Below, one piece after another: positions 1 through 64,000 of a stretch of 64,000 nt of DNA. The notes below the pieces were generated by a model. It saw nothing but the letters and a program-made list of their open reading frames with translations. It was not told the origin of the DNA and did not search any database. Source of the DNA: Octopus sinensis (Eukaryota); contig NC_042998.1 of the NCBI RefSeq assembly GCF_006345805.1, positions 113,832,001-113,896,000 of the forward strand. Reading direction: 5' to 3'. The translations under genes and the position numbers were made by a program. Position 1 is the first letter of the stretch; each line of letters starts with the position of its first letter.

Positions 1-409
1 GTATTTATCGTTTTATGTTTCTATGGATATAAGTTTCTGCATTCTCATGAGCCCAAGTTCTCGTAATTCCATTTGCTCATTTCGTTATTTGTAGTAATAC
101 AATTATTATTGTAATCTTATACTTCTAATATTTATATATTTATGCATTTATGAAAATTTTCTTCTAATTTTTATATAATTTTCAAACAATTATTAAATAA
201 AGATTACACATTCCTTAATTTGATTTTCATAAATATTTTATCTATTTAATGTATTCTTTATTGCAATTAAGCACTCAAGAGTTATTAAATTCATATATTT
301 AAGGATTCGGTGTATTCATTTATTCACTTATTCGTAATTTACACATAATTTATAAATTTTGCATATCTGAACTAGTAGCCGTACACAAATATAAGTATGC
401 ATATCTCCA

Positions 410-592
410 TGTATGTATGTATGTATGTATGTATGTATGTATGTATGTATGTATGTATGTATGTATGTATGTATGTATGTATGTATGTATGTATGTATGT
501 ATGTATGTATGAATGAATGTATGTATGTATGTATGTATGTATGTATGTATGTATGTATGTATGAATGAATGTATGTATGTGTGTATGTATGT
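410..592. repeat. (ATGT)n microsatellite
   Basis: Near-perfect ATGT tandem array with two GAAT interruptions; produces the HTYI-repeat ORFs. Confidence 0.98.
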
Positions 593-1123
593 ATGAGGAT
601 ATAAGATGTAGGGTTCCAAAAGAGGATGGAGATATGTGTTCCTCTATGTGGATTATGTATGTACCTATGCATATATTTGCATATATATTTTTGTAAACAC
701 ATATATATGCATGTATGAATCTATATATCTGTACATGGCTGTTTGTACACACATACGTATATATGTAAATGTGATTGCTAATCTGGATGTCTTTTGGAAC
801 TATCTCTTGTATAATATACATTAAAAGTTAAGCGCCACACCAAGATACACAAATGATCGATTTTAGCTGAAATATGTAAATAGTAGAGTTACAGATATTT
901 AATGCACAAAACAAATATATTTACATTTTTAATTATTAAACATAGCAACAAATATAGTAATGGCTTGAGCGGAAATTTCAAATACATATTCCTGTTTGGT
1001 AAAGATGCTTCTATAGCAGAACAGAATTATAATAGCTATTCATTATTTACTGGAATAAATAAATATTTAAAAATATATATATTATAAAAGGAACAGGAAG
1101 TAAAACAACTACAAGAGACTTAC

Positions 1124-1125
<2 letters not shown>

Positions 1126-1186
<61 letters not shown>

Positions 1187-1235
1187 CTATATATATATAT
1201 ATATATATATACATATATACATATATGTATATATT
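1126..1235. repeat. (AT)n microsatellite
   Basis: Direct reading of the sequence. Confidence 0.97.
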
Positions 1236-1237
1236 CA

Positions 1238-1428
1238 AAATGTGACCGCGTGTGTATCGGTGGCAATTTTGGATCTTTCCTTTTCCTATGTTTCTGACGC
1301 GGAGCTCCGCTCGAAACGTTAAACCCTCCTTCTTTCTTTCCTTTCCTGAGCGTCCAATAACACTATACTTGTTCTACGCCCTCGCGTTGTTGTGTTTCCT
1401 CTTTGTCTTTTCATGTTTGGATTAACTA
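1238..1428 (+). mobile_element. Short non-autonomous element with hammerhead motif (Penelope pLTR-like, family 2)
   Basis: Homologous over about 190 bp to the reverse complement of 51042-51250; both copies end in TTTGGATTAAC directly abutting (TA)n; contains the hammerhead core. Confidence 0.7.
1290..1324 (+). ncRNA. Minimal type-I hammerhead ribozyme motif, core mutated (CTGACGC)
   Basis: GTTT-CTGACGC-G-GAGC-TCC-GCTC-GAAAC-GTT-AAAC; stem I GTTT/AAAC, stem II GAGC/GCTC; A9 changed to C relative to the intact copy at 51142-51176. Confidence 0.65.
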
Positions 1429-1439
1429 TATATATATAT

Positions 1440-1780
1440 ATCGCATGGCTCAGTGGTTAGAGCATCGAGCTTACGATCGTGAGGTTGTGAGCTCGAATCC
1501 CGGACCGGGCTGCGTGTTGTGTTCTTGAGCAAAGCACTTTATTTCACATTGCTCCAGTTCACTCAGCTGTAGAAATGAGTTGCGACGTCACAGGTGCCAA
1601 GCTGTATCGACCTTTGTCTTTCCCTTGGGTAACACTGGTGGCGTGGAGGGGGGAGGCTGGTATGCATGGGCGACTGCTGGTCTTCCATAAACAACCTTGC
1701 CCGGACTTGTGTCTAGGAGGGTAACTTTCTAGGTGCAATCCCATGGTCATTCATGACCGAAGGGGGTCTTTACCCCTTAC

Positions 1781-1782
<2 letters not shown>
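1440..1782 (+). mobile_element. tRNA-derived SINE family A (CORE/Meta-like central domain)
   Basis: A box TGGCTCAGTGG, B box-like GCTCGAATCC, central TTCTTGAGCAAAGCACTTTA...CTCCAGTTCACTCAGCTGT; second copy at 49367-49697. Confidence 0.85.
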
Positions 1783-1818
<36 letters not shown>

Positions 1819-1822
1819 CGAT

Positions 1823-2201
1823 TATTCTTTTCTGCTCTAGGTACAAGGCCTGAAATTTTTGGGGAGAGGGCCAGTCGCTTAGATCGATCCCAGTACGCAA
1901 CTGGTACTCAACTTATCGGCCCCGAAAAGATGAAAGGCAAACTCAGAACGTAAAGACAGACGAAATACCTATTTCTTTACTACACACAAGGAGCTAAACA
2001 CAGAGAGGACAAACAAGGACAGACAAACGGATTAAGTCGATTATATCGGCTCCAGTGCGTAACTGGTACTTAATTTATCGGCCCCGAAAAGATGAAAGGC
2101 AAAGTCGGCCTCCTCGGAATTTGAATTCAGAACATAAAGACAGACGAAATACCGCTAAGCATTTCGCTCGGCGTGCTAACGTTTCTGCCAGCTCACCGCC
2201 T
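1823..2201 (-). mobile_element. SINE family C (Nin/Deu-like domain), nested dimer
   Basis: Minus strand reads head GGCGGTGAGCTGGCAGAAACGTTAG, body, tail-1, junction GAAATAGGTATTTC, second body, tail-2 (AGGCCTTGTACCTAGAG). Confidence 0.88.
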
Positions 2202-2224
2202 TCCTTTATATTACTCGATTATTG

Positions 2225-2660
2225 GGACCGCCTTAAGGCATTGAGCGATGCATGTGGAAAATATATCATCAGCATTGCCCATACGACCTCAATATGGGCA
2301 TTCATCAATCGTTAGGATCACGAACCATACGTCCCCTACGTACTTCAGGATCACAACTCATAAATACACTGCAACACTATTTCTTTTCCTCAACAGGCTC
2401 TGCCCTATTTAACATTGCCCCGAACCAGATCAAAGAGAAAAAGGATCCCATCAGCGTTAAACGGAATCTGAACAAATTTATTCAACGGATACCAGATAAG
2501 CCACCTATATTTGGATACAACTCACTCAACGAGAACTCCCTACTGCAAGGGGGGGGGCATGATGCAACAAAACGTGACTCAAAAAGGACTTAGCAAATCC
2601 TATCAGGTGGTCTTATTAAGTTAGACATAGTCTGGACCAAACTTTGGTCGAAACATACCT
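2225..2660 (+). mobile_element. CR1-clade LINE 3' fragment
   Basis: ORF 2252-2593 (MWKIYHQHCP...GSALFNIAP...LNKFIQRIPDKP...GY...NSLL) matches the C-terminal signature of CR1 ORF2. Confidence 0.7.
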
Positions 2661-2684
2661 AAATTTTCTAAGTTATATATATAC

Positions 2685-2732
<48 letters not shown>

Positions 2733-2754
2733 ATATACATACATAATATATATA

Positions 2755-3559
2755 CGAGGGTGGGCTGAAAAGTTCATAAGCTGACCACGATGCAATGGTC
2801 GAACTTCACCAAATGTAATATATTTTATGTCATAGTTTCCTCTGCCGTCCATACACTTCTTCCATCGGTGTTGCAGCGCTTGGATTCCCGTGGTATAGAA
2901 GCTCTCATCCTGACCCTCAAAAAAGTCCTCCACAGCAGATATGACCTCATCATCGGTCCGATACTGCTTCCCAGCCAAGTGTTTTTTTTTTTCCATGGTG
3001 GAGAACAGAAAGTATTCAGATGGTGCCAAACCAGGAGAATATGGAGGGGGATCAATCAGTTCAAAGACACAGTCGCGCACAGCAGCCATTGCAACTACAG
3101 ACTTGTGAGCAAGAGTACTGTCCTGGTGAAGCAGGGCCTCATTAACTATCTGATTAACATTACGTCTTTCATCCATTACCATGTTGTGAACATGGTCGAT
3201 GTTTTCGTGGGTGGTGGCTGTGACAGGACGTCCGGACCTTGGATCATCTTCAAAACTTTCCTATCCTTCTTGAATTCAGCTGCCCACTTTTCACAGTTGA
3301 TAAAGCTGGAGCATCATCCTCTAATGTTTCAACCATGTCAGCATGAATGTGTGCAGATATTTGATAACACCACGGTGCCAAATTTGATCCATTTTCAAGA
3401 AATGTCTCTAGTACTACTGTTCCAAGACCTCAATTCTGTACCCAATGTGAGTTTATTTGGAAAGAAAACATGCAGTTAGCATCATTAAAGGTTGCCAAGT
3501 TTAATTTCTGTATGATAACGCCTTCTTAGCTATCCTATAAACTTTCCAGCCTATTCTCG
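2755..3559 (-). mobile_element. Mariner transposon, internally deleted
   Basis: TA-flanked imperfect TIRs (CGAGGGTGGGCTGAAAAGTTCATA and the reverse complement CGAGAATAGGCTGGAAAGTTTATA); transposase motifs LLHQDS, PPYSPGLAPSEYFLF and RWKKC; the N-terminal part joins directly to HQD at about 3145. Confidence 0.93.
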
Positions 3560-3576
3560 TATATATATATATATAT

Positions 3577-3876
3577 ACGGAGGCGCAGTGGTTAGGGCAG
3601 CGGACTCGCGGTCGTAGGATCGCGGTTTCAATTCCCAGACCGGGCGTTGTGTGTGTTTATTGAGCGAAAACGCCTAAAAGCTCCACGAGGCTCCAGCAGG
3701 GGATGGTGATCCCTGCTGTACTCTTTCACCACTCTTTCTCCCACTCTTTCTTATGTTGGCCTGCTCGCTTAGCCAGCGAGGTGTCGTCATTCGAAGGCTA
3801 AAACAATGTGAAGTGCATTGTGACCAGCGATGTGTAACAACATCTGATGGTCTGGTCGGTCATGTGATCATGTGAT
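3577..3876 (+). mobile_element. tRNA-derived SINE family B
   Basis: Head GGAGGCGCAGTGGTTAGGGCAGCGGACT...GGTTTCAATTCC; ends in GGTCATGTGATCATGTGA; flanked by (TA)n. Confidence 0.8.
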
Positions 3877-4015
3877 ATATATATATACGTACGTGCGTGT
3901 GTGTGCGTACACTTAAATCATCCGTCACTTGTGAGTGTACATGATTAGATAACACGTACCATCTCAAGTAGACCTAAACAATCTCGAACCTGTCTCACAT
4001 CAAGACTGTGACGGC

Positions 4016-4019
<4 letters not shown>

Positions 4020-4079
<60 letters not shown>

Positions 4080-4135
4080 GAGAGAGAAAGAGAGAAAGAG
4101 AGAAGAGAAGAGAGAGAGAGAGAGGAGAGAGAGAG

Positions 4136-4170
<35 letters not shown>
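4020..4170. repeat. (AG)n microsatellite
   Basis: Direct reading of the sequence. Confidence 0.97.
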
Positions 4171-4375
4171 ACACACCAGCAATCGGCTAGTAACCATTAT
4201 AGCTATGTAGACTGGTTGCAACGTGAAATGATGCGTCTTCTTCAAGGACACAATATGCCGATTGTTCGAGGAATTGAACGCGCGACCTTGCGAGCGTGAG
4301 CCGAAAACTCCAATTACAAACCTACGAGCTTTCAAAGTATATACATACACCCATGCACATACACATACACATACA

Positions 4376-4377
<2 letters not shown>

Positions 4378-4460
<83 letters not shown>

Positions 4461-4480
4461 CTAATTCTTATATATTTATG

Positions 4481-4517
<37 letters not shown>

Positions 4518-4521
4518 CATA

Positions 4522-4553
<32 letters not shown>

Positions 4554-4598
4554 ATATATGCACATGTGCATGTCTATTTCTTTCTTTCTTTCTTTCTT

Positions 4599-4649
<51 letters not shown>

Positions 4650-4670
4650 CTATCTATCTATGTATCTATC
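4378..4670. repeat. (TCTA)n / (CA)n / (TA)n compound microsatellite
   Basis: Direct reading of the sequence. Confidence 0.95.
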
Positions 4671-5304
4671 TATATACATATATACGGAGAAAGAGACATG
4701 CAGACCGACTGCATATGTACACATGTGTGTATGTGTGCAAGTGCGTTTGCGACATTTTGTCTTCGAGCTGTATCGTATATACGAATACCCGCATGATGGT
4801 AGGTAGAGAATGTGTTAAATGAAACATAAGACAAAAGATGAAACCCAAAAATCAAAACAGCTACAAGAAACTTTTTTCCTCAGATCAAACTTTGAAACGG
4901 AAGTGACGACACACGGCTAAGTTTATAATTTTCTCGCGTAGAATACGAAGATGTTTTAGAACACTTCCGTTCTCCCACATTGTCTAACACTTCCAACTAA
5001 CTGGAAGATAAACAAAAGCAACAACAATAACAACACCCAACAATACACAGTATACTGGCGGCAATAATGCTTGTATCTATCTTTGTTAATGCATCTATGA
5101 ATACATGAAGTAATAAATGGCTAGAGAGTTCGGTGTAAAAGAAATTATGTTGATAAAGCCTAAAGTGTGGTGTTTTCGGCAAGTATTCATTTATTATGAA
5201 ATAGATGGGTGGTTGGGCAGAAGTCTTTCTTTGTAACATAATGAAAATGAAAACACGTTGTCCTCGGTAATTCTAACCACTTAAAAACACTAGTTTGTAT
5301 TTAT

Positions 5305-5515
5305 GGCGGCGAGCTGGCAGAATCGTCAGCACGCCGGGCAAAATGATTAGCAGCGTTTCGTCAGTTTCCACGTTCTGATTTCCAATTCCGCTAATGTTGA
5401 CTTTGCCTTCCATCCTTTCGGGATCGATGAAATAAGTACCAGTTGAACACTAGGGTCGATCTAATTGACTTAGTCTCTCCCCCAATATTTCTGGCCTTGT
5501 TCCAAAATTTGAAAC
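5305..5515 (+). mobile_element. SINE family C, tail-2 monomer
   Basis: GGCGGCGAGCTGGCAGAATCG head; GACTTTGCCTTCCATCCTTTCGGGATCGAT body; GGCCTTGTTCC tail. Confidence 0.85.
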
Positions 5516-5527
5516 AATTATTATCGT

Positions 5528-5596
5528 ACAGTTCTATATTTAAAAGATGAGGAGTTATGAATATTATTTAAATTATTTACATTTCACGGATATTTA
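5528..5596 (-). mobile_element. Inverted 3'-terminal fragment of the tRNA-hammerhead element
   Basis: ACAGTTCTATATTTAAAAGATGAGGAG...TATTTACATTTCACGGATATT matches 55863-55921 and is the reverse complement of the element end at 5849-5870. Confidence 0.75.
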
Positions 5597-5606
5597 CATT
5601 TTTGAC

Positions 5607-5893
5607 GGCATATGGTGTAGTGGTTAAGAGCGCGGGCTACTAACCTCAAGATTCCGTGTTCGATTCCAGGCTGTGACCTGAATAATAATAATAATAATAA
5701 TAACAATAATAATAATAATAATAATAACAACAACATCGAAAATACCTTAGGAATGAGAACCCAGGTTCGAAATTTCCCCAAGACACCTGATGAAGGCTGG
5801 AGGGTATATCAGCCGAAGCGTTGTGTTAAGAACAAACAAGATGAGAACAAATATCCGTCAAATGTAAATAAATATAAATAATATACATAATTA
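5607..5893 (+). mobile_element. tRNA-headed, hammerhead-containing SINE-like element (family 1)
   Basis: A box TGGTGTAGTGG 5613-5623, anticodon-like arm GGG-CTACTAA-CC, B box GTTCGATTCC 5658-5667, (AAT)n spacer, then hammerhead 5782-5827; homologous to 55863-56220. Confidence 0.8.
5782..5827 (+). ncRNA. Minimal type-I hammerhead motif (GAAA changed to GAAG)
   Basis: GACAC-CTGATGA-A-GGCTG-GAGGGTATAT-CAGCC-GAAG-C-GTT-GTGTT. Confidence 0.7.
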
Positions 5894-5905
5894 TTATCAT
5901 AACAT

Positions 5906-6100
5906 GGCAAACTGGCAGAATCGTTTAGAGGCGTTTCGTCCGTCTTTATATTCTGACAGAACAAGTTCAAATTCCGCCGAGGTTGACTTTGTCTTTCATC
6001 CTTTTGAGGCAGATGAAATAATTACCAGTTGAACATTGGGGTCGATGTAATCGGCTTAGCCCTACCCCTGAAATTGCTTGCGCCAAAATTTGAAATCAAA
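5906..6100 (+). mobile_element. SINE family C, diverged monomer
   Basis: CTGGCAGAATCGTT...GTTCAAATTCCGCCGAGGTTGACTTTGTCTTTCATCC...GGGGTCGATGTAATCG. Confidence 0.8.
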
Positions 6101-6332
6101 TTTCACAATTCCCTGTCATTACGGTTAAAGTGATGACGACCACTACAACAACTATAACAATAGCAACATCGATAACTCCATCGACATCAGCAACAGAAAC
6201 AACAACTGAAATAATCCAGTATTACTCAGTATAACGAGAGTCACAACGAGACGGCAACAACCAAAATGAAAGAACTACTACAATTACAACAAGAGCGCAA
6301 GGCCCAACAATAAAGCAACAACTGCAATTAAT

Positions 6333-6971
6333 CCTTTCTACTATAGGCACAAGGCCTGGAATCTAGGGGCAGGGGCTTAATCGATTACATCGAACCCAGT
6401 ACGCAATTAGTACTTATTTTATCGACCCCTAAAGGATGAAAGGCAAAATCGAACTCGGCGAAATTTGAGCTCAGAATCTAAAGATGGTCGAAATGTCGCT
6501 AAGTATTTTGCCCGGTGTGCTAACGTTTCTTATTTCTTTATTGCCCACAAGGGGCTAAACATAGAGGGGATAAACAAGGGCAGGATTAAGTCGATTCCAT
6601 CGACCCCGGTGCGTAACTGGTACTTAATTTATCGACCCCGAAAGGATGAAAGGCAAAGTCGAACTCGGAAGAATTTGAACTCAGAGCGAAAAGACAGACG
6701 AAATACCACTAAGCATTTCGCCCGGCGTGCTAACGTTTCTTATTTCTTTATTGCCCACAAGGGGCTAAACATAGAGGGGACAAACAAGGACAAAAGGGAT
6801 TAAGTCGATTACATCGACCCCAGTACGCAACTGGTACTTAATTTATCGACCCCGAAAGGATGAAAAGCAAAGTCAACCTCGCCGAAACTTGAACTCAGAA
6901 CACGAAGACAGACGAAATACCGCTAAGCATTTCGCCCGGCGTGCTAACGTTTCTGCCAGCTCGCCGCCTTG
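6333..6971 (-). mobile_element. SINE family C trimer flanked by a 15-bp direct repeat
   Basis: Three tandem bodies (tail-1, tail-1, tail-2); ACAACTGCAATTAAT at 6318-6332 and 6972-6986. Confidence 0.92.
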
Positions 6972-7189
6972 ACAACTGCAATTAATACGATCACAAGCTG
7001 GATACAACAATCGCAGCAATAATCATGCAAGACTTAACAACTAAAATTACGACTACTACAGTGTCAAGGAGGCCATACAACAAGCACAGCGACAGCATTA
7101 AGAGGCGAAACAATGCCTCGATGATAAATAGGAATGGATGATTGACGGCGTTTGAAGTTTCACCTGTGAATTTGACGGATATGCAAGGT

Positions 7190-7337
7190 TGATGATGTTT
7201 ATGAAGATTGTGGTGTTGATGGTGATGGTGATTTTGAGGAGGAGAGGAGGATGAGAAGAATGAGAGGGGTGGGAGTAGGAGGAAAGGGAATTAATAATGT
7301 AATGGCAATGATGATGACGCTGCGGGTGATGAAGCAT

Positions 7338-7368
<31 letters not shown>

Positions 7369-7810
7369 GGAGGAGGAGGCGGAGGATATTGATGATAGTA
7401 ATTTTGACGATGACGGTCGTCATGATGGAGATGGGGATGATGACGACGACGACGACGACGACGATGATGATGATGATAATGATGATTATGTTGGATTGAT
7501 GCATCTTCTGATGAATTAGGGAGAAGCGCAGTCACAAAATTAAAAAAAACACGAAACAGAAGGTAACAAAATAAGAGGTAGTAGTATTAGTGGTGGTGGT
7601 GGTGGTGGTTGTGGTAGTAGTAGTAGTAGTGGAGGAGGAGGAGGAGGAAGAGGTAGAGGACAGGAAGAGGAGAAGAAGAGGAAGGAGCAGAAGGTGGAGG
7701 ACAGGAGGAGGAGGAGGAGGAAGAGGAGAAGAAGAAGAAGAGGAAGGAGGGGATGACGAAGGATCATAAGAAGTATAATGAAAAGAAGAATAAGAAGAGA
7801 AAGAAAAAGA
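7190..7810. repeat. Compound trinucleotide low-complexity tract (GAT/GAC/GGA/GGT/AGT/GAA)
   Basis: Direct reading; source of the poly-H/M/I/T/S ORFs. Confidence 0.9.
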
Positions 7811-8045
7811 AATACAAAAACCAAGTGAAAAGCACACAGATAAAGTGTGTGTATGTGTATGTCTATGTAAGTGTGAATGCATTTATACATACGCATGTGT
7901 ATGTGAGTATACGCATATGTGAGTATGCGTGTCTATGTCTGTGGATGTGTGTGTGTGTATCTGTCATTAATTAATGGGGAGATAATTGACGTGTTAATAT
8001 CGATTTTTTTCGAAAAAAAGACAAAAGATGTGAAGATGAAGTAAA

Positions 8046-8135
8046 ATATCGAATTAATGAAATTGTTGCTGCAATAGATGTTGTTGTTTAGCCCCAGGTC
8101 AGTCCTGATTGAACCAACCTATGATCAAAAGCTTT
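8046..8135. repeat. Left arm of a 90-bp inverted repeat (partner 9537-9626)
   Basis: 86/90 identical to the reverse complement of 9537-9626 by manual comparison. Confidence 0.92.
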
Positions 8136-8530
8136 TCAGCCGTGGCAAAGTATCACTTTTAAGACGATACACGAGTTTTAATAGAAGTTTGGCTGTTATT
8201 TCTAGCTGGTCAAAACTCGTGGGGTTTTATTTTGTTTTTCGTTTTGTTGCTGTTGATTAGTACGAGGTAGGTTATAATTGATTACTGTCGGGTTCTCCGT
8301 CAGCTTCGAGGATGAACAAGCACGCAACTGTTCGATCAGCTGAATTCCTGCTAGTGAAATTATGTAAGCGGTCGAATATTCCACGGACAAGTTAATTTTT
8401 AACGTAATTATTAGACATAATCAGCGTAACAAAGTCTGAGACAAAGCTGGATCGCCGAGTTACAATTACATTCTACGAAGAAAGAGAGAAAGAGAGAGTG
8501 AGAGAGAGAGACAGGGAGAGAGAGAGAAAG

Positions 8531-8561
<31 letters not shown>

Positions 8562-9169
8562 GAACAAAACCAGTACTGGACAGGCAATTTATTTATGGAC
8601 CTGAAAAGGTGTAACTCAAATCTAACCTGCATGAGATTTGAACCTAGAACACTAATACCGCAAGGTATTGTAACCGTCCTACCAACGATTCTATTAATTA
8701 ACCGCAAGTGGCTGGTTGACAAAACCCATAATCAAAGGCGATTCTAACAATGACGATCATGCCGCCGCCATTTCTCCTGGATTAATCTACTCTGGACAAA
8801 ATGATCTTATGTGGCTTTTAAAAGACGGTAGGGTGGTTGTTTGAAGTAGATTTGACTGTTATTTCTAGCCGGCTCTAGCGGCACCCCCGTGAAGGTGAGG
8901 GTATCATTAACACCAACATCGTCAGCGATGGCGACATACTTGCCTTAATGGAATTTCCATCCAGCAGGATGTGTTGAGAACATTTCCGGTTGGGAGTAGT
9001 GGTCACATCTTATTACTGCATTATTAACGCTGCTGCTGCTGCTCTCCGGCACCCCTATACGCTTCCTTCTGTTTGAGTAGTGGATATATAGCTATATTCA
9101 TATACACATGCATATATGAATATATGTGCATATGATGTATATACGTGCCACACATATGTGTATGTGTGC

Positions 9170-9236
9170 ATATATATATATATATATATATAGTATATGT
9201 ATATGTATATATATATAATATATATATATTATGATG

Positions 9237-9317
<81 letters not shown>

Positions 9318-9370
9318 CATATATATATATACATATTATATAATATACATATATATATATACATTATTAT

Positions 9371-9453
<83 letters not shown>

Positions 9454-9536
9454 CATACATACATATATTATATATACATATATATATATATACATATCTC
9501 TATATTATATATATATATACACACACTCATATATAT
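9170..9536. repeat. (AT)n/(AC)n microsatellite
   Basis: Direct reading of the sequence. Confidence 0.95.
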
Positions 9537-9626
9537 AAAGCTTTTGATCATGGGTGGGTTCAATCAGGACTGACCTAGGGCTAAAAAACAACATCTATTG
9601 CAGCAACAATTTCATTAATTCGATAT
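9537..9626. repeat. Right arm of the 90-bp inverted repeat, embedded in (AT)n
   Basis: Reverse complement of 8046-8135. Confidence 0.92.
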
Positions 9627-9725
9627 ATATATGTGTATGTGTATATATATGTGAATCTACAATTATATATATGCATATAAATACATGTATATGTATGCAA
9701 GCATGTGTATATATATATATATTAT

Positions 9726-9762
<37 letters not shown>

Positions 9763-10079
9763 ATATATATTATATATACATGTGTGTGTGTGTGTGTGTG
9801 ATGTGTGCCTGTATTGTAACGGTTCATGCATGCTATTACTGAACCCGCATAGTTTCGTCAGTGAGTGGCTAACGGTCTATCTATTTCTAGATATCTCTCC
9901 ATCTATCTGTTTCTCACATACATGTGCTCACATTCGTATGCGTGTACGAACATCTATAGAACCCTCTACGTAAAAATGTACATACATAGACACTCTACAC
10001 GTATGAGCGCGTATGATCCTCCGATTCTGTATTTATGCATATATGTATGTATGTATATATGAATATGTATTTTTTTTAT

Positions 10080-10477
10080 TCTTGTGTTTGTTTCAGTCAT
10101 TTGACTGGAGCCATGCTGGAGCACCGCCTTTAGTCGAACATATCGACCCCAGAACTAATTCTTGGTAAGCCTAGTACTTTTCTATCGGTCTCTTTTGCCG
10201 AACCGCTAATTTACGGGGACGTAAACACACCAAAATCGGTTGTCAAGCGACAGTCGAGTGGGTGTACAAACACAGACACAAATATATAAACGCATATATA
10301 TAAGACTGACTTCATTCAGCTTCTGGCTACCAAACCCACTCGCAAGGCTTCGGTCTGCTCGAGGCTATAGTAGAAGGCACTACTAGCCCAAGGTGCCATG
10401 CAGTAGGACTGAACCCGGAACCATGTGGCCGGTAGGTTGGTAAACAAGTTACTTACCACATAGCCACTCCTGTGCTT
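10080..10477 (-). mobile_element. tRNA-derived SINE family D
   Basis: Minus-strand head GCACAGGAGTGGCTATGTGGTAAG...GGTTCAGTCC...GGCACCTTGGG; related copies at 25335, 54125 and 63805. Confidence 0.8.
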
Positions 10478-10628
10478 ACATACATACATACATACATACA
10501 CATACATACATACATACATAATGTATGTGTGTGTGTGTGTATAAAAGTAAGAGAGGGAGAAGAAACACGCTTTCTAATCTATCACTGGGCCGATAGCGGC
10601 TTTAACTGCTCTTTCTCCCTCTCTTTGT

Positions 10629-10662
<34 letters not shown>

Positions 10663-11574
10663 AAAACAAAAAGTGATAAACGCTTGTACAGCACAAGTAC
10701 CACTCTATGAGTCTCTGTGATCATTAACATGTGATAGGCCGAAATGAGACGACCACTAATCACAGAGAACCATCAGAGTATGCCTCCCATAGAAGGACGC
10801 TGTTGAAACATTTAGGAGTCCCTTATCCGATGGTTTTACTGTGTCACTTGATACCAAACAAGTGTATTTCTGTGTCATTCTGCGGCCTCATGCTCAGATG
10901 GATTGTCATCACATATGCTAGTTAACCCATAACTGCGGCCCTGAGTGGTGCTACTACTTTGGGTCAAAACAGATCTGGGAACAATAGTGCTTTAGAAGTG
11001 GTTCCCCACTCCTCGAAGGCTGGAAATCTCGAAAGAGCAACACTACTAGGTGCAGCTTAAAGTCATACTTAGGATACATACATATATACATAAAAATATA
11101 TATGCATATATACATACATATATGCTAAAGTGTGTAAAGAACAAACGAGGTAAAGATGACAGTTCTTTCAAAGCTAAACTTAATACATCTCACTTATATT
11201 GTCAAGAATTTTTGTATGTGTTATGAGTTATGTAAAGCATTAAGCTTAGCTTTGAAACATATGTAGTCTTTATTCACCTTTTCATTACTTTACTCTCCTT
11301 AATTTATATTTGACTAATTAGCAAGTTTATTTGATGCATCATGAGCTGTACAGTGGCTGTCAGCTTATTGAAATTTCCATCTATTTCGATATAGGACGAA
11401 GTGTATGACATAGGCCAGTTCTTAAACTTTCTTTGTATACTATCGGCTTGTTGTCATCTATACAAGCTGTATACATGCTTAATGCTTACAAACTTCCTGT
11501 GCGGGATCTTTTCAGATCGAACTACTGTCTTACACACGCGCGCGCACACACACATACACACATTCACGCACACA

Positions 11575-11577
11575 TGT

Positions 11578-11650
<73 letters not shown>

Positions 11651-11750
11651 ATATGTATATATTATATATATGTATATATATATATATATTATATATATAT
11701 ATATGTATATTTATATATATGTATACACACACACACACACACACACATAT
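11575..11750. repeat. (AT)n microsatellite
   Basis: Direct reading of the sequence. Confidence 0.96.
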
Positions 11751-12771
11751 ATCTGCATATGTATCATATAGTATATATATGCGTGTGTGTGTGTGTGTGC
11801 ATGTGTGCGTATGCGTACATATACACTCATACTCTCAAGCAAACACACGCGTATATAGCCGTAAATTTGGCAAGACAAAAAGGTGGAGAGGGAGGGAGAG
11901 AAAGAAATTGGCCAGAACATAGTCTATACACGTATACACGTGTCAGTTAGTAAGATGAGGGTGTTAATCCTTTACATAGATCTTCTCTTCACACCACACT
12001 TTAAAGCTTTTTCTCCAATTAACCCGTAGAGTATTGTGAGGCTGCTATTATAGCGAAAACATTCTGAAACTACACAACAACAGCAGCAGCAGCAACAACA
12101 ACAACATCAACAACAGCAACAACAATAACAAGAGAAAAAGGAACAATAATATGCATCTCCTATAAGCAAGATATTATTTCGTAATTTTTCTCTCTGCCAA
12201 GTTTTTTGCATTTTGCTTGTTGAATTTTCTGTTGAAGGGCGTCATATAACAATATGCTTAAAGCAGGCATATTTTCATATAACGTCGGTCGATGTTGTTT
12301 AACCTATGGTCAAAAACTGGTTGCTTTACCTGTTTTTGGTCTATATTTACCATCTTTGTCAAGGTATACAAAACACCATTTCGCTTTCGCGTTTGGTTTC
12401 GAGCAACATTTTAATGTGAACTTGTGTGTTGATGCAAATTTACTTATCCCTCGGGAGGGTCATATGTCAATAATAAACACACGCACTGGTTGTATTTCAC
12501 TTCTTTCATTTTTACTAGTCAGTTGTTTAATCATTTAACCAACGAGACAGACCTGAAGCAGACCTGGGGTTGAAAGCGTTTCCTTGAGGAGGTCGTGAAT
12601 AGCGACAAAAGGATTTTGATAACTTTCGCTGATTCTTTGATCAACGTAGCAATTAATCAAACTACCGTAAGCGTAAGTGCAGAGATACCAAGGATCAACT
12701 CCTGGTAGGCAAAACTGTACTTAGATACTGCAAGAGGAGGAAAACTAACTTAGCCATGTCATGGATCAATT

Positions 12772-12994
12772 ATGGTAGTAGTACCAATGATTGTAAGAGC
12801 CCTGAGAACAGTAAGTAAAAATCCTGAGAAGTACATGGAACAAATAGGGGCTGCAGGAAGGGTGAAGCACTTGCAGAAAAACAGCACTGTTTGGAATAGC
12901 GCGAAAAATAAGGGATGTTACCTTAGTTGACTGGTAGTGAACAGCTGACACCGCAGTACATCCACAGCGTTAGAAGCTGTGCAAAGACAATAAA

Positions 12995-13050
<56 letters not shown>
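12772..13050 (+). mobile_element. R4/Dong-like (REL endonuclease) LINE 3' end with (TAA)n tail
   Basis: Frame from 12775 reads [48 protein letters not shown], resembling the VPIVIGALG...LQKTALLGTARI C-terminus of R4-clade proteins; followed by (TAA)n. Confidence 0.7.
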
Positions 13051-13053
<3 letters not shown>

Positions 13054-14749
13054 GAATACGATAAACTTTATCATAAGGCAAAAAACAAAAGCAATCTGAC
13101 ATTACTGAAAAGATACAAGATTTTAGATTTACCTTAGATGACAAGAAATGAAATCCATTTTCGCTATTGTAGAATTAAACTTTATTCTTGATTGGTTTTA
13201 GTATTACGTACTTTCTGAATTTTCGATGGATTTTTTTTCAAATCCAACGTGTTGTCGTCGTCATCGTCGTCGTTGTCCTCCTCCTCCTCCTCCTCCCTCC
13301 TCCGTTTATAGTTTTGTCATTTCAAAATTACCTTACTGTGAACTTTTCATGCTTAACCAATTGCCCTCCTCCGCTATCATACTGAGCATCTTGTGATGAT
13401 TTTTAATTCGACCCTACTCAATCCATTCTTTACTCTTTTAGATTTCTATAACCAAATGTCGGTTGTCCTAATTAGATTTAACTCCAACTAATCGTAGTTA
13501 TACGTTAGAAATTTACAGTTGTATCTAACAGTTAGTTTCTCTGGTTTGATTTTTTTTGTGTGTTTGTTGTTTGCTGCTGCTTCTGCAATTTATCGTCAAT
13601 TTATCGTCAATCTCAGCAGAATAAGTATTCGCCGTCGTTGTACCGTTCTTTCAACATCATCGGTTTTATATCAAACAAAACTGACTCAATGACAGTCTTT
13701 CACCATCGTCGACACCGCCACCACCACCACCACCACCACCACCACCACCACCACCGCCACTGCCGCCACCGCCACCGCCACCGCCGCCGCCACCGCCACC
13801 ATCACCAGCACTGTCATAGAAAATCGCCGACGCATCTATCTCCGATCACCAATTAGCCATTCAGCGTAGATCAAAATAAGTACAAGATATTCCAACTCTA
13901 TATTCTTCAAATCATAGTCTTCTTCTCTGTTACAAATTATCATTTCTAGATAAAACATCCAATAAAAAAAAGACAACTACAAGAGAAAACAACAGCAACA
14001 ATTACATTGAATCCACCACCATTCACGTCACTTTGATGAAAAGTTCTGTCCATTGGAACTATAGTTTTAAGATTTCCGTAAGCGGATAAAGAGAAAGAGT
14101 TTGGTCTCTTATGTGAAATATACGGAAGAAGGAAGAACTTTCTGTTTGCTTACTTGATAATTCTACTAATCAATGGAACAATGGGAAACATACGTCTATG
14201 AAACAAAGAGTGAGGTTAGGTTGGCATCAGTTCAATATTGAATTTGTTTGACTCAGAAATTGGCTTGTATAATAATAAATAAATAGGATAGCGAGAATTC
14301 AATAAAGTGAACAAATACATCAGTGATTTTTAAACCCTAAGTGAATTGGACATGAATTACGTGTATGGAACGTATACATTTGGAAGTTAAATATCGAATG
14401 TTGTCTGGTTAAATGGCATTGACTTTAAGAAAGGGTATAAAATGTGCAGCCTAAGTGAATTATTGATAATGTTGGATGACATTTGTCGTGTTTTCTCAAA
14501 TAGGGAATAACTTTACGTAAATATTTCACAGGAAATATGGACATATGCCCAGGTCCGGATCAATGCAGCTTTACAGTAATTATAAACTGCTGGATTATAT
14601 AGTTTTCGTAGTCAAAAGTCGATAAAGTTCGTTTTGATTTATTCAGTATCCTTCAGATGAAAGTTTCTCAGCCTGATTCTCTTCCAATTATTAATTACTG
14701 CTTAAAATAGAAACACAATGATGATGAAGATGGTAATAATAATCTGATC

Positions 14750-15099
14750 ACGAGCAGAAGTAGTGGGGGAGCATCATAGCCATGTGTTGAGAGGGATTCT
14801 TTTGGGTTTGAATAATTCACCTCTGGAAACATGGGTGGTTCTTTCAACATCCTTAAACAACCCTTATTCAGGGACCTTTTGAGCGGGATGGGCTACTCAA
14901 CCTGAAGAAAATTCTAACTGGGCCCCACCTGCAAGGTCATGTGCTGTTTATCTTGATATGAGATCACCATGTCGCGCACATATGGTTGTGATGCATGTGC
15001 CTGGTGTACCCTTATCAAACGGGTAGTCATGATGGGTATATTGGGCTTCGTATATTTTACCCCAGTGTCATTTTGATGGCATGAACTGCTCTCTCACTC

Positions 15100-15130
<31 letters not shown>
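14750..15130 (+). repeat. Unclassified interspersed repeat ending in (AAT)n
   Basis: GC-richer 370-bp block with an (AAT)n tail; resembles a retroposon 3' end but there is only one copy in the window. Confidence 0.4.
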
Positions 15131-15134
<4 letters not shown>

Positions 15135-15135
<1 letters not shown>

Positions 15136-15512
15136 CCTTTCTAATGTAGGCACAAGGCCTGAAATTTCGGGGAAAGGGACTAGTCGATTACATCGACCGC
15201 TGTCTTTCACCGGCACTTAATTCATTGACCCGAAAGGATAAATGGCAAAGTCGACCTCGGTGGAATTTGAACTGAGAACGCAGCGACGGGTGAAATACCT
15301 ATTTCTATTTCTTTATTACCTACAAAGGGCTAAACACAGAGAGGACAAACAAGGACAGACTAACGGATTAAGTCGATTATATCGACCCCGGTGCGTAACT
15401 GGTACTTATTTAATCGACCCCTCGGCGGAATTTGAACTCAGAATGTAGCGGCAGACGAAATACCGCTAAGCATTTCGCCCAGCATGCTAACGATTCTGCC
15501 AGCTCGCTGCCT
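15135..15512 (-). mobile_element. SINE family C nested dimer
   Basis: Head GAATCGTTAGCATGCTGGG, tail-1 unit, junction GAAATAGGTATTTC at about 15292, diverged tail-2 unit; inserted in (AAT)n. Confidence 0.88.
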
Positions 15513-15513
15513 C

Positions 15514-15532
15514 CATAATAATAATCATAATG

Positions 15533-15623
<91 letters not shown>

Positions 15624-15675
15624 GATGATGATGATGATGATGACGACGACGACGACGACGATGATGATAATAATG
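15514..15675. repeat. (AAT)n-(GAT)n-(GAC)n microsatellite
   Basis: Direct reading; abuts the 3' end of the L1/Tx1 element. Confidence 0.96.
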
Positions 15676-18058
15676 TTTGTTTATTAAATGCTAAAAGCAT
15701 TTAAGACAAAACAACTGGAAAGGACAGTGGGAATTTGCGATAAAAACTATAACCCGAAAATCATAGCAATAAAAGTCTCTATTAAGGGGAAATACCACTT
15801 GGGGGCGACCAAGGAATCCTACAGATTCCAAATCACCCTGATGGTCCGGAGTGCTAACTCCACAAGTCAGCAATGCTTGGTCGTTGTACGTGTGCGTAAT
15901 GAACAGTTTCGTCTCTCTGCATTTAGGACAGGCCCGACTAACGGCACTGCCATGCTTGTAGAGTTTATCCTGAAACGGGAATGTCGCTTCTAGAAATTAT
16001 CCATGGGCCCCGGCCTGAAAGTCCTCTGGAAAAAGACTAGCCTGTTGATTTTCCTCGATGCCCAGAGTTTCCCTGAGATCATCATCAATCTTACCCACCA
16101 TTAATCCTTTATGAAATCCCATGAACATCCACTGACCACATTGCTCGACTAGCAAAAGAAGCTTATGAACACCTAATGACACTCTAGGTGCGAAGCTCGC
16201 TGCCTCGGTCTATGCTTGGTCCATGACTGCAGCTCTGTTAAAGAGACGAGTTGAGGAAAAATATATCTGGGAAACGGTGATCACACCTGTCCACCACCAA
16301 GGAAACACTGGAGATGCCGTAACCTCAGCGGCTGTCTACGCATCATTAGGCACGGTATGCTCAGTTTTCCACGCAGAGCATGTTGACTGTAAATGGACCG
16401 TCTGTACAGCAGACCACGTCGCTTACCCAGAAAGCGGAAGAGCAGGCATTCTATCCTGGTCAGCCATGAAGCGGGACAAGGCACAATGGCCATGAAATAG
16501 ATGTGATGTAGGCATTCGCCACCTCTACTCGACCTTTCAAAAACAATTTACTTTCGGCTGATTTCTGGTTGAGAACAGACGTCTTGCTCGTCACCTCTTC
16601 TCATTTCTTGTCCATCTGGTGGTCTGGAAGAAACCAAACCCCAAGCAATCTAACTGGTTACTCAGTACGGCGTTCCACGGCGTTGTTCGAGGGTCTTGAC
16701 TTGAAACTCCAGGTGTTGAGTTGCAAGCCCAAATACTTCTGCTTACTTTTCGATCTGGTCACCGCCGCGTATTCTCTTAGAGTAGTGCCGATTACCTCGA
16801 CGTGTTTAGTGACACTATTACAGTGATGTCATCCGCATATGCTAACATATATTTTCCGCTTGCTAAATTTCGTGGTATATTCATCAAAATCTCCAACTTC
16901 TACTGTAGTTGATCTAGAGTCAGTACATACAGAAGAGGAGAGTGGATCATCCTTGACGAATCGAAGGCCTGATACTGAATTGTCATTTACTCTGACTATC
17001 GAACAAATATTGTACATCACTGCTTCTAAAGACGGGTTCGAAATCAATTGTCTTGAGGACAGCTGCTAAGTATTGATAATCGACCATATCGAAAGCTTTC
17101 GATTGATCTAAATTGATCTCACTCATACCAGTTAACTTACGTGCCTTTTCTACAGTGCATCGCGAGGTTTATCATGTATAGACCACTTTGGAATGACATC
17201 TACTTGCGCATCCTCGATAATACCACCAATCTCTTGGCTGATTCTAGAACCCTGCACTTATCAGGGCCTAAAATAATCGAAGTCTGCTCCAATTCTAGAG
17301 GCTTTTCTCTACAGGACCACTACATCACGGCTTACAGGACAAGGAATTCACCCGATCTGTTTCCAGTTACCGTAGACATTTGCCAAGAGGTCACTAAATG
17401 GCTTATAAAAGTAAGTCACGTAGGGAAGACCATTCAGCCTCAGCCCCAACCCCAGCGACGCTTCCAAGCAGCCAGTTCATGCCTCCTGCATTTCATTGGC
17501 TGTTATCAACCTTACTCATTTCTCTGCATTCCTAGTCAGAACCGGAGCAAGCTGTCGAGGTGGGCTGTAAGGTCCATCTCCATCTCTGACACGTCACCTG
17601 CTCCGAACATTTGAGCGGAGTGCCGCTGAAATGCTATACTGCTTAGAATCAGGTAGCACATGTCGCTCTCGGTTCGTTAAAGACTGCATTGTGGCTTTGA
17701 TGCCAGCTACTGGAGCCCATCGAACGGATTTTATTCCCTCATTTTTTAGAACACGTGCCCTAGTTCTGATAATGCAAACTTCGTGATTCGTATGGGGGCT
17801 TGGTTAAGAATTAATCTCGTCGCAAGGACTTCGGTCGCGACCCCTTTCCTCAACCACTCCTCAAGGTTCCTAACTAGAGTTTGTCTAGACTCCTCTATCT
17901 CTCTTTCCTTGCTAAATATTATCAACTCTAATCCAATAGCCATTTTCAGGGCTAGCAGTCATCAGTTGTTGATGACGTCCCCTGTCAATACCTGCTTTGC
18001 TAATCAGGACTCGGTAAGAATGGCGCGCAGACTAGAGAAAAAAGCGTGATTCGGTCCC
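15676..18058 (-). mobile_element. L1/Tx1-clade LINE, degenerate and 5'-truncated
   Basis: Minus-strand YADD at 16828-16839 (VLAYADDITV); LVRNLEEWLRKGVATEVLATRL; TLREYAAVT; LKGRVEVANAYI; LRLRHLQCFL; many stops and frameshifts. Confidence 0.8.
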
Positions 18059-19369
18059 CCACAACAACAACAATAATAAAGCAGAATAAAACCAAATAAA
18101 GGGCTGTTCATTAATACATAGATGAAGGAAGAGGTTAGCTATAGTTTGTGAAAAATTCACTTGAGATCTTAGGCACATCTCTCTTTCGATAAAATTCTGC
18201 TTTATCGCAGCTGACGCTTCGCAGAATCCAGATAAATCTGCGGTCTTATTTCTAGCTAAATAAATCTAACAAAACAAAGAAAAAAAGAAACAATGTAGAA
18301 CCATGTAAAAGCTAAAGAAAAATAATTGAACTCACGAAATAAGATATGAGCATATGACCTCTGATATTGAAGAGTATCTCTATAACCACTCAGTCATTCC
18401 GTTTTCAAGTGGTAATGAATATTAAACTGACCTATTCCTAAGAAGAAAAGAAAAAGAGATGAGAAAATGTAAGGATTAGGCATTAGAATATTATTTGCTT
18501 ATTTCTCTTCGTCTCTCCTTCTCTTCTCCCCCTTCCTCTTCCTCTCCTCCTGTCTCAATTTCATCAAGTTAATCTATTTACAATATCTTCATTTCCGTCT
18601 CTTATCATTCTTTGCTGACTTTTTTTCTTTTTTTAATAGAATTCTTTATTTTTGTTTCTTTGGTTTATTTCATATACCGGGTCAAAATAAATCCAAAGTG
18701 TATTTTTTCTCGAGGTATCGCATGGGAAGATATTGTCAATCCCCCGAACTGTGAGTCCCAGCGTGAAATATCACAACTAAAATTCTGTTCATTGATCTTT
18801 AGCTTAATACACTGTCCGTCACGTGTGATGTGCAAACTTAATGTCTCAAGGAGGGTGGCAATGCAGGAAAATGGACGTTGTTACCCAGGAGGAAAGGCAA
18901 CTGCTTTGTGCGTCATTAAGAAATGCCGACGAGTCTAGAGGCGTGGTTTGTGATGTATGGTGGTAGCGAGTGGAATCCATCAAGCCAGTTACCTTGAGCA
19001 AGGAACATGCTGGTATTATAATAGTCAGCAAAGGTTCTAGAGATTTTAGTAAATTCTGAACTGTTCCGTTTATCAGTTGATGAAAGAGATATGCTTTCTA
19101 TGATTCAGTATCTTAATTTAGCATCAAAACAAATGACCAATATATCATACGATTTTTATTAAGGAAAGGAGCAGTGAGGTTTGTACAAAATAAATATTAG
19201 GCCGTCAGCAGATACTTTATAGCTTCTTTGGAGATAAATCATTTAAAGCTTTTCTCTTAAGGAATATACAGATAGTTTCTGTAATAGATGATGGTCTTTT
19301 TCTTTACGACATATTTACAATAAACACGATGAAACACTTTTGATATTTATTTGGAAATCTGTACCTGTT

Positions 19370-19505
<136 letters not shown>

Positions 19506-20154
19506 TGTCTGTCTGTCAGTTTGTCAGTCTGTTTTCTAGTTTTCTATCTAACTATACGTCAATCTGTATATAAAAATCTTGCATATATAAGCATTCCTAA
19601 GACCTATAAGTTCGTATATATGCGTTTTATATATATGTGTGCACCACTTAATCAATTCTCTATATGCATATTATATGTAAGAGAATATAATTCTATTTTT
19701 AGCAGTCTACATGCATAGCTTTTTTATCTATACATACATATATACATACACATATTCTATATATCAGTTTGCATATATATATATATGTATATATATTATA
19801 TAAACACAAATACCTAATACACACGTACACACACATACACACACATACATACATACAGCTATGTATCTTTTTCCATATATAATATCTAATAAATAATTAG
19901 AATTACATTTACCGGCATATACATAAAATTATAAACAAATACATACGCATATACAGGGGCACAAATGCATTTCTGAAGAGAAACTCATATACACCCATAC
20001 ACCTACACTCATACACAATCATAATCATGTTCATACTGATAAGTAACCAGACACACAAACAGATGCATTCATTCACTAACAAAGCATGACGTTATACCAT
20101 TTGTATAGGTGTACCTCAATATACTTCCCTGCATTTACGCACAAACACTTAAGG

Positions 20155-20315
20155 TGATGGTTCTCCCGTCAGTTTGGATGATGAGTATTCAGTTGTTTGA
20201 TCAACTGAACTACATGTTCATTAGAATAAGAGTCTAACTGGCTAAGTATTCTGAAGATATGTGTGTGCTTAACGTAATCCCCTTACAGAATTAGCGTGAA
20301 TCAATGTTTGACAAA
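20155..20315 (-). mobile_element. SINE family E remnant
   Basis: CCCGTCAGTTTGGATGATGAGTATTCAGTTGTTTGATCAACTGAAC...CTTAACGTAATCC resembles 40610-40740. Confidence 0.55.
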
Positions 20316-22623
20316 TCTGGGCATTTTTTTAAAGTACAATCTATAAGACAGGTTTTCAAACAGTTTCTACCTATCCAGTTTCACTCACAAAGCTTGAACC
20401 GATCTGAAACTATGTTGAATCTCACTTCCCACCATGTCACTCAGTTATGAATCCTACATCGAAAGTACCATCAGACAATACAAATATGGGTTAAAGAACG
20501 TATTTATGCTAATGCTTCTTCCACCAAAAATCACCCACGGAAATGTTACACCCAAGACTTCTAGGTTTCCATTGAATTCACGGAACGAAACATTGGGAAC
20601 TTGAGAATAAAAGAAGCCATTATTAGTAGCAAGACCAACCCACATATTAACAACAAAACCAAACTGCACGCAATTGATTAGTTTCTATCTTACGCATGCA
20701 AAGAAACCTTTCATATACACGCAGTACAACTCAGAGAAGTCAGTTCATAACATTCTATTTGAATCACTGGTACCAATCATAATCTTGTACCTGGCTTAAA
20801 CACTCGATGACACAAGCTCTTGCAATATTTGCAAAGAAGTCGCCGTAAATTTAAAGTAGAATTTGACGCAATCTTGCATCTATTCCAAGTTCTTCATTTT
20901 AAAACTTGGGAAAAATCGCAAAGTGTATTAAATATAGCTTTACTTTAGCTGTGTACAACGATGATCGAGCACAAAAGGACATAGATTTAGTACTGACAGA
21001 TATGACTAAATGGTTTAAACTGTAAAATAACGCGTAGAAAGTATACACTTGATTCTAGACCCAAATCTTGTTTCCGATCAGTAAAATTCCTTGTAAATAA
21101 GTGGATTGATTAATAAATGTTCCCAAAAATCCTGACCATAAAATTGCAAGCGAAAAGCTTTCGTTTTTTTTTTTGAGAGATAACGGCATTACCACTCTGT
21201 CCAGTTGTCATTGATCTGGATCGTATAAAAGAAATCAGGTCTGAAGACACGACCAGAGGTAGAGAGATAGATTGGGGAACAGAGAACAGGCACAGTCATG
21301 AGTTTAGTGATGTTCAAATTCAGCTAGTGTTTAACAGTTTTGTCAAAATGAAGATCTTTCAAAAGTACTATATACACTAACACTAGCACAAACTACTTTC
21401 ACAGGAACATCCTTACTTCTCTCTGAACACATACTACTACTATAAACAGAACTCTCTGAGTAATTCATTTGTTTCCCATTGGACCGTGGCGTCCGATACA
21501 ATAATCTGACGATAAACATATAATGAACTGAAAACGGACAACTACTTTTCTCATCCATCCACTCTGCCCTCGTTCATGCGGTAACGTATATATTCCCTGT
21601 TGTTACATCTGCGACTTCATTATACGTAAATGTATGTGAGAATACTGAAATCGCACATTAACCTATACGTTTTAAAGCTGATCATATTTTAGAATACCAA
21701 TTAAGTTTATGCTAACATCTAGTTAAACTAATTAAATGTTAATTTAAGGGAACTACAGAATTATCTCCTGTGTTCCAGTGATATAAATGTATTCGAAACA
21801 ATGACTGTTGCTCTTCCATTCTTCTTTAGTTTTCTTTTTCTTTTTCTTAGCTATTGATTTCGGATACCTTCTCACTGCTAAGCCCATTAAGTTAATGTAA
21901 TTTAAGATTTAATGTTAGTATCGAATACCAGTTAGACAAGAGCTTGCGAATATATGCTATAATTCTGGATAGTTTTATGTTTATTTTTTTTTAAATCATA
22001 AGCGACCTATGCAAGAATGTGGTGTTGTGGCCTTTCTTCTTGTTCTTCGTTTTCCAATTGTATAATGTAGCTCCTCGTACGCAAATATACGTGCGCGCGC
22101 ACACACGTACGCACACACACACATGCACACACACACGTGCACACACACACACATTTATATCATTATTATATATATTTTTAGTTGTTTCTTTTATTTCAAC
22201 ATATTGAATAAAGCCTGTATCAGCAAGATCCTGGCTGATAACTGCTGCTAAGATTATAAAACCTAAAAACATATTTGTTTGTCGGATACATGTACGCACC
22301 TCCCACACACCCACACATACACGCATACACACACACACACACACACACACACAAATACACCACAATCTCTCTCTCACAGATACACGTGCATACTCATACA
22401 CATACACACATTCATACACACGCACACGTCGTTTGACAATACAGCTTCAGCTCTTCGGCCGATTGCATTACTTGCTCATGAAGTAACGTAGAAATGGCTG
22501 ACCATTCAAATATCTTTGTACCTTAACGTAATTGTCAGGGACAAACTATGTGGCACAAAATGTGGCAATAGTGCATTTTACTTGAATTTCAAATAGACTC
22601 CACCTCATGACGGGCATCCGTGA

Positions 22624-25125
22624 AGTTAGTTAGTTAGTTAGTTAGTTAATTTGGCTCAAAAGCAAATAGCAAGGCCATGTAGGGGGACATGGAGTTAAGT
22701 ACAGGGTGGTGTTCATGTAAAGAGTTCAGGCCACTTGAGGTCCAGGGAGGCTTTGAACAAAGCGGTCGTCGGCATCTTCACCATCTCGTCTGGCAGCTTG
22801 TTCCACGGATCCGCAACCCGGACGGAGAAAGCTCCTCTCCTTCGATTGAGATGAAATTGTCGCAGGTAGAGCTTTTCGGAATGACCCCGCAGCCGACGCT
22901 CCGGAGCAGGAGTGAAGAACAGCTCTTTCGAGAGGTACACTTCCCGCTTATGATGTTGTGGGCGAGAATGAGATCACCACGGCGGCGGCGTTTTTCAAGA
23001 GAACAAAGGTCGAGCGTCCTCAGCCTTCTTTCGTAGGACAAATTTTTGAGACCATGAACCATGCGGGTAGCCAGCCGCTGGACTCTTTCGAGGTGCTGTA
23101 TGTCTTTGAGGAGATAAGGAGAAGAGGCTTGAATCCCATACTCCAATATGGTCTCACCAGCGTGACATAGAGTGGCAGGAATATGGCTGCTGTGAGCATC
23201 CGAATGACCGTCGAATCAAAAACAGAATTCCGCGCGCTTTGTTGGCAGCATGGACGCACTGGGCGAAGGCGAAAAAGGAGGAATCCCCAAGATACCCAGG
23301 TCCTTTACCTGATCGGTCCTCTCCAGCAGCAGACGACCCGGCTCGAAATCAAGTTGAGTTGCAGGAGTAGAGCCGACAGGCAGATGACAGCACTTGACAC
23401 GTTCAGACACAGGTCCCAATCGTTAGACCACTTCCAAATTTGGTGAGGCATCGTCGAAGATCCTCTATACTACCGCGAGGAGCGACCAGTTTGATATCGT
23501 CGCAAATAGAAGGGTTGGTTGCGTGAGGTCGTCGGGCAAGTCATTTATGAAGACTAAGAACAACAAGGGCCCAAGCACTGAACCTTGAGGCACGCCACTG
23601 CTCGCACTGGAGACGTCGGACCCGCGAACCATTAACTTGAACTTGGAAGGAGCGATCTGAGAGGAAGGCACCAACCCATCGTACAATATCCGGATGGAAA
23701 CTATATGCTTGAAGCTGACAAGTAGTAGGCGGTGGTTTTACCGAGTCAAAAGCTTTGGCAAAGTCCAATAAAACGATGTCAACAGCATCACTATCATCGA
23801 GGATGCGCGTCACCAATTCTTCCATTACTAGTAAGTTGGTCAAGCATGATCTCTTCGGCACGAAGCCGTGTGGGAATCAGTGATCGAGGCTGTGTTTAGG
23901 AGGTGGGCATCATACTTTCTTAGGATGGTTTCGAACATCTGCTGATTATTGATGTAAGGGGAACACCGGTCGGTAGTAGTTAAGCGGGTCTTCGCGGCTC
24001 CCTTTCTTGAAAATGGGCAGATTATCGCTGTTCTCCAGTCTGCAGGTATAACACCCGTCGCCAATGACAATTGAATAGTCGTGTTAGGGCTCGCAGATGA
24101 CCGGAGCCAACGCTTTGATAACCGTGGGTGTATGCCGTCAGGGCCGTGACCTTGTTGACATCGAGGCTTGAATAAAACGTTTGACTTGGTCCCGCGTGAT
24201 GATCAATCGAAGCATTGGAGGTACCGATCTATCAAATGGAGGCGGTTCACGACCATCATCTTGTTTGAAAATAGTTGAAAAGCCTCGGCAAAATAATAAC
24301 TCTGTTGATAAGGGTCCTCAATCGATACGCCTGTTGAGTCTACCAACGTTGCAATCTGGTTGTTCAAGCGGAATTCCGCTGGACATGGGCAAAGAAGGTT
24401 TTTGGATTGCTACTGGCATTTGCCGCGATTTTGTATTCATAACTGAAGCGTTCTTTCTTTTCAATTTCACGGCTCGTCTCGTTGAGTTTTGTACACCTCA
24501 AAAAATGCAGTCGAATCCAGATTTTTGAATTCAGCCCAAGCAATATCTCTGAGTCGACGTTCCCGTTTAACCTTCTTCGTCACCCAGGGCTTGTGTTTCT
24601 TCCTCTTGGGAAGTCCAACGGGAACTGCCTGGTCAGTCAAACAGATTACATATGCTTTGAGGGATGACCATAGTTCGTCAACTGAGTTCGTCAACTGAGT
24701 TCGTCAACTGAGTTCGTCAACGTCATCAGGGAACGCCAGTCCAGAAGCGCGGAAGCCTCGGTTAGAATTTCAAGATTAATTGCAGAGAAGACTCTACGTG
24801 GCAGCGAAGTAATCGTGGGCGTGGAAAAAAGTGTGTGCATGACGAACTTCAGGACCGCATGATCACTCTTGGCAAGAGGGGCGCACACAGATACGTCTGA
24901 CACTGATCTTGGATTAGCGGGGAGAATACCAGATCTAGCATAGATGGCTGCTGCCCAGACCGATGCCTTGTCGGATATTCAACATGTGCGATAGAAAACA
25001 ATCTTCAGCCACGTCAAGAAGGGCCTGGCCGAACCGGGAAGATGTTGTACAAATTGATGCGGGCCAATCGATCGTGGGAGCGTTGAAGTCGCCTAGTACC
25101 AAGCAGTCGCCTAGTACCAAGTTTC
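22624..25125 (-). mobile_element. CR1-clade LINE, 5'-truncated, with (CTAA)n tail
   Basis: Endonuclease motif CLVLGDFNAP; RT motifs [38 protein letters not shown]; LERVQRLATRMV; RRRGDLI; WNKLP; multiple frameshifts. Confidence 0.93.
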
Positions 25126-25334
25126 CGTCTTCCCATTTTTATTCAGAAGGTATGGGCTCTCCGGGACTAAAAAATCCGACACTTACCCAAAAACCTATAC
25201 TGTGAAATCAAACCCCAGATATATTGGTTACGAATCAAACTGAACCTTTCGGCCATACAGCACCCACATATGTATATGTATATATGTGCATATATACATA
25301 CTTGTATAAATGTATGGATATATATATGTTCTTT

Positions 25335-25715
25335 CATCTTTTACTTGCTTCAGTCATTGGACTGTGGCCATGCTATGGTATCTCCTTGAAAAGCCTTGTC
25401 GGAAAATCGACCCCATTTCTTATTTTTTTAAAGCCTGGTACTCATTCTATCGTTCTCCTATACCAAGCCACTAGGTTACGGGAACGTAAACATAAGAATG
25501 CCATTCGCCAAGCGGTAGTGGGGGACAAATACAAACACGAACACAAAGATGCATTCACATCCATACTTGCACATATATACGACGAGCTTCTTTCAGTTTC
25601 TGCCCACCAAATCCACTGATAAGGATTAGGTAGACGGAAACTGAAAGAAGCTGGTGGAAGACACTTGCTAAAAGTGTCAAGCGGTAGGACTGAATCCAGA
25701 ACCATGTGATTGGGA
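25335..25715 (-). mobile_element. SINE family D with internal micro-inversion
   Basis: Homologous to 10080-10477; 30-bp inverted arms at 25585-25614 and 25623-25652. Confidence 0.75.
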
Positions 25716-25924
25716 AGCACACACACACAAACACACACACACAAACACACACACACACACACACACCACACACAGAGACACACACACACACACACGTATG
25801 CGTGATGCATGCGTACTTCTCCACTTATACAAGGAGACAGAAGAAAGTGATAACTTTGATAAAGATCAATACATAGGTAGAGAGCAACATTAATGTACAA
25901 AGTTTGAGTAAAACACATAAGCAG

Positions 25925-25937
25925 TATATGTATGTAA

Positions 25938-25994
<57 letters not shown>

Positions 25995-26011
25995 GTAATA
26001 TATATATGTAT

Positions 26012-26047
<36 letters not shown>

Positions 26048-26170
26048 TATATTATATATATATATATATATATATATTATATTATATATATATATAATAT
26101 GTATATATATATATATATTATATATATATATATATATATACACATATATATGTTTACATATATGTATATA
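25925..26170. repeat. (AT)n microsatellite
   Basis: Direct reading of the sequence. Confidence 0.96.
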
Positions 26171-26227
26171 TGTATGGATCTCTCTCTCTCTATCTATCTA
26201 TCTGTCTATCTATAAATATATGTATGT

Positions 26228-26263
<36 letters not shown>

Positions 26264-26789
26264 TGTGCGCGCGTGTGTGTTAACCAGCCAACACTGGCAA
26301 AAGAAACTAGACACTCCTTGAAAGAATTGCACAAGAAGATAGATACAAGCGCGCACATGCTCACACTCACAAGTACACAGACTCACCGACACACAGACAC
26401 ACAGAGAAACAAACAAACAAGCAAACAAACAAACAAACAAAGTAGCGGTAAATTAAATTATAATCTATAGACATTCAAAGTAAATAAAATAAATCAGAAA
26501 AGAGTACAAAACGAATTCCTGTAATTGGATAATAATTGTTTGAAGCTTTAAACACAAATCGCCATTAGGGAAAAAAGACAGAACAAGAGAGTTTCGAAGC
26601 GAAGCTAATACGTTAGTCATTTGGTAATATCAATGGCTTGGGGACATGCATAACGACACAAATATTATGTTGTAGAATGATTCTTCACGCCAATTCAACT
26701 ACCATTTATGTACCATGTCTTATTTCTCAAGGGAAATCAATAATATGGGACATTGGAAAGAAAGAGAAGAAAACAACAATGGCAATCTG

Positions 26790-26793
26790 AATA

Positions 26794-26839
<46 letters not shown>

Positions 26840-26859
26840 GGATAATGATGATGATGAGG

Positions 26860-26911
<52 letters not shown>

Positions 26912-26937
26912 TAATAATAATAATGATGATGATGATA
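26790..26937. repeat. (GAT)n/(AAT)n microsatellite
   Basis: Direct reading of the sequence. Confidence 0.96.
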
Positions 26938-27224
26938 AAATCGTCCAATGACGGTAAGATTAAAAACTGGATAGCGCAGGAAATGTGACGTGGAACATTA
27001 ACAAAAAAAAAAATGTTTGCTGTGTTTCATAAGCATACATGTTTCCATTTGCAGCGACGAATCGAAGACGTTAGTCTGTGATCCATATACGCAGTTTGCG
27101 TTATATAGTATTGCTGTGTATAGATACCTTTTACACGTATACACGCGCATATATATATCTATATATGCATATGTATATGTTTGCATGCATACATGTATGT
27201 GTGTGTGTGTGTATGAATCTGTCT

Positions 27225-27225
27225 G

Positions 27226-27319
<94 letters not shown>

Positions 27320-27320
27320 A
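27225..27320. repeat. (TCTA)n microsatellite
   Basis: Direct reading of the sequence. Confidence 0.96.
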
Positions 27321-27576
27321 GTCTGTCTGTCTGCCTGTCCACTCAAGAAAACAAGCAAACGGAATCCCACTGATTTTGAATCCCAAAAGATTTTTAAGGT
27401 ACCAGCAGGCCTCAAGTGACAGATGTGTTCTTTAGAAGATGATTACAGTTTTATTTTACTGAAACTTCATTTGGCGTTCACGACGAGAGAGTCCATCCTA
27501 TATATATATACAATTGCAGCGTGAAAGATGTCGTCCAATAACCCATTAGTTTCATTTCAACATTTATATTTCAAAA

Positions 27577-27788
27577 GGCGGCGAGCTGGCAGAAACGTTA
27601 ACACGCCGGGCGAAATGCTTAGCGGTTTTTCGTGTCTTTACGTTCTGATTTCACATTCCGCCGAGCTGGACTTTGCCTTTTATCATTTCGGGGGTCTATA
27701 AATTAAGTACCAGTTGCGTACTGGGGTCGATCTACTCGACTGGACCCTCCCTCAACATTTCGGGCCTTGTGCCTAGAGTAGAAAAGAA
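27577..27788 (+). mobile_element. SINE family C, tail-2 monomer
   Basis: Full head, body and tail GGCCTTGTGCCTAGAGTAGAAAAG followed by an A-run. Confidence 0.9.
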
Positions 27789-27798
27789 AAAAAAAAAA

Positions 27799-27950
27799 CA
27801 TTTAAATTTCATTTGTGTCAAAATATGTTCGACGCTTGGAAACCGTGACCAATTCACTGACAAAACTTTGTGCTGCATCTCAGTTCTGTCAGTGAACAGG
27901 TCACGGTTTCATAGCGACAAAAATATTTTGACACAAATGAAATTTAAATG
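27799..27950. repeat. Foldback hairpin 1 (69-bp arms, 14-nt loop)
   Basis: 27799-27867 versus the reverse complement of 27882-27950: 61/69 identical, ungapped. Confidence 0.92.
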
Positions 27951-27978
27951 ATGAAGTGAAACTAACGTTTTTTGAATG

Positions 27979-28148
27979 GCTCACAGACATCTTCCACGCT
28001 GCAATTGTTATTGTTTCAGCACGCCATTTCAGATCAAGTTATTTGCTATGCAAGATATATTGCGGAGATGTTCTTGCATAGCAAATGACTTGATCTGAGA
28101 TGGCGTGCTGAAACAAAAACAATTGTAGCGTGGAAGATGTCTGTGAGC
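27979..28148. repeat. Foldback hairpin 2 (77-bp arms, 16-nt loop)
   Basis: 27979-28055 versus the reverse complement of 28072-28148: 73/77 identical. Confidence 0.95.
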
Positions 28149-28508
28149 AGTGTGCAGTAAGTGTGGAAAGCAGTGTTTTATAGATTGTGTTCAAAGTGTG
28201 TTCAAATCTGGAATAACATGTTGGCTGGTCAACTTATTAGATGTTTTGTAATATGCCGTAATATAACTGCCTCTGCTAAAAAAAAAGTCTGAAAACTTCT
28301 GGAATGCTCCTCATAGCCCTAGAAGAATTAACAAAAGCTTAGTACATGTACCATGTCAGACTTGTAAGCGAGAGACGGCATTGATTTTTCTGCTATTCAT
28401 ATACATGTTTGTGTGTATGCATGCATGTATGTATGCATGTATGTATATGTATGTATGAATGCCTGAATGGGTATATACACAGGCACACATAAACACACAC
28501 ACACACAC

Positions 28509-28585
<77 letters not shown>

Positions 28586-29284
28586 ATATATTATATATAT
28601 ACATGTATATAAATATATCAATACGTACATACAGACATGCACATTTATATGTCCAATTGAATACATCCTAGTACGAGAGCGAAATACTAAAACATCGTTT
28701 GGAAAATGTATTAAATCCACCAGCATTCTTTGTACAATGTCTCCCCAGCCATCATCACGTCTGTAATTATCTTTTGTCTCCTAAATTATCTGATCTTTTA
28801 TGCTTCCACATAATTTGCTCTCATCTTTTCTTTGTCTCCGGGTTATTGTCACTTAAATCTATATTATCAACATACAATTAATATTATTGCTCTTTTCCCT
28901 GGTGATTCTTGCTAAACGTTGTTTTAATGCAAGAAAATTGTAATTTGGAGGTCACAATCATGTTTTAGGGACATAGCAGTAAAGAAAAAAATCAAAACTG
29001 ATTTGTGATTTATACGTACATATGTATAATACATATGTGTATGTGTGTGTGTGTGTGTGTGCGTGTACGTATATTTGTATATGAATGAGTACATACTTCA
29101 CATAAATACATTTATGCATACATACTTACATACATACATATATATACATACATAAATACATACATAAATATATACATGTATGCGTAAGTGTGTATGTATA
29201 TACATGCATACATACAAAGATACATGCGTATATGCATGCACACATACGAGTATATCTGTGTATACATCTGTACGTAAGTATATA

Positions 29285-30514
29285 CAGTTGCGGCCAAAAT
29301 GTTCAGAACGGCATTGTTTTCGTCAGAAAAGTAAATATAAGTTTTTATTAAAGTTGTTTTATATTCTATAATATTCACACACAATAAATACAATATTAAT
29401 TGTTATTGTCTGAGATTTTGGTGTAATTTGAGAGGATAATACAAAAGTTATGGATGATTTAGTGATTTACTGCAAAACCCATGGCGGCCAAAATGATCAG
29501 AACGGTTGAAAAAATAAAATAATCAAAAATAACAGAGAATACTGGAATTATTTAATATTTAGTGTGAAGCCCTTTAGCTTCAATCACACTCTGACATTTT
29601 CGACTGCATGAGGAAATTAAATTTTCAATTTCTTGCTGGGTGATCTTATTCCATTCTTCCTGAAGGGCATTCCATAATTGCTCAGTTGTTTTAGGATTTC
29701 TGGCTTTCGAACGTTCTCCTAGAATATTCCATACATTTTCAATAGGATTGAGATCTGGGCTTTGAGCAGGCCAATCCATAACAATAACCTTTTCAGCCTT
29801 GAGGAAGTTCATGACCACCTTAGCCTTGTGACATGGGGCATTGTCCTGCATGAATATGGATGGTCGCTTAGTTGAATTTCTCAGCACAGGCAAGACATGA
29901 TCTTTTACAAGTTGTTTATAAACTCCTGCATTTACCTTTCCATGTAATCGCACCAAAGGGCCCACAATATCCCAGATATCATCCCCCAAACCATGACACT
30001 TCCTCCACCGAATTTAGCACTAGTCTTAACCACAATCATCGTAGGCCTTAAGAATACCGTGTACAATACTTTTTGATTTGTTAACAATCTTTGCAATAGA
30101 TCCAATACTTAAATTATCCTTCCTTCGAAGCTTAATAATCTGCTGACGAATTGGTAACGGAGTAAGTGGCATTATATTAACAAAGTACACTGCAAATATT
30201 CTTACTAATGTTCAGTAAACGAACCGTCACGTAAACAAATTCAAAACATTAGAGTTCGCCAGTTAAATATACTAAAACACGGAGTAAAAGCAACCGTTCT
30301 GATCATTTTGGCCGCCATGGGTTTTGCAGTAAATCACTAAATCATCCATAACTTTTGTATTATCCTCTCAAATTACACCAAAATCTCCGGCAATAACAAA
30401 TAATATCGTATTTATTGTGTGTGAAAATTATAGAATACAAAACAACTTTGATAAAAAATTATATCTACTTTTCTGACGAAAACAATACCGTTCTGAACAT
30501 TTTGGCCGCCACTG
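29285..30514 (-). mobile_element. Tc1-family (DD34E) transposon with about 224-bp IR/DR TIRs, internally deleted
   Basis: TA-CAGT...ACTG-TA ends; the direct repeat GCGGCCAAAATG(T/A)TCAGAACGG occurs at both ends of each TIR; KFGGGSVMVWG, FMQDNAPCH, WPAQSPDLNPIE (D34E); the N-terminal MPLTPLPIRQQIIKL...ILKAYDDCG is fused directly to VKTSAKFGGG. Confidence 0.95.
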
Positions 30515-31914
30515 TATGTATGTATAGTGAAGGTATGTACAAACAAGACGGTTAAGGATTACTCAAAGCTGTAAAAGTACAATAAAAAACAAAGGTGAAC
30601 ATATTCAGTATTATTAATTTTAACGCAGTTTCTTCTGTCGAACCTTCATAGATAGGAATGAACAATTTTGTAAAATATTGCATGTATAAAATTAATTGGG
30701 TATTGAGGAATAGGAGAGAGTAGAAAAGAAAAGGGTCGATAAATTAAGTACAAGTTGCGTACTGGGGTAAATCTAATCGACTGTCCCCTCCCCCTAAAGT
30801 TGAAAAGAATATTTGATGTTCTGGAAGGAATTATAACTAATTCTCTATGAGATCGCTCCACCTGGTAGTAAAAGCCGTCAACTTTCTCTAAAATCACTCC
30901 CTCACTCCCTACATAAAGAAATAATGTATTAAATAACGTAGAACTAAATTTAAGCTGAAAGAGCAGTATAGTCTCGTCGGGATATCATTGATCTTTGATC
31001 AGTTTGATCAAGTTCGATCTGTTGCTAAACAACAACAGTAACATGGATGCTTTTATACCTATACATGCATTCCACTTTGATATATAAATAATATTACAGT
31101 CCTTTTAGGCTTTGTTAACCCCAATACTTGATCAAAATCTAAGCATGTCACCTCGCCTGTCAGTTACATGTAGGCAGGGGTTTTCACATAGGCGTGTGAT
31201 CTCCTCTGGATATCGATAATAACTACTGCAGAATTTGAACTTAGAACGCAGAGAAGTACATAAACCACAGAACTTCTCGTCTGACGCTTTTACAATTCTC
31301 TCAACTCATCTCGCGGAACTGTTAATTTATTTACCATCACAGAATGTATACACAGTAAAGTTGACATCGGTTTGGTTTGAACCCAGAGCAGAGAAAATAC
31401 TGAACGAATTCTATTCGACGCTGTAACAACGCTTCCAACCAGATCATGTGATCACATGACCTGTCGGTCTCGGTGCTGGAGATAGAGGGGAGATAAATCC
31501 CTGCTAGCGATATAAACAAGAGTTCATTTTGCACCAAAAAGCTAATATGAGTTTCTCTCGTGGTAACTGCCACAGTATAATTTGTTCCAATGGAACATTC
31601 ACGTTTAAGTGAGGATAAATATTGCTTCTCAGTATTAATAGTGCCTCTGCCGCTAACCCGTAGTTTGTGTTGGTGTTTTTGGTGATGTTTTGGAAGCTGA
31701 AGATTGTTGGCAACGTTGTTTGTGTGGATGAAGGCGTTTTTGATAATGGTAGTGTTAGTGGTGTTCGTAATGTCGGTGTTAGTGTTTTTGGTTCGGAATA
31801 TTAGAATATGAAATACTATGTTTGCTTAAATCAAGTAAAATAAATATTAGGACTCTGAGAAAACGTAGTCTTGTCGTTTCTGTATTTGAGTTTGTACGTA
31901 AGTGTGTAAATATG

Positions 31915-31916
31915 TG

Positions 31917-31950
<34 letters not shown>

Positions 31951-32200
31951 TGTATGTATGTATGTATGTATGTATGTATGTATGTATGTATGTATGTGTG
32001 TATGTATGTATATGCATGTATATATGTATGTATGTGTATGTGAGTATGTGTGTGTATGATTGCATGAATGTAATCATAGACACAGACACACATGTATGTA
32101 TGTATGTATGTGTGTATATATGTGCGTGTGTGTGTATGATTGCATGAATGTAATGATAGACACACATACACACACGTGTCTGTGTGTGTATGTATTTATG
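31915..32200. repeat. (ATGT)n microsatellite with an approximately 80-bp-period tandem duplication
   Basis: GTATGATTGCATGAATGTAAT(C/G)ATAGACAC occurs at about 32054 and about 32134. Confidence 0.85.
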
Positions 32201-33274
32201 TATGTATGTATATAGTATGTTTGCCCACATGTATATACATATACACGTATGTATTTACATATAAACATACATATGTATGTATATATATACATGTGTGCAT
32301 ATGTCTATGTATTTATGTACGTACGTATATTTGTACGTATATGTCTCTGTGTGTGTATATATGTATGTATATATGTTTGTAAGTACACACGCACATATGT
32401 ATGTAAGTCTATACGGATGTATATATGCACATATTTACGTACGTATGGATACATATGTTCTAGGCTACGTATTGTATGTATATTTATGTGTGCGTGTTTG
32501 TATGAGTCTGTGTGAATACAAATCTACACGTGGACGGAATATCTATGCGTGTGTATCTGTGTATGTGTGTGTGTATGTGTTTGTATATATGTGTGAGTGT
32601 CTCTGTGTTTATGTGCTTGCGCATGCGTTGAAATATTTAACAGCTTGTGTGCACAGCAACACCTTTATTTCGATCAGAAAGAAAGAGGCTAGCAAATAGC
32701 AAAAGCCTGCACAGAACACAAATCAAATCAGGATGATACTCGAGGGAAGACTTCTCTGAACAGAATGTTAGATTTATAACCACTGTAAAGTTGATGCAAT
32801 GCCCCAGAGGTAAGAGAAATTAGAACATTAGGAAGAAGAAGGAAAAAAATACAGGAGAGATAAAACTGAATTCCAACTCAAGTAACACGTTACTGTTTCT
32901 TCTCAGCTAATGTTTAATATGAAAACAGTGGTCCCACTTGTGTTGTGTTGCTATAGTCACACGGTAAAAGTCGATGTGAACAGCATAGCGTAAACTTCAC
33001 TCGTACATGTTCACTAAATGCTCGGCAGTTGCTAGATGAAGAAGAAGCTCTACTATAAATCTTAAACATGAAATGATTTCGCACAAACGATCAATAGACA
33101 TTAATGATAGAAGAGAAAACACGGGAAATCACAGTTAAACTGGTTAATATTGTCAATCTTGCTCGTCTACACTACGCCGAATTTAACGATTTCGTCACTC
33201 GTATAATGTTTATAACTGGTCTGGTGAAGTTTTAAATCTCTTAATGATGACATTCTGTATAAAAGCACAAAGGT

Positions 33275-33401
<127 letters not shown>

Positions 33402-33726
33402 ATGTGTTTGGGCGATGTGGTGCATGTTCGATGGCTTGCAATAGGTGTGTACATACGTAATGCATATGTAAACAAGCACATTATGTTATAATGGTAAATT
33501 TATATCTTTCACTTTCTCTCTCACACACAAGTATACCACACACACACATACATACACACACATGTTTATATGTCAAATACCACGACAATATCTACCACCA
33601 ACACTACCACCATCACCACCAACACCACCAACACCAACAACAACAACAGCATCAACAACAACGAACACAGAAATAATGTCTGTTTCAACTTACGATTTCA
33701 CATCATTGCAAAACAAATACATAAAC

Positions 33727-33761
<35 letters not shown>

Positions 33762-34076
33762 TATATAAATACACAAATACACACACACACATACGCAGAC
33801 GGACTTATGTATACTTAACCCCCCCCCAAACACACACAGAGACACCTATATTTCGGAGTTGTATTTGCTTTGCAAGTGACTTGGTCTGAGACCGTGTGTT
33901 GATGCTGTAACAGTTTATGTAGTGAAATAGCCATTCTAGTCATTTATAATACACAAAAACAATTAAATTTGCTTTAACTTTATATCATGGAATGTCAAAA
34001 GTTTCTTTTCACAACTGCGAACTACTCTAGTCATTTTCTGTGCTTTTAAATGGAGAGATAAACTTCTTCCATAAAG

Positions 34077-34135
<59 letters not shown>

Positions 34136-34188
34136 ATCTATCTATCTATGTATCTATCTATGTATCTATCTATCTATCTATCTATCTA

Positions 34189-34242
<54 letters not shown>

Positions 34243-34265
34243 GCTATCTATCTATCTATCTATTT
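34077..34265. repeat. (TCTA)n microsatellite
   Basis: Direct reading of the sequence. Confidence 0.96.
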
Positions 34266-34504
34266 ACCTATCTATTTACTTATCTGTCTGTCTGCCCGTC
34301 CCTCCGTCTGACTGTCTGCCTACCTGACTGTCTGTCTGTCTATCTGTCTACCAGTCTCTCTGTCTGTCTGTATATTATGCAATCCAAAAGAATTATGTCA
34401 GTCACCAGATCGCAGTTGGTAAAAATAAATGTTTAAAAGAAGTTAAGAGATTTTGTGTGGTTTTGATTGGCTGGTATGTGTCTTCCACGTGCAGCATTTT
34501 ATTA

Positions 34505-34940
34505 TCAGTTCGTCGGTCATTGTCGACGATGACCAGGGACATCTAATGGGAAAAGAAGACGGGCCACGATGTATCAGTCTGTGACCGATCAGTCCGATGC
34601 ATGCTCGGAAGGCTATGTTGCAGGTCGGGGACTGGTGGTCTGTTGAGAATGAAGGCAAGGATATGGCTCTGAACTTCCGACATTCACGTTTTCTTTCTGC
34701 CCCTGCAATCCTGTTCTGATCGTAGGAGGTGACATCTCTGTTGGTGCAGATTCGTCAGGCAGGACAGTCTTGCGATTAAGTTTCCCAAGTATCGGGGTTG
34801 ATCTCAAAGCTCTTCAGTAAGGTTTTGAGTGTATTCTTGAGCGTTTTTTTTTCTTTCCATCTTGCGCCTTCCACCATTTTGTTGTATAATGAGGAGTGGC
34901 GTGCCAGGTATTCGAACAAGGTAGCCTGCCTACCTGGCCT
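34505..34940 (-). mobile_element. RTE LINE 3' fragment
   Basis: Minus strand KNTLKTLLKSFEINPDTWE...SPTCNIAFRACIGLIGH (RTE C-terminal CxxC...H motif); 3' hairpin TGGTCATCGTCGACAATGACCGACGAAC. Confidence 0.8.
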
Positions 34941-35315
34941 GCACTCTACTCAGCCGTGTGTAATTGCTAGTCAGATTAGCTGGAAAGAGAAACTTCATGT
35001 CAGGGACCATGTCTTTCCAGGTAATTTTAAACAGCTTTGTTAGGAAGTTTATGTAGGAAGTTATTTTATTGAGCTTTAGGAAATACTTTAAATTTTCCCT
35101 TTATAATGACTATTAAAAGAATATGCAATATTTCAAACAACCAAGTAGTTAATGTTGCTAGCTTTAGTTTTCTATTTTGCAACAAAGCTGAATGAATATA
35201 GATATTTTAAAACAGAAAGGAAGAAAGAAAGAGAGAGAGAGAAAGAGAAATTCGGAAGAAAGTGTACATTTGAAGGAACCTGCTGTCTTTATTAGGCAAT
35301 ATTTCTTGGGCTTAA

Positions 35316-35597
35316 GGCGGCGAGTTGGCCGAATCGTTAGCACGCCGGGCGAAATGCTTAGCAGTATTTCGCCTGCCACTACGTTTTGAGTTCAAATTTC
35401 GTCGAGTTCGACTTTGTCTTCCATCCTTTCGGGGTCGATTAAATAAGTACCAGTTACGCACTGGGGTCGATTAAATAAATACTAGTTACGCACTAGGGTC
35501 GATTAGATAAGTACCAGTCACGCACTGGAGTCGATGTAATCGACTTACCCCCCTCCCCGAAAATTTCAGGCCTTGTGTCTTTAATAGAAAGGATTAT
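35316..35597 (+). mobile_element. SINE family C with internal approximately 32-bp triplication
   Basis: GGGGTCGATTAAATAAGTACCAGTTACGCACT occurs about three times at 35431-35526. Confidence 0.88.
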
Positions 35598-35604
35598 TAT
35601 TCTT

Positions 35605-35830
35605 ATGGTGAGCTGGCAGAAACTTTTACTCATCGGACAAAATGTTTAGTGGCATTTCTTCCAGTTTTACTTTCCGAGTTCAAATGCCGCCGAGGTCAAT
35701 TATTGTCTTACATCCTTTCGGGGTCGATAGTATTAGTACCATCTGATCGCGGCAGTCGACGTAATCGACTAGCACCTCTTCCCTAACCTCAAAAATGTCG
35801 GGCCTTGTGCCTATAGTTGAAAAAGTTATA
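35605..35830 (+). mobile_element. SINE family C, older monomer in tandem with the previous copy
   Basis: GGTGAGCTGGCAGAAAC...GAGTTCAAATGCCGCCGAGGTC...GGGCCTTGTGCCTATAG. Confidence 0.8.
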
Positions 35831-36129
35831 CCATTGTTATTGGACTCTTCACCGCGCATTTCTACCATACTCTATGCAAAACAAAGAAATGATTTGTTGT
35901 ATTATATCATTGTTTGTATTTTGTTTCGGAAGAGGTGTAGTTTTTTTTTCTTTTTATGCTTTTTCGATTCTTTAGTGGTTAGCAACTCTTTGAAAATATA
36001 TTTACTTTCAAAGTAGCTTCTTGTGAAAGCGATAACAAGAAAAAATATAGAAAGAGGAAATTGGGAGCCAAATGGAGAAAGTAGAGGATAAATATTTAGC
36101 ATGCCATGCATTTATTCATTCATCCGTCT

Positions 36130-36500
36130 TCACTGCCCACTATTCCAAGGAAGGCCGTTGAGAGTAGAGTTCTGAGGTACTTCATTCGTAGGGTCCTATC
36201 AGAATAAAAGACATCATTAGAATTTCCTGTTGGATTGCCAAGCATGACCAACTGAGACTATAGGCATTATTCAACCATCTCGTTCTTAATCTACTCCTTG
36301 GTATCCCACCGGTTTGAAGAATCCATCTTGCGATTCTTTCCTGCAACATTCTAATCACACGTTCGTTGTAGGGTACTTGTGACCTCTCAGTGCGAAGAAG
36401 AAGCGGTGTGACCTGGACAGACTCTTTGTTCTCCAAGCTACGCACCCTGTCGAGTAACGCTGCTTGTATTCGCAATCGTACTCCTTCAATTCGGACAGGC
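36130..36500 (-). mobile_element. RTE-like LINE 3' remnant
   Basis: VIRMLQERIARWILQ...PRSRLRTRWLNN resembles the GHVxRM..ER..R.IL...GRPRTRW.D motif of RTE/RTEX ORFs. Confidence 0.55.
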
Positions 36501-37309
36501 ACGAAAATCGAAATTGAAGACAACTTTATTTTGCTAACGTCATTCCTGGCTATGGTACAAAATTCTAATCTTATTTCAGCGATTAATATTTATTTTATCG
36601 ATCTTCAAAGAATGCAATGTACGCTAGATTTGAACAGGCTTGACCTTCAAACGGAAATGGATTTAACGAAACACTACAAGATATCTTGTCTGAAGCTTTA
36701 TCGATTTTCTATGATTTAATTATAAAAATCACCAGCCAAATAAAAGTTCTGTACTACAGCAGTAAATGATACACAAATGGTTATATAAGTGAATGAAAGG
36801 GATATAAAACATTAAATGACTGGAAAAAAAGTGCTATTGTGTTTACCTATTTGGCATTGTTTTAGAAATAAGAGAATAAATTTTCTTCGAATAAAAGATA
36901 ATTATTTAAACCTACAAATATGTTTATTTCATTTTTCATTACCTACGAGAATATTTTTCATGTATTTATGCATCAATATCCTACACTAGACTATTTCTCG
37001 ATTTATGTGTCAATACTATAACGTAACTATTCATTGTTAATATGTTCTGACAGATTTGAAAGTGTATATTTTGGTCGCTGTTGTTTTTCGTCATCGGAGA
37101 ACGCCATTTCCTTTAGCCGATGTGTGTACATCCGATTCGCCGGTATATGGGAACTGGGTGTTTCGACCTTGTTGTTTGACTCCTCTGTCAAAGATGAATT
37201 CGTACTCTTGTTAAATTCATGGTCTGGTCGAATGACGAGCACCTATGTTTGTTTACGTGAAATAATTGCACCAGATGTGATATGCGAGGTAAACTACTAT
37301 CGGCATTAT

Positions 37310-37410
37310 GTTGCCTGTGACGAAGAATCTCTCAGAGAACTACGTCAAGGGTACGCATGACTGCGGAGTGTTCAGCCACATGCACTCCGCAGGTTGCCTG
37401 TGACGAAGAA
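37310..37410. other. Locally templated insertion flanked by an 18-bp direct repeat
   Basis: GTTGCCTGTGACGAAGAA at 37310-37327 and 37393-37410; the interior copies 37684-37744 (58/61) and then folds back. Confidence 0.85.
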
Positions 37411-37464
37411 AAAAAAAGAAAATGATATATAGTTAATCACGAGATAATTTAATGTATCATGTAA

Positions 37465-37815
37465 AGGCGGATGGCTCAGTGGTCAGGGTATTTGGTATTT
37501 GGTCGTAAGGTCATGAGTTTGATTCATAGCAGCGCATTGTGTCCTTGAGCACGACACTTTATTTTACATTATTCCAGTCCACTCAACTGGCAAGAATGAG
37601 TATACCTGTATTTTTAGTATAACTGGCAAGAATGGGTATAATGAGTATTTTTAGGGGCCAGCTTTTCCACATTGTGTCACACTGAATCTCTCAGAGAACT
37701 ACGTTAAGGGTACGCATGACTGCGGAGTGCTCAGCTACATGCACATTAATATCATGAGCAGGTTGTTCCATTGATCGAATCTACTGGAACACTCGCCGTC
37801 GCAACCGACGGAGTT
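37465..37815 (+). mobile_element. tRNA-derived SINE family E (Meta/CORE-like domain)
   Basis: GGATGGCTCAGTGGTCAGG head; TTGTGTCCTTGAGCACGACACTTT; terminal hairpin CCGTCG-CAAC-CGACGG. Confidence 0.8.
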
Positions 37816-38382
37816 CCATTTCTGTTTTTAATGTATCGTAATGACGTGTGTATACTGAAATAAGTTAAGTTACTCGAATTCACGGATCCATTCTCCTCTA
37901 TTGGTGACACTCATCAAACATTACCTTACCAGCGTTCAGTGACATTATTGTTATTATTCAGATAGTGGAGAGTAAAGTGTGGATGATAAATTCAATTATA
38001 TAGAAACATATAATAAAACACGGAGAATTTTCCATACTTTAATATTCATCAAAGAGACAAAAGCATAAGCGTCATTCTAATTAGATATAAAGACATTTTT
38101 ATCTGAAATTGTCAGAAATTATCTGAATTTCTTCTATAACTACAGATGATGTCTTATCACCACACATGCAAACGTACACAGAAAGAGAGAGACAAACAAT
38201 CAGAGGTAGCGACTAAAAGACGCGCACGCACACACACACACATACACATATACATATACAGGTACCATACACATACATAGATATATTTAGACATCTATTG
38301 TAAATCAAGGAACGTAACTGTTGGCTGAGCAGATTTTGTTTACGTTAAGTTAAAATGATTTCAGCTGACACAAGAGATGTAA

Positions 38383-38457
38383 TGTCAATTATTTAAGTGT
38401 TCAATTTGCAACTTCAAGTGGATCGACAGGTTTCAAATTAAAGTTAGCAACGAGATT

Positions 38458-38499
<42 letters not shown>

Positions 38500-38617
38500 A
38501 CACGCACACACAAACACACGCACACATATAATTTCTATACTAACTTTAATTTGAAACCTGTCAATCCATTTGAAGTCACATATTGAACGTAAATAAATGC
38601 CATTTAAATAATTGACA
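38383..38617. repeat. Imperfect inverted repeat (about 65-bp arms) around a (CA)n tract
   Basis: 38383-38447 matches the reverse complement of 38540-38617, with a 13-bp insertion in the right arm. Confidence 0.8.
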
Positions 38618-38676
38618 TTTAATAATTGACAATTGAATATATTTAGAGGATAGACTACATAATCTCTTTATTTTTC

Positions 38677-38727
<51 letters not shown>

Positions 38728-39442
38728 TGTTGTATTTGGGGATGGTCATGTTGCCAGTTTAGTCAATAAAAACATACACACTATATATTTGGTGTTAATT
38801 TGATTCAGGTTTTATTTTTTACATTAATCGTATTTCAGCCAGAGTTCTTTCGTCACACTTCTGTGACCTCATCAGTGGTCCTTTGCTTTCTTCTTTCTTA
38901 TTTGTGTGTCTTTCCTTACTAACTATCAGTCATTTTTTTGGCTGATCGTTAAAAAAAGTAGAAAGTAGATCTAGACAGGAAATAATGAAGAGCTGAAAGA
39001 TGAAGTAGCAATTAACGCAAAGTTTTTAATATATTGTAAATGTTAAGTTTATTATAGTTTCCTATTTTCGAATAAAGGATTGAAGGCTGTCCATTGAGTT
39101 AAAGTACTTAAAACTCGATGAGACAAAGAGGAATATTGAATGCTGTCACTGTACCAGCTAGAAGAAGCATCCAACAGCCAAACCTTGCTCATATTATAGT
39201 ATGCCGTTTTCTAAAAGAAAGGACGCAGTGGGTGCATCTGACGAAAAAATGGTATACTCATAGAAGGAATGTCATTGATTATAAATAAGTTTATTTAAGG
39301 GTTGACCTGAAGCTAAATAACATCAACAATTCAAAACGGGATGTTTCCTTAGCGATCTGCATATCAGACCGGCAAGATAGAGAGAAAGTATTGAGCAGTT
39401 GAGTATAAGTAGTTTACTTCAAAAGAATTATTTAGAAACATT

Positions 39443-39848
39443 TATTTCTTTACTGCCCACAGTAAACATAGAGGGGACAAACAAGGACAGATAAAGACAT
39501 TAAGTCGATTACATCGACCCCAGTGCGCAACTGGTTCTTATTTAATCGACCCCAAAAGGATGAAAGGCGAAGTCGACCTCGGCGGAATTTGAACTCAGAA
39601 CGTAACGGCAGATGAAATACCTATTTCTTTACTACCCACAAGGGGCTAAACACAAAGGGGACAAACAAGGACAGACACACGGATTAAGTCGATTACATTG
39701 ACCCCAGTGCGTAACTGGTACTTAATTTATCGACCCCGAAAGGATGAAAGGCAAATTCGACCTCGGGGGAATTTGAACTCAGAACGTAAAGGCAGACGAA
39801 ATAACGCTAGGTATTTTGCCCGGCGTGCTAATGATTCTGTCAGTTCAA
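39443..39848 (-). mobile_element. SINE family C nested dimer (two tail-1 units)
   Basis: Junction GAAATAGGTATTTC at about 39614-39627; diverged head. Confidence 0.88.
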
Positions 39849-40594
39849 CATATTGACAATCGAATGCCATTTTAGACAAAAGAAAGTAAGAAAGTGAAGA
39901 CTTTAACTAAGAATTAACTTGAGCCATATGCTGCAGTGTAACAGTAAAACGTTTCAATTCAACAGAGAAAAGAACGTCTCGTTATTAGAGGAAAGAAGGA
40001 AGGATGGAACAAAGTGAAATAGCTCAAAAGTGATTGGAAGTTGCATGTCAAACACAGCCGAACTGGAACGTACCAGTGCATTATAGTGCAAATGTGAGAA
40101 AATAAAATTAATATTTTTAAGGGTTTAAAGCGTCTATTTCATTCTGGAAATATATATATAAATAATATCTAAAAGAACTCATAACGTTTCATAATCCATT
40201 AGCCCTCAAAAATCTGAATTACAGCAGAGTTTCAGTTTTAGCATTTGTTTGTTATGCAGATTTGCATTTATTGTACATTTCCATTAGTAGACTTATACGC
40301 TGTACTAATCAATATCCGAATCCTTCTTCTCCTAAGCACCGTCATCTTCTAGAATTGCTACCCTAGCTACGCTTTTTCTTCAAAAGTTATTTTTCAGATG
40401 TCGAAACTAAACAGGCAACACGTCATCCCCATCAGTTATGCAGAACCTATAAAGCTCATTAGAGAAAGACATGGTCTTAAACTTTTTCCTCCATTATAAA
40501 GCTACAATAAAAAAAGCAGATAAATTACAAGGTAATCGATAATTAGGCTGGGATTCAATTATTTGATTTTTAAAACATTTTAGTTATGAAGAAG

Positions 40595-40925
40595 AGATAG
40601 TGCTAAAAAACTGGTCAGTTATGACAATGGGTATTCCAGTTGATCTGATCAACGGAACAGCCTGTTCGTGAAATTATCTTGTAAGCGGTTGTGTACTCTA
40701 CAGACACGTGTGCCCTTAACGTAGTTATGAGGAGATTCAGCGTGACAGATTGTGACAAGGCTTGCTCTTTGAAATGTAGGAACTATAATTATTTTATGCC
40801 TGCTGAGTTGGCTGCTGCAACGGGAAATAAAGTGTCTTGCTCAAGGACACAATGCGTCACCGGAAATTGAACTCACGACCTTACGATCGTGAACTGAATA
40901 CCCTAATCACTAAGCCACGCGCCTT
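40595..40925 (-). mobile_element. SINE family E
   Basis: Minus strand GGCGCGTGGCTTAGTGATTAGGG...GTGAGTTCAATTTCCGG...TTGTGTCCTTGAGCAAGACAC. Confidence 0.8.
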
Positions 40926-41209
40926 TATGCAGCCAATAATCTTTCTTTCATTCGAGAGGAAGAATTGAGTATTTGAAGTTAGTAAGACCTCGATTTGAGG
41001 GTATTTGTCTTTCATCATTTGAATTTTATGCAATAGATCCTAACCAAATGTTATGACCAATTATACGGAAATCAGGGAGGAATGCCTGCCTTTCATAATG
41101 TGAAAAATATAAATAATACATATCAATCAATAATGTGGGTGATTATACACTTGCCGCATATTTCCGGGCTTGTACATTATGTTAGACGTTATAATTAACT
41201 GCAGTCTCT

Positions 41210-41235
41210 AGATCCTTGTGCCTAGAGTAGGCAAG
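41210..41235 (+). mobile_element. 26-bp SINE-C tail-2 stub with 17-bp TSD
   Basis: CCTTGTGCCTAGAGTAG flanked by AATTAACTGCAGTCTCT at 41193-41209 and 41236-41252. Confidence 0.85.
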
Positions 41236-41589
41236 AATTAACTGCAGTCTCTGGGATATTAGTAACGATGGCTCGCGTGATTTACTATATGATGATTACA
41301 ATATTTTGGCTTGTATGTATGAATATTTGATTTTACCGATAGGAGTTACTGTTAAATGTAGATGATGAAAATTGTTGAGAGTATAAGGATGTAAATAAAA
41401 TACCAAAATAACAGGAAAAATAATAAAATTATAGTTATCACTCCCCAAATATACAGGATTGCTTACTTTTAATATGTACAATATGCCGCAGGTAGTAATT
41501 CACTTAGTTATTGTACATTACGTTATTTTCTACAATAAATGCTCTACTTGTTACAAATGTTGTACATGTATATGTCTTCAAAACTACCA

Positions 41590-41699
41590 ATACATACATA
41601 CATACATACATACATACATACATACATACATACATACATACATACATACATTCATTCATACATACATACATACATACATACATACATACAAACATACAT

Positions 41700-41775
<76 letters not shown>
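41590..41775. repeat. (ACAT)n-(CA)n-(TA)n microsatellite
   Basis: Direct reading of the sequence. Confidence 0.96.
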
Positions 41776-41789
41776 GTAAATGTAAAAAA

Positions 41790-42170
41790 ATACAAACTGG
41801 GACAAGAACGTGAAACATTTAGAAGACGATACAAAAAACACGGACGGGACATTCGAAGCCTTCAATCTTCAGTCAAGAACCGGATCATCTTCGCAATTTC
41901 GGCTGATTAATCTTGAGATTGCACCGATCTGGCCAGCCCCAAAGGAAGATCTAAGCCAAGCGCATTAGATTCCTTGGAAGAAAGCCTCTAATGTATACAA
42001 AACAAGGACGGAAAACCGAACGATGTTACACGAATAAAAATACAAAACACGTAAAAACAATAATGATAACACGAATAAGAATACAAAAATACGTAAAAAC
42101 AATAATGAATAATAATAACAACAGAAACAGAACGTCACAGACAAGCGTCTTTTCGACAGGACGAGTAAAT
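41790..42170. repeat. Unclassified interspersed repeat, possibly Penelope-related
   Basis: GC-richer block between microsatellites; GIY-YIG-like peptide GQERETFRRRYKKH; internal approximately 41-bp tandem duplication at 42030-42110. Confidence 0.4.
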
Positions 42171-42916
42171 TATATATATATACATTTAAACATGAAGACA
42201 TAATCATACAGGTTACACACCGTTTCTGAAAAGGTTTTCAAGAGAGAGCAAGTTTAGTTTTTGCAAAACCTGCGTATTTACAATATATTTGACACAAAAG
42301 CTACAAATGTACATAATGTGCATTATTATTCACATTCATTGTAAAATTCCTAAAGAATAAATATTTCTTGCATAGACATGAAAAGGCACCATTTCAGCTT
42401 GACATTCTGAATTTTCAATCTGTAATTTCTAATTATTCCTTTTCTTTTCGTTCTGTTTAAAGAAATACATGCATGTAGTTAATAGGCTAAAGTTGGATAC
42501 ATGATACTTCTCAGTAAGTTGAAGATAAAAGGTAATAGCGGAACATAGTGGAATAAATGAAGTCGGATAATTAATAGTGGAATAATGTATATATACAAAT
42601 ACATATAGCGTATTTTATATATTGATGAGGCAAAGCTTATTATATGTATATTAATTAGATTTACCAATGAGATAAAAGAGAAAATTAATTTGATTATCAG
42701 GATTTATGAACATAAAAACATTGGTTGAACATTACGAGACAAAGACACACAATGAACTATCGAATAAAAATCTAAAGAAAACGACTTCAACGAGTAATTT
42801 TGAGATATGCCTAATTGTTACACACACACACACAACACACACACACACACACACCACACACACACGCGCAAAGCACACACACATACACGCACGCACATAT
42901 ACATATGCACTCAGCG

Positions 42917-42982
<66 letters not shown>

Positions 42983-43689
42983 TGGTTATAGAAAATTCTT
43001 GATGTTGTTTAACCCCGAACCAACCCTGCTCGAGCAGACACATGAGCAGTACCACATCTAACCAGTCTGTTTTTTTATCTCCACGACTATATTGTTTTAT
43101 GTGTATTTCGCTTTATTTAAGACTGGACGGTAGAAATTGAAGGAGATTTGGTTATTGTTTCTCGCAGAGTGAATGGTCGCATAAAACCTTCCATGTACTC
43201 TGGACTAGTCTGGGACAAAATGTCTGGGCATATTTAGGTGCGCTCCTTTTCCATTCTAAGTTCAAATCTCACTTAGGTTTTTTTTTGCTTTATTCTTCTG
43301 TACCAGGCAAATATTGGGGTCATTATTATGGAATCTTCCATTCCTCCAAATGTCTAGCATTGTATTTACATAAAAGAAAAGTACTTGTCCAATAACAACT
43401 GTTAATGAAGTGACAGAATTGATAGAACTACTGATAAAATGTCTTGCGATTTTTAAGCATTTTGCCCGACGTGTTAGCGATTCTGCCAGCTCGCCTTCTT
43501 AGGGCAACTGATTATATTTGCAAGAAGGTTATAAAGGTAAGTTTCCAAGCGGGGAATTTTCATATCAGATTAATAGCGTATGGAGATTTTTTTGCGACAT
43601 ATAGGACATATAAATTACCTTTGTTTTAATATTTCAATATTAAAATAATGATTTTGTTGTACTTACAGGAAACAACTGTAACTATGGGC

Positions 43690-44050
43690 TGCGTAGGCCA
43701 TGAAGAACGCTGAGATAGATTTGGCTGGTGTTCCCTTCAAACAACTGCAAGATAATGACCTCTGGAAAACATGGACAGGGAACGTATTTTAAAGGATTTA
43801 AATAAAGTATCAATGGAAGAACTAGGAAAGTGGTTAATGGAGAGCCCAGAGGATGGAGAAATATAAATGACAATAAGAGTATAGACAAGTAAGTCGGATA
43901 GGACAGAGTAGAGTTGACATGAGATCAGTCAGTTCCGAGAAGCAGTAGCAAGTGAAGTAGCGGTTAAAGAAGTAGTGTGGAGAGATATAGACAGTATAAA
44001 CCAGAGTGGACTCTGATAGATTAAAAGAGAGGCCTAATAATTTGATGTTC
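43690..44050 (-). mobile_element. Highly degenerate L2/Crack/Daphne-group LINE remnant
   Basis: Minus strand FFNRYFTCYCFSELTDLM resembles the SLFYRYYHG.CSSELA.L C-terminal motif of this group. Confidence 0.4.
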
Positions 44051-46019
44051 AAACCTATTTATGAGAAGAAGTGTTTCTTGGGAGATTGGTCAGATATTGT
44101 GGCTGATTGTTAAAAAAAAAATACATATAATTAACTTGTTTCTAGTCAATCTTGTGTAAGCCATTCAAAGTAAAATAAGTCAATAAAAAGAGTTGTTTCA
44201 TGGGAAGGTGAGAAGGAAGAAATACTGTGAAATAAAAACATGGCTGTGTAGTATATGAGCATGACAAGCATGACAAGAAATAAATGAAAAACTACTATTC
44301 CTGGAATACAAACACAGTAATTTATATACAAATATTATTGCATATTTTTCTGAGTTCAAGCATTTGTCGCTAAGAGACTCCATTGACGAGAAAAATGGTC
44401 AGCAAGAAAAATATATCAGAAACTGAGAAGTAAGTAAATAAAAATAATATAAGTAATAATAGATAGCAATCATTGTTCACACTTTTCTTGTCCCTTTGGA
44501 AAGCTAGTGATGACAAAAGTTAGATAGCCATCTATTTTCCTTGTGTGTATGTGTATATGTGTGCGTGGAAATGTCTGTGTGTAGCATGTGTGAACGTGTG
44601 GTCGGTATCAAGGTAGATGTTAAGAACAAATTACTGAAGATGGTAAATAATTCACTGAAAACATATATTAAGGTAGACATGCACAAAATATATACAATCT
44701 TCTGGGATTTACCAACGTGTAAATACATTTATCTAGAAGACCGTAAGCATCTAACTGTTCTCTGACCGTGCATTACATTCTATCAGTTCAGTTACACATG
44801 TGCGAACTTTCAATTTACAGCTTCCAATTCTTATAGAGCGTAAGTTGTTTTGGTGTTATGCATGTTCAATCAAAGCCTCAATCCAACATTTGCTGTACCG
44901 CAGACGACCTGCGTAATCTATCTTATCGTTTTTTTTACCTTTTCTCCTACACTCTTTTTCACGTCTAATTTAATTTTTGGTACAATACTATGTACACATA
45001 TGAAAAAGTGTCAAATTTCGACGGCAGAAACAATTTACATAGAATGTTCTGTAACCTTGATTATCCATTACTCAATTTAAAACTTACTGATGTTAGCGAC
45101 ACAAAAGTTACAATTTCACTTCTTCAAGAAGGACAGGTATAGAAAAAAAAAAAATAAATACAAAATAAGAGATGAAAACAAAAAACCCTAAAGAGGCATG
45201 AAAATGTAAATAAATAAAAGAGTAAATAAGTTACAAGAGTGTTAGGTAGAGAAAAGAACATATACTGTACTCCAATTAATAATAGTAAAATTTGCAATCT
45301 TTAACAGCATAAGCAATTGTTTCGATGCTGCTCTTAATTTGATAGTGCTTTAAGGTGTAATGTATTAAATAACAATGTTCAGGAAGAAAAAGACAAATGA
45401 CGCATTGGTCAGACAAGTTGGCAGCAAACTCCTTTATCTGTGCATGTTTGATGTAAACACTTTGAATACTCATTACATTCTGTAAAGATCCACCGAACAA
45501 ACATGTACAATACTGCTAATCGGAAGTCAGCATCTCAGAAGGTGGGAAGCATAGAGTGCCGACCTCAATGCACTACCTTCCTATGTTTCATACTTTCACG
45601 TTCTCAGTTCGAAATCTGCAGGTTTCTTTTTTTTTGTTTTATTTTTTGATCAATGGGTCTATAATGGAGTAGTAATCTAATTAATCATACATCTAACCCG
45701 TTTTCATTGTCTGTTTTTTTTTAAACTTTGTTTATTTCGTGTGGGGATAATTTGGAAGTGTGTTCGCTTACCTCTCTTTGGCTACTGCTACAGCCACTGT
45801 AGTTAGCCTTTCTCTTTGCTACATCTAAGGCAGCTATCTTGCAATGCGTGTAAATATTACAAATGGTTGATTGCCAAAATATAAGAATAGAAATGTCTAA
45901 AGACAAGCGCTTCTTCTACCCTTGGTAATAGGGAATAGTTGCAAACAATGCGAAATATTCTGTTTGTAAAACTGGATATTTCTAGATAATTCTAACCAAA
46001 AAAAATCACGTTACCTCGT

Positions 46020-46745
46020 ACAGTTCTAACATAGACGTCCACCCAGGCTTGAATAATTTCTTCTTTAGGCACAAGGCTAGAAATGTTATATTGTCACCAG
46101 ATCTTGACTGGTATTTTATTTTATGAACCTGGCTGAATGAAAGGCAAACCTGAACGATATTTGAATGAAAGGCAAACCTAGAGCATAGAGAGCCGGAGAA
46201 ATAATACAATGCATTTTGTTTAATGTTTCAATGATTTTCCCATTCCATTAGCGTAATGATTCTTTCTACTGTAGGCAGAAGGCTCGAAATTAGTGGGGAG
46301 GGGCTAGTCTTTTACATAGACCGCATTACACAACTGGTACTTATTTTATCGACTCCGATATGATGAATGCAAAGTCAACCTCGATGGTATTTGAACTCCG
46401 AACGTAAAAGCAAACGAAATGCCCAAAGCATTTCATCCGGAGTTACTAGTTCTGTCAGCTTGCCGCCTTAATTCAAAAGCACAATAACAATTTCTCACAT
46501 AGGGAGAAGGCCAGAAATTTTGAGGGAAGAGGTTAATGGACTTGATTGTTATTTTATTAACCACGAAAGCGTAAAAAGCAAAATTGCCCTCGGTATGATT
46601 TGAACACAGAACGTAACAACAAGGTCGAATTTGCCTTCCATTCTTTCGAAGTCAATAAAATAAGCACCAATTTCGCACTGGGGTCGATGTGATCGATTAG
46701 TGCCCCTCTCCCAAAATTTCAGGCCTGGTACATAGAGTAGAAAGA
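46020..46745. mobile_element. Cluster of diverged SINE family C copies (three on -, one on +)
   Basis: Tail and body motifs at about 46020-46200 (-), 46262-46470 (-), 46490-46618 (-) and 46620-46745 (+). Confidence 0.7.
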
Positions 46746-46869
46746 GTTAATAGAAGGTCAGTTGTAATAGATTTTGCTCTAGCATTTCGTGTTTCTTTCT
46801 TGTTGGATTCTTATAGCTCTCTTCTATCGTTGCAATCGGTAAGTAGCTTCATTATAACGGTGTTCGATG

Positions 46870-47100
46870 ATACAAATAGTACGGAACTTAGGCTGTCTTC
46901 CTTCACCGCTTCCACATTTCAGCTCACTGTACAGTAAAAATTTGGAGATCATGGGGTTCTACTTACTCTACACCCAACGAAACATCGATTTCCCTAGTAA
47001 AGATTCAACAGTAGGCATATTATTTAGGGATGTAGTCTCGTAGAGGAAAGTTATAGGTCATAACTGGAGCAAATGGCGATTCATCTGCTGTTTAGTGTGT
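46870..47100 (-). mobile_element. Old RTE remnant
   Basis: Minus strand NMPTVESLLGKSMFRW...ISKFLLYSELKCGSGEGRQPKFR resembles LRW.GH...PKQLLYGEL..G.R..GRPK.R. Confidence 0.45.
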
Positions 47101-47289
47101 CAGCGATACAGTGTACATGACTTAGTCGAATACAACAAACGGAATAATGTTTCTCAAAACAACGCAGCTGGCACGCCGCACTTAGCCTATGCCTCTGTGT
47201 GTGCATGAGGGTGTATTTGTGTGTACATATAAAGCAAAAATCCGTCTATCCATAAATGTAAATACACACTCACAAACTTGAGTATATTT

Positions 47290-47384
47290 ATATATATATA
47301 TAAATACATGTATGTGTGTGTATATATGTATGTGTGTATATATATATATACGCACGTACATATATATATATACATACACGTGTG

Positions 47385-47431
<47 letters not shown>

Positions 47432-47480
47432 AATATATATATATATATATATATAATATATATATATATATATACATGCA
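47290..47480. repeat. (AT)n microsatellite
   Basis: Direct reading of the sequence. Confidence 0.95.
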
Positions 47481-47614
47481 TAAATATACGTATATATGTG
47501 AGTGTATGTACTTACATACAAAAAATTTCTATCACATTAATCGTGCAAAATACAATTCGTGATATTTTATTTCAGTTACTTTTTAGCACCAAATATTGAG
47601 TTCAAATTTTAGTA

Positions 47615-47900
47615 CCAGGCCAGCAAGTTCAGAGCAGGATGTATGTCGATTAAATGGACCCCAGTTCTCAACTGGCAGTTAATTTACCGACACCTCGACA
47701 GAATTTGCACTCAGATCGTAAAGACAGACGAAATACTTATTTCTATTTCTTTACTACCCACAAGGGGCTAAACACAAAGGGGACAAACAAGGACAGACAA
47801 ACGGATTAAGTCGATTACATCAACCCCGGAAGGATGAAAGGCAAAGTCGATCTCGGCGGAATTTGAACGTGCTAACGTTTCTGCCAGCTCGTCGCCTTTG
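47615..47900 (-). mobile_element. SINE family C nested dimer
   Basis: Young tail-1 unit joined at GAAATAAGTATTTC (about 47730) to a much more diverged unit. Confidence 0.82.
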
Positions 47901-48613
47901 TCAGCACCAAAATTAACGAAACTGTTGCAATATTTGACCAACAACAATATGAGTTAATTTTGAAAAACTAGAGCAGGACAACGAAAATAATTGGATAAAC
48001 GGAAAATATTCGCACAACATTAAACGAATTAAAGATAAGCATACAATAAATACAAATGGAGTCAGTTTCGTTGATTCCCAAATCTGATATGTCAAAGCCC
48101 ATTCTAGCATTCCGATCCTGTAACTTGGGACCGTCCTAACTATTCATTGGCTTGGATATGACGAGTCTGGTTACGACCGGGGTATATGGAGTAGGTTTTC
48201 ATTGTTTTTGCATAATTCGCTAACGATTGAATAATTCGAAAGACTATTATCTTTAATTAGAAAAAAACAGAAAGAATGATTAAAAGGGGGCTAGCATGTA
48301 TGTAAAAGTGTATGTCTTTATGCATTGAATATATAACCTATACAGTGCATGGTGTACGTTCTTCTACTGAAAGACTGTAACTTTTAGCTCTCTCCACACT
48401 CTCTTATGTATCCGTCCATACATACATACATACATACATCATACATACATACATACATACATACATACATACATACATACGTGCGTACATACATACATAC
48501 ATACATACATACATACATACATACATACATACATACATACGTGCGTACATACATAGTTATTTATATGTATACACACATAATTATTTATATGTATATGTAT
48601 ATATACATACGTA

Positions 48614-48665
<52 letters not shown>

Positions 48666-49234
48666 TATATATATACATATAATTTCTCTCAATATATATA
48701 TGCATTAATGTATGTATCCATGTATAAGTATAAATCTGTATAACGTTATTTACTTTGGTATGTGCTTCAGCGAGTGTAGCCATATACATGCATGCGTAGT
48801 TACATGAATTTGATAGAGTTGAACATATGTGAATAAGACTACTTCAGAGAATGTGCTAATAACTTCACTATTGGCTTTTGGATAAAATCTTTTATTGAGA
48901 CAGGAGCTTCACTAGCTTCTCACTGATGCGTTACCTGCTTTCAACTAATTGACATTCGTAATTAACTAATTTACTCACGTCGATATCAAATGAAAAGTGA
49001 TTAGTATTATTATTATTTCAGTAACACCGTTCTCTTCAGCAGATATTTATTTAACATATTTAATAGGAGCAAAACAGAAGAATCTGAGTGATTCAGTGAA
49101 GCAAATGTGAAACTGTTCAGACTCTCTCATTGATTTTCCTCATCTTTCTCTTCAAGGAAGTCTTCAAACATTCCTTCACTTTATCTATGCGCATACATAT
49201 ATATGTATGTTTATGTGTGTGTATGTGTGTGTGT

Positions 49235-49362
<128 letters not shown>

Positions 49363-49366
49363 ATAG

Positions 49367-49697
49367 TGAAGGCGCATGGCTCAGTGGTTAAAGCGTCGAG
49401 CTTACGATCGTGATGTAGTGAGTTCGAATTCCGGACCGGGCTGCGTGTTGTGCTCTTGAGTAAAACATTTTATTTCACGTTGCTCCAGTTCATTCAGCTG
49501 TAAAAATAAGTTGCGACGTCACTGGTGCCAAACTGTATCGGCCTTTCCCTTTCCCTTGGATAACAGTGGTGGCGTGGAGAGGGGAGGCCGGTATGCTTGG
49601 GTGACTACTGGTCTTCCATAAAACAACCTTGCCTGGACTTGTGTCTGGGAGGGTAACCTTCAAGTTGCAATCCCATGGCCAGCCATGACCGAATGCA
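49367..49697 (+). mobile_element. SINE family A
   Basis: Colinear with 1440-1782; follows (TA)n. Confidence 0.87.
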
Positions 49698-49744
49698 TAC
49701 ATTCATTCTGGGCTTGGAGGATATTTTGATCAAAGCAGTTTTCT

Positions 49745-50455
49745 CATTCTCGACATCGGCAAAGTTTTCGTCCGTGTCTGTCATACGAATCTCTTAGCGA
49801 ACTGTCTTCTCTCAGGGTTACACTTGTCTCTTGCCTTTTGGGTCGATAGCTTTCTCTGAGATCACGCTGTTCTCAACAGACCTCTTTCTGACTGTCATTC
49901 TATCAACTCCCGCGTTCAGTTTGTATCCCACTCTCCTCTATTTAGTTACCCATATCTTACCTATCTTACAAAACCCAGTCTTACACAGATGGTATTATCC
50001 CCTCATCTTTCTGCCTCATTCTCCAACTATGCATTTTCTACTCTTAGCCTATTCCCTTCATGCGCCACCCACACTAACTCTATAAACAGAGACCTTGCAA
50101 GTATGCTCTAATGAGTATATGCCAATGTTGTGAAGAAAACGAATACTACTCATCCCACTACGTCCCCTTAATCACCAGAAGAATTTAGGTGTGTCTTGCG
50201 TAAGCACACCCTTAATATAGTTATGGTCAAATCTCATGAAAAATCCTTTTTCTTCAGGGCCATTCCCCAACAATTATTCAAATAAGATTCAGGTTATTTA
50301 TGCTCACAATAGAGTATTTCTCTCACATGTGGAGCGGTGTTGCTTCTGGCTGCTGAGTCAAACAGTTTAGACAGCTTAGACTGCGTCCAGAAAAGAACCG
50401 GCTAAATGATCCAGCCTCTGAGCCACAAGTATGCTGTATTCTTTCTCTAACTTTA
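49745..50455 (+). mobile_element. Degenerate L2/Crack/Daphne-group LINE RT fragment
   Basis: LDIGKVFVRVCH (about LDISKAFDRVWH), INSRV (about INSGVPQ), EYFSHMWSGVA, LDCVQKR. Confidence 0.6.
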
Positions 50456-50759
50456 CTATTGTGTGTGTGCGTGCATATTAAAGTACATTTGGCTTTTATC
50501 AAAGTTTTATTTTGTTGAAGTCGCTTTAGATATTCTACAAATGTTTAGAATTATGATCAGATTTCTATAATCTCTAGAGATGATACAAATGTTAAGCTGT
50601 TAAACAAGCTACACTGAAAGACAAGCCAATTTGTACTCAAATATAGTCCAAGTAGCTGAGTATATGCTTTATTACTATATAAAAATCACGTCTAACTCCG
50701 CCAGGTTCTCTGCTGAATATTAACACAGTGTCTGTATGTATACGTATATTATCTATTAT

Positions 50760-50975
50760 CTTTTAATTATTTCAGTCATTAGTCTGCGGCGACGCTGGGG
50801 CATTACCTTGAACAATTTTACTCGAACGAATCGCCCCTAATATTTATTTTTTGCTAAGCCTGCCACTTATTTATTGGCCTCTTTGTCAAATTGCTAACGT
50901 GCAGGGAAGTAAACTCACGACAACCGATTTTCAAGTGTTGGTGGAGGATAAACACGGATGCAAAACAAGTCCTGC
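50760..50975 (-). mobile_element. SINE family D 3' portion
   Basis: TTTCAGTCATT...GCTAAGCCT...TTTATTGGCCTCTTT...GCTAACGTGCAGGGAAGTAAAC matches 10092-10250. Confidence 0.6.
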
Positions 50976-51041
50976 ACATACATACATGCATGCATACATA
51001 CATATATACATACATACATATATACACATATATATATATAG

Positions 51042-51250
51042 TTAATCCAAACATGAAAACACAAAGAGAAAACACAACAACACGAGGACGTGGAACAAGT
51101 ATAGTATTATGGGTCGCTCAGGAAAGAAGGAAAGAAGGAGGGTTTAACGTTTCGAGCGGAGCTCTTCGTCAGAAACATAGGAAAAGGAAAGATCCAAAGA
51201 AGGGAAGACGGAAGGAAAAAAATCGCCAACGGTACACACGCGGTCACATT
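51042..51250 (-). mobile_element. Hammerhead-bearing Penelope pLTR-like element (family 2)
   Basis: Reverse-complement homologue of 1238-1428; abuts (TA)n. Confidence 0.72.
51142..51176 (-). ncRNA. Minimal type-I hammerhead ribozyme motif, core intact
   Basis: GTTT-CTGACGA-A-GAGC-TCC-GCTC-GAAA-C-GTT-AAAC; all conserved core bases present. Confidence 0.8.
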
Positions 51251-52367
51251 TTGAAAGACCGGAAGGGAATGGGTGAAGAAAAAGTTCTTTCAAAGACAGG
51301 GGAGTGCAAGAGGAGGTGTGTGTGTAAGTGTGGATATGTGCGTGAGCGCAGGTCTGCGTATGCGTGTGTGTGTATGTGCAATGATAACACGTGTGTGTGT
51401 GTGTGGTTGTGGCTGTTAATCTACGTGTGTGGTAGGGCTTAGTATTGTTTAAGGTCAAGGAAGAATGAATTAGGAGTGGCTCCCATGTGGAAGAACGGTC
51501 AGTGAAAGGTACTGGTAGTTTGAAGTATGTGTGTGTGTGCGTGTATGTATATGTATTGTGTGTGTGTTTTGTTTGTAGTGTGTGTGTGTGTGTATGTATG
51601 TGTGTGTTCGTGTGTGTATGTGTAGTGTTTGTGTGTGTGGCGAATAACTGTGCTTTACTTTGTGTATGTGTGTGTGCTCGTATGTGCGTATGAGTGTATA
51701 CATGTATGTATAATTGTGTGCGTGTATGTATAAGTGTGTGCGGTGTATATGGGATGTATATATATATATATAAATATATATACAAACATACATATACACA
51801 CTTACACACATATATATATATACACACATATATATATATATAGAGAGAGAGAGAGACACACATACACACACACATACACACACACACATACACACACATA
51901 CACACACACACACACACTCATATATATATATATATAATATATATAATATATATATATATATAAGAAAGAAAAGAAATGTAACAGTCACAGAAAGTTTGTA
52001 TAAAATAATTTATGGTGATATTAGGATCATATTACATCATTACATCATTACAAGTTAAATAAGTACCGGTTTCACGGTCAACGATTGTCAACTTATATAG
52101 AGAAAACTTTTTGTTGTCAGTAGGACGCCATCTTTGAAATAAGTAAATAGAGATGAAGCAATATGGCAAGGGGAGTAACTCTTATTTTTTCACGAAGCTC
52201 TTCAGTGTTTTGGCAAGCATGCAGTTACAGGAGTTATTTCATTTTATACACAGTTAATTATATTACCGTACTTGGTTTAAAGATTAAACAGTAATGTGTG
52301 AATGAGTGTATATGCATATATTTTATGCTCTAACATCTTATTTACTCTCTTGTAAAATATATATATG

Positions 52368-52407
<40 letters not shown>

Positions 52408-52589
52408 TGTACACGCACACATAAGTATACACAGCAATTTGTACCTAAAAATTGTGGTTGGCATACATATATAACTTTTTTGTATACGTTGAAATTCCAT
52501 AATTGAATAAAATAAATCAGTCCTATGGAAAATGAAAATGAACGATGAAGCAATTGCCAAGGTATGAATACTTTCTCCATAAGAGTCAC

Positions 52590-54120
52590 GTCGGACCTCT
52601 CATGACTCAGGTTTGAATATGAATGGGTGTTCAGGAGTCAAGTAATTAAATAACAATTAGTAATGCAATTAAAATGAATTGGTGTTTAGTTCAAGTTTGT
52701 ATTTTTGGATGAAATATGTCTCTATATTGAGTCGGGCTTGTGTAGAAGTCCAGTCAGCAAATTTATATAGAGTGAAAATAGTGAATTTAGGTTGTATTTG
52801 TTTCGTACATACGTCAATCTGTTCACTGAGATAAAATTGGTGGTATTGTGGTGAGGCTATCTGTTGACGATGCACTGTACAACGTTGACGGATAGAATTC
52901 CTCGTGCTACCGATATAGTCTTTCTGGCATCTGATTACGTAGATCATATTTTCGGATGCACAAGTGAAATTTGATTTAATTGTTTAGTATTGCCCTTGTT
53001 TAAAATAGTATTCTACCCTTCCAAAAGTTTGAGGCACGTACCACAGTTGGGGCGATAACATTTTTTTTTTTTACTTTGGGGCTTGTTGTGGAGGGAAATA
53101 ATTTTGCATTAGTTAGCAGTTTCTTTAAAGATTTAGGCTGTTTGTTGCTTTTGACAATTGTAATGTCACGTAAAATTCTTTTTAGTTTTGGGTCCTTGTG
53201 TAGTATTGGTAGGTCTTGTATGATTGTGCTGAATGCTTCTTTGTTTCTGAGGTTGTATGTGGAAATGTAAGGTAGTGTTTTAAGGAGAGGTTTGTTAATG
53301 TCTTTGGTTTTTCTTAATATCTCGGTGTTGATAAATTTGGTACGTTTTATTCCGTCATTAATGAGTTGGATTGGGTAGAGTGTCTATCCAGGAGGACGTC
53401 TTTCAGTTCTTATAGTCTTACATCTCTAGTTTTTTCTCTGAGACAAGATATTCTTCTTGCAAGGTTGAAGGGGATGTTTGTTTTTGTGTGTCTAGGTTGC
53501 AAGAGCTAAAGAGAATGTATTGTTTTGTATCTGTTGTTTTATAAAATATGTTTGTTTCGATTTTGTTGTTTGTTTTTTTTTAATTAGAATGTCTAGGAAT
53601 GGAAGTGCTTCTGGTTGTATTCCATTGTGAATTGAATGCTTGTGTGGATGCTGTTCAGAAGTGTTTTAAATTCTAGGAGTTTGTCTAAGTTGTTATTCCA
53701 GATTATGAAACAGTCATCCAGGTAAAAACTTCCAATTCTCTTTAATGTATTGGGCGAGAGGGTTTCCAAATTTTCGCAGTGAATTCTCTAAGAATCCCTT
53801 TGTGAGGTTAGCAATGGTAGGGGCTACTTTCGTGCCCATCGCAATTCCCGAATATTTGGCGGTAGCAGTTGGTATCCAAAAGGAAATTATTATTCTGGAG
53901 AATGAATTTGATTGATTCAATAATGAAGGTTTTGTTTATTCGTTCTGGTATTTCCTCTGGATGTAGTTCTTGTCAGAATCGAACCGCTTCCTTTCCATAG
54001 CCATGTGTAATGTTGGAGTATAGGCTTATAACATTGAAGGAGACCTTGAGGGATTCTTCCCCGACCTGTTCTGGGATATGGTTCAGCATGTCTAAACTAT
54101 CTCTGATGTAGCTTCTAATA
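52590..54120 (-). mobile_element. Penelope-like retroelement (RT + GIY-YIG), degenerate
   Basis: RT motifs SYIRDSLDML, VSFNVISLYSNI and GIAMGTKVAPTIANL; linker CYRPNCGTC (53034-53060); endonuclease FTCASENMIYVIRCQKDYIGSTRNSIRQRCTVHRQQI...RLNIETYFIQKY...LN. Confidence 0.9.
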
Positions 54121-54124
54121 TATA

Positions 54125-54275
54125 TACGAGGAAGGCTTCTTTCACTCTCGTCTACCAAATCCATTCATGAAGTTTAGAAGACACTTGCTCAAGATACCGC
54201 GCAGTGGGACTGGATTCGGAACTACGTGATTCGGAAGCAAACTTTTTACCATGCATCCACACCTGTGTATGTAAG
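54125..54275 (-). mobile_element. SINE family D 5' portion
   Basis: CGTCTACCAAATCC...GAAGACACTTGCTCAAG...GGGACTGGATTCGGAAC...GGAAGCAAAC. Confidence 0.7.
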
Positions 54276-55349
54276 GGTGTATGTGTGCGTGTGATGTATG
54301 TGTGTGTATGTGTGTGCGCGCGCGCGCATGTGTGCGTGTGTGTGTATTTCACTAGTAGAAAGACCAACGGGTAAATAGAAGTAAATTGTCCATATTCATA
54401 TTCATTCTGTTGAAAAAACACAAAGTAGCGGTGGCGGCGGCAACAACAACAACAACATATAACATACCGATAATAAATAAATATATGCAAATATTGTTAA
54501 ACTAATTGGAGAAAGTAATTGCTGAAAGTAATCTATCATGTTTGAAAACGAAACTGACATCAGATAATAAAAGAAAACAGGGAACAAATTTCCAATTTGC
54601 GTACGACATAGTAAATTACTTTTATTACATGTTTTCTCTACAACACCAGGTTGTTGTTCAATGTTGTTTAACCTGGGGGGGTCATCTATGATTAAAAAGA
54701 CGTACGAGCGAAGAATTCCAGACTTGACCATCCTGTTGTGTTTTCGGGTATAGTGTGCCGAGGACTGCTTTATCTTAAGAGTTATTTTCCCCCCTGCCCT
54801 TTTGTAACAGGTACAACAGGAAAAACACTACGAACCGAAAAAGTTACGTGGGCGTTGATATTTTTTGTATATCTCTAGGTATTGAGTTCAAATCTTGCGA
54901 AGGTTAACTTTCGCTTTCGTTATTTCATGCTTAATAACTAAACAGTGAAGTCCGACGATCGATTATGCTTTCTTTTCTCCTTTTCTCCTCTCTCAGATCT
55001 GGCTATAGCCAGTAAAATGTTATACATGTAATTATATACATACATACTAATACATCTGTTTGTTGTCTACACCATCTGTGTTCGTCTTTTGTTTTTTTTT
55101 GTGAATTCTTAACAAACATACATACATACATACATGTATGCATACATGTATGCATACATACATACATACATACATGTATGCATACATGTATGCATACATA
55201 CATACATACATACATACATACAAACATAACACACACACACATGCACACACATACACACGCGCGCACACATACACGCGCGCGCACACATACACGCGCGCGC
55301 ACACACACACACACATACAACACATATGTTTAATAACTAGACATTTTAA

Positions 55350-55762
55350 GGCGGCGAGCTGGCAGAAACGTTAGTACGCCGGACGAAATGCTTAGCGGTT
55401 TTTCGTCTGCCGTTACGTTCTGAGTTCAAATTCCGCCGAGGTCGACTTTGCCTTCCATCCTTTCAGGGTCGATTAAATAAGTACTAGTTACGCACTGGGG
55501 TCGATGTAATCGACTTAATCCGTTTGTCTGTCCTTGTTTGCCCTCTCTGTGTTTAGCCTCTTGTGGGTAGTAAAGAAATAGGTATTTCGTCTGCCGTTAC
55601 GTTCTGAGTTCAAATTCCGCCGAGGTCGACTTTGTCTTTCATGCTTTCGGGGTCGATTAAATAAGTAGCAGCTACGCGCTGGGGTCGATGTAATCGGCTT
55701 AATCCTTTCTCCGTCCTTGTTTGTCCCCTCTATGTTTAGCCCCCTGTGGGCAATAAAGAAAT
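55350..55762 (+). mobile_element. SINE family C nested dimer (two tail-1 units)
   Basis: Full head, tail-1, junction GAAATAGGTATTTC at 55575-55588, second unit with tail-1. Confidence 0.92.
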
Positions 55763-55862
55763 GAATTACTAAACAGTGAAGTACTACTATATACATACAT
55801 ACATGCATATATATAAGATAATACACATTTCCGCGCTTTTAATAAAATACAATATTTTTTTC

Positions 55863-56093
55863 ACAGTTCTATATTTGAGAGATGAGGAACTATGTACATT
55901 ATTTACATTTGACGGATATTTGTCCTCATCTTCTTTGTTCTTAACACAATGTTTCGGCTGATATACCCTCCAGCCTTCATCAGGTGTCTTGGGGAAATTT
56001 CGAACCTGAGTTCACATTCCTAAGGTACTTTTCGATGTTATTATTATTCGAACTCGGAATCTTAGGGTTAGTAGCCCGCGCTCTTAACCACTA
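55863..56093 (-). mobile_element. tRNA-headed hammerhead element (family 1), copy 2
   Basis: Minus strand TAGTGGTTAAGAGCGCGGGCTACTAACCCTAAGATTCCGAGTTCGAATAATAA...GACACCTGATGAAGGCTG...CAGCCGAAACATTGTGTT...ATATAGAACTGT. Confidence 0.82.
55943..55988 (-). ncRNA. Minimal hammerhead motif (G16.2 changed to A)
   Basis: GACAC-CTGATGA-A-GGCTG-GAGGGTATAT-CAGCC-GAAA-C-ATT-GTGTT. Confidence 0.7.
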
Positions 56094-56220
56094 TGAGAAC
56101 TCAGGTTCGAAATTTCCCCAGGACACCTGGTGAAGACTGGAGGGTATATCAGCCGAAACGTTGTGTTAAGAACAAACAAGATGAGTACAAATATCCGTCA
56201 AATGTAAATAATGTAAATAT
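56094..56220 (+). mobile_element. Inverted 3' half of the family-1 element
   Basis: TGAGAACTCAGGTTCGAAATTTCCCC...TCAAATGTAAATAATG; head-to-head with 55863-56093. Confidence 0.85.
56122..56167 (+). ncRNA. Minimal hammerhead motif (CTGGTGA core variant)
   Basis: GACAC-CTGGTGA-A-GACTG-GAGGGTATAT-CAGCC-GAAA-C-GTT-GTGTT. Confidence 0.68.
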
Positions 56221-56719
56221 TTGTTTGTTTACATTTATACACATGCTCATGCGCGCAAACATACACATATCGTTTAGAATTCCTCTACATGTTCATGATA
56301 ATGATGGCCATGATGGTGATGTTGATCATTATGATGGTCATTATGAAAATGTTGATGAAAATCATGATGATGATAATGATAGAGGTGGTCGAGTGTTGAA
56401 TAGATACAGGCGAAAAAGAACTGTGTTACAATTGTTATATATCTGTTGATCTGATTGCCTGTGTACCAAATCCAACGATTCAGCGCCTGCGTTATCTATT
56501 GGCCTACTAGAAAACATACCCCAGACATCTCGTTGTCTTGTAAAGGACTAATTGCATAATGTTGAAGCGTTGGTAGGTTTAACCAGGTCCAACTTTCGAT
56601 TAAACAAGAACTATTGCTTAGCCTGTAAATAATAACCGTCTCATCTTCTTGAAATCATGGCTTTTATGTTTATTTAATTCCTTCTGTTTGTTATGTTAAA
56701 TTAATCCTATGTAAATAGT

Positions 56720-59700
56720 CGGATGGTATTTGTGTCAGGTCTCCGCTTGGAGCTACTGGTAACATGTAACCCAGTACAACCTGTTACATGGTCGGGTCGT
56801 TGGCGACTAAACTGGCAACCCCACCAAGATTTCTTGGTGAGGAGGGTGATTGGACACCCAGCAGGACTAAAAACAAAACCTGTCAAAGGGCAGAGGAACT
56901 CTCTCATGAGTCAATGGCCATCCAAAATCCGGAGTGGAGCCCCTAAGGCGGTTGGATTGCGTCATGCGTGCCACCTTCCGGCAGCTCCTGCATCTTGGTC
57001 TACCCCCAGTCGTCTTGACTTTGTCTTGCCACTGGATCCGGCGCACACCAGGACGAGAGAGTGAGGCTGATCCTGCGCAAGTCACCCTCACTATAATCCA
57101 AGTCACGCGCATGTCACGACATCATGACGCCATGACACCATCCCAAAGTCCTGTGGCGATGGGGAAACGGCGAAGTAGCAGGTGAGGATACACTGGGAGC
57201 TGCAGTCGTGAACCCACAACAGGCGGCTCAGGACATGTGGTCGCCCCTCACTGAACTGAGGCAGCAGTGGAGTCCGGCAGCCTCCTGAGTGACCGAGCAG
57301 CCCTCTTCAGGATCGCTCTGCTCGCCTCCCAGCATGAGGACGGGGCTAGAAAAGGTTGCCCTAAACATAGCCTGCCTCACCTCACCCTGGTCAGCAAACC
57401 GCGGCTGGCGGGGATCCTTTCCAAGCGGTCGAAACAAAGAAAGAAGAAAACAAACAAAGGTGCTCACTTTCGCACTTGGAACGTGAGAACTCTGCTTGAT
57501 AACACCAAAGCGGACAGACCAGAGACGACTAACTGCCCTGGTGGCCAGAAACTGAGCCGATACAGTGTCGATATTGCAGCACTGAGCGAGACCCGCCTTG
57601 CGGACAAAGGCCAGCTGACAGAGACAGGCGGCGGCTACACTTTCTTTTGGAGTGGTCGCAGCAGCGAAGAGCGTCGTGAGGCTGGTGTTGGTTTTGCCAT
57701 TAAGTCAGTACACGTGCGGAAACTGGAAAGCCCCCCCGAGGGTATCAACGATCGGCTGATGAAAATGCAGCTCCACTTGGAAACAAGACTAGTGCGACCA
57801 TCATCAGTGCTTACGCCCCCACCATGACCAACCCTGAAGAAGTTAGGACAGGTTCTATGAGGAACTCGACTCCCTCATCACGTCAGCCCAGCCTGGGAAG
57901 CTCATCCTCCTTGGGGATTTTAACGCCCGTGTCGGGACTGACCACCAAGCCTGGCATCGCGTACTGGGAAAGCAAGGAATCGGAAGTGCAACAGCAACGG
58001 ACAGCTCCTCCTGCGTGCGTGTGCCTCTCATGATCTTACCATCGCCAACACCTTGTTCCGTCTGCCAACACGCAACAAGACATCATGGATGCATCCACGC
58101 TCCAAACACTGGCATCTGATAGATTACGTCATCGTCAGGGCGAAAGACAGGCGGGACGTGAGACTGGTCAAAGCCATGTGCGGAGCTGACTGCTGGACGG
58201 ACCATCGCCTCATCATCTCCAGGATGGATTTCTACATCCGACCTAAGAGAAGACCACAGGGTCAGAAAGTGACGAGGAAGCTTAACATCACGAAATTAAG
58301 GAACCAGCTGACTGCACAAGATCTCCAGTCACGTATGGACAGTAAGCTGTTGGACATTCGGAGTGACCAGTCCAGCATCGATGAGCAGTGGGATCATTCA
58401 GGGACACGGTTCATTCCATCGCCCTTGAAACTCTGGGCCAAATTACGAGGAACCACCAGGACTGGTTCGACGAAAACGACCAGGAAATCCAAAAGCTCCT
58501 GAAGAGAAACGCCGTCTGCGCGGGCTCACCAAAATGACACCACCTGCACGGCAAAGAAGGCCGCTTTCAACAACATTCGCAGCACAGTCCAGGCTAAACT
58601 CCGCCTCATGCAAGATGCATGGTTAAGCGCCAAGGCGGATGAGATTCAGGGATACGCAGACAACACGACACCAAGAAATTCTACGAGGCGCTGAAAGCTG
58701 TCTATGGACCGCAGTTCTCCTTTGGATCAACCCCCCTGCTCAGCTCAGATGGAACCTCACTCCTGACTAACAAGAGGCTGATCCTGGAGAGATGGGCGGA
58801 GCACTTCAACATCGTGCTCATCAACCACCAGCCCAGATCAACGAGGAAGCCATCGCACGACTCCCCCAGGTGCCGACAAACCACGAGTTGGCTGTTCCCC
58901 CTCTGCAGTCGGGGAAGTGAGCAGAGCCATCAAAAAATGTCCACCGGCAAAGCTCCATGCTCTGACGCCATCCCTGCAGAGGTGTTCAAGTCGGGAGGCC
59001 CCACCATGATCAGTCAGCTCACCAGCCTGTTCCAGTCGATGTGGGACAGGGAACAACTCCCTCAAGATTTCCGGGATGCAACAATCGTCCACATTTATAA
59101 GCGGAAAGGAGATCGGCAGTCCTGCGACAACCACCGAGGTATTTCCCTCTTGTCCATAGCAGGCAAGATCCTGGCCCGGGTCCTGCTTGACCGCCTTCTG
59201 GAACACTTGGAGCAAGGCCTTCTCCCTGAGAGCCAGTGTGGCTTCCGTGCGGGTCGAGGGACCACTGACATGATATTCGCCGCCCGCCAGCTCCAGGAGA
59301 AATGCATGGAGCAGCACCTTGACCTCTGCATGACCTTTGTTGACCTCACCAAGGCCTTTGATACAGTCAGTCGGGAGGGACTATGGAAGGTCATGGGAAA
59401 TTTGGTTGCCCCAGCAAATTTATTGCAATTGTCCGCCAGTTCCACGACGGAATGACAGCCAGAATCCTTGAGGACGGCGACTCATCTGAAGCCTTCCAGG
59501 TGACCAACGGAGTCAGGCAGGGCTGTGTCCTGGCCCCAACACTGTTCAGCATCATGTTCTCGGCAATGATGTCCGACGCCTTTAGGGACTGCAAGTCCGG
59601 TATCAACATCAAGTACAGGACAGACGGGAACTTTTCAACTCCAGGAGATTGCAGGCTGTCACAAAGGTGAGGGAGACAGTCGTCAGAGACTTTCTCTTTG

Positions 59701-60697
59701 CTGACGACTGCGCCCTTAATGCAATCGATGAGCAGGAGATGCAGCTCGAGATGGACAGGTTCTCATCAGCCTGTGACAACTTCGGTCTCACCATCAGTGC
59801 AAAGAAAACCGAAGTGATTTTCAGCCAGCCCCCGGCAAACAATACCATGAGCCTCAGATAAGGGTGAACGGACGGATCTTACGAGTGGTGGAAAACTTCA
59901 CCTACCTGGGCAGCACTCTCTCCTGCAATGCCAACATAGATGCTGAAACCATCAACAGAATCTCCAAGGCAAGCAGCGCGTTTGGGAGACTGCGAAAGAA
60001 AGTCTGGGAGCGGAGAGGAATCAGCCTCAACACCAAGCTGAAAGTCTACCGGGCAGTCGTGCTTACCACTCTACTATACGGCTGCGAGACGTGGACTGCT
60101 TACCGAAGGCACGAGCGCCAGATAAACCACTTCCATCTCAGGTGTCTCGGAATCTCCTTCACATCCGCTGGCAGGACAAAGTCCCAGACACGGAAGTTCT
60201 GAAGCAGGCAGATCTCCCTAGCACCATCACAATCATGCGCAGGCCCAGCTGAGATGGGCGGGCCACGTCTCCCGCATGTCCGACACTCGCATCCCAAAAC
60301 AGCTCTTCTACGGTGAACTCGGCCAGGGCAGGCGCAAAGTCGGAGGGCAGAAAAAGCGCTACAAGGATAGTCTCAAGGTCTCTCTCAAAGACTTCTCTCC
60401 ATCGGAACAGAGACCTGGGAGACACTTGCTGCCAACCGCTCATCCTGGCGCAGCGCAATCACCGTGGGAGCAGGGACAAAGCCGAGGAGGGACGGATTCG
60501 GTCAGCGGAGCAGAAACGTCAGATGCGTAAAGTCAGAGCCGCCTGCACCAGTAGCACTGCCCCTACCCACTTCTCTGCCCCACCTGTGGGAGGGCTTCCT
60601 TGCCCGGATTGGCCTCACCAGCCACCTCCGGTCTCATGGCGGCAGTTCCATCAGATGATGTCAGTTGGTCATCTTCGAACCGAAGGACGAACATTAT
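56720..60697 (+). mobile_element. Near full-length RTE-clade LINE (APE + RT + C-terminal CCHH), frameshifted
   Basis: ORF begins about 57334; [134 protein letters not shown]...SHLRSH; 3' end GGTCATCTTCGAACCGAAGGACGAAC. The 5' boundary is approximate. Confidence 0.96.
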
Positions 60698-61663
60698 TTA
60701 TGCACACAACACAGACACAAATACACACACACACACACGCGCGCGCACACATACACACGCACTTACACCTTGGTACATAGGAAGATAGATACATAGATAA
60801 TTACTTGCTTAGCTTTTGAGAGCGAAAATGAAAGGTGGTCATTGATTTAAAATGTACCATCATAATACAGGAAGAATATATCGGAAAAAATATCGTTCTA
60901 GATGCACTCTTAGGGAACTAACTGGCGAAATCGTTAGAACGTCTGATGGAATATTTCTTAGTATTTCTTCTTAGTCTGTTCTGAGTTCAAATCCTACCGC
61001 GGTTAAATTTTAGAATCAATATAGAAGTAAGAATTCAGTGGTGGCGGATGTACGGAACTGTAAGAACACTAGACCGAATGCTTTGAGGTTTTTGGTCCGG
61101 CTCTTTGCATTCTGAGTCCAGATCTCTTGCTCTCTACTTGGGTGAAGATTTAATCATTTGTCCAATTTCATACTCGTTCCAAATTTTGGCACAAGGCCAG
61201 TAATTTCGGCTTATTTATTTTATCGAGCCCGAAAGGATGAAAGGCAATGTAAACCTCAGAAGAATTTGGACTCAGAACGTAAGAATAGACACATCCAGTT
61301 TAATATTACTACCAGGCACCCTGAGTAAGTAGCTTTAGCAGAGTTCATTGGGGCCCGCTTTCTGGTTTAAATATGCCGTAAAAAGAGCATGTAAAGATAT
61401 TGTAAAAGGGGCATGACTCTGGCTTCCTCTCCACCACCAAAAGTTCCCTGAAAATGAGAGGTTGGCTACATCTGGAACGCCTTTGATCACTGTTCCGCCC
61501 AATCAGGACCGACATAGTGATTAAATAATAACAACAACAGTATTTAATTTACTGTAAATTACTTCAGATCATTGCAACTATTTTTATTCACCACATTAAT
61601 CTACCATCCTGGTTTTAAATAAGTGGTTACTTTTTATTCCCGCTTTCAAAAACGAGGCCAGAA

Positions 61664-61666
<3 letters not shown>

Positions 61667-61745
<79 letters not shown>
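61667..61745. repeat. (TCTA)n microsatellite
   Basis: Direct reading of the sequence. Confidence 0.97.
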
Positions 61746-61747
<2 letters not shown>

Positions 61748-62348
61748 CATGTAAGTGAGTGTGTATTCCATGTGCTTAAATGCAATTTAACTACTTAAAT
61801 AGGATTAATCTAGCATAACAAATAGAAGGGAATTAAATAAACATAAAAGATGTAATTCTCATATAAAACAAATTGCCGTAGCTTCTATTGTCATACTGCT
61901 GCGGTGAAGCCACTATATTTCTCATCCACGCTAGCCTTTCTATCGATCTGTTCCTTTAACCGGGGACTGCGGCGAACATTACATGGTTCGCTGGTTCATT
62001 GTTTTCAATATGGTGGACAAGGCCTTGCAGGCATGTGAACAATTATTCAGAATCCATTGTTTTGTTTTCCATGTATAGTATCCTTCTTTTAGTTTGGTAT
62101 TCACCATCTCCCATTTTCGCTTATTTATTTATTTGTTTATTTATTTATTCACTTTCCTCTTACTATTTCTCTTCCTCTCTCTCTAGATACATACCTACCT
62201 GCAAAGACATCGAAAACGGCTGAGAGACTGAGAAATCGTCGTAAGATTGTGTTTATTATCGAAACGATAAACATAATCTCACTAGTTTTGGTTATAAAAG
62301 AAATCGAAATCATAAACTATATTTTTCTCAAACTATATTTTTCTTAAA

Positions 62349-62578
62349 GGCGGCGAGCTGGCAGAAACGTTAGCATGTCGGGCGAAATGCTTTGCCGTAT
62401 TTCATCTATCGTTACGTTCCGAGTTCAAATTCCGCCGAGGTCGACTTTGCCTTTCGTCCTTTCGGGGTCGATAAATTAAGTACCAGTTACGCACTGGGTT
62501 CGATGTAATCGACTTAATCCCTTTGCCTGTCCTTGTTTGTCCCCTCTGTGTTTAGCCCTTTGTGGGTAGTAAAGCAAT
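62349..62578 (+). mobile_element. SINE family C, tail-1 monomer
   Basis: Full head, body and tail-1; flanked by TATATTTTTCT(C/T)AAA-like direct repeats. Confidence 0.9.
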
Positions 62579-63804
62579 ATATATTTTTCTCAAAATTATG
62601 AATTCAATAATTACTAATTTCAATGGCTTGAAATGAAATAAGATTCGTTGGTCGGATATATGAACACAATAAAAGTATTAAGAACTACATTATTTCATCA
62701 CTTACGAGAAGCGACATTTGGTAAACGTAAAAATGTGGTTGATTATAATTTACAAAAGAGAGAAAAGTACAATAATAACAATAAGCGATCATAACACTAA
62801 ACTACACAAGTCGATATTGAGTGTAACAGAAGACCAGAGTCCGATTGGTTATATGTGGCTTCGTCTAGCCGCCTTTGCTAATAACTGCATTATGGATTAT
62901 GGGAGCTCAGGATATAAACCATTGAAATGTGTTCTTAACCAAATGATTCGAGGAAAGATTATTTAATTTTTGAAGCACATGCTACGAAACATACTGCTTG
63001 AGTTGTATTGGCAGGGATCAACTGTATGGGGAGGTTTGGGTTAGTATTTATAGCAAAGTAATGAATCCTCTTTTTCGAAAGTATACGCATTTTACAGTCT
63101 CTTTCTACAACTGTTAAAGAGTATCTCGAAGATACTAAAGACATAAAGTCAAAATAATAAAATGTCTCTATGGACCTAGAACACTATAATTCATGTTGCG
63201 ATAATTGTCAGATATACATAAATAGCTACACTGCTCACACACACAAAAAAAAACTGAAAATGAAAATAGATATATATGATGATAGTAAATATAGAACACG
63301 CGTATATAAATCGATGCACTTGCAACAGAAATATGTGAGATTATGAGTAGCTGAAAGAATTTCAATCAAAATTAATAAGCAGTCTCTTAGAGATAAGAAA
63401 AAGTCATTAAAAATTACAGGTGTTCCCACTGACCAAGAAATGAGTTTATTTTGGAGAAAAAAGCTAAAATAGTGAAAGTGCAATAAATCTAGAAGAATTG
63501 CTCCGCAGTAGACCAAAACTATACAATATGAATGGGAATATCATTGACATTAATAAAATGAAATTTCGAGAAAGGAAAGTACAAGGAAGAGAATTGGTTG
63601 TCGAACACTGATACAAAAAAAATAATCAAAAAGCAAAAAACAAAAACAAAAAAGTCCCCTCATCAGTCTTCACCAACAAGCTCTCAGTGACGTTATAAAG
63701 TACTAAGTGGTTGGTATTGACAGAATTGATGTCTAAAAGCAAAGCCATCTGCATAGAGAATTGAATGACGCAACTGCATGCCAGAACTAAATGTATGGAA
63801 TATA

Positions 63805-63935
63805 GGCGCAGGCGTGGCTCCGTGGTAAGAAGCTTACTTCCCAACCAGTTCCGCTGCGTGGCACCTTGGGTAAGTGTCTTCTATAGTCTCGGGTCGACCA
63901 AGTGGATTTGGCAGACGGAAAGAAGCCCGTCGTAA
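63805..63935 (+). mobile_element. SINE family D 5' portion
   Basis: GGCGCAGGCGTGGCTCCGTGGTAAGAAGC...GGCACCTTGGGTAAGTGTCTTC...GTGGATTTGGCAGACGG. Confidence 0.78.
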
Positions 63936-64000
63936 CATATATATATATATATATATTTATATACATAGATACATACATATATATGTGTGTATATACATAC

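What the first reader, a model, noticed from the sequence alone, without database searches (positions are those of the whole stretch)
5528..5893. tRNA-headed SINE carrying a hammerhead ribozyme, with an inverted 3' end upstream: candidate Penelope-mobilised SINE
Seen: a Pol III tRNA-like head (A box 5613-5623, B box 5658-5667), an (AAT)n spacer, then a type-I hammerhead fold (stem I GACAC/GTGTT, CTGATGA, stem II GGCTG/CAGCC, GAA(G)C-GTT). Immediately upstream (5528-5596) lies an inverted copy of the element's own 3' terminus. Established: minimal hammerheads with a palindromic, dimer-forming stem III, and inverted pseudo-LTRs, are hallmarks of Penelope-like elements; typical SINEs instead borrow LINE 3' tails. 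Inference: this is a Pol III-driven non-autonomous parasite of Penelope machinery, a SINE/retrozyme hybrid that I do not recognise as a described family.
Basis: partly seen in the sequence, partly recalled or inferred. Interest (0 to 1): 0.85.

Follow-up and report, generated by a model that had tools for sequence, protein, structure and literature searches.

The report
Octopus SINE with Penelope-type hammerhead tail
A short, non-coding jumping element in an octopus-like genome joins a tRNA-style promoter to a minimal hammerhead ribozyme typical of Penelope retrotransposons, and its two insertions in the window look Penelope-made, which suggests that Penelope elements can carry a SINE.

Summary
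At 5526-5888 lies a 363-bp insertion flanked by a 10-bp target duplication. It contains Pol III A and B boxes at tRNA spacing, an (AAT)n run, and a type-I minimal hammerhead with no helix III. Upstream sits an inverted, 5'-truncated copy of its own 3' end.

A second locus (55862-56222) holds two more copies in the same tail-out inverted arrangement. Each copy carries its own core substitution. The majority consensus is a perfect Penelope-type min-HHR: an extra base between A9 and G10.1, a G10.1-C11.1 pair, and the palindrome ACGU in place of helix III.

Both loci have an inverted truncated twin and a roughly 30-nt extension at only one end. The literature describes these as hallmarks of Penelope-like element (PLE) insertion. 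An Octopus bimaculoides database entry carries the same body sequence.

Best reading: a tRNA-promoter SINE that uses PLE machinery.

Not shown:
- similarity to an actual octopus PLE
- Pol III transcription
- ribozyme cleavage
- any circular RNA

Rfam's tRNA and hammerhead models do not match, and only three copies could be examined. I rate it a new variant of known kinds: schistosome Sm-alpha SINEs, animal retrozymes and dispersed PLE min-HHRs.

The parts
5516..5525 (.). Left target-site duplication AATTATTATC (locus 1)
   Evidence: Identical 10-mer at 5889-5898, read. Empirical chance is about 0.1%.
5526..5556 (-). 31-nt 'tail', the long 3' terminus (...AACTCCTCATCTTTTAAATATAGAACTGTAC). It is present only on the inverted twin at this locus.
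   Evidence: Aligns to the end of copy B and to the C-terminus of P0001. It is absent from the right end of copy A.
5557..5599 (-). Inverted, 5'-truncated twin copy of the element's 3' region
   Evidence: Inverted repeats 5555-5595 / 5849-5890, 90-96% complementary. nhmmer hit 5595-5561 on the minus strand.
5606..5680 (+). tRNA-like Pol III head, with A box at 5613-5623 and B box at 5657-5667. The exact 5' end is uncertain (5597-5609). A second short inverted match, TTTACATTTTTGACGG, lies at 5593-5608.
   Evidence: It is the only A/B box pair in the window, with 0 in 60 shuffles. Copy B shares the head at 93%. No tRNA covariance-model hit. ARAGORN calls it only at relaxed thresholds, where shuffles give about 3 calls per 64 kb.
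5681..5735 (+). Internal (AAT)n / (AAC)n microsatellite spacer
   Evidence: TRF: period 3, 15.7 copies. A shorter run sits at the same place in copy B.
5736..5888 (+). 3' module (body) of copy A, ending at the short terminus ...AATATACAT
   Evidence: 93-94% identical to copies B and C.
5782..5827 (+). Type-I minimal hammerhead (min-HHR). The predicted scissile bond is 5822|5823. This copy has A15.1 changed to G (5818).
   Evidence: Descriptor search. Features match PMC4209133. The monomer MFE fold contains helices I and II.
5889..5898 (.). Right target-site duplication AATTATTATC
55862..56094 (-). Copy B. The head is truncated inside the A box region, followed by a short AAT run, the body and the long 3' terminus (tail 55862-55890). 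Its min-HHR is at 55943-55988, with G16.2 changed to A.
56093..56222 (+). Copy C, a 5'-truncated twin lying head-to-head with B and ending at the short terminus. Its min-HHR is at 56123-56168, with A6 changed to G and one helix II mismatch.
   Evidence: 130-nt inverted repeat 55888-56017 / 56093-56222, 93% complementary. Also.

Best explanation
This is a roughly 300-nt non-autonomous retroelement (SINE) of an octopus-like genome. It has three parts: a tRNA-like head with Pol III A and B boxes, an internal (AAT)n run, and a 3' module of about 150-180 nt. The 3' module carries a Penelope-type minimal hammerhead about 65-95 nt from the 3' end.

Proposed mechanism:
1. Pol III starts at the head and transcribes through the 3' module. 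There is no TTTT inside the element. (Inferred.)
2. The RT-endonuclease of an autonomous Penelope-like element recognises the 3' module in trans. (Inferred.)
3. The endonuclease nicks both strands of an AT-rich target about 10 bp apart. (The target duplication is shown at locus 1.)
4. Both nicks prime reverse transcription on the 3' ends of SINE RNA. This gives two cDNAs in opposite orientation, one long and one 5'-truncated, joined head to head. One cDNA starts at the true RNA end and the other about 30 nt further in. (The resulting structure is shown at both loci; the process is inferred.)

The hammerhead has no helix III, so it could form an active site only by pairing ACGU with ACGU in a second RNA. 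Cleavage at GUU|G would separate the promoter from the 3' recognition module. Propagation therefore needs uncleaved RNA. The motif is more likely inherited as part of the PLE recognition module than used to process this SINE. (Inferred.)

The chimera probably arose when a 5'-truncated PLE 3' end landed in the (AAT)n tail of an older tRNA-like element. (Speculative.)
For: - Three copies at two unrelated loci are 93-94% identical. Copies A and B share the head-(AAT)n-body junction.
- The majority consensus is a perfect min-HHR. It has an unpaired A between A9 and G10.1, a G10.1-C11.1 pair, a 6-bp helix II, a 5-bp helix I, no loop 3 and a palindromic 15.2-16.2. These are exactly the features listed for metazoan PLE min-HHRs (PMC4209133).
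- The descriptor gives 0 hits in 200 and 60 shuffles.
- A second, unrelated family in the window has the same core. All 4 helix I pairs and 3 of 4 helix II pairs differ on both sides yet still pair.
- Both loci show an inverted 5'-truncated twin next to the 5' end and an extension of about 30 nt at one end only. PMC8557442 describes both for PLE insertions.
- Locus 1 has a 10-bp target duplication.
- The A/B box pair is unique in the window, with 0 in shuffles.
- There is no poly(A) or LINE-type simple-repeat tail.
- The same body and tail occur in Octopus bimaculoides (P0001, 82-83% identity).
- Octopus vulgaris has recently active Penelope families (PMC13282606).
Against: - Only three copies and two loci could be studied. 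No octopus genome was reachable: the exact-pattern scans of three collections found nothing.
- No PLE sequence was compared with the 3' module, and the window holds no PLE.
- Only one copy has a complete head, so the 5' end is not defined.
- The head is not recognised as tRNA by Rfam or by default ARAGORN. Its fold is no better than that of shuffled sequence (z = -0.48).
- No partial tandem (pLTR) arrangement was seen.
- Every genomic copy has at least one disabling hammerhead substitution.
- The target duplication at locus 2 is weak (about 6-7 AT-rich bases).
Confidence: 0.6

Rival explanations
1. This is a non-autonomous or 5'-truncated Penelope derivative in which the tRNA-like stretch is only a passenger. 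The passenger would be a fragment of an older SINE or tRNA pseudogene captured by template switching or by nested insertion. Transcription would then come from read-through or from a PLE-type Pol II promoter, not from Pol III.
For: - PLE RT is reported to retrotranspose foreign sequences in trans, and short non-autonomous Penelope elements are known (PMC8557442; PMC6685494).
- The head fails the tRNA models and has no better-than-random fold.
- Family 2 carries a min-HHR with no visible head.
Against: - The A and B boxes are both 10/11 matches at exact tRNA spacing, the only such pair in 64 kb.
- Copy A's 5' junction falls within a few bases of where a Pol III transcript would start.
- Copy B's truncation point lies inside the head, so the mobilised RNA included the head.
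Confidence: 0.22
2. This is an ordinary LINE-mobilised tRNA SINE. The hammerhead-like string would be a coincidence and the inverted pieces would result from twin priming or local rearrangement.
For: - The window is full of LINE-dependent-looking SINEs and contains a LINE.
- Rfam's hammerhead models do not match.
Against: - The motif is not expected by chance (0 in 200 and 60 shuffles) and shows four non-descriptor features of PLE min-HHRs.
- Twin priming inverts an upstream part of the RNA. It does not duplicate the 3' terminus, whereas here both arms end in the same 3' sequence at both loci.
- There is no A-rich or simple-repeat tail.
Confidence: 0.08
3. This is a DNA transposon of the MITE or foldback type, with terminal inverted repeats and a 10-bp target duplication.
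For: Locus 1 has inverted repeats near both ends and a 10-bp flanking duplication.
Against: - The outermost bases of the two ends are not complementary, because the left end has 31 extra nt.
- The inverted arm is about 40 nt at locus 1 but 130 nt at locus 2, with different inner break points.
- One copy is truncated inside the head. This is the pattern of 5' truncation of cDNAs, not of a fixed TIR element.
Confidence: 0.03
4. This is a retrozyme-like element. Its RNA would self-cleave as a dimer, be ligated into a small circle and be copied from the circle.
For: - The AACGUU palindrome would allow two RNAs to build a shared helix III.
- Animal retrozymes are proposed to depend on PLEs (PMC7229834; bioRxiv 10.64898/2026.07.22.740005).
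Against: - There is no head-to-tail tandem anywhere in the window.
- There is only one hammerhead per copy, of the minimal low-activity type rather than the canonical type found in retrozymes.
- No copy starts at the predicted cleavage site.
Confidence: 0.07

Closest known systems
Sm-alpha / Sj-alpha SINE-like retroposons of Schistosoma (Ferbeyre 1998; Laha 2000; as summarised in PMC6765202 and PMC2770079)
   Same: A short non-coding retroposon with a tRNA-derived, Pol III-type promoter region and a type-I hammerhead in the same transcript. It has a high copy number.
   Different: - Sm-alpha has a canonical hammerhead with loops and a short helix III, which the Rfam model detects. This element has a helix-III-less min-HHR that Rfam misses.
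- Sm-alpha copies are often tandem, and the promoter ends up 3' of the cleavage site. Here the copies are dispersed, the promoter is 5' of the ribozyme, and insertions carry inverted twins.
- The host phylum differs.
- Sequence homology was not tested.
Dispersed minimal hammerheads of metazoan Penelope-like elements (Cervera & de la Pena 2014, PMC4209133; Lunse et al. 2017)
   Same: Identical motif architecture, and occurrence as single dispersed motifs. The paper also notes pairs 100-700 bp apart on opposite strands, as at locus 2 here.
   Different: Those motifs were interpreted as belonging to pLTRs or to truncated PLEs. No Pol III head was reported upstream of them.
Metazoan non-LTR retrozymes (Cervera & de la Pena 2020, PMC7229834; Li et al. 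2026 preprint)
   Same: Small, AT-rich, non-coding elements of about 170-400 nt with a type-I hammerhead, thought to borrow PLE machinery. They have been called 'a new type of SINE'.
   Different: Retrozymes are head-to-tail tandem repeats with canonical hammerheads and are expressed as circular RNA. This element is a dispersed monomer with a min-HHR, a tRNA-type promoter, inverted twins and a target duplication.
Non-autonomous PLEs (e.g. MRC1 of Chlamydomonas, short Penelope derivatives of Heliconius; PMC8557442, PMC6685494)
   Same: Short elements that share the 3' end and insertion architecture of PLEs.
   Different: Those are deletion derivatives that form pLTRs. None is reported with a Pol III tRNA-like head.

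Membership tests
PLE-type minimal hammerhead (min-HHR, PMC4209133) | Core boxes CUGANGA and GAAA, with U16.1 and H17 | tested here: met
   Met by the majority consensus of copies A, B and C. Each single copy has one or two substitutions: A15.1G in A, G16.2A in B, and A6G plus a helix II mismatch in C.
PLE-type minimal hammerhead (min-HHR, PMC4209133) | No helix III or loop 3; positions 15.2-16.2 palindromic | tested here: met
   GAAA-C|G-UU: ACGU is self-complementary and there is no loop.
PLE-type minimal hammerhead (min-HHR, PMC4209133) | Unpaired nucleotide between A9 and G10.1, a conserved G10.1-C11.1 pair, long helix II and short helix I | tested here: met
   Bulged A5794, G5795-C5814, helix II of 6 bp and helix I of 5 bp.
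PLE-type minimal hammerhead (min-HHR, PMC4209133) | Self-cleavage, as a dimer | not testable with these tools
   Needs in vitro transcription of monomer and dimer constructs.
Rfam hammerhead families (type I/III, HH9, HH10, II) | Score at or near the gathering threshold of a hammerhead covariance model | tested here: not met
   No hit at gathering threshold or at E<=10. This is expected, because those models include helix III.
tRNA-derived SINE (SINE2/tRNA) | Internal Pol III promoter: A and B boxes at tRNA spacing at the 5' end | tested here: met
   Boxes at 5613-5623 and 5657-5667, each 10/11. It is the only pair in the window, with 0 in 60 shuffles. Position at the 5' end is seen in one copy only.
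tRNA-derived SINE (SINE2/tRNA) | Recognisable similarity of the head to a tRNA (cloverleaf or covariance-model score) | tested here: not met
   No Rfam tRNA hit at E<=10 on 95 nt. ARAGORN at default settings finds none. The relaxed ARAGORN call is within the noise. Fold z-score is -0.48.
tRNA-derived SINE (SINE2/tRNA) | Dispersed copies with target-site duplications | tested here: met
   Two unrelated loci. A 10-bp duplication at locus 1. Locus 2 is ambiguous.
tRNA-derived SINE (SINE2/tRNA) | Transcription by RNA polymerase III | not testable with these tools
   Needs RNA or ChIP data.
PLE-mobilised element | Inverted 5'-truncated copy directly adjacent to the 5' end | tested here: met
   Seen at 2 of 2 loci. 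Feature as described in PMC8557442.
PLE-mobilised element | 30-40-bp tail extension at only one end of the insertion | tested here: met
   31 nt at 5526-5556 and 29 nt at 55862-55890. It is absent from the opposite ends, which stop within about 1 nt of the same position.
PLE-mobilised element | 3' sequence shared with an autonomous PLE of the same genome | not testable with these tools
   No octopus assembly or PLE sequence was reachable.
PLE-mobilised element | Partial tandem (pseudo-LTR) arrangement | tested here: not met
   No direct duplication of the element at either locus.
Metazoan non-LTR retrozyme | Head-to-tail tandem repeats, each unit carrying a canonical type-I hammerhead | tested here: not met
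   Only inverted pairs are present, and the motif is a min-HHR.
MITE / TIR DNA transposon | Inverted repeats that form the very termini, with constant structure between copies | tested here: not met
   The termini are not complementary. Arm lengths are about 40 nt versus 130 nt, and the inner break points differ.

The most novel reading that the evidence does not exclude
This is the first bona fide Pol III (tRNA-type) SINE family whose retrotransposition partner is a Penelope-like element rather than a LINE. It would have arisen when a PLE 3' end inserted into the microsatellite tail of a tRNA-like element. It would also explain at least part of the thousands of 'orphan' dispersed minimal hammerheads in animal genomes as the tails of PLE-dependent SINEs.
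Probability: 0.4. Interest if true: 0.7.

Novelty: new variant of a known kind. Interest (0 to 1): 0.55.

Why it matters
SINEs are defined by their dependence on LINEs. A tRNA-promoter SINE that rides on Penelope machinery would extend the SINE concept to a third retrotransposon class.

It would also give the enigmatic PLE integration mechanism a small, easily scored reporter substrate, because inverted twins and the one-sided tail are readable in a 300-bp insert.

It would offer an identity for some of the many dispersed minimal hammerheads found in animal genomes.

Finally, it bears on what the PLE hammerhead is for. Here cleavage would be self-defeating, which points to a role in recognition by the RT rather than in RNA processing.

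Tried and rejected
- Rfam at gathering threshold and at E<=10 on the window and on short slices gave no tRNA and no hammerhead.
- ARAGORN at default settings found nothing. The relaxed ARAGORN call at 5614-5678 was rejected as evidence, because shuffles give about 3 calls per 64 kb.
- Exact-pattern scans of viral, prokaryotic-genome and metagenome collections with two conserved strings gave 0 hits.
- Two protein-level searches with the open frame through the body found only one Octopus bimaculoides entry (P0001). Its contig is not indexed.
- I tried to reach same-species DNA through a window mariner ORF and through relatives of the window's LINE RT. The fetched contig L001 has none of the window's SINEs, so it was dropped.
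- RNAcofold of two hammerhead units only gives the trivial full duplex and says nothing about the active dimer.
- nhmmer with family profiles found no further diverged copies in the window.
- The supplement of PMC4209133, and the papers of Lunse 2017 and Ferbeyre 1998, are not held.
- The MITE and twin-priming readings were considered and rejected on terminus structure.

Full report
**What is in the sequence**

The window is AT-rich animal DNA packed with SINEs, microsatellites, mariner fragments and a decayed LINE. At 5526-5888 there is a 363-bp insertion bracketed by the direct repeat AATTATTATC (5516-5525 and 5889-5898). A flanking repeat this good occurs at about 0.1% of positions in this window.

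Read on the + strand, the insertion consists of:
- 5526-5599: an inverted copy of the element's own 3' end. The tool-measured arms are 5555-5595 and 5849-5890, 90-96% complementary.
- About 5606-5680: a head with an A box (TGGTGTAGTGG, 5613-5623) and a B box (TGTTCGATTCC, 5657-5667).
- 5681-5735: an (AAT)n run.
- 5736-5888: a body containing the hammerhead-like motif at 5782-5827.

**Is it more than chance?**

An A/B box pair with at most one mismatch per box at tRNA spacing occurs once in the 64 kb, at this site, and never in 60 dinucleotide shuffles.

I wrote a descriptor for the helix-III-less hammerhead: helix I of at least 4 bp, CUGANGA, one unpaired base, helix II of at least 4 bp closed by G10.1-C11.1, GAAA, a paired 15.2/16.2, then U and H.
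- With one deviation allowed, it finds four sites in the window and none in 60 shuffles.
- The exact version finds one site and none in 200 shuffles.

Rfam 15 reports no hammerhead and no tRNA, even at E<=10 on 81-95-nt slices. For the hammerhead this is expected, because the curated models include helix III. For the head it means that tRNA ancestry rests on the promoter boxes only. Supporting that caution:
- Default ARAGORN finds nothing.
- A relaxed ARAGORN call at 5614-5678 is within the noise seen in shuffles.
- The head folds no better than shuffled sequence.

**More copies**

BLAST and nhmmer find two further copies at a second, unrelated locus.
- Copy B (55862-56094, minus strand) has part of the head, a short AAT run, the body and a long 3' end.
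- Copy C (56093-56222, plus strand) is a 5'-truncated body plus 3' end, lying head-to-head with B. Together they form a 130-nt inverted repeat at 93%.
- All copies are 93-94% identical to one another.
- The older SINE family that flanks both loci is only 74-86% identical among its roughly 20 copies in the window. The hammerhead element is therefore the younger insertion.
- A and B share the head-(AAT)n-body junction, so this composite was mobilised as one unit at least twice.

**The ribozyme**

The three copies differ in the core:
- A has G at A15.1 (GAAG).
- B has A at 16.2 (ACAUU).
- C has G at A6 and a helix II mismatch.

All are transitions, and each is private to one copy. The majority consensus is GACAC-CUGAUGA-A-GGCUGG(AGGGUAUA)UCAGCC-GAAA-C|G-U-U-GUGUU, with no defect.

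This is exactly the 'min-HHR' that Cervera and de la Pena defined for metazoan Penelope-like elements. [quoted passage not shown] The last three features were not part of their search descriptor, and they used them as the argument against chance. All three are present here. The same paper notes pairs of such motifs 100-700 bp apart on opposite strands, which is what locus 2 shows.

The window also contains a second, unrelated min-HHR family. Its copies lie at about 51040-51340 (minus strand) and 1234-1437 (plus strand). They are 93% identical, and both end ...CATGTTTGGATTAAC directly in a (TA)n microsatellite.
- One of these carries a flawless motif: GUUU-CUGACGA-A-GAGC(UCC)GCUC-GAAAC|GUU-AAAC.
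- Between the two families the core, the bulge, G10.1-C11.1 and ACGU are identical.
- All four helix I pairs and three of four helix II pairs differ on both sides and still pair.

This is the nearest thing to covariation that the available data allow.

**Insertion architecture**

Craig et al. describe PLE insertions as:
- 5'-truncated;
- often in partial tandem;
[quoted passage not shown] Both loci here have the inverted twin. In both, one end runs about 30 nt further than the other...CATAGTTCCTCATCTCTCAAATATAGAACTGTG on the twin of locus 1 and on copy B. The opposite ends (copies A and C) stop within about one base of each other, at ...AATATACAT and ...AATGTAAATA.

The extra 30 nt are element sequence, not target. 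They are conserved between the two loci and also appear at the C-terminus of P0001, a spurious 51-aa 'protein' of Octopus bimaculoides. P0001 is 82-83% identical to the open frame through the body.

Two alternatives fail on this structure:
- L1-type twin priming inverts an upstream part of the RNA rather than duplicating the 3' terminus, so it does not explain the arrangement.
- A MITE is excluded, because the outermost bases are not complementary and the arm lengths and inner break points differ between loci.

No partial tandem (pLTR) was seen. Neither 3' end has an A-rich or simple-repeat tail.

**Host and partner**

P0001 places the family in Octopus. A recent annotation of O. vulgaris reports 30 recently active Penelope families and hundreds of unclassified SINE families (PMC13282606), so a partner plausibly exists. 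I could not compare the 3' module with any octopus PLE:
- The window has none.
- The pattern scans of three public collections found nothing.
- The contig index does not hold the octopus entry.

This is the main gap.

**How it most likely works**

1. Pol III starts at the head and reads through. No TTTT occurs on the sense strand inside the element.
2. A PLE RT-endonuclease recognises the 3' module in trans.
3. It nicks both strands of an AT-rich site about 10 bp apart.
4. Both nicks prime on SINE RNA 3' ends, one at the true end and one about 30 nt further in.
5. The two cDNAs meet head to head, and one is usually truncated.

Only the end product and the target duplication are shown. The steps themselves are inferred.

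Cleavage at 5822|5823 would cut the promoter head from the 3' recognition module, so daughter copies with a promoter can come only from uncleaved RNA. A hammerhead that is inert as a monomer fits this (PMC4209133 and PMC6765202). It suggests the motif is kept as part of what the RT recognises, or is simply inherited from the PLE, rather than used to process this RNA.

No copy starts at the predicted cleavage site, and there is no tandem array.

**Comparison with what is known**

- tRNA-derived SINE-like elements with hammerheads are known from schistosomes (Sm-alpha and Sj-alpha; PMC2770079 and PMC6765202). Those have canonical hammerheads and tandem organisation.
- Dispersed PLE min-HHRs are known in the thousands but were read as truncated PLEs (PMC4209133 and PMC7761336).
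- Animal retrozymes are proposed PLE dependants and have been called 'a new type of SINE' (PMC8969392 and the 2026 preprint). They are tandem, carry canonical hammerheads and have no Pol III head.
- Short non-autonomous PLEs exist.
- In eight full-text searches I found no description of a tRNA-promoter SINE with a PLE-type tail. Repbase, Dfam and SINEBase were not available, so prior curation under a plain 'SINE2/tRNA' label cannot be excluded.

**Verdict**

The partner, transcription, cleavage and any retrozyme behaviour are untested. It is a new variant of known kinds, of moderate interest.

Noticed in passing
window 51040-51340 (-) and 1234-1437 (+); hammerheads at 51142-51176 (-) and 1290-1324 (+): A second, unrelated repeat family carries a min-HHR (GUUU-CUGACGA-A-GAGC..GCUC-GAAAC|GUU-AAAC). 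The motif is flawless in one copy and changed to CUGACGC-G in the other. Both copies are 5'-truncated to different extents and end ...CATGTTTGGATTAAC directly in a (TA)n microsatellite, which fits the reported microsatellite bias of PLEs. No tRNA-like head is visible.
   Followed up: partly
window 5290-5515 and 5899-6110, plus about 20 other sites (e.g. 55345-55517, 6346-6968, 39501-39843): An abundant older SINE family (74-86% identity between copies) flanks both hammerhead loci. The locus 1 insertion sits in the AT-rich spacer between two of its copies in tandem.
   Followed up: partly
window 5766-5776: The body of the element contains a second B-box-like string (GGTTCGAAATT) just upstream of the hammerhead. 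It could be a remnant of another tRNA-like unit.
   Followed up: no
window 5753-5881 (+), 56093-56260 (+), 56032-55862 (-): One reading frame through the body (MRTQVRNFPKTPDEGWRVYQPKRCVKNKQDE..) is open in all three copies. It is annotated as a 51-aa 'uncharacterized protein' in Octopus bimaculoides (A0A0L8FV75). It is most likely a spurious gene call on a repeat.
   Followed up: partly
window 5593-5608: Between the inverted twin and the head there is a second short inverted match to the 3' region (TTTACATTTTTGACGG, against CCGTCAAATGTAAA). It could be an abortive second cDNA, a junction filler or the true 5' end of the element. A single full-length copy cannot decide.
   Followed up: no
window 57267-60780 (+); 2673-3182 (-); 29552-29989 (-); 1441-1700 (+): The window also holds a decayed LINE with AP-endonuclease and RT frames, whose closest database relatives are 60-85% identical and come from tapeworms, a lancelet and the snail Nucella. 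There are also two mariner-type transposase fragments and another tRNA-headed SINE (GCATGGCTCAGTGGTTAGAGC...).
   Followed up: partly
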